DNA of 51,206 nt from Vitrella brassicaformis CCMP3155 (lineage: Eukaryota > Protista > Chromerida), in contig CDMY01000565.1 in assembly GCA_001179505.1 (NCBI GenBank), forward strand, positions 1 through 51,206, written 5' to 3'. Below the pieces are notes generated by a model. That model was not told where the DNA came from. It saw only the letters and a program-made list of their open reading frames with translations, and made no database searches. Positions 1 through 51,206 of this stretch are shown one piece after another (within the stretch, counting starts at the first letter, position 1; the number at the start of each line of letters is the position of its first letter). Both the position numbers and the translations under genes were made by a program.

Positions 1-540
1 TATTGATATCATCGCTGGATATCGATAGGTTCACATCCAATTGCATCCAGCGATGCATTGATATACTTGGCGAAGCACGTCTTCAACAAGGGCGTGTCTT
101 GTGTTCTTACTGCAGCCCTCTGAGTACCTGCGTGTTATCGCCACGTCTGTCTTCGAGATCTGCATGTTTTCAAGCTCTCGCCATTGTTGCATGCGTGGGT
201 GTGCTTCTCGTCAACACTCGTGCTGTGCTTGTCTCTGTGACGCATAATTGTACCACCGCTTCGCACGCTTTTTTCGACCCTCGCCCAATTCGCGGCCCGG
301 GGTGCCCACGCAGTGGGTGCCCCTTACTCGGAATTCGCGGATTCGCGGACAGGGTTTGAAGGGTCGATGGAGAGGACATGTGTGTGGATCGGATCGCTCC
401 ATCGACGTTTCGGCCATCCATCCACATGTATCAGCCGTCACATGCACCGCACGTCATCAAAACACCGATGGCAAACATGAACATGTCCAATGTCCACCCA
501 CCAGCACACACAGAAAAACGTCCACACATGTTTGGCTGGT

Positions 541-1218
541 TCATCTGTTGCCCATGCCCAGCCCCCGGCCATCATACTCCTGCTCATCCTCATCAGCCGA
601 TGCCGACCGACGCCGCCTTCGCGGCTGCGACTCCTGCTGCTGCTGCTGCTGCTGCTCCCCTTCACCGCCCTGCACACACATCAACTGTGAAGGTGGGTGT
701 GGGTGGCTGGAGGCATGAGCGTACCTGCTGGTTGGTGGTGTGTGGCTGTGGTGTTCTGGGAGGCGTTCTGTAGGGGTAAGGCGCTGTGGTGTTGGCCTGG
801 GTGTGCGTGTGTGTGTGGGCATCCGCCGGCTGCCGCTGGGACGACCATCCACCTACGGAAATACATGACACACACAGACACACGCAGAGAGAGAGAGACG
901 CGAGATTGGCCTCATGCGTGTGTGTGTGTGTGTGTTTGTACGTTGTATGTTTGCGAAGCGTTCCTTGAGCTGGTCGGCCCCTGTCCCCCGGGCAGTCTCG
1001 ACGAACTGCCGCACCTCGGCCTGGCAGCCATACATCCCTGTCAGCTGACCACCTGTGGACACACAGACAGAGACATAGCAAGGAGGGGCACGGAAATCCA
1101 TGTGTGTGTGTATGTGTGTGTGTGAGAGAGAGGGGGGGGGGTACTTAGTTCCTCGTCCATCCATTCGGTCACCATCTGCACACACAGGTGGGCGGTGCCT
1201 TCCATCCTCTCTCTCTCC

Positions 1219-1250
<32 letters not shown>

Positions 1251-2847
1251 CTGTGTGTGCAGCACCGAGATCATGACGTTTCTGATGTGGTCGCTGATCT
1301 TTGCTGCGCGGGGGACCTCTGCCGCCGGCAGCGCCCTCGTCTCTGTGAGCTTGTTGACGATGGCCTCATAGGTCTCCGACAGCCGCTCACACACCTCCCT
1401 GCACACACACACACGCACACACATTCACCCACACATTCGAATATACAGACTCATGGAGGTGCAGACTCACCTGTAGAGTGCCCACACGTGAGGCCACGGG
1501 AGCCTCTCCGTCTCCCGCAGCACCCCGCAGCACACCCACAGACAACGACCCCAATACGGCCCCTTCACACAAACACACACACAAGGGTGTTCTCGTCTTT
1601 GAGGGTGTGTGTGGTTGCCGAGCGTGTAGACAGACAGACAGACCGTGGTGCGTTCGAGGGCCCGTCTGCCCTCGCCCCATTTGAGCCAGAGGACGTTGGC
1701 CAGCTCCATGATCAGCACGAAGGACGACGGCAGCGGGGAGAGGGAATACGCTGACAAAGAGAGAGGCGTCACATGCAAGAGGGTGTTTGCGTGGCCGGCG
1801 CTGGGCGAGGGTGTCTACGTGAGATGGTGCGGTATGAGACGATGAAGTGCTCGAAGCGACGCGGGAGGTCCACAGGAACTGCAACCGCAGACACATGCTC
1901 AAATCCATCCATCCATCCACTTGTCCATCCAGCCATGTCGTGCGCACCGGGCTGTGCCTGCTGCTGCTGGTGGCGGTCGATCGGCACCCCCGCTGACGCA
2001 CTGCACACCCAAAGACACATAGATACACAACCATTGCAGTGCAATCCCATACCCACCAGCTCACACACTTACGTACCCGTCAGTGCGGTAGAAGTGCTTC
2101 GGACGCACAAACCCTGGGTCACTCTGCACAAACAAACCCACCACACACACATCCTCGCAGAGAGAGAGAGAAAGAGGGAGGGAGAGAGATGTGCGTCGAT
2201 TCGCTGACTGACCTGAGCGAAGAACGGCATCAGGGTGTCGTGCGGCCAGGGTGCGAAGAGGTGCCGCGTGGCGCGGGGCGTGAAGCACACAGACAGGAAG
2301 AGATTCTCGTACTCCAGCAATGCGTCCGCCTGCACTCACGCCACAGTGTGTGTTGGTGTGTTTGTGGGAGAGGGGAAGATGCGCTTGGCTTACAGGTGGG
2401 CTGCCTGCGTGGATGCGGTCAAGCAGCAGCAGCTGTAGGTGTGGCAGGCCCACTCTCCTGGCGTCCTGCATGAGCCGGTCCACGTCTCTGACGCTCTGCA
2501 GCGATGCTCGCATGGCGTCGATCTCGTCCTTCACAGACGCGTATCTAGCCCAACCAACACACACACATCCATCCATCCATCCATGTGTGTGAGTGTGGTG
2601 TGTTGTGGTGTGTGTGTCTACGCCGGCTGTGTCGCTAGGCGCTTTGAGATCAGCTCCAGCTCGTTGACAAAGGGCTCCTGCATCCATCCATCCATCCATC
2701 CGAGAGAGAGGGGTCCATGTGTGTGTGTGGTGTGTGTGTGTGTGTGCCTGTAGGTGCATGATGGTGTCGATGGCCCGCTCAGCGTACACGGCCATCTCTT
2801 GCAGACCACTCACACCCGTATGCTGAACAGACAATCCGCCAACAACG

Positions 2848-2882
<35 letters not shown>

Positions 2883-5800
2883 TGTCTGTGTGTGCCTGCG
2901 TGTACCTGCCGCAGGATGCCCATCATCGGGGTTTCACGAAGGCCGGCCTGAGTGGTCCTCTCGAGGGCTGCCTGGAGGCGCTTCAAGCACTGCAGAATGG
3001 CAGGCACCCGAACACATTGACGTGTTTGTTCAGATGGGCGCGAGAGTGTGAGGTTACCTCTTTACGGTCAGCGAGAGAGGCGTTCTGGGGAGGCAGCTGT
3101 TGTGTGAGATGCAGGTACAGCGCGCAAACCTAAACAATCACATGGACACACACACAGGGAGAGAGAGGGAGAGAGGGACGCCCGTCGTCTCCCTCTCTCG
3201 TGAGTGGATCGGATCTTCCATGTGCTCAGTCACCTCTGCCCATCTCTGCGTGCGCTTCAGCAGCTCTGCCAGGACCTCTCCGCACTTGAGCGCCTCCTTG
3301 GCGGTCCTCTGTCCGCCCGACATCATCATGGCCCACTCCAGCAGCCTGTGCTCAACCAGGGCCACAGACACCTGAAACTGCTGCTGCACACCTGCACACG
3401 AGAGAGCATCCACACAGCCATCCATCCATCCACAGACACACACAGGCATCCGCCGACTGACCGCCGAGTGTCGCGAGGATCGTCTGTGAGTCGTATGTGC
3501 CCAGCAGCTTGTCAATCGAGGCCGTTTTGAGCCGCTCGTGGGCACCCACCAGTATGGCTGACAGCACAGCGGGCTCCTGTGGACACACACACACACAAAG
3601 ACGCACACACACACGGATGGATGGATGGATGTGTGTGGGCGTGTGGTTGCCTGCAATCGGTCGGCGATTGTGAGGATGAAGATGTCGCACACGCTGTCGG
3701 GAGAGAGGCCGGTGTGTGCGAGGGTCGGCAGGCCGCTGTCAATCTGCACACACACAGGTACACACACACGTGTGTTGACCTGTGCCGCTGTGTGGGGGTG
3801 AGTGTGTGGGCACCCACCTTGTCGTTGGCGATCTGCACGCACTTGGCCCAGTTGTTGGAGTGCATGTACGTCCGCAGAGACAGGCGCAGCGCACTCTCAG
3901 CCTCCCTGCCGCCACCCACACACACACAGCTGTGTCCTCTCCGTGTGTGTGTGTCTGTGTGTGTGTGTGTGTGTGTCGGGGGTACCTGCCGTCGGTCTGT
4001 CGTGAGTTGAGCAGGTTGGTGAACCGCTCCAATGCCTCCTGGGACACATCTGTGTGTGTCATCGCACCCTGTACACATGCACAGCATCTGTGTGTCAGAG
4101 ATCTCCCTCCCCCTCCCCCTCTCCCTCTGTGAGTGTGTGTGCGTGTCTGGATGTTTGCCTGTGTGGTGGTAGCGAGGGATCTGCTGAGAGCGAGGTACAC
4201 GATGGACAAATTGCGGCCAAACAGATCGGGGCAGTACTGGTTGAGTCGTGAGCACAGCTGCACCACTCGGTTGCCGTCGTCCCCAGGATGCTGCTGCTGC
4301 TGTTGCTGCCGCCGGCCGCCGACGGGCGCGCCTTTCAGCCAACTCAGCAGCTCCTCATTGCCAATCCCGGCCTGCAAATGCATCACACACTCTCTCTCCC
4401 TCTCTGTGTCCGCCATGGATGGACGGATGGACGGATTGTGTGTACCGCTTGGAGCACGACAGCGTCGCACATGCGCATTGGGAGAGTGATGAAGTCCTCA
4501 GTGGACGCCACACGGTCGATTGGGGCATTCATCAAGACGTCCAAGTAGGGCGCAATACGCCTGCAGTGCATGGCTCTCTCTCTCTCTCTCTCTCTGTGTG
4601 TGTCTGTGTGTGGGGGAGAGGGGACCTACCTGCTGGCCCACACGCTGCTGTTGTCGTGGTGCTCTCTGGCGATGGCCTCCATCACTCCGACTGTCTGCTT
4701 CATCATGTCTGCGCAGGCAGGAACACACCCAAACCCACACCCACACCCACACGTGCAGATGAGATGGGATGTGTGTGTCCATGTGTGTTGGTACCAAGGA
4801 AGGCCACCACGCAGTCGAGCCGCAGTTTGTCGAAATACACCAGCCGTTGCTGTGCCAGTGCCACACACACAGAGGGAGGCGTGTGTGCGTCCATGCAGCT
4901 GTGTGTGTGGAGAGGCAGACGCACTTACTTACCAGCCCTTGCTGCGGCCCGGTGTATTCCATATTCTCTCTGTCGCCCCTCCCTGCTGCAGGGACGCCCT
5001 CGCGCACGTAGGACAACACAGCTGCATAGCATTGCAGACACACACACACACACAGGTGTGGGGCTGTGGTTGTGTGTGTGTGGGGGTGTGTGTGTGTGGG
5101 TACATGATAGGCTTGTGAGCAGGGAGGACAGCATGGCGCCTGGGGGGGCCAGCCGCACCTGATAAGAGAGAGAGGGAGAGAGAGCTGTGTTTGGATGCCA
5201 TGTCTGCTCTGCGCATCACTTCACTCACGCCGTCGTAGCCAAAGCAGAAGACGCAGATGGGCGTGTCCAGCAGAGGATACAGCACCTGCGAGCACAAGGC
5301 AGACAGACAGACAGACACAGACACATGTGTGTGTGTGGGTGGGTGGGTGGGTGTGTGTCCACCAGATCCACATATATCACATGAGGGTGCGTACGTGTGC
5401 CAGCCACATCACGAGCCCCTTGAACCACTTGGCGGGGGGGCGGGGGGCGTTCCTACACACACACAGACCGGTGTCATCTGCTGTCTGTCTGTCTGTCTGT
5501 CTGTCTGAGCGTGTCGATCCATCCATGCGCACATGAGTTCTGTGATTGACGCGCCTGCCTCCTCTTCGCGCGTGTAGGCGATCTCGGTGTCGTCAATGTG
5601 GAAACGGGGCCTGCACTCACACACACACACGTATGCATGAGTCAGTGCATCAGTGCATCAGTCAGTCCACACACAGAGAGGGAGAAAGAGATGCACACCC
5701 ACCTGAATGGGCGCCCTGGCGACCCTCCTAATCGGGACCTCCCTCCCTGACACACACACACACACACGTACGTGTGTCTATGTCTGTGTGAGCGTGTGTG

Positions 5801-6781
5801 CGTACGCCGGTGCTGGTGGATCGGTCGGGCAGCCCAATGGTGTGGGAGAGGTACGTGCAGCACATCTCTGCATTCCGTGGGTTGGGGTCGCCGGCCAGCA
5901 GCGAGGGCAGGTACGTCAGCGTCACCACCTGGTACACACCACAATGGATGGGTTGAGGACGCATTGCAATCATTGTCTTGTGTGGTGTGGTGTGGTGTGG
6001 ATTTGTGTCTGCGCACCTGCACACTCTTCTCTGTCAGCAGCACCAAGGTCCGCGCGCTGCGCCAAAGGGGCGTCTGCCCTGAAGCCTCCACCCCCCACAC
6101 ACACGGAGAGAGATGGATGGATGGATGGATCTGTGCTCGTGACTAAGTAACCTTCCATCGGCCCGTCGAGCACCACCACGCCATTGCCGCCGCCGCCCCT
6201 CTGTCCACTGTGTCCGCAGTAGAAGGAGCGCTCCTCGGCGAGTGCGATGGCGGGCGACGGGAGCGACTGAACCGACACGTACTCAGCCAGGGGGGACAGC
6301 TCTGCATTACACACACGACGGGCGCACAGATGCACATCTGTGCAGGTGAGTCGACTGGGGGGTGGTCCGGACCTCCCGAGGGCAGTCCGGCTCTTGCGCG
6401 GATTTCGACGGTGCCCATGCCGACTCTGACACACACACACACACAGATTGGTTGTGTTGTTGACACACAGACGTGTGCTTGCCTGCCCATCTGGCTGTCG
6501 TCACTCGTAACGATCTGCACGCCGTTTGCGTACATCGACAGAGATTGGGGGCCGGCTGATGCACAACCACACCCACACCCACACCCGCACACACACCCAC
6601 CTTCAACGTCAGTCAATGTGTGTGCACGGCACTACACAAGCTCACCTGAGCTCACCTGTGTAAGCCGTGCCGAGGACGTTCTGAGCAAACATGGCCGTGG
6701 GAGAGGGGACGTACGGCGACGCGCGACGTGTGGGGGGCGTGCTCGTGCCTTCACACACAGACATACACACGTGTGCACACT

Positions 6782-6812
<31 letters not shown>

Positions 6813-7660
6813 TGCAGCCGTACCGGCAAGCCAGAATGACGAGTGCATGCCTGTTGTCGTGCGGTAGGTCGACTGCCGGGAGTTCCATGAGGGATGCGGC
6901 GCTGTCAGTCAGTCAGGAACACACACACACACACACACCAGAGAGAGAGAGAGAGAGAGAGGGGAGGGGGGGAGGGGGGGATGTGCTGCTTGTGCACCGT
7001 GTGCAGAAATACAGACAGGCAGACGTACAGGTGCGTATGAGGTCCTGTGGGCTGTCAGCTGTGGTGTTGACGAAGTGGTAGCGCACCCCGTCGGCAGCCA
7101 ACACCACACAGTGCACCTGGGAGTCCACCGATATGCCTGATGACGACACACAAGACACACACAGATACACACAGATACACACGTGTGTGTGTGTGTGTGT
7201 GTTGGTCGGTGCCTATGTGGCGTTGACGCACAAACACGCATTATGACGCACATGGGAAGATCTGCATGATGTCCTTGGAGCGGCGCGGCTGCCCGGGGTA
7301 CGCTCGATCCAACCTGTGTGACCACACACAGACAGACAGACAGACATGTGTGTGCCAACGCGTGTGTGTGTGTGTGTTTGTGTGTGTGTTTGTTTGCAAG
7401 TTCCCTCCCGCCCTCCCTCCCTCACTCGTCCATCAGATGGCTGAAGTTGACTTCGCCCAGGTGCTTGAGGCCGTCTGCCTGCACACACGTGAATATGCGT
7501 GTGATGCACTCATCCGTCCATCGATCCATCTGTGTGTGAGTTGACTTGAGGACCTGGCAGCAGGTGACGGCCTGTCCCTCGGCCACCCAGATTCCCCGCC
7601 GCTGCTGACAAGCCGACGAGAGGGGGTCGCTCGACTGACCGAACGGTAGACGGCTGCACA

Positions 7661-7693
<33 letters not shown>

Positions 7694-8181
7694 GGGGAGT
7701 GTGTGCTCATCCAGACGCACACACACGCATACCAGATGGACTTGCGTCGCTTGGCAGGTCTGCTGCCCCCTGTGACTGCGCCTGCCTGGCCGGCAAACCC
7801 AGTGGCGCTGTCGCCGGGCATCATCATCGAAGTGTCATAATCCTCATCGGTGAAGGACGGAGCCGGCACTGCACACACAGAACGAACACGGATATGTGTG
7901 ATGTCTGGTGGGAGGGGAGGGGGAGGGGAGGGGGAAAGTACCGTTGGCCTCGTCAGGTCTGGCGAAGGCGTTGCGTGGGCGGCTGGACAGGAAGGGCTGA
8001 CCTGCAGCCACCAATGCAGCGCAGCGGTGGGCGTCCATCCATCCACCATGGCGAACACATGTGCGCGCACCGGTCATTCGCCATTGTCGCGACTCGAGTA
8101 TCTCGTAGATGCGGATGGTGGAGCTGCGTGGACGGACACACACCGACACACACATGGATGAGTGGATCAGTGTGTGTGCGC

Positions 8182-8216
<35 letters not shown>

Positions 8217-10315
8217 TGCGTGTGTGAGTGTGTGTGTGTGTGAGAGTGTGTGTGTGTGTGTGTGCTACCTGGTGTCAAGGGTGAAGAGATATTTGCTGGC
8301 GCAGCACTGACACGCACACATGGCAAACACAACACAACACGTGTGTGCTGATACACACGTAGGTGTAGGTGTGTGGGTACATCCATGTCGTGTGCGGCAT
8401 ACTTTGAGCTGTTTGATCCGCTGCTGTCGCCGAAATGACGGCAACAAATCCCACACCCCTGCACCAGCACTCACCGTCAGTGCGCGCGCGTGTGTGTGTG
8501 TGTGTGTGTACCCTTTGTACGCTGAATCAGCCGCACTCTTGGGCAGTTCCTACACACCATACACACACACACGTTGGAGTGTCTCTGCCCGCGTCTGTGT
8601 GTGGCAGACAAGTACCAGGTCCGCTCCTTCTGGTACGCGAGCTCGAGAATCTCCGAATCTGCACTTGTGCACACAGAGATGGAGGGATGGATGGACATGG
8701 CCGCTCATACGAACGCACCTCCGCGTGTCATGAAGACGTGCCCATCGTCCGTCACAGCCATCACGTCAATCACACCTGAAGACACACACGCTCACACACG
8801 CTCGCACACTCACATACATGACGGCAGACAGAGATGCCCACTCACCGTCACTCCTCACGCGGTAAACGCCTTCAACCAAGTCGGTCTCGGCAATGACGTA
8901 CCTGCAGCGCCTCACACACACACACACACATATAGGCACGTGTCGGCTCCGACATCCGTCGTGCACACGACTGCGGTGCGTACGGGTGTGTGTCTGATCT
9001 GTCGAAGGAGTGCGGCGAGACGGGCGACAGGGGCGATGTGGCCGCTGCTGTGACACAGACACAGACACACGCACGAACACAATGAAACACACCATCTCAC
9101 ACATGCGCCATTGTGTGACATACCTTGCTGCTGCGGGCTGGCCAGCCGCGACACACCCGAATACCCTTGACGGGCACTGCACCAAAAACATGTCTGTCTC
9201 CAGGTGTCGATGAGCCCGTGTGTGTGTGTGTGGACCTCCTGGCGCCCCTGAACACAGTGCTGAGTCCGCCAACTCCCCCGCTGCTGTCACCGTCGGCCAT
9301 GGTGGTCGATTGGGTGCGGAGAGACCGGTCCGACACGGGCAGCACACACAACCCTGAACACATGGATGGCGTTAGTGAGATGTGTGTGAATGCGCGCGTG
9401 TCTGGTGCGGTGTGGTGAGCGCGCCTCTCATCTCGACGTGGTCTTCGGTGGCCACCACAACCACACACGACACCTGCACACACACACGGGCACGGCCCAT
9501 ATATGACCCAGACGAGCGAGTCAAATGTTTTGACCGATCGCGCACCTTTGAGTCGAACACCTCTGGTCGTGGGATGAGCAGCTCCACGGCAGTCAGTGGC
9601 TGGACACCATCAACACACACAACGACACATGGGTGGGTGTGAATCGATGTGCTTTGTCCATGTGCTTTGTCCACCTCGTAGAAGTCCATTCGTATGGGCT
9701 TGGCGTCCGCACAACGATAGTTCCTGCACACACACAGACACCGATAGACATGTGTGTGTGTGCATGCGATATATGCGATGCGCACCAGATGAAGAGCACA
9801 TTGTCGACGGCCACCCACAGGTGGTGAAGGAACGGAAAGAAACCTGATTGGATTGGTCCACACACAAACACTTGCAAACATGCTCTGCGCCCATGCACAT
9901 GACGTGCCTGCAAATGCCCTCTGCTGTGCCCTCTGGGTCGCCTCGGTGATGACAGCCGGCAGCATACTCTGCAGCGGCAAACTGCACACACGTACACACA
10001 CATACCGACAGACACAGACAGATGTGTACGTCTGTGTGTGTGTGTCTGAGTGCTGACTCCATTCGTATGGCCCTGTTGTCCCATTCGAGCAGCGGCACGT
10101 CGCACGGGAAGGTGAACTGGGCGGGCGAGAAGGAATTCGCCTCCGACATCACAATCTGCACACACACACACACACACCAAAGCAAATGCATGCACCAAAG
10201 CAATGCATCTCCCTTCTCCTGACATGAGTGATGCACACGCACACACACGCATTGTGACGCATCCGACCTTCCGGCCCTCCTCCGCCAGCTTGATCTTCTG
10301 CGTCAGCGGGTCCAT
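541..10315 (-). CDS. NUP155: Nucleoporin Nup155/Nup170-like, multi-exon (dozens of short introns)
   Basis: Spliced minus-strand exons read MDPLTQKIKLAEEGRK..LPAVITEATQRAQQRAFAG|FFPFLHHLWVAVDNVLFIW..QPLTAVELLIPRPEVFDSKV..SCVVVVATED, matching the Nup155 N-terminal motif (GvFP.i.raWltiD..lf.W ... I.aV.Lv.PkpgvF ... LlvvAT). The C-terminal LPWPHVWALYRE resembles Nup155 VPl..l..vY. The last exon ends GLGMGNR* at 541. Recognised from memory of the family. Confidence 0.8.
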
Positions 10316-10731
10316 TGTGTGACTGTCACAGTGGGTCTCACGACCAAGGCAGATGGACAGATCTGTGCTCAGATCACTTGAGCAATGCGTTCACTCCTCA
10401 CTTGAGGCTCTGCACCGGACGCGACCGTCTTTGCTCAGCTCGCACTTGCGAGCTTGGCAAGAAGTGAGCCCATGGCTTGCGTCATCATCTCTGCCGTAAG
10501 TCGGGAGTCCTCTTTCCATACCTCTTCCAACACATTCCTCATAGGTGAGGAACCACGTCCATGAACGAGTGCTGCATCAGTGCCGGTATACGGGCCCTTG
10601 GCACCTTCTCTACGCTGACTGTCTGTCCGGCTCGGACCCACACACATGGGAGGTGAGTCAGCATTGCAACACAGCACAGCACAGCACGATTCGACACAGA
10701 GCCCCCACGCGCCGTTCCTGTGCTCATCCAG

Positions 10732-11876
10732 GACTGGTATCTCGCGTTCGGGCCTATGTTGCCCAGCAAGAGGAAGATGCCGCCACTCGAGAGCTCGCCA
10801 AGGGCCTCAGGAATGGCACACTGACTCTGGAGAGGGCCACACAGTTGCTGGAAGCAAGAGCCGACGCCAAGTTCATCATGACTGACTGGGATGGGTACCG
10901 CTACAGCCTCATCCAGCTAGCGATCGAGCGTCACAAGACGGCTGACAGTCTGGACATCATCCGGCTGCTCATCGACAGAGGAGCTGATATCAACCATCGC
11001 AGCAGCTCCCCGTATCGCCCTATCGCATTTGCCCTTACCAAAGGCCGCTATGACGTCGCCCACATGCTGCTGGATGACCCCAATCTCGACATCAAGGCTG
11101 CGCATCACCTGCTGTGGCGTGTGGCAGACGACGCCCGTGACGGCAGTGTGTCATCAGCCGAGAAGCTTAGGATGGCCAAGAGGCTGATAGCGCTCGAGGC
11201 GGCAGACCAAAATCCAGATGTCCCCATCTGGCAGTTCTGCAGTCGTCCCCTCACCGACCCGTCCCACCATCTGGAGCTCATTGCCTACCTTTTCCACAAG
11301 GCCGGGCAGAGTGCCATCGGGCTCAATTCCCGGATGGAGGGCAGGAATTGGGCCCTCCTCTATCAAGCAGCTTGATCTCGGTCCTCGGATGGCGTGCTGC
11401 GGCTGCTCATGCGCAACGGGGCGGCCGTCACACGAGAATATTCTCTCTCAGGGGGGCCGCCCTTAGAAGTGCTACGGGCGGCATACCGTGACTATCTGCG
11501 CCATGACCTGCCGATGCAGGTCAGCATCGCCGTCAAAACAGCCCTCCTGCCCGCACGCGCACTGGCGACGACGGCACTGCCCGATGGCGTCATTGAGAGC
11601 ATCGAGGCGCTCATCGGCGTGGGCAGCCCGCCCGCGCTCTTCATTCCCATTGGCGAGCAGCCCTTCGGCAATCGCATCAATGAGCTGGCCAACGGCTACC
11701 TGTCTGCGGCTTACAAGTGCATTCGGCAGGCCGGCAGCAGCAGCAGCAGCAGCAGCAGCCTGGAGGGCATGGGCAGCATCGAGGGGATGGTCGACCGATA
11801 TGATGACCTGATGCGGCAGGTGCGTGAGGCTGCCAAATATGAATGTTGTCAGTTTTGCCCTTCGCCATATGAATGA
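10732..11876 (+). pseudogene. Ankyrin-repeat protein of an expanded family, interrupted by an in-frame TGA at 11373-11375
   Basis: ORFs 10545..11375 and 11394..11876 are in the same frame, separated by one TGA (LYQAA*SRSSDGVLRLLMRNGA). Ankyrin-like repeats: IIRLLIDRGADINH, PIAFALTKGRYDVAHMLL, LRLLMRNGAAV. The paralogue near 48 kb has CGA at this codon. The 5' end is uncertain. Confidence 0.65.
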
Positions 11877-11945
11877 ATGAGTGAATGACTTACGAGGACT
11901 CAGCCAGGGGAGGCAAGAAGCAAGTGTGGGAGGGAGGCTTCCCCC

Positions 11946-14720
11946 ATGTGCTTTGTGGCTTTGTATCTCGTAGCTGTTGTAACAGTGTTCATAATGTCAT
12001 TCTGGGGCCCCTGGGGCCCGAAATTTCCTTCCCTCCCGTCACGACCTGATATGGAAGAACTCGCAGCAGCAACGCGGCTTTGGCCAGCCGCCAGTTCGCC
12101 TACCCCTCCTCCGTCGGACGCCCGTGATGCACTCCAACAGCACACCAACAACAACAGCACGGCACCGTCTGCGGCCCTGCGTGCTGCGTGGGCAAGAGGG
12201 GGGAGGGAAGCATGGCTGGTTGGGTGTCGGGTGGCGCTGGCTCTCCTGGCAGTGGCGTTCCTGAGGATGGGAGAGGACTCTGCACAAGTATGCACTCATG
12301 GCTGGGACAGCCCCTTTGCTTGCATGTGGGTCGCTTCACTGCAGGCTCGGCGGCCGTCGGCACCAGACGAGGGCTGGAGCATCATCCCTCCCCAGCAGGT
12401 GGCCCTGCTCTCCATCAGGCAGCGGTCCAAGCTGCTGGGCTCGCTCGGCCTGCGGACCAACCACAGGAAGGCACACTCCGTCTACGCTCTCAACGTGACC
12501 GAGGGCGGCACAGCTGGGTATTGGTGCCTGGACGAGTTTCGCCTGTGGACGCCGGATGGGCCGGTGGCGCTCAACAGAAGACGTATTCATGGGAACGGAG
12601 AGATGGAAGAGAGAGAGGTGCAGACGGGTTGCTGTGCGTGTGTGTCTCGTTGATGCAGCTGATGCGGCGTTTGCTGCGTCGGCGTCTCAGGACTTCCCTG
12701 CCAAGCATGCCGTCGACAGAAAGGAAGAGTGAGTCAGTCAGTGAGTCAGTGAGCGATCCGAGCACCTCAGGTGTGTATCTGCGTGTCATCCATCAGCATT
12801 TTCTGCAACGAGGGCGCCTCGGGGATGCTCGAGATCACTGTGGGCCGCAACATTAAGGTGGGTGACCCACAGGAGCGACAAACACACACAAACAAATGCG
12901 TCTCCCACGTTGCCTGGATCCTTTCATCAGGCCACCCGCTACGCTATCCGCCCGGCAGCACATTACCTGGACAGAGACCCGAAGTCGTGGACACTGCTGG
13001 TGAGCAGAGACAGGATGACCATCTGTGTGCATCGATGCATCCATACCCATGCATGCAGGGCAAGCGTGAGGGCGAGGGTTGGGACAGCCTGCACGAGGAG
13101 GCCAACCACAGCTTCGACGACGACCGACACGCGGACCATGAGTTCGACATACCCGAGGCTTTCGGTGGGTGAGGTGACCACACTGCATGCCATGCCATGC
13201 CATGCTGCCGTCATTTGTCCATCAAGCGACCTGCCTCACATGTATGTCTCTGTCCTCAGTACAAGCAACGGCCACCGAGCAGCCCCCACCCACAGTCACA
13301 AGTGGGACGGACGGGACAAAACAAGCAACAGCGGCACTCTGTCGGTGTGTGTGTTGTGTGTCTCGATGTCTCTGTGTCTCTGTCCGTCTGTGTGCACAGT
13401 TAAGGATTGTGTGGGGGAGTGGTCGGACTGGTCTCCGTGTACGCTGATCGACAAGGGCGGCTTCAAGCGCTGCCTCAAGAAACAAAGATTCAGGTGCCTA
13501 CAGCACGCACAAGCAGAGACACTGTCATGCCCTCCCTCCCTCCCTCCCTGCCCACTGTCACAGTGTGCTGGAGCCCGGCACAGTGGGCGGCGTGGCCTGT
13601 GAGGCTGCAGACGGCCAACAGCAGATAGAAGTCTGTTCAGAGAGCCCCTGCATCGGTCAGCCAGCCACAACACACTTATCCCTCCACACACCAGACCAGC
13701 CTGTGTGTTCGTGCTGTGCTGTGAGGAGTCAGATGAGCTGCAGGAGTCGGGCGGTGGTCGTGCCGACCGTGAGTTGTCGGGTTTGGGCGACCGCGAGGAG
13801 AATGTGGGCGAAGGTGACTTGATCGACGAGGAGGAGGGGCGGCTGGCGGCCGAGTGCATGCGCAAGGACGGCACCGTCTATGAGGGCACCATCGACCCCG
13901 TCACGGGCGAGCTCCTGTGCGAAAAAGGTGACAACCGAGCAGGGAGGGATGGATGCCGACAAATATGTATTTGTTGAGTCACACGGGCATGTGTGTCGAT
14001 GTAGAGGAGGAGGCCGGCGGTGGCGGCTCCAGGTGATGGAGGATAGGATGATGTCAATGAAGGAGCACAGAAACGACTATGTCGGTCTGTCTGTGTGCAT
14101 GCCAGCAGCAGTCTCTTGTACATATGTGGGTCGATAGCTGTCTTGCTCATTGCCGGCGGCATCGCAGCCATCGTGTTTGTCGTCATGAGACCAAAGGTAA
14201 AGGTGCCTGAAACACCACATACACGCACCCCACCCACACATGGGGTGTCTCCCTCCCTGCCATGTCTTGCAGACACCCGAGGCGCCAGTGAGAGCCTCCC
14301 ATACACACGAAATCCGGCCAGAAAACACTACCGCCTGCTCTCTGTCTCTGAGCGTGCTATGTTCAGGAGGAGGGTGCCGTCCCAGCTCCCCCCGCCGCCC
14401 CCCGCCAAGCAAGGCCGCCGAAGCTTCTGAGCCAGCAGCAGCAGCAGCTGCTGCTGCCGAGCCAGCGGAGCCGAAGGAGAAGAAGGAGAAGAAGGAGAAG
14501 GAGGTGGCGCCAAAGAAGAAGAAGGTGGTCAAGAAGAAGGCTGAGGAGATGAACGAGGAGGAAGCTGCAGAGAAGATACAGAAGTGAGTAGGGAGGGACG
14601 CTGATCACACACACACACATTATTGTTGCGTTGTGTTGTGTTGTGTTGTGTGTGTGCAGGAGGTGGAAGACCAAGAAGGCCAAGGCCAAGGCTGCTGAAG
14701 CGGCAGAGGAGAAGAAATAG
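11946..14720 (+). CDS. Type I membrane protein: F5/8-C (discoidin)-like domain, thrombospondin type-1 repeat, acidic linker, TM helix, Lys/Glu-rich tail
   Basis: Exons read ..FPAKHAVD..FCNEGASGMLEIT..ATRYAIRPAAHYLDRDPKSWTLL..EGWDSLHEEANHSF..EFDIP (discoidin-like), DCVGEWSDWSPCTLIDKGGFKRCLKKQRFR|VLEPGTVGGVACE..EVCSESPC (TSR), LLYICGSIAVLLIAGGIAAIVFVVMRPK (TM), and tail ..EAAEKIQK|RWKTKKAKAKAAEAAEEKK* (TAG 14718-14720). The start codon is uncertain. Confidence 0.7.
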
Positions 14721-15289
14721 ACATTATCACCGACTGCCTAGGGGGGCGTGAGTGTGGGTGGGTGGATGGTATTTGTGTCCTGAATGACCTTGATTGATAT
14801 GTGTGTGGGAGGATGTGTGTATGTGTATGTCCGGTCTCATGGCCGGCCAGGCATTGCTGACTGATCCACTCACTCATCAGTCGTTAATTGATAAACGCAG
14901 TTACTTCGTCCATTCACTCGTGGGCACATCAGATCGACACGGACGAAGGGACCGACGTGACGCACCACAAAGAGTCATCATCGTGGATAGAAAGAGAAAA
15001 GAGATCAGATCGCCGGTGTCACATAGATGTCACATGTCACGGGCACCCGTGTGTGTGCGGCGCAGGGAGAGAGAGAGAGAGGCAGAGAGGCAATTAAGGC
15101 AAGATCAAGAAGAGCGATGATACGCACACTCTCACGCAGAAAACCACACCTCACGCAGCACCGCTACCCTTTCCCACCGTCTGTACACCCGTCAGTAGAC
15201 CCCCGTGCCCACCCTCCCCGCCTCCCTCCCTGCCCACACACAGCGCTCCCACTTTGACCTCCCCGCCGCGCCGGCTGTCTGTGTGTGTG

Positions 15290-15691
15290 TCAGGCGGCGA
15301 GGTCGGGGAAGCACTCGTCGACGGACTTATTGGGATGCTTGCTCCTGGCGTGCTCGACGGCACATCCGCCCTGGGTCTTCATGAACGGCTGCCGACACAC
15401 CTGCACACACAACACAGCACAACACAACACAACACACCCATTCTCCGTTTCACTGACACCACACTGGTGTGTGTGTTTGCTGCTGGTCGTCTTACGCTGC
15501 AGATGAGAGTGAGTGACTTCTCGTTCTGCTTCAGCTGGCTCTTGCCCTCCTTTGGCGCATTCTTCTCGTTCCTGGCGCGCTTCTGCTCGGCTTTCTGAAC
15601 ACACACACGACGACACACACACGACACACAGGATCACAGAATCTGCTCGCCTGCCTTGGCAATCGCTTACGCATCCGTTGCTGCGTCCCAT
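15290..15691 (-). CDS. Small ZNF706/4F5(SERF)-like C2H2 zinc-binding protein, 3 exons
   Basis: GT-AG splicing gives MGRSNGCKAEQKRARNEKNAPKEGKSQLKQNEKSLTLICSVCRQPFMKTQGGCAVEHARSKHPNKSVDECFPDLAA*. It has CxxC...HxxxKHP and C-terminal CFP, typical of the At2g23090/ZNF706-like family. Confidence 0.8.
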   Translation of the reverse strand: MGRSNGCVSDCQGRRADSVILCVVCVSSCVCSESRAEARQEREECAKGGQEPAEAEREVTHSHLQRKTTSSKHTHQCGVSETENGCVVLCCAVLCVQVCRQPFMKTQGGCAVEHARSKHPNKSVDECFPDLAA

Positions 15692-15964
15692 AGTCAGTGC
15701 TCAACGACAATCAAGACGACGCGATCGGGTAGTACTGTGTACAATCGTGCTGCTCACACACAATAGGACAGCTATCCGCCGCCAGAATCGGGGTGACAAT
15801 TCTCTTCTTTTTGCGAGCCTGATCCACATCTCGCAACGAAACCGGCGCATTGCTTCACAGTGTAAGACTCTCTCCCACTCAAGTAAGCGACGTTCATTCA
15901 TCTCATTGATGCATGTCCAGGAGGGTGCATTCATCTCATTCGTTTGTTTCGTCACACGGATGCG

Positions 15965-17015
15965 ATGCGCCGGCAGCTGCGGTCACGGGCTGCACGAAGC
16001 GCGATGGCGGGTGTTGAGCGGATGGAGGCAGCTGCAGCAGCCATGGAGAGCGAGTCCGACGACCCAGACATGTCAGAGATGTCAGACGATGAGCCGCAGG
16101 TCTGCATGGATCACAGCAGCACGGGAGATGGATGCACAACCGCCGCCTTCAAGCCATTCTGTGGCTGGCCATCTGTGTGTCGGTGCAGGCCAAGAGCCAT
16201 CGGGTGGCTGCCAAGGGCGAGGTTGACCTCGAGGCCTTCTTCAGAGTCGCCACCGTACGCAACCTCCTCAACACTCATCTCATGCTGGCCAGTGACAAAC
16301 GCATTGCCTTTTGCAGCCTGTGATCCTCGCCCTTGTGCTGGCCTTCGTCCCTCTGCGGCTGCTGATACGCTTGCCCCGGCGCATTTGGCAGCACATCGCC
16401 CCGCAGTACACCCACCTGCTCATCGACGGCCACGACCGAGACGACGAGCGGTTCTGGGGACGAATGCCCTCACATGTCGCTCGGCTCTGGGGCTGTCGGC
16501 TGATGCACCTGACGTCAGTCACGCTGCGGCAGCCTCTCGGGCGATATACATATAAAAGGGGTTGGGGCATCGGCGCGCTGATATCCATCCTGGACGGCCA
16601 CTCATCGGCCAGGCAGAGGGAGCGGGAAGCGGGAGCGGAAATGGACGAGGGCTCTCTCACAAGCATCGCATTCGAGTGCTTCCCGGCATCCCATGACGGG
16701 TTCAACCACCAGCCTCCTGCCGTCCTCATGGCGAACGTCCCAATCAGGCTTCCCGCGCTGACGTCAATGACTGGCGTCCACGACGGCCTCAAATGGCTGC
16801 TGCTCCGCCTGGAAGCGCCGTCCATCGAGATGATACAGGGAGATATGGATGCCAACGTCTGGGCACTTGGCCCCTTTCTCCAACACTCGACGCGTCTGAA
16901 GCGCTACTGCGTCCCGTCGACGAGCATCTACAAGATTGTAGTCTTCAACTGCATCCGCGTGGCCGCAGCGGGGCAGCCGGGCCCCCTGTCGCAGCTCCAA
17001 GACATCGGCAGGATG
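15965..17015 (+). CDS. Lineage-specific F-box-like family gene A, copy 1 (runs into a gap)
   Basis: MRRQLRSR..DEPQ|AKSHRV..FFRVAT|PVILALVLAFVPLRLLIRLPRRIWQHIAPQYTHLLID.. with two GT-AG introns. The F-box-like call rests only on the LALVLAFVP helix pattern. Confidence 0.5.
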
Positions 17016-17315
17016 NNNNNNNNNNNNNNNNNNNNNNNNNNNNNNNNNNNNNNNNNNNNNNNNNNNNNNNNNNNNNNNNNNNNNNNNNNNNNNNNNNNNN
17101 NNNNNNNNNNNNNNNNNNNNNNNNNNNNNNNNNNNNNNNNNNNNNNNNNNNNNNNNNNNNNNNNNNNNNNNNNNNNNNNNNNNNNNNNNNNNNNNNNNNN
17201 NNNNNNNNNNNNNNNNNNNNNNNNNNNNNNNNNNNNNNNNNNNNNNNNNNNNNNNNNNNNNNNNNNNNNNNNNNNNNNNNNNNNNNNNNNNNNNNNNNNN
17301 NNNNNNNNNNNNNNN
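17016..17315. other. Assembly gap (300 N)
   Basis: Run of N. Confidence 1.
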
Positions 17316-17720
17316 TGTCTGTCTACCTGTCTGTGTGTGTCCGGTGTCATGTGGTGGGTGCCACACACAACACACAGTGGGGTATCCCCCCCCTCCCGTC
17401 CTCCTCTGCTCCCTGTGTCACTCTCGCTACTCCATCCCTCCCTCCCTCCTTGCCACCTCTCTGTCTCTCTGTCTGTCTGTCCACCGCTGACCACGGCACT
17501 CACTCGACAGGCTGCGATGCGATGTATCTCTTTCCGTCTGCAGCCGTCTGCTCTCTCGGCAACCAACCAACCGACCAACCAACGAGCTACGGATGCGATT
17601 CAGCTATCTATGTGTCTGTCTGTCTGTCTGCGGCCCATCCACCCCACCACTGACGGACGGCCTCTGCTCACGGTCCACCACCGACTACGACCCCTTGCTT
17701 GCGACAGGAGGCTATGCTAT

Positions 17721-19616
17721 CTATCTCCTTCTTCCCGCCACCGCCACCCTCCTCCTCTGCCTCGCTCGCCGCCTGTCCGCCTCCTGGGCCGTGACGCCGA
17801 CGTAGGACCCGGTCTCTCCCAGCAGCCGCTTCTCCATCAGCCGCGGGCATTTCCTCACCCCGGCGTCCCTCTCCTCGGGCGGCAGCAGGTCGTCTATCAT
17901 CTCCACAGCCTCCCTCTGACGCTTCCTGTTGCCCGCCGCCTCCTGTGCGGTCAGCCTGGCGCAGTTCATGCCTCTCATAGTGTGGTCGATCTGCTGCTGC
18001 ATAGCTGCGATGCGCTTCGAAGCCCGCACAGGAGCGGCTTCCTCGCGGCGCCGCTTGCGGTTGCCCTGGTGGATGGCAGGAGGTGGCGCGACGGGCGCTG
18101 GGGGTGGGGGTGCCAGCCACGGGTGTGCGGAGAGCTGGTCGGCGCTGTAGCGAGAGTCGGGGTTGGGGTGCAATGCGCTGAAATGGACAAACATCAGCGA
18201 ACAGAAAGAAAGGGGGGGAATTCATGATGTCAGCATGGCATTGGCGTGTGTGTGTGGTGTGTGCGTACTGGTAGAAGAAGTCAAGCTCCTCCGGCGTGAT
18301 GTTGAGCTGCGGTCGCAGCGCCGTCATGCGCGCCGCCAGCTCGGCCTTGACCTCCTGCTCCGTCTTGTCCTGGCCACCAACCTGCCCCGGCAGGATGTCC
18401 TCCGCCTGATCGAGTGCGCCCGCGGGCCACATCCCTCCGTGCGCTCTGGGCGGGCCATACACCTCTATCATCTCCCGCAGGGCCTCAGCGTCGTTGGCCA
18501 CGTCCACCGCCTCCCCGTTGACCACCCTCTGAAACGGCGAGCGGCCGTATGAGGTCCGAAACAACGGCTGGCCCAGGGCGCTGATGTCGGCCTCGAGGCC
18601 GTACTGCAGCCCCAGCAGCACCTCCGTCGGCCGGAATCCTCGGACCCACTGCACAAGCCGACAAAACCAAGCCAATGACAGACAACGGCCATGTGTGGGC
18701 GTCGCTTTCTTGCGATTGCGTGTGTGTCTGTCTGCTTACTGCCTGCGGGTCTTTGATGGGGTTCCACGGTTCTTCCTCCGCCTTGAAGCACCCCAGGTCG
18801 ATGAGGCGCACCAGCCCACCATCCACCACCACGTTGTCCAGCTTGTGGTCGCGGTATATCACTGTATCCATCAAACACACACACACGTACACACACACGC
18901 GTGAGAAGCTTTGCAAGGAGTGATCCTGCCTTTTTCCTCTCTCCTCTATCTGATGTGGCGGCTCTCCTCACCTCCTGCCCCGTGCAGCGCCGTGTGTGCG
19001 TTGACGAGCTGCCTGCTGATGGCCTTGACCTCCTCCCGCGGCAGTCCGTCCTGTGCGTGGTCGTGCAGCTTCGTGGAGAGCGTGGGGCCGCCGTACGGCA
19101 TGATGAGGTAGGCCCTGTCCTCCTCGGGGTCCTCCACGAAGCCCAACGACGACATCACATTGGGACAGTCTTTGATGTCGGGATACTCCATGACCATATG
19201 TTCAACTGAATTAAAAAAGGATCACATTCAGCGGCAGATACGTGCATGTTTCCATGTTGACGTCGCTTACACTGGAGCACGTTGGCAAACTCGCCGCTAG
19301 TCTGCATCTACGCAAGCACAACACACCAGGCCACGTACCAGAGGAAATGAGCCATGTATGTGTATGTGTGAGACATAAGCAACGCACCCACTAATGCCCC
19401 GCTCCCTGTGCCCATGGACTGCATGCTTACCACCTTGACGACCAGTTCGGGTCCTCGGGGTATCTCCTCGGGGTTCTGGAAGCCATCGATGTGTGGCGCC
19501 TCCCCCTGTGGATTGGCACGCGCTCGCCAGGTCACTGCGAACCCGCCCGCTCCCAAATGACTGATATCATTGAAGTTGTTGACGATGAAGACCGGCAGCT
19601 GGTGAGCCTGAGCCAT
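17721..19616 (-). CDS. Ser/Thr-type protein kinase, lineage-specific family, copy K1 (apparently intact, 6 exons)
   Basis: LGAGGFAVTW (Gly loop), LVVK, EH (alphaC), YRDHKLDN, RLIDLG, GFRPTE, ADISALGQLL, ALHPNPDSRYSADQLSAHPWL, then a basic tail. All junctions are GT-AG and keep frame. Confidence 0.8.
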
Positions 19617-20135
19617 CTCCGCAGGCAGGCAGGGACAGCTCGATGCCGCGGAAACGATGTGACAGTGACTTTGCGAAGCGCAAATGACGCAACCAGCAGA
19701 GAGTGGAAAGAGCGTTCTTCTGTGTGCTGACTCGGCCGAAGCGAAGAACAGAGAGAACGCCATTTGCGAAAGCCGTCTCCCGTCTCAAATTCTCGCCAAA
19801 ATGGAAATTTACTTCTCGGTGTTGCGGTGATGCAGCTCTTGTCCACCTGCACAATCGGTGCGCGCAGGTGGAAGCCACACCTCTTTCTGACATATATGCT
19901 GTCCATAGACGCCACGCGACATCTAACTGACAGAGGGAGAGAGACGCACCCGGCTTTGCTGTGCGCTGCGCGAAGGCTGAGAGGGGGAAGGCCATCGTGG
20001 CGGTGGGGCGAGAGAAACAGCAATGACGTCCACTGACGATGCTGATCTGCTGACCAAACAATGACCGACATGCAGATGATCTTCTTCGTTGATGGACCAA
20101 GTCATGCGGCAACATCCACACCGCCGTGCGATGAT
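19617..20135 (-). repeat. Conserved non-coding block upstream of kinase K1
   Basis: Near-colinear reverse-complement match to 49225-49744 and partial match to 24595-24770. Confidence 0.8.
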
Positions 20136-20141
20136 TCGCTG

Positions 20142-20590
20142 CGACGATCAAGTCGCTGCGGATCGTCATCTACGGTGAGTGAACACAAAGACGACACAGA
20201 CAGCACAGCCCGCCTCCATCCGTCTGGTGTCTGCTGTGTGTCAGCACCTGACGGCGTTGACAGTGGCGAGTTTGGACGGGCGTGTGTGGCGTCGCTTGTG
20301 AAGCTCCGCGGGCTCCAGCGGATGTGGGTGCTCGTCTTGCCCAGGTCGGGCAACAGCACCTTGGCCGCCGCCTTGAGGGAGCACCATCCACAGGGGACCT
20401 GCCGTGGGTTCCTCATCCAGTGCAGAGGGGACGCAATAGAGCTCCACAAGGTGAGATTCCGGGAGAGGAGGAGTGGAGCGGCCAAGGGGTTCATTCGCTG
20501 GTTGATGTGTCTGTGGTGTGTGGCAGATGGTGAGTGGCTTAGGAGGGAGGAGAGGCAGCAAGAGGAAGCGCCCGGGCGTCTCGTGAGAGG
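20142..20590 (+). pseudogene. 3' fragment of family gene A (slightly diverged copy of ~22490-22935)
   Basis: Same PDGVDSGEFGRACVASLVKLRGLQRMWVL.. exons as copy 2, with scattered substitutions. It starts abruptly right after the kinase upstream block. Confidence 0.7.
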
Positions 20591-20890
20591 NNNNNNNNNN
20601 NNNNNNNNNNNNNNNNNNNNNNNNNNNNNNNNNNNNNNNNNNNNNNNNNNNNNNNNNNNNNNNNNNNNNNNNNNNNNNNNNNNNNNNNNNNNNNNNNNNN
20701 NNNNNNNNNNNNNNNNNNNNNNNNNNNNNNNNNNNNNNNNNNNNNNNNNNNNNNNNNNNNNNNNNNNNNNNNNNNNNNNNNNNNNNNNNNNNNNNNNNNN
20801 NNNNNNNNNNNNNNNNNNNNNNNNNNNNNNNNNNNNNNNNNNNNNNNNNNNNNNNNNNNNNNNNNNNNNNNNNNNNNNNNNNNNNNNNNN
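20591..20890. other. Assembly gap (300 N)
   Basis: Run of N. Confidence 1.
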
Positions 20891-22932
20891 CGAGGCCTTC
20901 TTCAGAGTCGCCACCGTACGCAACCTCCTCAACACTCATCTCATGCTGGCCAGTGACAAACGCATTGCCTTTTGCAGCCTGTGATCCTCGCCCTTGTGCT
21001 GGCCTTCGTCCCTCTGCGGCTGCTGATACGCTTGCCCCGGCGCATTTGGCAGCACATCGCCCCGCAGTACACCCACCTGCTCATCGACGGCCACGACCGA
21101 GACGACGAGCGGTTCTGGGGACGAATGCCCTCACATGTCGCTCGGCTCTGGGGCTGTCGGCTGATGCACCTGACGTCAGTCACGCTGCGGCAGCCTCTCG
21201 GGCGATATACATATAAAAGGGGTTGGGGCATCGGCGCGCTGATATCCATCCTGGACGGCCACTCATCGGCCAGGCAGAGGGAGCGGGAAGCGGGAGCGGA
21301 AATGGACGAGGGCTCTCTCACAAGCATCGCATTCGAGTGCTTCCCGGCATCCCATGACGGGTTCAACCACCAGCCTCCTGCCGTCCTCATGGCGAACGTC
21401 CCAATCAGGCTTCCCGCGCTGACGTCAATGACTGGCGTCCACGACGGCCTCAAATGGCTGCTGCTCCGCCTGGAAGCGCCGTCCATCGAGATGATACAGG
21501 GAGATATGGATGCCAACGTCTGGGCACTTGGCCCCTTTCTCCAACACTCGACGCGTCTGAAGCGCTACTGCGTCCCGTCGACGAGCATCTACAAGATTGT
21601 AGTCTTCAACTGCATCCGCGTGGCCGCAGCGGGGCAGCCGGGCCCCCTGTCGCAGCTCCAAGACATCGGCAGGATGGGGCTGCCCCCGAGTGAACAGCTC
21701 GCCCCCTTGCAAGTGAGGGGATACACAGACAGACAGACAGATATGTGTCCGCTGTGTCGTCAGAACATTTTGTTTAATCACGGGTGCCGGTCGCTGTCGT
21801 CACTCGACCTGGAGCTCCAGGAGAAGGTCAACCGTCAGACCTTCTCCATCCTGTCGGCCGTCACGGCATTCGTCTCGGCTGTGTGCCGATCGCCAGACAT
21901 CCCCATCACCTGGCGGCTGGAGAAGAAATGGCTCGACCTCTCCCTCCTCCACTTTGTGCCCATCTACCTCTCGCCCCTCGCCAAGAAGGCGCTCATCGAA
22001 CTGGCGCGCCAGGCCCACCATGTGGAGTGGTCTGTCAGCCAGACGGACATCGACCGTGCGGCCACGAACAGCCTGCCAGAAGGCAACACGAAGGCCCTGA
22101 TCGACAGCCTCGCCTTCCCCAATGCGCACACGGTGTGGGTCAAGGACGCCCCTGGGTTCGCCCTCAACCCCCAGCAGATGACGCAGACAGCCAGCCGCCC
22201 CCCCACTCGGCCATCGCCAAGGGCATCGCGGCGTCGGCCTTTCCGCGGGTGACTGAGCTGTGGGTGGGCACCACTAGCAGCATCGGGTGGCAGATCGGCG
22301 GCCAGCTGGCGACCAAGACCCCCTCACTGTCGCGCACGGGTGCGATGGGCACTGTGAGGGGCGGCGAGGGGGACGTGCGCGGCTTCCTGTCGGCGATAGG
22401 GAGAGAGAGGGCGCTGCGTGAGGTGCGGGTCAACGTCGATGGGGCGGACAGAGGCGGCATCAAGTGGGGGGAGGAGGCGGATACATTGCCGACGATCAAG
22501 TCGCTGCGGATCGTCATCGACGGTGAGTGAACACAAAGACGACACAGACAGCACAGCCCGCCTCCATCCGTCTGGTGTCTGCTGTGTGTCAGCACCTGAC
22601 GGCGTTGACAGTGGCGACTTTGGACGGGCGTGTGTGGCGTCGCTTGTGAAGCTCCGCGGGCTCCAGCGCATGTGGGTGCTCATCGTGCCCAGGTCGGGCA
22701 ACAGCACCTTGGCCGCCGCCATGAGGGAGCACCATCCACAGGGGACCTGCCGTGGGTTCCTCATTCAACACAGAGGGGACGCAATAGAGCTCCACAAGGT
22801 GAGATTCGGAGGAGAGGAGTGGGGCGGCCAAGGGGTTCATTCGGTGGTTGATGTGTCTTTGGTGTGTGGCAGATGGTGAGTGGCTTAGGAGGGAGGAGAG
22901 GCAGCAAGAGGAAGCGCCCGGGCGTCTCGTGA
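20891..22932 (+). pseudogene. Family gene A, copy 2: 5' end in gap, 1-nt frameshift in a C-run at 22168-22172
   Basis: 20891-21676 duplicates 16230-17015. The coding frame switches from ..PGFALNP to ..ADDADSQPPPHSAIAKG at a C5 run, and one extra C would restore it. Ends ..KRKRPGVS*. Confidence 0.55.
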
Positions 22933-23074
22933 GAGGCCGTGACGGTGTGTATACTCGACGTGCTGACATTCTCCACCAATGGGCGACATCAACGTGTTGT
23001 TGATGGGATGGCTGTGGTGCAGTGCTCTCACATGTGGCGGCATGACGTTAGTTCGGTGTGGGTGTGCAATGTTA

Positions 23075-24296
23075 TTACATACAGCTGGCCAATGGCATGC
23101 TGTGGGTAGTGTACACATTCACATTGAAACACATCCCGCCAATCCGCCCTCTCACCGCTCCCACCCCTCCTTCCCCCTCCATCCTTATCACTCTGAACAC
23201 TGGACGAATGACGCAGGAGGGGCGTGTCTCTGTGTCTTCACCGCCGTCAGAATATAAAATGTAGTCAGCGATGGATAAAGACTCAACTCCTCCGTGGATC
23301 CTTGTCTCTCTCGGCCGGAATCCCTGGACCCACTGCACAAGCCGACGGAACCAAGCCAATGAGAGACAACAGCCATGCGTGCGCGTCGCTTTCTTGCGAT
23401 TGTGTGTGTGTGTGTGTGTGTGTGTCTGCTTACTGCGTTCAGGTCTGAGGGGGCCCAGCCGTCAAACTCAACCGCCTTGTAGCACCCCAAGTCGATGAGG
23501 CGCACCACGAGCCCATCGCCCACCACCACGTTGTCCAGCTTGTGGTCGCGGTATATCACTGTACCCATCACACACACATACATACACACACACACAGACT
23601 CGTGAGAAGGTCAAGTAGTGGATTCTCCCTTGTTTCCTCTCTTCTCTATCTGATGTGGCGGCTCTCCTCACCTCCTAAGCTGTGCAGCGCCGTGTGTGCG
23701 TTGACGAGCTGGCTGCTGATCTCCCTGACCTCCTCGCGCGGCAGTCCAGTGTAGGTCAGAGGGTCTAGGCCCTGGGCTATGAAGGCCTCTCTGTGCTCCT
23801 GCAGCTTCGTGAAGAGCGTGGGGCCGCCGTACTCCATGATCAAGTAGGCCTTGTCCTCCTGGGGGTAGCTCTTGAAGCCCAACGACGACACCACATTGTC
23901 ACACTGGTCAATGGCGGGGAGCCTCATGACGGTATGCTCATCCCGGAGCATGTTGGCAAACCCGGGCTTACTCTGAAGGCACGCAAGCACAACACACCCG
24001 GCCACGTACCAGAGGAAATGAGCCATGTATGTGTATGTGTGAGACATACACAACGCACCAACTAATGCCCCGCTCTCTGTGCCCATGGATTGCATGCTTA
24101 CCATCTTGACGACCAGGTCCTCTCCTCGGTCGCGTACGTCGTCGATGTCGATGTTTTCGTCGCTATCGATGTCGTCTGCAGACCCCGCTGCATTGGCACG
24201 CGCCTGCCAGGTGTGGCCGTACTCGCCCCCTCCCAGATATCGAATAAGATTGAAGTTGTTGTCAATGAAGTGTGGAGTTTGCGGCGGGTGAGCCAT
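23075..24296 (-). pseudogene. Protein kinase copy K2, truncated after subdomain VIII
   Basis: MAHPPQTPHFIDNNFNLIRYLGGGEYGHTW..LVVKM..YRDHKLDN..LIDLG..WVQGFRP, then homology to K1/K3 stops at ~23312 and unrelated sequence follows. Confidence 0.7.
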
Positions 24297-24594
24297 GTCG
24301 TGGCCGACCAGCTGACGATTTATCAATCTCGCGTGTCAGCGGCGGCCTCTCCTCCTTGGTCGTCTCCTCGGCTGGCGAACGCCCTGGCGTATCACGGGCG
24401 CGTCAGTCTCTCGCTGGCTGCACTGCCGACTTATCTCTGTTTCTTGGCGGCATGGTGCAGGCTGTTGCGAGAAAGGAGGCTCACAGACGTGTTGGTATTG
24501 TTTGCACGGCTGTGTGGGCTGGACGGCGCGGGGCAGAGAGCGTTTCTTTGCGGCTGGCGAGGGGCTGAAGAAAGCGAGAGCCCACAGCTTCTTT

Positions 24595-24770
24595 TGCCGT
24601 CTCCCGTCTCAAATTCTCGCCAAAATGGAAATTTACTTCTCGGCGTTGCGGTGATGCAGCTCTTCTCCACATTGTGCGCCTTTCTGACGTGTGTGTTGTC
24701 GACAGGCGCCACGCGACATCTAACTGACAAAGGGAGAGAGACACTCCCGGCTTTGCTGTGCGCGAAGGCC
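24595..24770 (-). repeat. Partial copy of the kinase upstream non-coding block
   Basis: ccgtctcccgtctcaaattctcgccaaaatggaaatttacttctcgg..gcgacatctaactgaca..ggctttgctgtgcgc is shared with the 19617-20135 block and (reverse complement) the 49225-49744 block. Confidence 0.8.
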
Positions 24771-24782
24771 AGCCAAAAAGTC

Positions 24783-25066
24783 TTACTTTTGGTTGAGTGC
24801 CAGCCATTCCTCGTGCGTCATGGCGGCATCGCTGCTCTCAAAGGTCTTCAACTCATCCAAAGTGATACTCTGATGGACAAGCTTCATCAGAAGGGCCTCC
24901 ATCGCAGCTGCTGCTTAGATCAGCAACTCAGGCTGCACAGGGTGAGCAGATGACTGAGGCAGCACCTGTAGAGGAGACCCTCGAGATGCTGGCGAAGCTG
25001 CAGAAACAGCCGCATCGTAACTTCGATGTCTGAGCGGCGAATCTCGAACTTGATGGTCGGTGGTTA
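24783..25066 (-). pseudogene. Possible isolated coding fragment of unknown protein
   Basis: Reads PTIKFEIRRSDIEVTMRLFLQLRQHLEGLLY | AAMEALLMKLVHQSITLDELKTFESSDAAMTHEEWLALNQK* in repeat-poor sequence. No clear start or family. Confidence 0.25.
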
Positions 25067-25442
25067 CAGCGACGAACCTCTCTCCTGTGCAGCGGTTTCA
25101 AAAAAAAAGGCGACCTGCCGGTCTCGGCATGATGTGAGTGGGTTAGTGGGTAGGATACGATCTGACTGCGCCGTGTGTGTGTCTTCACATGAACTATTCA
25201 AGCCATCAGCTGGCCCGCACGGGCCGGGCCGTCATGTCACGGTCTGTTGGTCGGCTGTACACTTACACACACAAGACGTACGTCAGTCACACAAGCACCA
25301 CACCCCAGCCAGCTATGCACCTATATCTATCCGACACGCAAGTAGGGGAGGGAGAGTGAGCAAATGAATAAAGACATCCACCCACCCACCCACCCACACT
25401 CCATCGATGGATGGATGCAGACATCAATCACTCGTTTGACAA

Positions 25443-28400
25443 TCAAATGCCGTCCTGATGGCTGTCTCTCATGTGGCGTCGGAGCTCCCTGACCCATGCT
25501 GTCGCCATCCTCACCGAGTCCATATCAGCTTCCACACCCTAACAGACAGACAGACAGACGGACGGACAGACATCCACTGCATGTGTGCATGTGTGTGTCT
25601 CCCCCAACCCCCCCTCCCCTCACCCGCACCTACCAGGAAGTCCGCCGACGCGCCATGACCCAACACTGACACACACACACACACAAAGGGAGAGAGAGAG
25701 TATACACACGGGTATTTCTCGTGGCTGGCTGGCTGCACCGCCCCCCGCAGCGTGCGTCCTTACACACCTGCGATTGTGCGTGCGAGTACTTGGTCGTCCG
25801 TCATGGGCTGATTGACGTCGCCCACCTTCTTGCTGAACCTCTCGATGTCGGGCTTGTCCGCTTGGAAGAGCAAGTCGAGCGCCTCCGGCTCACACGGGAA
25901 GAAGGGCAGCTGCACAGGCGCCACCCTGGGGTCGGCAGTGTCATCCTTGCCGTGGCAGCATGCCAGGACCATGTTGATCAGCTCGACCTTGGCCTGTGTG
26001 TCCACCCCACAGCCAGCTGTCTTACCCCTCTCTCTCTCTCTCTCTCTGTTCTCTCTGTCTGTCTGTGTGTGTGCGTACGTTGAGTAGCGTCACCATGACG
26101 TTGCGCAGCATAACGACCAGCTGGAAGGTCTTGGTATTGAGCGGCTTGAAGGCGCACTCATACACGCCGCTCGCCTTGGTCGTGTCGGCGTGGAGCAGCA
26201 GCCGGTGCAGAGGGGTGGGGCAGGGCAGCCGAAGCACCAAGTTCGAGGCGGCCTTGTCTAGCTTGTCCCGCTCTCCCTTGTCCTTGGTCTTCTTGTCCTT
26301 GTCTCTGTCCTTGTCGAACTTGTCCCGCTCGATCTTGATGCACAGCTTGGAGGGGCCGAAGATGCGCGTCAGGCCGGCCAGCACCGAGTCCCACTGAGCC
26401 TTGGTCAACTCACGGTGATCTAGAGGGAGGGATGAGCATTCACAGAGAGGGAGGGAGGGAGGGAGGGGGATGTCGGTGTGCGTCTGTGTCTGGAGCGCAT
26501 TGCATTTATTGCCCACACACATACAGAAGGGGTGGCTATTGTCCGCTTTCTCGGCCCTGCACACACACCACATCACACCACAGGACAGGACGCCACAGCT
26601 GCTGGGCTGCCTGTCTGTCTGTCTGTCTGTCCCTGAGTGTGTGTGTGTCGGCCAGTTGCTCACATGGCGTGTATGAGTGATCTGGTTGCGTCGGGTGTCA
26701 TGCCGATGAGCCCCACCCTCTGGGCCTCCTGCGACAGACACCGAGAAACCGCTACGATCCAGCAGAAGTAAAACTGCAGAACTGACACACACACACACAC
26801 ACACGCAGAGAGGGAGGGAGGGAGGGAGGGAGAGAGATCACCTCCAATATGTGTGTGTGAGAGTGTGTGTGTCGGTTTGTCGAGGGACCTTGGACGGCTG
26901 CGGGCCTGCGCCACTGCCATTGTGTCGTGAATATGTACTCAAAGTCGCCCGGGGCCGTCCCGTCGAAGAGACGCCGGCACTGATGCTTGATCTCGTCACT
27001 ACTCACACACAGCCAGAGAGAGAGAGAGAGAGAATTGCGTGTGGTGCGTGTGTGTGTGTGTGTGTGTGTTGGTGCGTGCCTCCATTTGTTGACGGCGTCC
27101 AGGAGGTGCGGCATGTGGAAGTGAGGCTCGAAGTGGTCTCTCTGTACAGTGAGGCCGCGCTGCTCCCTGACCTCCTCCTGCCAGATCTCCAGCAGGCTCA
27201 CCATAGCAGCGTGCCACACCTCACCTGACACATCCATCCATCCATGCACTGCACTCCCCCTCCCTCCCTCCCTCTTCCTCCCTCCCTCCCAGCCTCACTT
27301 GGCACATTCTTGCTCTTGACGTGTTGGGGCATGACGTCGTCAAATATCTGCAGCCAGGCCGTGGTCGGGCACTGCCTCTCGTGGGTCGTGGCCAGGTGGA
27401 TGAGTGCCAGCCACCACGGGACGCACGTGTCGCTGTCGTCGGGCTCCCGCCTTTGGTCCAGCAGCACGTCGAGGTGGGAGAGCCCCGAATCGGTCAGCAG
27501 GATGGCCCCCAGGCGGATGGCCGTGGCCGACGATATGCACTGCCGAAGGTGCTCGCAGATGAGCTCCAGCTTCGAAAGCTTGTCAGGGAGCTCGCGCAGC
27601 TGGCTGTCATCGATAGTAATCCAGGCAACGGCGTGGCGCCACGAGCACGATCTCCTGCTGTCTGGGAAAACTGATTGGTGGATGAAGGTCCATCCCGACA
27701 CGCACACACACACACACTCTCTGTGTCGTGTAGTGTCGTGTGGTGCGTGTGGTCGATGCGCTGCCTACTGGTGAATGCCTCGACGTCGAGTACAAGTCTG
27801 GCGATGCTTGCCAAGTGGCCGGGTGTGGTGCTGATGGCGTGCTTGATGAGATGCGAGTGGGCGATCTGGTAGTCGAGGAAAACCAGACGGCTGGTCGGCC
27901 CCAACACGTACAGCTCGCCTTGGTGCAGGAAGCCGACGTCACACGTGCGGAAGTAGAACAGGCTCTCTGACACACACACATGTCACACACACCCACACAC
28001 ACACTGGTGTCCACAGACAGAGACAGAGGCCGGCCGCGCCCACCGGTCATCGATTCTCCGTCCTTGTCGCGTATGCGTATCTTCTGCATGGTGAAGAAGA
28101 CGCGCTTGCCGTGGTCGAAGTAGGTCGGGGTCGTCCTGCACCCACACACACACACCCCACAGACACACATGAGCGACACGATCAATGGGGACGTTAAGAG
28201 TGTGTCAGGTCGGACTGACTGACCTGGCCCTGACGTAGATCTCGCCGGCGACGTACGGCTGGCACTCCTCCTTGGTGAATGGGTTGACGATGCGGATGTC
28301 GACACCCTCCATGGGCGGACCCTGGCTGACGAACCTGCGGGCGACGACATTCTCGCCGCCATTGAGCTCCTCGACCTCACCACAGAACAAACCACAAGAC

Positions 28401-28737
28401 GCCAACTGAAGATCGGACAACAGGCGCAGACACACACATGACAAACCACCACACACCCAACGCACCGCACCCTGTGTGGTTGAGCTGACTGACTGACTGA
28501 CTGACCACTTTGACTCTGCCGTTCTCGGCCAGTGCCCTGACGTCGATGATGACGGCTTGCGGCCCCGTGTTGATGGACAGCGGGGTCCTCCCCTGCTGCT
28601 GCGGCGGCGTCTGGATGGGCCAGCGGGTCAAGGGCGCACCTGTGTCGGAGGACAGGTACAGCGGCACCAGGGATGACGGCAGCGCACAACCCGACGCCTC
28701 AACGTTGTGCAGCAGCCTCTGCACATCCAGCCTCTGC

Positions 28738-28788
<51 letters not shown>

Positions 28789-30281
28789 TGGGCGGAGGCG
28801 GGCCGGACGTGTGTGGTTTCCGTCCGTCCATCCATCCATCCATCTCTCTCTCTTACCGCGAGGAACTGTATTGGTCGGTTTCCGTCTGCGCGTGCGTCGG
28901 TGAGGAAGCCTCCCTGGTTGATGAAGTTGAGGGGGCCGACCGGCGACACTTGCTCTCTGTCCCTGTCCGCCCCGGCCTTCTCCAGGAGCATGGTCTTGAT
29001 GACCCTGGTCATGCCCCCCACGGGCATCGACATGACGGAGCACCTGAAGCGTGAGACGATGTCGAGGAAGAAGGTGGGCGATCGCCAGAAGGTGTCGGGC
29101 GAGGTGAGGTGGCACTCGAAGCCAAAGAAGAGGCTCGTGAGGATGAAGTACATGAGCCCACTTCCGAAGTGGAGCGGCAGCCAGCTGAACAGCCGCACAG
29201 AGTGGCCCGTGGCGTATCGTGACAGCGTCTGGCGCTCCGTGTAGGCCCTGTGCAGCCGGTCGGGCTGGCAGGTGAGGAGGTGCATCGACCGCCTGGCATG
29301 GAGCTCGCGCAACATCTTGTATGGCCGCCATGCGCCCATGTCTGTCACCTCGTTGGCGCTGTCTATGTTGAACTTGAGCCGGCCCTGGACCAGCTTGGCC
29401 TCCTCGCGATCGTCGACGGCGATGGCCGAGGCGTATGCGCACATGATAACCCGCAGCTGGTCGTGGGTGATCATCGTGAGGCGATGGTTGATGTCGTTGA
29501 AGAGGATGAGCGCGTCATCTCTCTCGCCGACGTCCATCTGCTCGCCTGCCGGGCCGTCGAAGAGGGCGGGGATGTCGCTCATGTGCACGATGGCCTCATT
29601 GCTCCTGTCGTCCCTGACCATGAGGAAGGCTGAGAGGTTGATCTGCTTGAAGGTACACTTGGGGAGGGAGGAGGTGCAGCAGGTGGGGTGCTCAAGCATG
29701 GCGTGGGAGGCCTCGTTGAAGATGAGGGCGTCGGGCTTGATCTGGTCGAAGATCGTCTGGATGGCCTTGAAGTGTGGGTCGCTCGCGTCGTCCAGGTTGC
29801 CCACGTCCACAGGGATGGCCACAATGCCGTACCACAAACACGACACCAGAGCTAACACGAAATCCTGCAAGGAAGGTGCACAACACACACACACACACAC
29901 ACACAACCACATGCATGTGTGTGATCCTCCCCTCTCTTTCTCTCTCTCTGGTTGCCAGCTCACCAGCGAGTGTCCGATGAAGATGACGGCTCTGTCGCCC
30001 TTTCTGAGGCCGACGCCGTTGACGAGTAGCCACCCAATGCGCCTCGCCTCGGCGAACAGCTGCTCATACGTCAGTTCCGTCATTGTATGCCGGGGCCTCT
30101 CCTCGCCGATCGAGTGCAGCGCAAACGCCGTCAGCGGCTTGCCGTCCTTTGTCTTGGCGCGATGGTCTGCAGACACCGCCGCCCAGTATTCGAGCGCCTC
30201 GCGGATGAACACCGGCGCTTGGTCGCCCGAGTCGTCAGCATTGGTGGTGTGTGGCAGCCCGTTGGCCGCCGCCTCAGCCAT
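25443..30281 (-). CDS. Large protein with N-terminal degenerate adenylation (FAAL/DIP2-like AMP-binding) domain and unknown C-terminal region
   Basis: LTYEQLFAEARRIGWLL..GLRKGDRAVI, CLWYGIVAIPV, SWLPLHFGSGL, PDTFWRSPTFFLDIVSRFR, QGPPMEGVDIRIVNP..GEIYV and RTCDVGFLHQGELYVLG follow the ANL-family motif order. The 3' end is approximate. Confidence 0.7.
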
Positions 30282-30460
30282 CGTGCTGAGAGGCCCAGCT
30301 GCCGCCGCCGTCACTTGAGCTCGCAACAAATGCCGTAAAGATGGGATGATTCAGGAGAGGGGTGGACAATCGCATCATCCACGAGAGATCTTGAGGTGCA
30401 TGAACAACTCTGGGTATTGATTTCTAGCATCGGCGCACTGACTGTCTGCGTCCTCTCCTG
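30282..30460. promoter_or_regulatory. Putative bidirectional promoter
   Basis: Only 179 bp between the divergent ATGs at 30281 (-) and 30461 (+); free of microsatellites. Confidence 0.5.
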
Positions 30461-32750
30461 ATGGACGCAGAGCCATCCGAGCCCTCCCAGCCACCCCAGG
30501 GCCATCCAGCCGAAGGAGAACATGCCCCTGCTAGCAGCCCCGGCGCCCCTGCAGCCGTGGATTCATCCGCACCCCCGCCCGAGAGCCCCGCTGCCTTCCC
30601 ACCCAGTGTCCAGTATGAGATTCCGGATGGCGAGGGGGTGGTCTCGCCTGTAGACCACGTTGCTGAGGCGGCCAATGCGGAGATCCCACTTGAATCGAGG
30701 CTGGTCAGCAAGAAATGGGCTGAGCGGGCCAGTGCCTATGACGAGATCAGGGAGCGGCTGGTCGGGGCTGCCAAGGGAGAGGGAGGGGGAGAGGACTTGT
30801 TCCGCGAGTACGGTGAGCTGCTGAGCAAGGCCGTGGTGGACACCATCCCCACGGCGCAGGAGCGGGGCATCGACATGGCCATGGCATTCGTCGAGCACTT
30901 CCCCGGCCCGCCCAACGCCATCGAGCGGTACGTACCGCACCTATGCAGGGCCCTCTTCGAGAAGACCCTCACCAGCAAGAATGGCGACAAGGCTCAGCAG
31001 CTGCTCGCCGGACTGGTGGAGGTGCTGGAGGCCGAGACGATTGTCCGGCAGATGGCGGAGTTCGTCAAGGCCAAGGGCGGTGCGAGCAAGGGCCCGGCAC
31101 TCAAGCAGGTGGCGGGAGTGGTAGGGGCGCTGCGTGAGTTGCTGCGTCAGTTCGGGTGTGGCAAGGTGCACCCGCGGCTGTATCTGGGTGAGGTGATGCG
31201 TCTGAAGGATGTGGTGGACAAAGGTGCGAGGGAGGAGTTCTACGGGCTGATGGTCGAGGTGTACCGCTGGACAAGGACACTCGACATCATCACCGCCGGC
31301 AGGGACATACCACAGCCGCAGCTGGTCAGTCAGCACAGCCAGATAAAATGCCAACAGACAGAGAGGCAGGCCGAACAGATTGATTGCATGTGTAAGAGTG
31401 AGTTGGTGTGGGGTGTGCGGATTGTTTGCGTGTGTGTGTGTGTGTGTGTGTGCCAGGCTGAGTTGAAGCGTCGTGTGGAGGCTATCGACGGCACCCCGCC
31501 CCCAGTGCCCACCAGATACTACCGCAACGAACCAGGTGTGTGTCATCTCATGCACTCGACCAGCCGAGCCGGATCACACGCCACCCCCATCATGGGATTG
31601 CGTGTTGTGTGTGTGCGCAGTGCCCACAGCAGCGCCCACGGAGCCCTCTGCAACCTGCCAATCCAATGCCCCCGCCAACAGCAGCGCAGCAGTACACCCT
31701 GGCACACAAACAGGTGGGTGCGTGTAATGCGTAGCGTACGAGTGCTGTCGATATCGCATCCATCTATCCATTTGTCTGTCTCATTGATTGGTGCAGGTGC
31801 AGGTGGTGCTGCAGGTGCTGCGGGTGTGGCTGTGGGTGTGGGTGTGGGTATGGGTGTGGATGTGTGGGAGATGCTGGATCCCGTGGACGTCATGGGTCAG
31901 CTGCCGCGGGACTGGGAGGGGCAGGTGCTCAAGCAGGCCAAGTGGAGCGACAAGAAGGAGTGGATCGAGAAGCTTATACACGTACGCACCGCAAGGCACT
32001 TAACTTACACCCCTGCACAGCACAGCCACACACGCCACGCCAGGCCACCCACGCGCAGCGCACCTTTGCATGTCCTGTCTGTCCTTTATGTAAGCGTATG
32101 TGTTGTGTGTGTTTGGGGGCTGGGCTGTGACGTGACTGACAGTTGTGTGAGCGCAGCCCGCGTCTGAAGGCCGGGGTCGATTACGGCGGCGTGGTGCAGG
32201 TCCTCATTCGCATACTCAAGCAAGAGTCCAACGTCAACGTGGTACGGACGGAACACACCTGACACACACAACACGGAACAAACGAGCCACAGCTCCCTCC
32301 CCCGTCTGTCTGTCTGTCTGTGTGTCTGTCTGTCTGTCTGTCTGTGTCAATCAGATAGCGGCCACCCTGCGTGTGGCGGGTCTGCTCGCCCAGGGCCTGA
32401 GGAAGGACTTCTCCCACCACGTCAAGCAGCTGCTGCCCTTCGTCGTCCACAAGCTCAAGGAGAAGAACCGCATCGTCCAGACAGAGGTGCTCCGGACTCT
32501 AGACGGCTTCCTGCTCGCGGCGCCGTGGGATGCCTTCAATGACGAGGTGCGAAGGAATGAAGGCACGGTGCGTTGCTGTTGTGCAGTTTGTTCCCCTATG
32601 TGTGTGTTGTGTGTGTCAGGTGAAGTTGGCGTGTGCGGACAAGAATCCGTCGGTCCGGCAGCAGGTGCTGCAGTGGGTGGCCAGGGTGGTGGCGGGGCCG
32701 CACCAGGCACAGGCCATCAAGAAACACCTGCACTCTATCGGTCGGTGCCA

Positions 32751-32790
<40 letters not shown>

Positions 32791-33571
32791 CATGAGACGT
32801 ATAAGTGTGTCATGCGTGTGTGTGCACAGCATCGATGGCGTCGTCCCTACTTGAGGACTCAGCCAAAGAAGTCCGCGAAAGCGCCGTCGAACTCATGGTG
32901 AGATGCACTGCAGCCCGTTCGTGTCCCACTTATCTGCATGGCTCCATCCATCGATCCACCTCCCTCTCTCCCTCTGTGTCTGTGTGTGTGTCCATCTGTC
33001 TGTCTGTCTGTCTGTAAGCGTGTGGTGTCCGATGTTGGCGGCACCGACCTGCTTGCTGAGACCCTCCAGACCCTCCCAGAGGCGCGACGCAAAGCCATAG
33101 AAACACTACTCACCGCTAAACACGGTCAGTCAGTCAGTCGGCAAGTCAGTCGCATCAATCACGTGCTATGCGTCGGGTGCCTGTGTTGTGTCTCTCCCCC
33201 TTGGCTGCATTAGGCTCGAGTGACGCTGTAGAGGGCGGTGGTGATGACGCCGGCGCCGATCGAGGCTTCGGCGTGTCAGTGTCGACTTCGGTCAAGGAGG
33301 GAGCCGCCCGCTCGCGCGACGCCAGCCGGATGCGCAAACGCCCAGGCACCCAGCCGGGCACACCCACCGGGGCAGCAGCAGTTGCTGGTGGTGTTGGTGT
33401 TGGCGTTGGTGGTGGGTTGATGAGGAAGCCGAGTAATGCAGGGTTGGGTTTAGGTGGCAAGGGCGGGAAGGGGTCTGGCGGCACACATCATCAGGATGAG
33501 TGTGATGAGGTTGGGGATGGGCCCCTGTCGCAGGCGGACATCGACGAGGCCGTAGAGGTATACACACACAT

Positions 33572-33602
<31 letters not shown>

Positions 33603-36600
33603 TACGCGCCATACCTGTTCGTTTTGTGCCTGACGTGATGTGTGTGGCATACATACCATGATGTGTGTGTGTAGGGTGTGGTGCCTGAGTCGATTCGGAA
33701 GCTGTTGGACGACCCACACTGGAAGCAGCGACAGGAGGGGCTGCAACAGCTCAAGTAGCAAGACCTGACCGACCAACAACACACACCACTCACAGCACAG
33801 CACAGACAGCCCCTAAAGCCGGCCATCAGGCCATCCAGAATGAATTGCATGTGTGTGTGTCGTTCGTTCGTCTAGGGAGTGGTGGCTGGGTCATCCTGGC
33901 GAGGCCGGGCCCATCACGGAGCACATCGTCAAGTACCTCAAGAAGAAGGCACGAACAATGAGGGAGGGGAGGGAGGAAGGACGATCCCACGGACACACAC
34001 GCGTCTCTTTGTGGATTCTTCGATCAGTGCAAGGACTTCAAGGAGTCCAATTTCCAGATCAACCGTGAGCTGCTCGAGCTGCTCGCAAACATACCCACAC
34101 TCGCGCCGTCAAAGGTCACCAAGACACTCGCCAACACCATCATCACGCCATGGGCTGACAAAGTACGGAGCATGACGTAGTACACACAGAGAGAGAGAGA
34201 GAGCGAGATGGAGAGGGTGTGCGTGGTGGTATTGTGTGTGTCAGTTGTCTGACGGCAAGTTGGCCGGTCAGCTGAGCTCTTTGTTTTTGGACCTGAGTGA
34301 GCACGTGACGCCCACATTCACGGCAGCACGAGTCATCAAGGCCGTCAAGGACAACAGCTCACCAAAGGCACGGCACGCACACGCACACACCACACACACC
34401 ACACACCACCCAACACCCAGCACCCAACTCGCCAACATACATGAGAGCATACGGATGACTGCGTGGAGTGGATGTGTGTGTGTGTGTGTGTGTGTTGATG
34501 TGATGTGGTTAGGTGTCTGAGTGCGTGTGCAAGTTCCTGGAGCAGCTCGTGACAGAGTTCGGGCTCGGTACCGTCGACGTCAAGCTCATCATCCAATACA
34601 CAAAAGCCACACTAGACCACAAAAACAAGGTAAGGTCACAACACACAACACACAACACCCACCCGCACATAAGGCCTTCCGCGAGTGTACCCCTCCATCT
34701 GCGTGTGTGTCAGGGCACTCGTACGGCGGGCCAGTCGTTGGTTGTGTTGCTGCACCGGTACGCTGGCTCGGCGGTGCTGACGCTGCTCGAGGGCGACAAA
34801 AACGCAGTCGACCGAATCAACGACAAGACACTCGCTGAGGTGAATGCGCAAATGCCACACGTCTGTCTCCCTGGTGATGATGTGTATCATTCACTTGTCA
34901 GCTTCGGGACATGTGCGAGCGGCGGAAGGACGAGAAAGTCCCCGAGCCGTCACGGTGTGTCAGGTTAGTAAACAACCCCTCTCCCCTCTCCCCCCAAGAG
35001 ACCCACATCGCTGCACGCCCCCGTGTGTTGGCTGTGTCAGAGGCAGTGTGTTCGGCGGCGGGGCGCCATCGGCCATGGCACGTCCCGCACAGGCCAGCGG
35101 CGGGTCGGCGGCAGCAGCAGGTGGCGCTAGTGGCAGCGGCATGTCGCTCGACGACCTCATCCCCCGCACCAGCATCGCAAACGATATCAACACCAAACTA
35201 CTCAAGGCGAGAGCACATGCCATGCATCCCCCCCCACAAGCCACCCAAACTCACTCTCTCTCGCCGATTCACTCATCATCCATTCGTCAGGACCTGAGCG
35301 ACGCTTCAGCCTGGAAGACCCGTCGTGAGGCCCTGGACACCATCAGGGACATCATCAGGGGAAAGGGCAACGGCCACATCACCCCCACCGGCCTGAGCGA
35401 CCTCTTCACCGCCCTCAAGGCCCGCCTGGCCGACCAGAACAAGCCCGTGTCCAAGGCTGCGCTGGAGGTGGTGCACCAGCTGGGCGAGGCGTTGGGCGCC
35501 GCTGGCGCACGGGTGCACGCCAAGGCCATACTGCTGCCGCTGCTCTCACGTTTCTCGGACAAACAAAACACGGTGGGTGGATGGATGGGATGGGGGGATT
35601 GGTGAGGGATGGATGTGCAGAGGTGCACAGCCATGTGTGTTGTCTTGTGCTGTGTGTTTGGGGCGTGTGTGTGGGTCGGTGTGACAGACCCGTGACTTGA
35701 CGCTGTCTGCGGTGCAAGTGTGGTTCAAGGCGGTGGGGCCGGCCGTGTGGATTCCATCCGCCATCAGTAAAAGATCTCGAACACGCCCATGGTGTGTTCG
35801 GTGTATGTTGTGTGTGTGTGTGTGGTGGTGGGATAGGTGCGCTGAGCGACCCTTCGCCAGAGCAGAAGGAGGCCGTGCTGCTGCTCCTCATCGACGACGC
35901 CGACTTCACCGCCACCGACACACAACACACACACGTACGGACGGATGTGCAGACGTCCACACAAACACCAGGCGCATGCGACCCGCCCTCTCTCGTGCAG
36001 CACCTGGCCCGTGAGCTGCTCGACGCCCTGCAGGACAAGAACCAACGCATCCGCACACTCGCCGAGAAAGTCCTGGACAAGGTAATGCCCGCAGCGCTGC
36101 ACTTGCCAGACACGCCCCTTCCTTCATTGGTCGATGCATGTGTGTGTGTGCAGGTGGTCCCCCTGGTCGGCGCGTCCACCCTGGACAAGATGGTGTGTGA
36201 CCTCAAGCCAGCGGCGCAGAACGCTATCAGGCCCACCATAGACCGGCTCACTCTCACCAGCAGTGCCGACACGCACTCACACACGGGTGTGCCACCTGCG
36301 GCTGAGGGTGTGGGTGTGGGTGTGTGTGGTGTGGAGGAGCGGTCTGTGGATATGAACATGAGTATGGATGGTGGCGGTGGCGGTGGCGGTGAGGAGCTGA
36401 GGGACAACCTCTCGCAGCACTCTGTGCCCCTCGACGGAGGTGCGTCAGGCGAGAGAACTGTGCTGCTCTCATTGACTTTGGGTGTGTGTGGTGTGTGGTG
36501 TGTGGCCATCTGTGAACAGTTCGAAAGATGGCCCGGCCGCCCGTGGCTCCCAAAAACGGTACGACAGTGTCTGCCCGCCGCCGTGCTCTCAATCTGCATC

Positions 36601-39600
36601 CATCCGTGTTGTGTGTGGGTGTGCAGGTGCTGCCCGGCGCGCCGAGTCTCGCGAGCGGGGCCGTCCCGCTAAGCCCGGCACCAGCAAGAACAGGACACCT
36701 AGCGCACACACACCGGTCGGTCAGCTGGCACACTCAGGCAGCCAAGGGAGAGGGAGGGAGACAACCACCTACACACCCACCCATACTTCATCGCAGGTGC
36801 GTCCTGGCAAGGAGGCCAAGGCTGCTGCCGCTGCTGCTTCTGGTGGTAGTGGGGGTGGGGGCGGTTCGACCAATGGCCTGCCGCCCGACGGTCTCGCAAT
36901 CATGCCGAAGTGAGTGAAACTGGGAGGGAGAGAAGAGGCCGACACAGATGATGATCGCGCACATTCTTGGTCCTCTCCTTGTTTACAGGGGTGGCAAGGT
37001 GCGTCGCCAGGAGCGTGTGTCGCACCAGAAGTGGCCGGTGACGGAGCTGAGGCCGGAGCTGGTCGAGGTATGCACACGAACGGAGAGACGCCTGTTGGTA
37101 TGGATTGATGTGCACTGCATGTGTGTCTGTGTCTGTGTGATCGGATCGTCCGTCGATCCGCCAGGCGTTGCAGGTCGACTTGCGCCCGCACGTGTCGCAG
37201 GCCCTGCTGGCACACATGTTCGACTCCAACTTCCAAAAGGCCCTCAAGTACGGAAACCACACACACACCCCAAACCACACCGCACCAACACACAATCCAC
37301 CACCCGGAATCTGCTTTGGCTAGGGCGTTGGATTGCTGGCGTGTGTACGTGGGTGTGGCGGGCAACTTCGCCTCGGTGGCCGAGGTCATGGACCTGTTGC
37401 TCAAGTGGATCACCGTCAGGTCAACCATGCAGTGCCCACTCACAGACAGACAGGCACCAGTCTGGCACGTGTGTGTGTGTGTGTGTGTTTGCGTTCACGC
37501 AGATTGTTTGAGACCAACACGCGCATCACCAGCGCCACCCTGGAGCTGACCAAGCTGCTGTTCCACCGGATGGAGGACAGCGTACACACACACAGACGGG
37601 CGGCGGGTCCATTGCGGGCATCTTGGCTCGGTCGTGTTCTGTGTGTGTGTGTGTGTGTGTGTCAGGGTTACGAGATGACGGACGTGGAGGCGTCGACGAT
37701 CATCCCGCACATCGTCGAGCGGGTCGGACACAACCAGGCACAGTTCAGAGGTCCGTGAGTACACACCCACACACACGGGAGGCATTGCTATGTGTGTGTG
37801 TGTTTGTTGAACAGAGAGGTTTCGCGAGCTGCTGCATTGGGTGTTCCGGCTGTACTCGCCCACCAAGGCCCTGCAGCTGCTGCTGCTCGGACTCATCTCG
37901 TCAAACACACGGTGCGGAAACGGGTGGTCTCCTGCCTAACCAGCCCTACTCATGTGGCCCTCCCTGGTGTGTTGTCTGTCAGGTCTGTGGCAGACACGGT
38001 AGACGAGGTTGCCGTGGCGGTAGAGCAGCACGGACCTGACGTCTTCCCTAACCTACACAGGGACGTCCCAAGACTCACAGGTGGGGTGGGTGGGGAGGCT
38101 ATCCATCCATTCAGACACACACCTTCCCTCATCGGTTTGTTTGTGTGTGTCCACCAACCACCAGACATAGCGCTGAACAACAAGATAGAGGGCGTCCGCG
38201 CGGCGGCCCACCGTGCGCTGCTCAACCTCTTCGACCACGTGGGAGACCACATGTACACGTACGCATCCATCAGCCACCACCCACACTCACAAGCCATTCA
38301 CCCCCCTGCTTCCGTTTGCAGACTCTGCGGCGCATCCGCCGAGCGCGTCAAGACCGACATCGTCCTCCGCCACAAAGGGGGGGGAGGAGGTGTCAACCGC
38401 GCCCACCCCCCTCTGCCCCCCCACTCCCGATCGCTCGACTTCACGCCCTCCTCCCCCATCCCCCCACACGCCAGCGTCAGCACCACCCACCCCGACGCTC
38501 ACAGCATCCACGGCCACCGGCAGTCGACCACATCCAACTCTAGCGACGGCAGCGGCTTCACCGTGCAGAGCGACTCCAACGACAGAGTGCATCATGTGCA
38601 CCAGGTGGCCAGGCGGGGGCCGGGGGGCGGCGGCAGGGGTGCGGGAAAGAGAGAGCCATCCCCTTGTGGGCGGCCGCCCATGGCTGGTGGTGGTGGTGGT
38701 GTGTCGGGTTCGTTGAGGATTCCCACGCCCAAGGGCCGCGCCATGGCCGGCATGCTCTACACGCCGCAGAAGGGCCAGCGGGGCAGCCGCGACGGTGTCG
38801 ACAGTCACGCACTCAGACAAATCGAGTCAGTGAGGCCGTGAGAGCAACAATCTGTCCACCGACCGACAACAATCTGATCTGTGTTGTCCGCTGCTCATTC
38901 AGAAATGCAGCTGGCTCGCCTGATCCGTGTGCTGCCGCCGTTGCTGGTGTGTGTGGGGTCTCCGGCAGTGGGGCCAAGACGCCCCCAGTGCCCATCCCGC
39001 GGCCAAAGGCCAAGACGCCCAGGTCGGCCGGCAAGGGGCGAGAGAGGGAGAGGGAGGCCATGGTCATGGTATCGTCGAGTGAGGCCAGCCAGACGCCCCC
39101 ACCGCTCAGCGACCTTGTGTCACCCGTCATCACGCCGCAGAGGAAGAGCCCTTCTGCCGCCGGTGAAACAGGCGACCAGCAACCGCAGGTGGTGGAGCTA
39201 GAAGCGGATGGGGGTGTGAGTGGGGGAGAGGAGCAGAACACAGAGGAGCAGGTGCCGCCAAACCCTTATGCATGTAAGTAAATGAGGGAGGCGGGAGGGA
39301 ACAGACAGACAGATCCCCACCCGAGAATGGTCTTGATTTGATGAATGACTGAATGTATGTGTGCCTGCCTTCGTTGCCTTATATATTGTCAGGTCTGCCA
39401 GATGAGTTCCGCCTGCCCCTGAGCGACGAGGACTGGCGCGCCATGTGGCTGAGGCGACACGGCCGTGAACAGGAGGCCACCACCAGCCCCCTTCCCACAT
39501 CCATGTTTAACACCCTCGTCAAGAGCTATATGCCGCCCGTCCCTCGTGCGGATGGCGACGCAACCCCCACCCGGCAGCTGCCCGATCACGTCAGGGGGCT

Positions 39601-40096
39601 GCTGGCCGTCCTCACCGAGGCGGACCACCACTCGCACGGCGACGTCGCCAAGGTATGTGTGTGTGATGTGCTTTGGCGACAGACTGCATCTTTCAAGAAG
39701 GGATCAATGAATCAGTCAGTGTGTGGGTTGGTGTGTTGATGGATGGATGGCTGGGCGCAGAGTGCCGTAGAGTTGCTGGAGTGGATGCAGATGCAGAGTG
39801 CCGCCGACGAGCGACACGAGGAGCAGCCCATCTTAGCCATGGTTGGTTGCGCATGCACTGTCTGACCGCCACAGCCGACACCCAATGAACTGCCACACTG
39901 TGTGTGTGTGTGGTGTGGGAATGCACACAGGAGAGACACGCCCCGTTGTTCGGTTGTGCGTTGGCGCGTGCCCTGCGCGTGTCGTTTGACCGTGCCTGCG
40001 ACTGGTGGTCTCTCACACAGGGCACCACAGACCTCACCACAACCAACACCGTCCTAGAGGTGGGTATCACGACCCTCATAACCATCCCTCCACACA

Positions 40097-40140
<44 letters not shown>

Positions 40141-42054
40141 CGGGCATCGACCACTTGATGAGTGTTCTCCTTTTTGGGTCATGCAGTGTTTGATGCGCCT
40201 GGGTCGGGAGAAGCGTGTGGTTGGATGTTTGCCCAAGGAGGAGACCAAGGCACTCATGCGGGTGCTGCTCACCATGCTGCAGCAGGGGGGCGCCATGGAC
40301 AGCCTCATGAGCGCCGACCCGCCCCTGAGTCTGCAGCACCTCAACACACTCGCCGGCCAGAGCATCCTGGGGCACTCCAACAAGTAACCAAACTGGCCAC
40401 CCACCCACACACGCATCACACATGTTTTTCGGGTGTGTGAGTGGTGTGTGTGTGTGTCTCAGGTCGATGATGCTGCGGATACTGTTGGAGTTTGCCCTGT
40501 ACGAGGGCGATAGCATCAGCATGGACCTCCTCCTCAAGTCGCTCAAGAAGCTGCTCGACTGGCTCGCCAGATATGGCAAGGGCGTCTCAGGCAGGCACTC
40601 GACCGGCTCGGTGGTGGCGAGTGAGGACAGGAGCCCCAGTGGTGCTGGCGACCCGGGCAGCCCGGCGTCATCCGCCACCGCACCCACACCCAACACCGAA
40701 CGCATCGTACTCGAGCCACTCACAGTGAGCAACCACAGGCTCGCCTCGTCTCGCCTGCCCACGTCTGTCTGTGTGTGTGTCCATACCTTCCTCCCTCGTG
40801 TGTGCAGATGGTGTGGCAACTGGTTCGCGAGACCAACTACCTCCAGCAGCAGCAGCAGCCCTCTGCCGCCCTGGGCGTGCAAGTGCTGCACCACATTTTC
40901 TGCGCCCTGGCGTCGCTCAAGCCCGACGTGACGCGCGCCTTCATGGGCGACAGCGGGCTGTGCGTCGACGGCATCGAGCTGGTCAGGGGGGAACGGGCCA
41001 AGATGGCCGGCATTCTCGGGCGGGAGCTGGCCACCCAGATTATGGGCGAGGGGGATGTAGAGATGCTGCCGGAGGGAACGTCAGAGGGGGCCGGTGTCAT
41101 AGCATGGATGGAGAGGCCTGGTGCGTGGGGTGGGGGAAAGGGCTGGATGGGCTTGGCGCCTTCGAGTCATCTCTTTGTCTCTCTCTCTGTCTCTGTGTGT
41201 GTGTGTGTGTGTCTGTGTCGTGTTGGTTGTCGACCAGATTGGGATGGTTTGGTCAAGCTGGCAGCGACGCAGAAGCCGCGCAACACAGTCCGTGGCCAGA
41301 AGCGTGCCCTTCCTTTGAGGCTCCATCTCTGCGTATGTGTCTGTCTGTCTGTCTGTTTCCTTCCCTCCACCCTCCCATCCATGATCATACAAACAGGTGC
41401 ATGAGCTGCAGGAGACCCTCACGGCACTGATCGCCCGCCACGGCATCGACATGGCCGACGAAGCCAAGGTGGGTGGGTGGGTGGGTGCAGGACGCGAGTG
41501 TGTGTCTGTGTCTGTGTCTGTGTATGTCAGTCGAGTAGCAGCGCCCCACAGATCTTCAAGGACGGCATACCGAGCACACACCAACAGCTACACAGGTGCG
41601 CCAAAGACGCACCGCACAGCAGCCAGGCCAACTAGTAAGCGGCCTCTTGACCTCTCCCCTGGTGGCTGTTGTGTCTGCCTGTCTGTCTGTCAGTGTGGCG
41701 GATGAGTACACGTCGGCCTTCCGCCATGTGATGGACGAGGCCGCCAAAGACCGCCCCCAGCCCATGACGGTGCCCGAGCTCCTCCGCTGCCACGTGTCGT
41801 CCACACAGCCCTCCCCCGCTGCCGTGCCGTCCATGACACAACTTCAGCACCACCACCAGCAGCACAAACACCAGCACCACCACAGCAGCAGTGGGCCGGC
41901 AGCAGACACAAACAAGGCGCCTCAAGACAGTCATCATGGGGGTGGGTCGCGTGGGCATGGGCATGTGGCGGGCGGTGCGCCGATATCGGCCAAGCTGGAG
42001 ACGCTGCGGGCCAAGCTGGATGCACTCAAGCAGGGCAGAGGGGGACGGAAATAG
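30461..42054 (+). CDS. CKAP5: XMAP215/ch-TOG/MOR1 microtubule polymerase (TOG1-5 plus C-terminal domain), multi-exon
   Basis: TOG W-motifs PLESRLVSKKWAERASAY, KQAKWSDKKEW, DDPHWKQRQEG, SAWKTRREAL, HQKWP. Also KQESNVNVV, LKEKNRIV, ADKNPSVRQQV, LQDKNQRIR, RLFETN and the C-terminal AKLETLRAKLDALKQGRGGRK*. Confidence 0.9.
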
Positions 42055-42824
42055 TGGATACTCACTTAGGTAGATAGAGGGATGGATGGATGGATTCACT
42101 TGGGTGTGATACGATTCGTGTTCGTGTGCTTGGCTTGTATGGTGTGAGTGTGCGTCTGTGTACGGCCCGGCACGCGTATGTGTGTATGTATGTGTAGATA
42201 TCTAATCTAGAGCATGCACGTGTGTGTGTGTGTGAGTGAGTGAGTGAGTGAACCGCAGTGAATGAATTGCGCTCTCAATCGGTATGTCTTCTGAGTGTCT
42301 GTATATCGTGCCCACAACAACAGCCAGCCATTCAGCAAGACGAACACACACACACATCCCGTGTTTCTCTGTCCCCGACCCACCCACACACCGCCGATCT
42401 GGTCGGCCACTGCACATGAATGAATGAGTGGCGACAATCGGACAGAGGGGAGGACAGCAGCCAGACAGACAGACAGACAGACAGAAAGGTACGGGCGAGC
42501 CAGACGAAGGTACACTCTGGTGTGAGCAGACAGGCGGACATTAGCAAGAGGCATAGCTATCGATCGCATCCATCAGCCAGCACCACACCACACACCACAC
42601 ACCACGAGAGGAAGTCCCCGCCCCCTATATCTACCGTCGGCGCCTTCATGCAGCGACTGTACCAGAGAGAAGGTGTCGGGCTGATGGCTCCAATGTCAAC
42701 ACCGCCGTCCAGCCTGACACGCACACGCACACGGATAGAATGACACCATGGTGTACACCACACCGTGTGTGTGTGCTTCATCTGCTCGTGTCAGTCGTCT
42801 TTGATACAAACATACCTCAGCTGT

Positions 42825-44542
42825 CTATCGGTCGAAGACCGTGGCTGAGATGACAGCCCCCAGCACCGCACGGGCCAGCCGAGTCGTCTCTGGGAAGCGG
42901 TCCTTGAAGGCACCAAACTTATGCACACCAGACGCAACCGACTCGAAAGTATTGACCTCCACCACCACTGCAACCAAATGACAGGAGAGGACAGCAGATG
43001 AGAGGCATTGCACCATTCACTAGCTGGGCTTGGGCTGACCAATGTTGTTCGGGGCGGGGAGGCTCCCCGAGATGCTAATCCACGCAACGAATGAGTGGCG
43101 GGCGTCTGTCAGGACGAGACGACGACAACCTACGCAGTGAATGGGGCGGTATGATGTCGTGGTGATGCATCCCTCCACTGGTGTGTGGGGCGACTGTCTC
43201 AGCAGGGTGTCCAACCGACCGTTGTCAGCATGCCTGACCAGTAAGTAAAGACAGACACACAAACAATCACTCCCGTGTCGCGACAATGCCCATACAGACT
43301 GATGCCCCACCTCGCCTGTCGACGTCACGTCTATGGGTTCTCCTGAAACGCTGGACGTGGTGAGTCCTGTCGAAGTGGTCGAGGATGATGTGTTTGACGA
43401 ACGACGACACGGATGGGTCGTCGACAGGAGCAAACAGCTGCGGCTGCCATCCCCGGCCCGAATGCGTGATCCATCTGCGGACGGGCGGGTCATGTGGCTG
43501 TCGGTGCTGCTGGTAGGTCTGGCGGGTCGGGTTGATGGTCAGCTCGTAGCCGGCCTCGTCTTTGATGGCCCGCAGTGTGGTGCACGGGAACAGCTGGAGG
43601 GTCACGCCGTCGCCGGAGTCGATGTGGGGGCCGACCATCCTGAGCTGAGCCAACACACGGGGAGCGGACAAATACGCCTGCACACACGACACACCATACG
43701 CCCATTGAGAGCCATCCTTTCTCTCCCTCCCTCCCTCGCTCCCTCGGTTGGCTTACCGTCTGGTTTGGGTATTGATGCAGATCGTCAGCGGTGAGCCTCA
43801 CCGGCAGCTGGCAGTTGCCGCACTGGTTCGCCAGCTCAATCACCTCGCCCATCGGACTCCAGCCGCCCGCCTCCGTCACGCACAGCGCCGCCAGCAGGTC
43901 ACCCACGCCCATCTGCTGCTGATCGAATGTCAGCAGCTGCACTACACGCCCATTCACCGTCCGCCACAGCCCGGCCTGTGTGCTGACTTCACGGCCCAGC
44001 CGCTGCCGCAGCTGAGGCGCTCCGAAGAGGCCCCTGGCCCAGCTGCATGTCTTCCTCAGACGCAGCACATCCCGCAGCAGAAAATCGCTGCCGCGGTGGG
44101 CGCAGACGTACCACACCGGATGCTGCTGCTGCTGCTGGGTGTGCTGGCTGGGGGCCGTCAGATCTGCCGACAGGGAGCTGCCGCCCCCCTGGTGCTGTTG
44201 CTGTGACTCTGCCGCACCCATCGAACCACCTGCAGGCACCACACAGCACAGGACGGTATGACGAGATGCAATCAACCGACAGCAGCCGGTGGTTTGCGTA
44301 CCTCCACTGTGTCCACCACGAGCAGCAGCAGCAGCAGCAGGGTCGATGTCTACGCGTCTACGCTTCTTGGCGCTGCCGTCATCAGCAGGCACCTGAACAG
44401 CGAAATACATCAATGACTTTGTGTGTCTGTGTGGGTGTGGACCTGTGCGTACCCCGTTGCTATGCTGTCTGTTGCTGTCGGTCTCATTCGGTCCCGCAGC
44501 ACCGCCCGCCCCCCACTGAGCCGCCCCGCCGTCGACATCCAT
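42825..44542 (-). CDS. Lineage-specific expanded-family protein (F-box-like motif), function unknown
   Basis: Exons MDVDGG.., VWYVCAHRGSDFLLRDVLRLRKTCSWARGLFGAPQLRQRL.., AYLSAPRVLAQLRMVGPHID.., ..VVVEVNTFESVA..FKDRFPETTRLARAVLGAVISATVFDR*, joined by GT-AG introns. Confidence 0.55.
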
Positions 44543-46177
44543 TCGCTGACATAAACACACACAGACACAGACACACAGAGGAATGACCGACTTGTGTGTG
44601 CCATCCAGTGGTCGGTGGAGCCTTACGCGTCTGTTGTGGTTAGTAGACGTCTGTGTCAGCTCACTGCTGAGGGCCGAGTGGGCGTCGGCGAGGTTCGTCA
44701 GAAGACCCAGCAGCCGGCGGCCAGCCGCCGACGCAGAAACCTGTCAACGGCAACAAACACGTGAGAGAGAGATGCGAAAGACATCTTTGTTTGACATTCC
44801 TTTTGCAGGCGGACCTGTGTGTAGTTGTGTTGACTGCGTTGGATCAGCTCCCTCGCCCGCCGAGCCGGCGCGGCCATCTCACATGCGATCTGAAGGCAAA
44901 CAAACCGGCAGGCAGCACAAAGAATGATTGATTGGTGTGTCTAGCGCCTCCCTCCCTCCCTCCCTCACCGATTGGATGTGTTCTATGACGTCTCGCAAGC
45001 TATCGTCCGACAAGTCGCCCCGCCCACCTGCACCACACACGCCATCACCACACATATACAAGACATCTGTGGGTTCATTGTGTGCGTCATCATCGCCCAC
45101 CTCTCGAGGGAGCCGGAGCGCCGTGGCTACTGTCCATCTGACCAACGCGAGCCGTCCGGGCGCTATCCGCCGCACCCAAAACCCCCAAGTCAGACCGTCA
45201 CCATCAGACCTGACAGCACACACGCCACACAGCCACGCAGGGAGGGAAGAGAATGTGTTGACCTGCCTCAGTGCCCTCGCTGATGAATGGCGCGTCGGCT
45301 CAGTGAGTGAATGAATGAATGGAGAGGTCTCACCGATGACGACGTCAGGAGGAAGTGTGGCGGAAAGCGCATTGCTATGGCTGCTGTTGTTTACTTACGC
45401 GTTGTCTCGATTGCGACTTCCTGCGTGCAGAGCCTTCTGGACAGACATACGGTTGAAACCAACCTGAAGGGCAAGTAAGCACTTGAATCGTCTGGAGAAT
45501 CAGTGGCGTCGTGTGATTCTCTCTGTCGGTCTGTCTGTCCTTCGTGTGTTTGCTTCACTACAACCAGCAGCAGCGGTTTCAGGGAGCACAGCCCCTGAAA
45601 CCGCTGGCGAGCACAGATTTGAGGGAAAACGTCGCTTTTCGTCACTGCAGTAAGAGGTCGCGTGCCTTCCTGCACGCACTCAAGAACCTCCCGCAGCAGT
45701 GACGATGGTGCGGCTGCTCTGCCCTGGCGGCCCCTGTGGATGAATGGCCTCCACAGTGCCGAGCTGGCTGAGATTGAGGCGAAGGTACGAGCTGCTGCTT
45801 GGCGACATCAAGAATGAGCTTTTCAACGTCAGGGGAGCACAGAGGTTTCATTGTTCCTATGCAGTCGCAGTCAGTCCACTGTGCTGTACAAAGAGCTCCC
45901 ACACAGACAGCTAAGCTTGGCCGGCCACTGAGGGGACACTCTAATTAATTAAACACACCACACCATCGGGCACACACAGCCACCGACCAGACCAAGCCAC
46001 TTTCACACCAAGCCAAAGGCAACCAACGACAGCACCAAACAAACAAACAGACAGACAGACAGGCAGCCAGCCGAAATACCAAAAAGATATGCACCACACG
46101 CACTCATGGACGCATTTCCCGCAACACAAACGCCCCCTCCCCACACACATGTGCGCCAGTCTGTCGAGAAAAAGTCA

Positions 46178-46258
46178 GCAAGCACGTGGCTCATCAGCCG
46201 CCCTCTCGGCCATTGGGTGACCTCTGGTGAGAGCAGCATCACGCAGCGACGCGCTCAC
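46178..46258 (-). promoter_or_regulatory. SECIS element (form II-like; GUGA core, CC apical)
   Basis: Minus strand GUGAGCGCGU-CGCUGC-GUGAU-GCUGCUCUC-ACCAGA-GGUCA-CCCAA-UGGCC-GA-GAGGGCGGC-UGAU-GAGCC-ACGUGCUUGC. By eye this gives a 10-bp helix I, a UGAU/UGAU quartet, a 9-bp helix II and a 5-bp mini-stem. It lies 79 nt downstream of the SelW stop. Confidence 0.75.
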
Positions 46259-46336
46259 GCCTCATTGCTCGCAGACAGGATGCACACGGGAGGAAGAGAG
46301 AGGGGTCGGCGGTTGGGCCGTCATCCATCTATCTGT

Positions 46337-46916
46337 CTAGCCCTTGCTGACTCTGATCCTTTCGGCGATCTTGGCGAAGACGGCCTCCTGCTGGTCTGGG
46401 TTGTCGTGCAGGAAGCCGTGGCCCTTGGTCTTCTTGGAATGAACCTGCCGCAGACCACACCACACATGGAGTATCCATAGCCACACTGCACGTGGCTCTT
46501 ACGAGTTGGCCGTCGACTGTGATCTCGAAGTTGCCCGTTGCCCCCAGGTCCTGCATGACGCACACACACAGGACAAGAGGCTTGACATGATCACATGTGT
46601 ATTGCGTGTCGTCCTCCTGACTGACCATGTTTCCCTCTATGGCCAAATCCGCATCTGGAAACCTGCCCAAGAGAAGGGCTTTCGCCGCCTGCGGAAACAA
46701 GCACACACACACACACAGGAAAGCAGCAGCAACACGTCGCCCATGCCCTGTGCTGCCTCAGCCTGCGACTCAGCTGACTTCAAACTTGGGCTTGTATCCT
46801 CAGGCCCCTGCAGGCAGCCACACACAGAGGTCACAGCTGTGCAGCCACGTGTGACAGCCTTGTCATTCATTCTTCCGTCGCTTACCGCAGAACTGAATGG
46901 CGACTTGCACCGGCAT
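46337..46916 (-). CDS. SELENOW: Selenoprotein W (Rdx family), 92 aa, Sec encoded by TGA at 46800-46802
   Basis: Exons 46916-46886, 46807-46779, 46688-46626, 46550-46503 and 46444-46337, all GT-AG, give MPVQVAIQFCGAUGYKPKFEAAKALLLGRFPDADLAIEGNMDLGATGNFEITVDGQLVHSKKTKGHGFLHDNPDQQEAVFAKIAERIRVSKG*. This carries the SelW motifs CGAUGY, TG.FE(V/I) and HSKK. Confidence 0.93.
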
Positions 46917-47064
46917 CCTGCGAAGGGCCGAGGCGAAGAGAATGGCGAGGCCAAGGAGACGAATCGTGTGACACTGACGCTGGGAACTCGAGAGGCTCCC
47001 CTCCTGCTTTCTCTCCTGCTCTGGTGCGAGCTTACACAGAGAGGGAGGGAGGGGGGGGGGGGGG

Positions 47065-47363
47065 NNNNNNNNNNNNNNNNNNNNNNNNNNNNNNNNNNNN
47101 NNNNNNNNNNNNNNNNNNNNNNNNNNNNNNNNNNNNNNNNNNNNNNNNNNNNNNNNNNNNNNNNNNNNNNNNNNNNNNNNNNNNNNNNNNNNNNNNNNNN
47201 NNNNNNNNNNNNNNNNNNNNNNNNNNNNNNNNNNNNNNNNNNNNNNNNNNNNNNNNNNNNNNNNNNNNNNNNNNNNNNNNNNNNNNNNNNNNNNNNNNNN
47301 NNNNNNNNNNNNNNNNNNNNNNNNNNNNNNNNNNNNNNNNNNNNNNNNNNNNNNNNNNNNNNN
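47065..47363. other. Assembly gap (299 N) flanked by poly-G
   Basis: Run of N with G homopolymers on both sides. Confidence 1.
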
Positions 47364-47624
47364 NGGGGGGGGGGGGGGCCACGCGTCTGGTTTACTGCTG
47401 AAGGTGAGGACACACAGCCACACACATACCACACACAGATCTGTGCCCAATAGATCTACAGGCAGATGGACCACACAGATGTGTATGTGCTTTCAGGTTC
47501 CTCGAGATCTCTCCGCTGACTGCCCTTGGATACACACAGACACATGGGAGGTACGTCAGCCTCGCAGCACGCTACGGCACGACACACACAGCAGCACTGA
47601 CTGAACATGTATGTGGTTTGCCAG

Positions 47625-48525
47625 GCTGTTTCTCCCGTCGAGCTGTCACCCGACGGCTCGTCCACGGCATCCATCAAGGATGGCAGCCTCACGCTAGATC
47701 GGGCTACGCAACTGATTGATACGGGAGCTGACGACACCAGCGGCCTATTTCGCGCTATCGCACTTGCCCTTACCCAAGGCCGCTATGACGTCGCCCACAT
47801 GCTGCTGGATGACCCCAATCTCGACATCAAGGCTGCGCATCACCTGCTGTGGCGCGTGGCAGACGACGCACGTGACGGCAGTGTGTCGTCAGCCGAGAAG
47901 CTTGGGATGGCCAAGAGGCTGAGAGCGCTCGGGGCGGCAGACCAAAATCCATATGTCCCCATCTGGCAGTTCTGCAGTCGTCCCCTCGCCCACCCGTCCC
48001 ACCATCTGGAGCTCATTGCCTACCTTTTCCACAAGGCCGGAGGAATTGGGCCCTTCTCTATTATGCGGCTCGATCTCGGTGCTCGGATGGCGTCCTGTGG
48101 CTGCTCATGCGCAACGGGGCGGCCGTCAACGAGAATCAGGGTGGCCACCCCTAGAAGTGCTGCGGGCGGCATACCGTGAGTATCTGCAGCATGACCTGCC
48201 GATGCAGGTCAGCATCGCCGTCAAGACCGCCCTCCTGCCCGCACAAGCGCTAAAGACCACGGCACTGCCGGATGGCGTCATCGAGAGCATCGAGGCGCTC
48301 ATTGGCGTGGGTAGCCCGCCCACTGCCTGCATTCCCATTGGCGAGCAGCCCTTCGGCAATCGCATCAATGAGCTGGTCAACGGCTACCTCTCTGCGGCTT
48401 ACAAGTGCATTCGGCAGGCCAGCAGCAGCAGCAGCCGGGAGGGCATGTGTTGGGGGCCTGGCGATGTGCTGCAGGAAGTAATGGACGCCGCCAAGGAGGA
48501 GGGGCGACGGTTCGGCATCGAATGA
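47625..48525 (+). pseudogene. Ankyrin-repeat gene copy 2, frameshifted
   Basis: Closely similar to the 10732-11876 copy (LTQGRYDVAHMLLDDPNLDIKAAHHLLWRVADD..). It has a 37-nt deletion near 48040 and a second indel near 48135-48150. Confidence 0.75.
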
Positions 48526-49224
48526 CTGAATGAATCGTGCCGAAGTGACAAGTGAGCAGCGGAGAGCATTCACGTGTGCATCTGTGGTGTCTCCCCGACG
48601 TCAGGGTGTTTGTATGGCTCCGAGATTTCCATGTGATGCTGGTTGGGTGAGAGGCCTGTTTGTTGGCCGGCCGACAGACAGACAGACAGACAGCGATTCT
48701 TTGTCAATGTGTCCACTCATGTGTCGTTCTGCGTGGCGTATAGTATGGATGGCTCACGACTGACTGAGCGGTGTGGTCCCTTGTGTACGTTTGCGGGGGG
48801 CGATGGTGCTGCCTGGGGGGTGCGAGTGTGTGTGTGTGTGGCATTTTGGATGCGAGTGACGTCACCGCGGCATGATGGTCCGTCATGCCATGACGTGTAC
48901 GCCGTTGTTTCCCTGACCTCATCGGCTCAATCGTTTCTCTGTCACGTGTTGTGATATGCGAGTGGCTTTTATGTAGATGAGTCGATCACGACTCTTTGGT
49001 GGCTGGCCGGTGTGTGAGTGTGGTGGACATTGCCCATGCTGACGTCAGTGAGTCAGGATGGTCCGTAGTTGGTCGAACCAGTATGCAAATCGATGGATGG
49101 ATGGATGACGTGCCCTTCCTTGCTTGTAGAGGTATGTGGTAGAGCAAAGAGGCAGGCAGAGGCTTAATTGACGTGTGCGTACTGCGAGGGTCGGATGCAT
49201 CGACACCGCGGGGAACCGACAGAT

Positions 49225-49744
49225 CAAATCATCGCATGGCGTGGCCGGATGTGTGGATGTTGCTGCATGACTTTATCCATCAACGAAGAAGATGTTCGTG
49301 TCGGTCATTGTTTGGTCAGCAGATCAGCATCGTCAGTGGACCTTACTGCTGTTTCTCCCACCCCACCGCCACGAGGGCCTTCCCCCTCTCAGCCTTCGCG
49401 CAGCGCACAGCAAAGCCGGGAGTGTCTCTCCCTTTGTCAGTTAGATGTCGCGTGGCGCCTGTCGACAACACACACGTCAGAAAGAGGTGTGGCGTCCACC
49501 TGCGCACACCGATTGTCGGCACCGTGGAAGAGCGAGCAACGCCGAGAAGCAAATTTCCATTTTGGCGAGAATTTGAGACGGAGACGGCTTTCGCGAAAAT
49601 GGCGTTCTCTCTGTTCTTCGCTTCGGCCGAGTCAGCACACAGCAGAACGCACTCTCAAGCTCTCTGCTGGTTGCTTCTTTTGGGCTTCGCAAAGTCACTG
49701 TCACATCGCTTCCCCCGCATCGAGTTGTCCCTGCCTGTGCCGAG
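49225..49744 (+). repeat. Conserved non-coding block upstream of kinase K3
   Basis: Reverse-complement homologue of 19617-20135. Confidence 0.8.
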
Positions 49745-50494
49745 ATGGCTCACCCGCCGCAAGTTCCAGGCTTCATCAACAGGAACTTCGATGAGATTCG
49801 ATATTTGGGAGAGGGCGGGTTCGGGGTGGCATGGCAGGCGCATGCCAGGGAACCAGGGGACGCAGTAGAACTCGATGAAGACATCGACATCCACATCGAC
49901 GACGAACACCGAGGACCCGAGGCCGAGCTGGTCGTCAAGATGGTAAGCATGCAGTCCATGGGCACAGAGAGCGGGGCATTAGTTGGTGCGTTGTGTATGT
50001 CTCACACATACACATACATGGCTCATTTCCTCTGGTGTGTGGCCGGGTGTGTTGTGCTTGCGTTCCTGCAGAATAAGCTCGGCCAGGGGCTCCTCGACGC
50101 GCTCCAGCGTAAGCGAAGTCAACATGGAAACATGCACGTATCTGCTGCTGAATGTGATCCTTCTTCATTCAGGCGAGCATACCTTCATGGACTCCGAGAT
50201 GTTCCCCGACATCAAAGATTGTCCCAATGTGATGTCGTCCCTGGCCTTCAAGAGCTACCCCGAGGAGGGCAGGGGCTACCTGATCATGGAGTACGGCGGC
50301 CCCACGCTCTCCAGGAAGCTGTGGGACCACGCGCAGGACGGACTGCCGCGGGAGGAGGTCAAGGAGATCAGCCAGCAGCTCGTCAACGCACACAGGGCGC
50401 AGGGCAGGACCACTGGCCCAGGGAGGTGAGGAGAGCCGCCACATCAGATAGAGGAGAGAGGGAAAAAGGGAGAATCACTCCTTGACCTTCTCAC

Positions 50495-50526
<32 letters not shown>

Positions 50527-51206
50527 GTGTGATGGATACAGTGATGTATCGCGACCACAAGCTGGATAATGTGGTGGTGGATGACAATGGGCTGGTGCGC
50601 CTCATCGACCTGGGGTGCTGCAAGGTGGTGGGAGAACCGTGGAAGCTCGAAGACCTGGAAGCGTGGGTCCAGGGATTCCGGCCGACGGAGGTGCTGTTGA
50701 GGTTCGAGCCCCCTCAGCTCGAGTACGGCGTCAAGGCCGACATCAGCGCCCTGGGCCAGCTGTTGTTTCGGACCGCATACGGCCGCTCGCCGTTTCAGAG
50801 GGTGGTCAACGGGGAGGCGGTGGACGTGGCCGACGACGCTGAGGCCTTGCGGGAGATGATAGAGGTGTATGGCCCGCCCACACCGCACGGAGGGATGTGG
50901 CCCGCGGGCGCACTCCATCAGGCGGAAGAGGTCCTGCCGGGGCAGGTCGGTGGCCAGGTCAAGACGGAGCAGGAGGTCAAGGCCGAGCTGGCGGCGCGCA
51001 TGACGGCGCTGCGACCGCAGCTCAACATCACGCCGGAGGAGCTTGACTTCTTCTACAAGTACGCAGACACCACACACACACTCCAATGGCATCTCATGCA
51101 GACACCACACACACACGCCAATGGCATCTCATGCAGACATCATGAAGTCACTCCCCTTCTTTCTGTCCGCTGATGTGTGTCCATTTCAGTGCATTGCACC
51201 CCAACC
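49745..51206 (+). pseudogene. Protein kinase copy K3 (probable frameshift; runs off the window end)
   Basis: MAHPPQVPGFINRNFDEIRYLGEGGFGVAW..LVVKM..YRDHKLDN..LIDLG..GFRPTE. The exon ending at 50425 is 10 nt longer than in K1/K2 (35 vs 25 nt from the HT/HR codon), which changes splice phase. Confidence 0.65.

What the first reader, a model, noticed from the sequence alone, without database searches (positions are those of the whole stretch)
46178..46258. Doubly non-canonical SECIS (GUGA core, CC in place of apical AA) in the SelW 3' UTR
Seen (paired by eye): helix I GUGAGCGCGU/ACGUGCUUGC; internal loop; quartet UGAU (46241-46238)/UGAU (46196-46193); helix II GCUGCUCUC/GAGGGCGGC; mini-stem GGUCA/UGGCC. 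The base before UGA is G rather than A. Eleven nt after GUGA, where AA normally sits, the sequence is CC. Established: GUGA-type and CC-type SECIS variants are each known separately, and coccidian parasites have non-AUGA cores. Inference: a combined GUGA_CC_GA form could be the lineage norm and escape default SECIS patterns, so this selenoproteome may be undercounted.
Basis: partly seen in the sequence, partly recalled or inferred. Interest (0 to 1): 0.82.

Follow-up and report, generated by a model that had tools for sequence, protein, structure and literature searches.

The report
SelW SECIS hairpin lacking apical AA
The hairpin is very probably the real signal that lets the alga Vitrella read UGA as selenocysteine in its selenoprotein W mRNA. 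Its G-type core is normal for this organism, and its missing "AA" motif is a one-gene oddity, not the lineage's norm.

Summary
It lies inside the spliced selenoprotein W mRNA of Vitrella brassicaformis, 78 nt after the stop codon. It is the only SECIS-like fold in that 3'UTR. It is 100% identical in an environmental close relative whose surrounding UTR has diverged to 81-90% identity. I read it as the functional type II SECIS of SelW (confidence about 0.85).

- **GUGA core:** it is ordinary here. Seven of 12 other Vitrella SECIS I collected have it, and it is published as the majority form in green algae and sponges. This scan had already noted GUGA SECIS on other pieces of this genome.
- **Missing AA:** this is the real oddity. 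All 12 other Vitrella SECIS, and two SelW SECIS from other organisms, carry AA. So GUGA_CC is not the lineage norm.
- **"CC replaces AA":** this is unproven. In the bulge ACCAGA, the CC sits where most siblings have a 2-nt spacer. AGA sits where they have AAR, directly against the mini-stem.
- **Detection:** the published SECISearch primary motif (NTGA__CC__GA, 10-13 nt spacing) already admits this element. Rfam misses it, but it also misses or under-scores the five other Vitrella SECIS tested.

Overall it is a modestly interesting new member of a known kind.

The parts
46337..46916 (-). Selenoprotein W coding region in five exons: 46916-46886, 46807-46779, 46688-46626, 46550-46503 and 46444-46337. 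The stop codon TAG is at 46339-46337.
   Evidence: Spliced transcript contigs from three runs give four GT..AG introns. I read the sequence and frame by hand. The public 75-aa model P0001 is named selenoprotein W of Vitrella brassicaformis CCMP3155 and lacks the Sec exon.
46800..46802 (-). In-frame UGA, the putative Sec codon, in the motif C-G-A-U-G-Y (CxxU).
   Evidence: Read using the exon junctions. The reading frame after the UGA is 95-100% conserved against the relative L029, while the introns are about 75% identical.
46178..46258 (-). Whole SECIS hairpin (type II).
   Evidence: Fold. Pattern statistics. Position inside the mRNA. It is 100% identical in L029.
46249..46258 (-). Helix I, 5' strand. 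It pairs with 46187-46178.
46239..46242 (-). 5' core GUGA. The following U at 46238 completes the quartet side UGAU.
   Evidence: It matches the UGAN half of the published core (PMC3753652).
46229..46237 (-). Helix II, 5' strand (9 nt). It pairs with 46205-46197.
   Evidence: Pairing probabilities of at least 0.98.
46223..46228 (-). Apical 5' bulge ACCAGA. A11 faces A46206. CC is at 46227-46226 (positions 12-13 after UGA). AGA is at 46225-46223 (positions 14-16) and abuts the mini-stem.
   Evidence: the probability of being unpaired is 0.61-1.00 across the bulge. A minor alternative fold (24%) pairs CCA with UGG.
46208..46222 (-). Mini-stem GGUCA/UGGCC with loop CCCAA (helix III of a type II SECIS).
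   Evidence: pairing probability 0.64-0.76.
46193..46196 (-). 3' core UGAU. Its G.A/A.G tandem faces 46240-46239.
   Evidence: It fits the KGAW half of the published core (PMC3753652).
46178..46187 (-). Helix I, 3' strand.
46173..46263 (-). A 91-nt block identical to the environmental relative, bounded on each side by a substitution (46264 and 46172).
45804..46336 (-). 3'UTR as covered by transcript contigs. Two contigs end at 45804 and 45808. A third runs on past 45600.
   Evidence: Contigs cannot prove a poly(A) site.

Best explanation
This is the functional type II SECIS element of the Vitrella brassicaformis selenoprotein W mRNA.

**Proposed mechanism (inferred from the established eukaryotic SECIS mechanism, not tested here)**
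- The UGAU/UGAU quartet forms the kink-turn that is bound by SBP2.
- SBP2 recruits eEFSec carrying Sec-tRNA(Sec), so the UGA at 46802-46800 is read as selenocysteine.

**How each feature should be read**
- The G before UGA is this organism's usual core form.
- The element is exceptional only in its apical bulge, ACCAGA, which has no AA.
- By position, AGA (positions 14-16, abutting the mini-stem) corresponds to the AAR motif of the other SECIS. The CC (positions 12-13) sits where most of the others have a 2-nt spacer.
- I therefore read it as an AAR-to-AGA variant with a C-rich spacer (about 60%) rather than a true CC-type SECIS (about 40%).

**Shown:** the structure, its place in the mRNA, its uniqueness in the UTR, its sequence conservation, and the presence of tRNA-Sec in the genome.

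**Inferred:** protein binding, Sec insertion, and which bulge bases matter.
For: - **In the mRNA:** spliced contigs from three runs run unbroken from exon 5 through the hairpin to 45804, 45808 or beyond.
- **Context:** there is an in-frame UGA in a CxxU motif. The post-UGA frame is 95-100% identical to relative L029, against about 75% for the introns. So translation past the UGA is under selection and a SECIS is needed.
- **Uniqueness:** it is the only candidate with a SECIS-like helix II among 27 UGA...GA pairings in 46345-45560. The full pattern occurs once per window, against 0.033 in shuffles.
- **Conservation:** there are no differences in 81 nt (91 nt in all), while the rest of the 3'UTR carries 23 substitutions and about 6 indel events in about 442 nt. 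The chance of an event-free 81-nt block is about 0.004.
- **Alternative register excluded:** the substitution at 46264 destroys an upstream AUGA in the relative.
- **Machinery:** tRNA-Sec with anticodon TCA is at C270:128036-128121 (71.6 bits).
- **Family context:** I collected 12 other SECIS near GPx, deiodinase-like, Rdx and SelU-like genes, 7 with GUGA and 5 with AUGA. Helix II covaries across seven of them.
- **AGA reading:** AA starts at position 14 in 6 of the 12, and in both foreign SelW SECIS (L036/L037; L052). In the Vitrella set it lies 0-1 nt from the mini-stem, exactly where SelW has AGA.
Against: - **No assay:** no biochemical or proteomic evidence of Sec insertion was available.
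- **Weak model score:** a lineage model built without SelW (R3) scores the hairpin only 12.6 bits (E 0.52, rank 3 in the window). The model is weak, with 7 seeds and only helix II as structure.
- **Rfam:** the SECIS models give no hit, even at E up to 10.
- **Fold stability:** the z-score is only -2.0.
- **No covariation:** the single close relative is identical, so there are no compensatory changes.
- **Against the AGA reading:** CC lies at an allowed spacing of 11 nt, the same spacing as the AAAA of the deiodinase-like gene on C255. Cs are the only published substitute for As in the apical motif (PMC2761289, PMC3328465).
Confidence: 0.85

Rival explanations
1. It is a true CC-type SECIS. The two unpaired Cs, 11 nt after GUGA, do the job of the apical AA, as in vertebrate SelM, SelO and TXNRD3. 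The following AGA would then be only a linker to the mini-stem.
For: - CC is at a spacing of 11 nt, with 30 nt on to the 3' GA. Both lie inside the published NTGA__CC__GA windows of 10-13 and 15-39 nt (PMC2375036).
- Cs are the only documented replacement for the apical As (PMC2761289, PMC3328465, PMC3753652).
- One Vitrella SECIS (C255) has its A-run starting at the same position, 12.
- The Cs are mostly unpaired, with probabilities of 0.61 and 0.73.
Against: - In 6 of 12 Vitrella SECIS and both foreign SelW SECIS the AA starts at position 14. The two positions before it are a variable spacer (UC, AC, UG, GC, UU).
- In the Vitrella set the AA(R) abuts the mini-stem, and in SelW that place is taken by AGA.
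- No other Vitrella SECIS uses CC.
Confidence: 0.35
2. The hairpin is not the SECIS. It would be a stable UTR structure with another role or none. SelW's UGA would then be served by an element elsewhere, or would simply terminate translation after 12 residues.
For: - There is no Rfam hit.
- The score with the lineage model is not significant.
- AA is absent.
- No functional data exist.
Against: - No other SECIS-like fold exists in the transcribed 3'UTR.
- The post-UGA reading frame is conserved well above intron level.
- The hairpin has every other SECIS feature at the right spacing, with chance expectation of about 2e-4 per UTR.
- It is the one invariant block of the UTR.
Confidence: 0.08
3. 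It is a deliberately weak or regulated SECIS. The AA-less bulge would lower recoding efficiency, tuning SelW output or making it more sensitive to selenium supply.
For: - Human SECIS elements span a more than 1000-fold range of activity. Two of the three human CC-type elements (SelO, TXNRD3) are in the weakest group (PMC2761289).
- SelW transcript contigs are well represented in the RNA-like runs, although contig depth is a poor measure of expression.
Against: This is speculative, with no expression or efficiency data here. Perfect conservation fits any functional reading equally well.
Confidence: 0.15

Closest known systems
GUGA_AA SECIS of green algae (Chlamydomonas, Ostreococcus) and the sponge Amphimedon
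   Same: Both have G instead of A before the UGA quartet, a type II form with a mini-stem, and a 3'UTR location (PMC2375036, PMC3473315). Seven of 12 other Vitrella SECIS have exactly this form.
   Different: Those elements keep the unpaired AA. The SelW element has ACCAGA with no AA.
CC-type SECIS of vertebrate SelM, SelO and TXNRD3
   Same: Both lack AA in the apical region and have unpaired CC within 10-13 nt of the core (PMC2761289, PMC2375036).
   Different: The vertebrate elements have AUGA cores. Here the CC occupies what is a spacer position in sibling elements and is followed by AGA at the AAR position, so equivalence is not established.
Other Vitrella brassicaformis SECIS elements (GPx C249 and C488; deiodinase-like C768, C255, C603, C386 x2 and C638; Rdx C366; SelU-like C635; C573; C227)
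   Same: They share the same core (UGAN with GA opposite), a helix II of 9-11 bp, a mini-stem, and short internal loops. The 5' half of the SelW element aligns without gaps to the GPx element: helix at positions 2-11, spacer at 12-13, motif at 14-16, mini-stem from 17.
   Different: All 12 have AA(A/G/C/U). SelW alone does not.
SelW SECIS of other protists from metagenomes (L036/L037, L052)
   Same: They serve homologous proteins (66-69% identity over the last exon) and the apical motif sits at the same place, position 14.
   Different: They have AUGA cores and a canonical AA. One is type I. So the AA-less form arose within the Vitrella lineage.

Membership tests
Eukaryotic SECIS element | Lies in the 3'UTR of an mRNA with an in-frame UGA at a known Sec position | tested here: met
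   Spliced contigs cover the CDS and the hairpin in one transcript. The UGA sits in the CxxU motif of SelW.
Eukaryotic SECIS element | Core quartet UGAN/KGAW with tandem G.A/A.G | tested here: met
   UGAU at 46241-46238 faces UGAU at 46196-46193. The consensus is from PMC3753652. The non-Watson-Crick geometry itself cannot be tested in silico.
Eukaryotic SECIS element | Helix I and helix II of proper length flanking the core | tested here: met
   Helix I is 10 bp. Helix II is 9 bp plus an A.A.
Eukaryotic SECIS element | Unpaired AA (AAR) 10-13 nt after the core | tested here: not met
   Positions 11-16 read ACCAGA, with no AA.
Eukaryotic SECIS element | Alternative accepted motif: unpaired CC 10-13 nt after the core and 15-39 nt before the 3' GA | tested here: met
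   CC lies after 11 nt, and 30 nt come before the GA. The criterion is quoted from PMC2375036. The Cs are mostly unpaired.
Eukaryotic SECIS element | Scores above the curated threshold of Rfam SECIS models | tested here: not met
   No hit at E up to 10. This is not specific to SelW. Of five other Vitrella SECIS tested, only the two GPx elements hit (29.3 and 25.8 bits, below the cut-off of 35). The three others give nothing.
Eukaryotic SECIS element | Conserved in orthologues | tested here: inconclusive
   It is identical in one close environmental relative against a diverged UTR. No intermediate-distance orthologue with a 3'UTR was recovered. Distant SelW homologues have AA-type SECIS.
Eukaryotic SECIS element | Binds SBP2 and directs Sec insertion | not testable with these tools
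   This needs a reporter or binding assay.
CC-type SECIS (SelM/SelO/TXNRD3 form) | CC occupies the structural position of the apical AA | tested here: inconclusive
   The spacing is allowed. However, positional alignment with 12 sibling SECIS puts the CC at the spacer and AGA at the AAR site.
GUGA-type SECIS (algal/sponge form) | G directly before the UGA quartet, with AA retained | tested here: not met
   The G is present at 46242, but AA is absent.

The most novel reading that the evidence does not exclude
The chromerid Sec machinery may accept a third kind of apical motif. This would be an A-G-A bulge at the AAR position, perhaps helped by the neighbouring Cs. It would mean that the 'AA or CC' rule built into SECIS finders is too narrow for some protists, and that a few AA-less selenoprotein genes are being missed.
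Probability: 0.25. Interest if true: 0.5.

Novelty: new member of a known kind. Interest (0 to 1): 0.3.

Why it matters
- **Annotation:** the result confirms that the public Vitrella SelW model (75 aa, no Sec exon) is wrong, and it shows where the recoding signal lies.
- **Detection in this lineage:** GUGA cores are normal in a chromerid, a relative of apicomplexan parasites. Rfam's SECIS models put every Vitrella SECIS I tested below threshold. Rfam-based annotation will therefore undercount selenoproteins here, whatever the apical motif.
- **A natural test case:** the single AA-less element could be used to ask what the apical AAR motif needs in order to work. The role of that motif is still poorly understood.
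- **Limits:** it does not reveal a new recoding mechanism.

Tried and rejected
- **Rfam:** cmscan on the window and on small loci found no SECIS hit for SelW.
- **RF00031 on the whole genome:** it found only one GPx SECIS (29.3 bits) and one doubtful hit.
- **Models R1 and R2:** I built two covariance models from the near-identical GPx pair. They were too sequence-specific to find other SECIS. Two of the three model builds were wasted this way.
- **Alignment for R3:** MAFFT could not produce a structure-consistent alignment of all eight SECIS. I pre-screened inputs locally. The tool's alignments were reproduced by 'mafft --auto --thread 1'. I settled on 7 sequences, with one row (DI C255) misaligned on its 3' side, and annotated only helix II.
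- **R3 results:** the model is weak. The SelW hairpin scored 12.6 bits, E 0.52. The genome scan scored only 150 of 21,491 first-look candidates, so it is not a census.
- **Pfam searches of the genome:** SelK (PF10961) gave nothing. Sep15/SelM (PF08806) gave one weak, uninformative hit. AhpC-TSA_2 (PF13911) gave one weak hit, which did lead to the SelU-like SECIS on C635. Short exons limit this approach. The Rdx search even missed the SelW gene itself.
- **Spliced protein not searched:** Only exon 5 (by reference) and the stored public model P0001 were used as queries.
- **Relatives without a usable SECIS:**
  - The contig of the 81%-identical relative P0003 (L030) ends 30 nt after the stop.
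  - The contig for P0012 could not be read.
  - L033 has only about 50 nt after the stop.
  - My scanners found no convincing SECIS on L031, L032, L034, L035, L038, L053 or L054, and only a doubtful candidate on L055.
- **Alternative registers rejected:** the upstream AUGA at 46265 paired with UGAC at 46177 has the wrong geometry and is not conserved in L029. The AUGA at 46194 overlaps the 3' core and has no apical motif.
- **Window hits to R3:** the hits at 18285-18333 and 50994-51042 lie in duplicated coding sequence and are not SECIS.
- **Literature:** no paper in the library combines Vitrella with selenoprotein, or Chromera with both selenoproteins and SECIS.

Full report
**What is in the sequence**

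On the minus strand the window carries a five-exon selenoprotein W gene.
- Spliced transcript contigs from three public runs define four GT..AG introns. The exons are 46916-46886, 46807-46779, 46688-46626, 46550-46503 and 46444-46337 (sequence).
- The second exon holds an in-frame UGA at 46802-46800, in the motif C-G-A-U-G-Y. The stop codon TAG is at 46339-46337.
- The same contigs run without a break from exon 5 down to 45804 or 45808, and one runs further. The hairpin at 46258-46178 therefore lies inside the mRNA, starting 78 nt after the stop.
Contigs cannot fix a poly(A) site.
- The genome is Vitrella brassicaformis. It has 72.7 Mb in 1064 contigs. The protein database names the public model, on a contig of exactly 51,206 nt, as Vitrella brassicaformis CCMP3155 selenoprotein W. 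Earlier notes of this scan say the same.
- That public model (P0001, 75 aa) starts downstream of the UGA and lacks the Sec exon.

**The observation**

- Helix I: 46258-46249 with 46187-46178, 10 bp, three of them G.U.
- Core: GUGA at 46242-46239, with UGAU (46241-46238) facing UGAU (46196-46193). This fits the published UGAN/KGAW core (PMC3753652).
- Helix II: nine contiguous pairs, with pairing probability of at least 0.98.
- 5' bulge: ACCAGA at 46228-46223.
- Mini-stem: GGUCA/UGGCC with loop CCCAA.

The minimum free energy is -42.9 kcal/mol. Its z-score is only -2.0, so stability alone is not impressive.

The combined pattern is much rarer. I required R-UGA, one base, nine contiguous pairs, one base, GA, plus an 8-bp helix I. 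That pattern occurs once in both strands of the window, at this site. It occurs 0.033 times per dinucleotide-shuffled window. The expectation for a 533-nt UTR is about 2e-4.

I enumerated 27 UGA...GA pairings across 46345-45560. Only this one has a SECIS-like helix II. There is no canonical SECIS elsewhere in the UTR.

**Conservation**

I searched the exon-5 peptide by reference.
- The search found an 83-aa product on an ENA metagenome contig (L029) that is 94% identical over the query.
- L029 is a close relative of Vitrella. Exons 3-5 are 95-100% identical, introns 74-76%, and the 3'UTR outside the hairpin 81-90%.
- That UTR carries 23 substitutions and about six indel events in about 442 nt.
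- The 81-nt hairpin has no difference at all. The identical block spans 91 nt (46263-46173), with a substitution immediately on each side.
- At the UTR's event rate, an event-free 81-nt block has a probability of about 0.004.
- The substitution at 46264 turns an upstream AAUGAGG into AACGAGG in the relative. That removes the only alternative AUGA register.
- Because the two copies are identical, there is no covariation evidence.
- The reading frame after the UGA is kept well above intron level. This argues that ribosomes read through the UGA, and so that a SECIS is needed.
- The genome encodes tRNA-Sec: Rfam 71.6 bits against a cut-off of 47, and ARAGORN reports anticodon TCA.

**How the element compares with other SECIS of the same genome**

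I located other selenoprotein genes by Pfam searches of the genome. I scanned their flanks with rigid and fold-based scanners. I then searched the genome with a covariance model built without SelW (R3). This gave 12 further SECIS.

| Element | Core | Apical motif and start position after UGA |
|---|---|---|
| GPx C249 | AUGA | AAA at 14 |
| GPx C488 | AUGA | AAA at 14 |
| Rdx-family C366 | GUGA | AA at 14 |
| Deiodinase-like C768 | GUGA | AAA at 13 |
| Deiodinase-like C255 | AUGA | AAAA at 12 |
| Deiodinase-like C603 | GUGA | AAA at 14 |
| SelU-like C635 | GUGA | AAG at 14 |
| C573 | AUGA | AA at 13 |
| Deiodinase-like C386, first of tandem pair | GUGA | AA at 17 |
| Deiodinase-like C386, second of tandem pair | GUGA | AA at 17 |
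| Deiodinase-like C638 (paralogue of C386) | GUGA | AA at 17 |
| C227 (probable) | AUGA | AA at 14 |

- Helix II covaries strongly across seven of them: 82.6% of cells are paired against 54% in shuffles, and 9 of 10 pairs change on both sides.
- The tally is GUGA 7, AUGA 5.
- All 12 have AA. None has CC in its place.
- The G before UGA is therefore this organism's commoner form. It is also published as the majority form in Chlamydomonas, Ostreococcus and a sponge (PMC3473315, PMC2375036).
- This scan had already noted GUGA SECIS on other pieces of this genome.
- The sample is not a census. R3 is weak, and the genome scan scored only 150 of 21,491 candidates.

**Is CC really 'in place of AA'?**

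Counting from the A of UGA, the SelW element reads:
- U1;
- helix II at positions 2-10;
- A11, facing an A;
- C12 and C13;
- A14, G15 and A16;
- the mini-stem from position 17.

The GPx elements read:
- U1;
- helix II at positions 2-11;
- U12 and C13;
- A14, A15 and A16;
- the mini-stem from position 17.

This is the same geometry without a single gap.

Evidence that AGA is the counterpart of AAR:
- In six of the 12 siblings, AA starts at position 14, after a variable 2-nt spacer (UC, AC, UG, GC).
- Two SelW SECIS from other organisms show the same pattern: L036/L037 (AUGA, type I) and L052 (AUGA, type II; spacer UU).
- In the Vitrella set, the AA(R) lies 0-1 nt from the mini-stem.
- By position from both sides, the SelW counterpart of AAR is therefore AGA, and the CC sits in the spacer.

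Evidence that CC is the counterpart:
- CC at a spacing of 11 nt is within the accepted 10-13 nt window.
- It matches the start of the A-run in the C255 element.
- Cs are the only documented substitute for the apical As, in human SelM, SelO and TXNRD3 (PMC2761289; also PMC3328465 and PMC3753652).
- The Cs are mostly unpaired, with probabilities of 0.61 and 0.73. A 24% alternative fold pairs CCA with UGG.

Sequence alone cannot decide. I lean about 60:40 to the AGA reading. Either way, the firm statement is that this SECIS has no AA and is the only one of 13 in the sample without it.

**Would it escape standard detection?**
- The SECISearch primary step is published as NTGA__AA__GA or NTGA__CC__GA, with any base before UGA. 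It allows 10-13 nt from the quartet to the motif and 15-39 nt from the motif to GA (PMC2375036). The SelW element has 11 and 30 nt, so it passes that filter. I could not run SECISearch3 itself.
- Rfam does miss it, but not because of the GUGA plus CC combination.
- I tested five other Vitrella SECIS in the same way. Only the two AUGA GPx elements were reported, at 29.3 and 25.8 bits, under the 35-bit cut-off. The GUGA_AA elements and the AUGA element of C255 were not reported at all.
- The whole-genome RF00031 search found one GPx element and one doubtful hit.
- The worry about undercounting therefore holds for Rfam-style annotation of this lineage in general.

**Verdict**

This is most probably the working SECIS of Vitrella SelW (about 0.85).
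- The mechanism is the standard one: a kink-turn core bound by SBP2, then recruitment of eEFSec with Sec-tRNA(Sec). I infer it from the family and did not test it.
- 'Doubly non-canonical' overstates the case, because only the apical bulge is unusual.
- 'Lineage norm' is refuted by the sample.
- The AA-less bulge is shared only with a very close relative. More distant SelW homologues have AA, so it is a recent, gene-specific variant.
- It is a new member of a known kind. Its modest interest is as a natural probe of what the apical motif requires.

Noticed in passing
window 49251-51092 vs 20121-18235 (inverted); 47750-48435 vs 11015-11747 (direct); partial third copy at 23471-24763: Segmental duplications inside the window, at 83-96% identity. 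They include coding-looking sequence, and they produced two identical spurious hits to the SECIS model.
   Followed up: partly
window 47065-47364 (also 17016-17315 and 20591-20890): Three 300-nt runs of N. The run at 47065-47364 is flanked by homopolymer tracts and begins about 50 nt upstream of the 5' end of the SelW transcript contigs (47014). The promoter and true 5' end of SelW are therefore not assembled.
   Followed up: no
window 46337-46916 minus strand; protein P0001: The public Vitrella SelW model (75 aa, starting MGDAAKALL...) begins after the UGA and omits the Sec-containing exons. The transcript contigs support a start at 46916 and a CxxU motif.
   Followed up: partly
G000:C386:42800-42859 and 43199-43258 (minus strand; loci L047, L048); paralogue at G000:C638, L016 about 2975-3047 (minus strand): Two similar GUGA-type SECIS about 400 nt apart, downstream of one deiodinase-like gene. 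The paralogous gene on C638 has a single copy. All three have a longer, bulged helix II with AA at position 17.
   Followed up: partly
G000:C573:38366-38418 (minus strand; L046 1501-1553): A well-formed AUGA_AA SECIS with a strong helix I (32.8 bits with R3). It lies just downstream of a glycine-rich ORF that could be a SelK/SelS-like gene. The gene was not identified.
   Followed up: no
G000:C270:128036-128121 (minus strand; L056 1500-1586): tRNA-Sec gene with anticodon TCA. It scores 71.6 bits against Rfam RF01852.
   Followed up: yes
L029 (ENA ERZ893784, contig k147_217483): An environmental metagenome contig from a close relative of Vitrella brassicaformis. SelW exons are 95-100% identical, introns about 75%. 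It suggests an uncultured sister strain or species.
   Followed up: partly
L031 and L032 (JGI 3300031057 and 3300031128): AT-rich contigs (GC 26-28% downstream of the gene) with a complete SelW ORF. Its Sec UGA was translated as W by the gene caller (CGGWGY in P0008). My scanners found no convincing SECIS.
   Followed up: no
L023-L028 (Vitrella SECIS loci): Rfam SECIS_1 reports only the two AUGA GPx elements, both below its gathering score. It reports none of the GUGA elements, nor the AUGA element of C255. Rfam-based annotation would miss the selenoprotein signals of this genome.
   Followed up: yes
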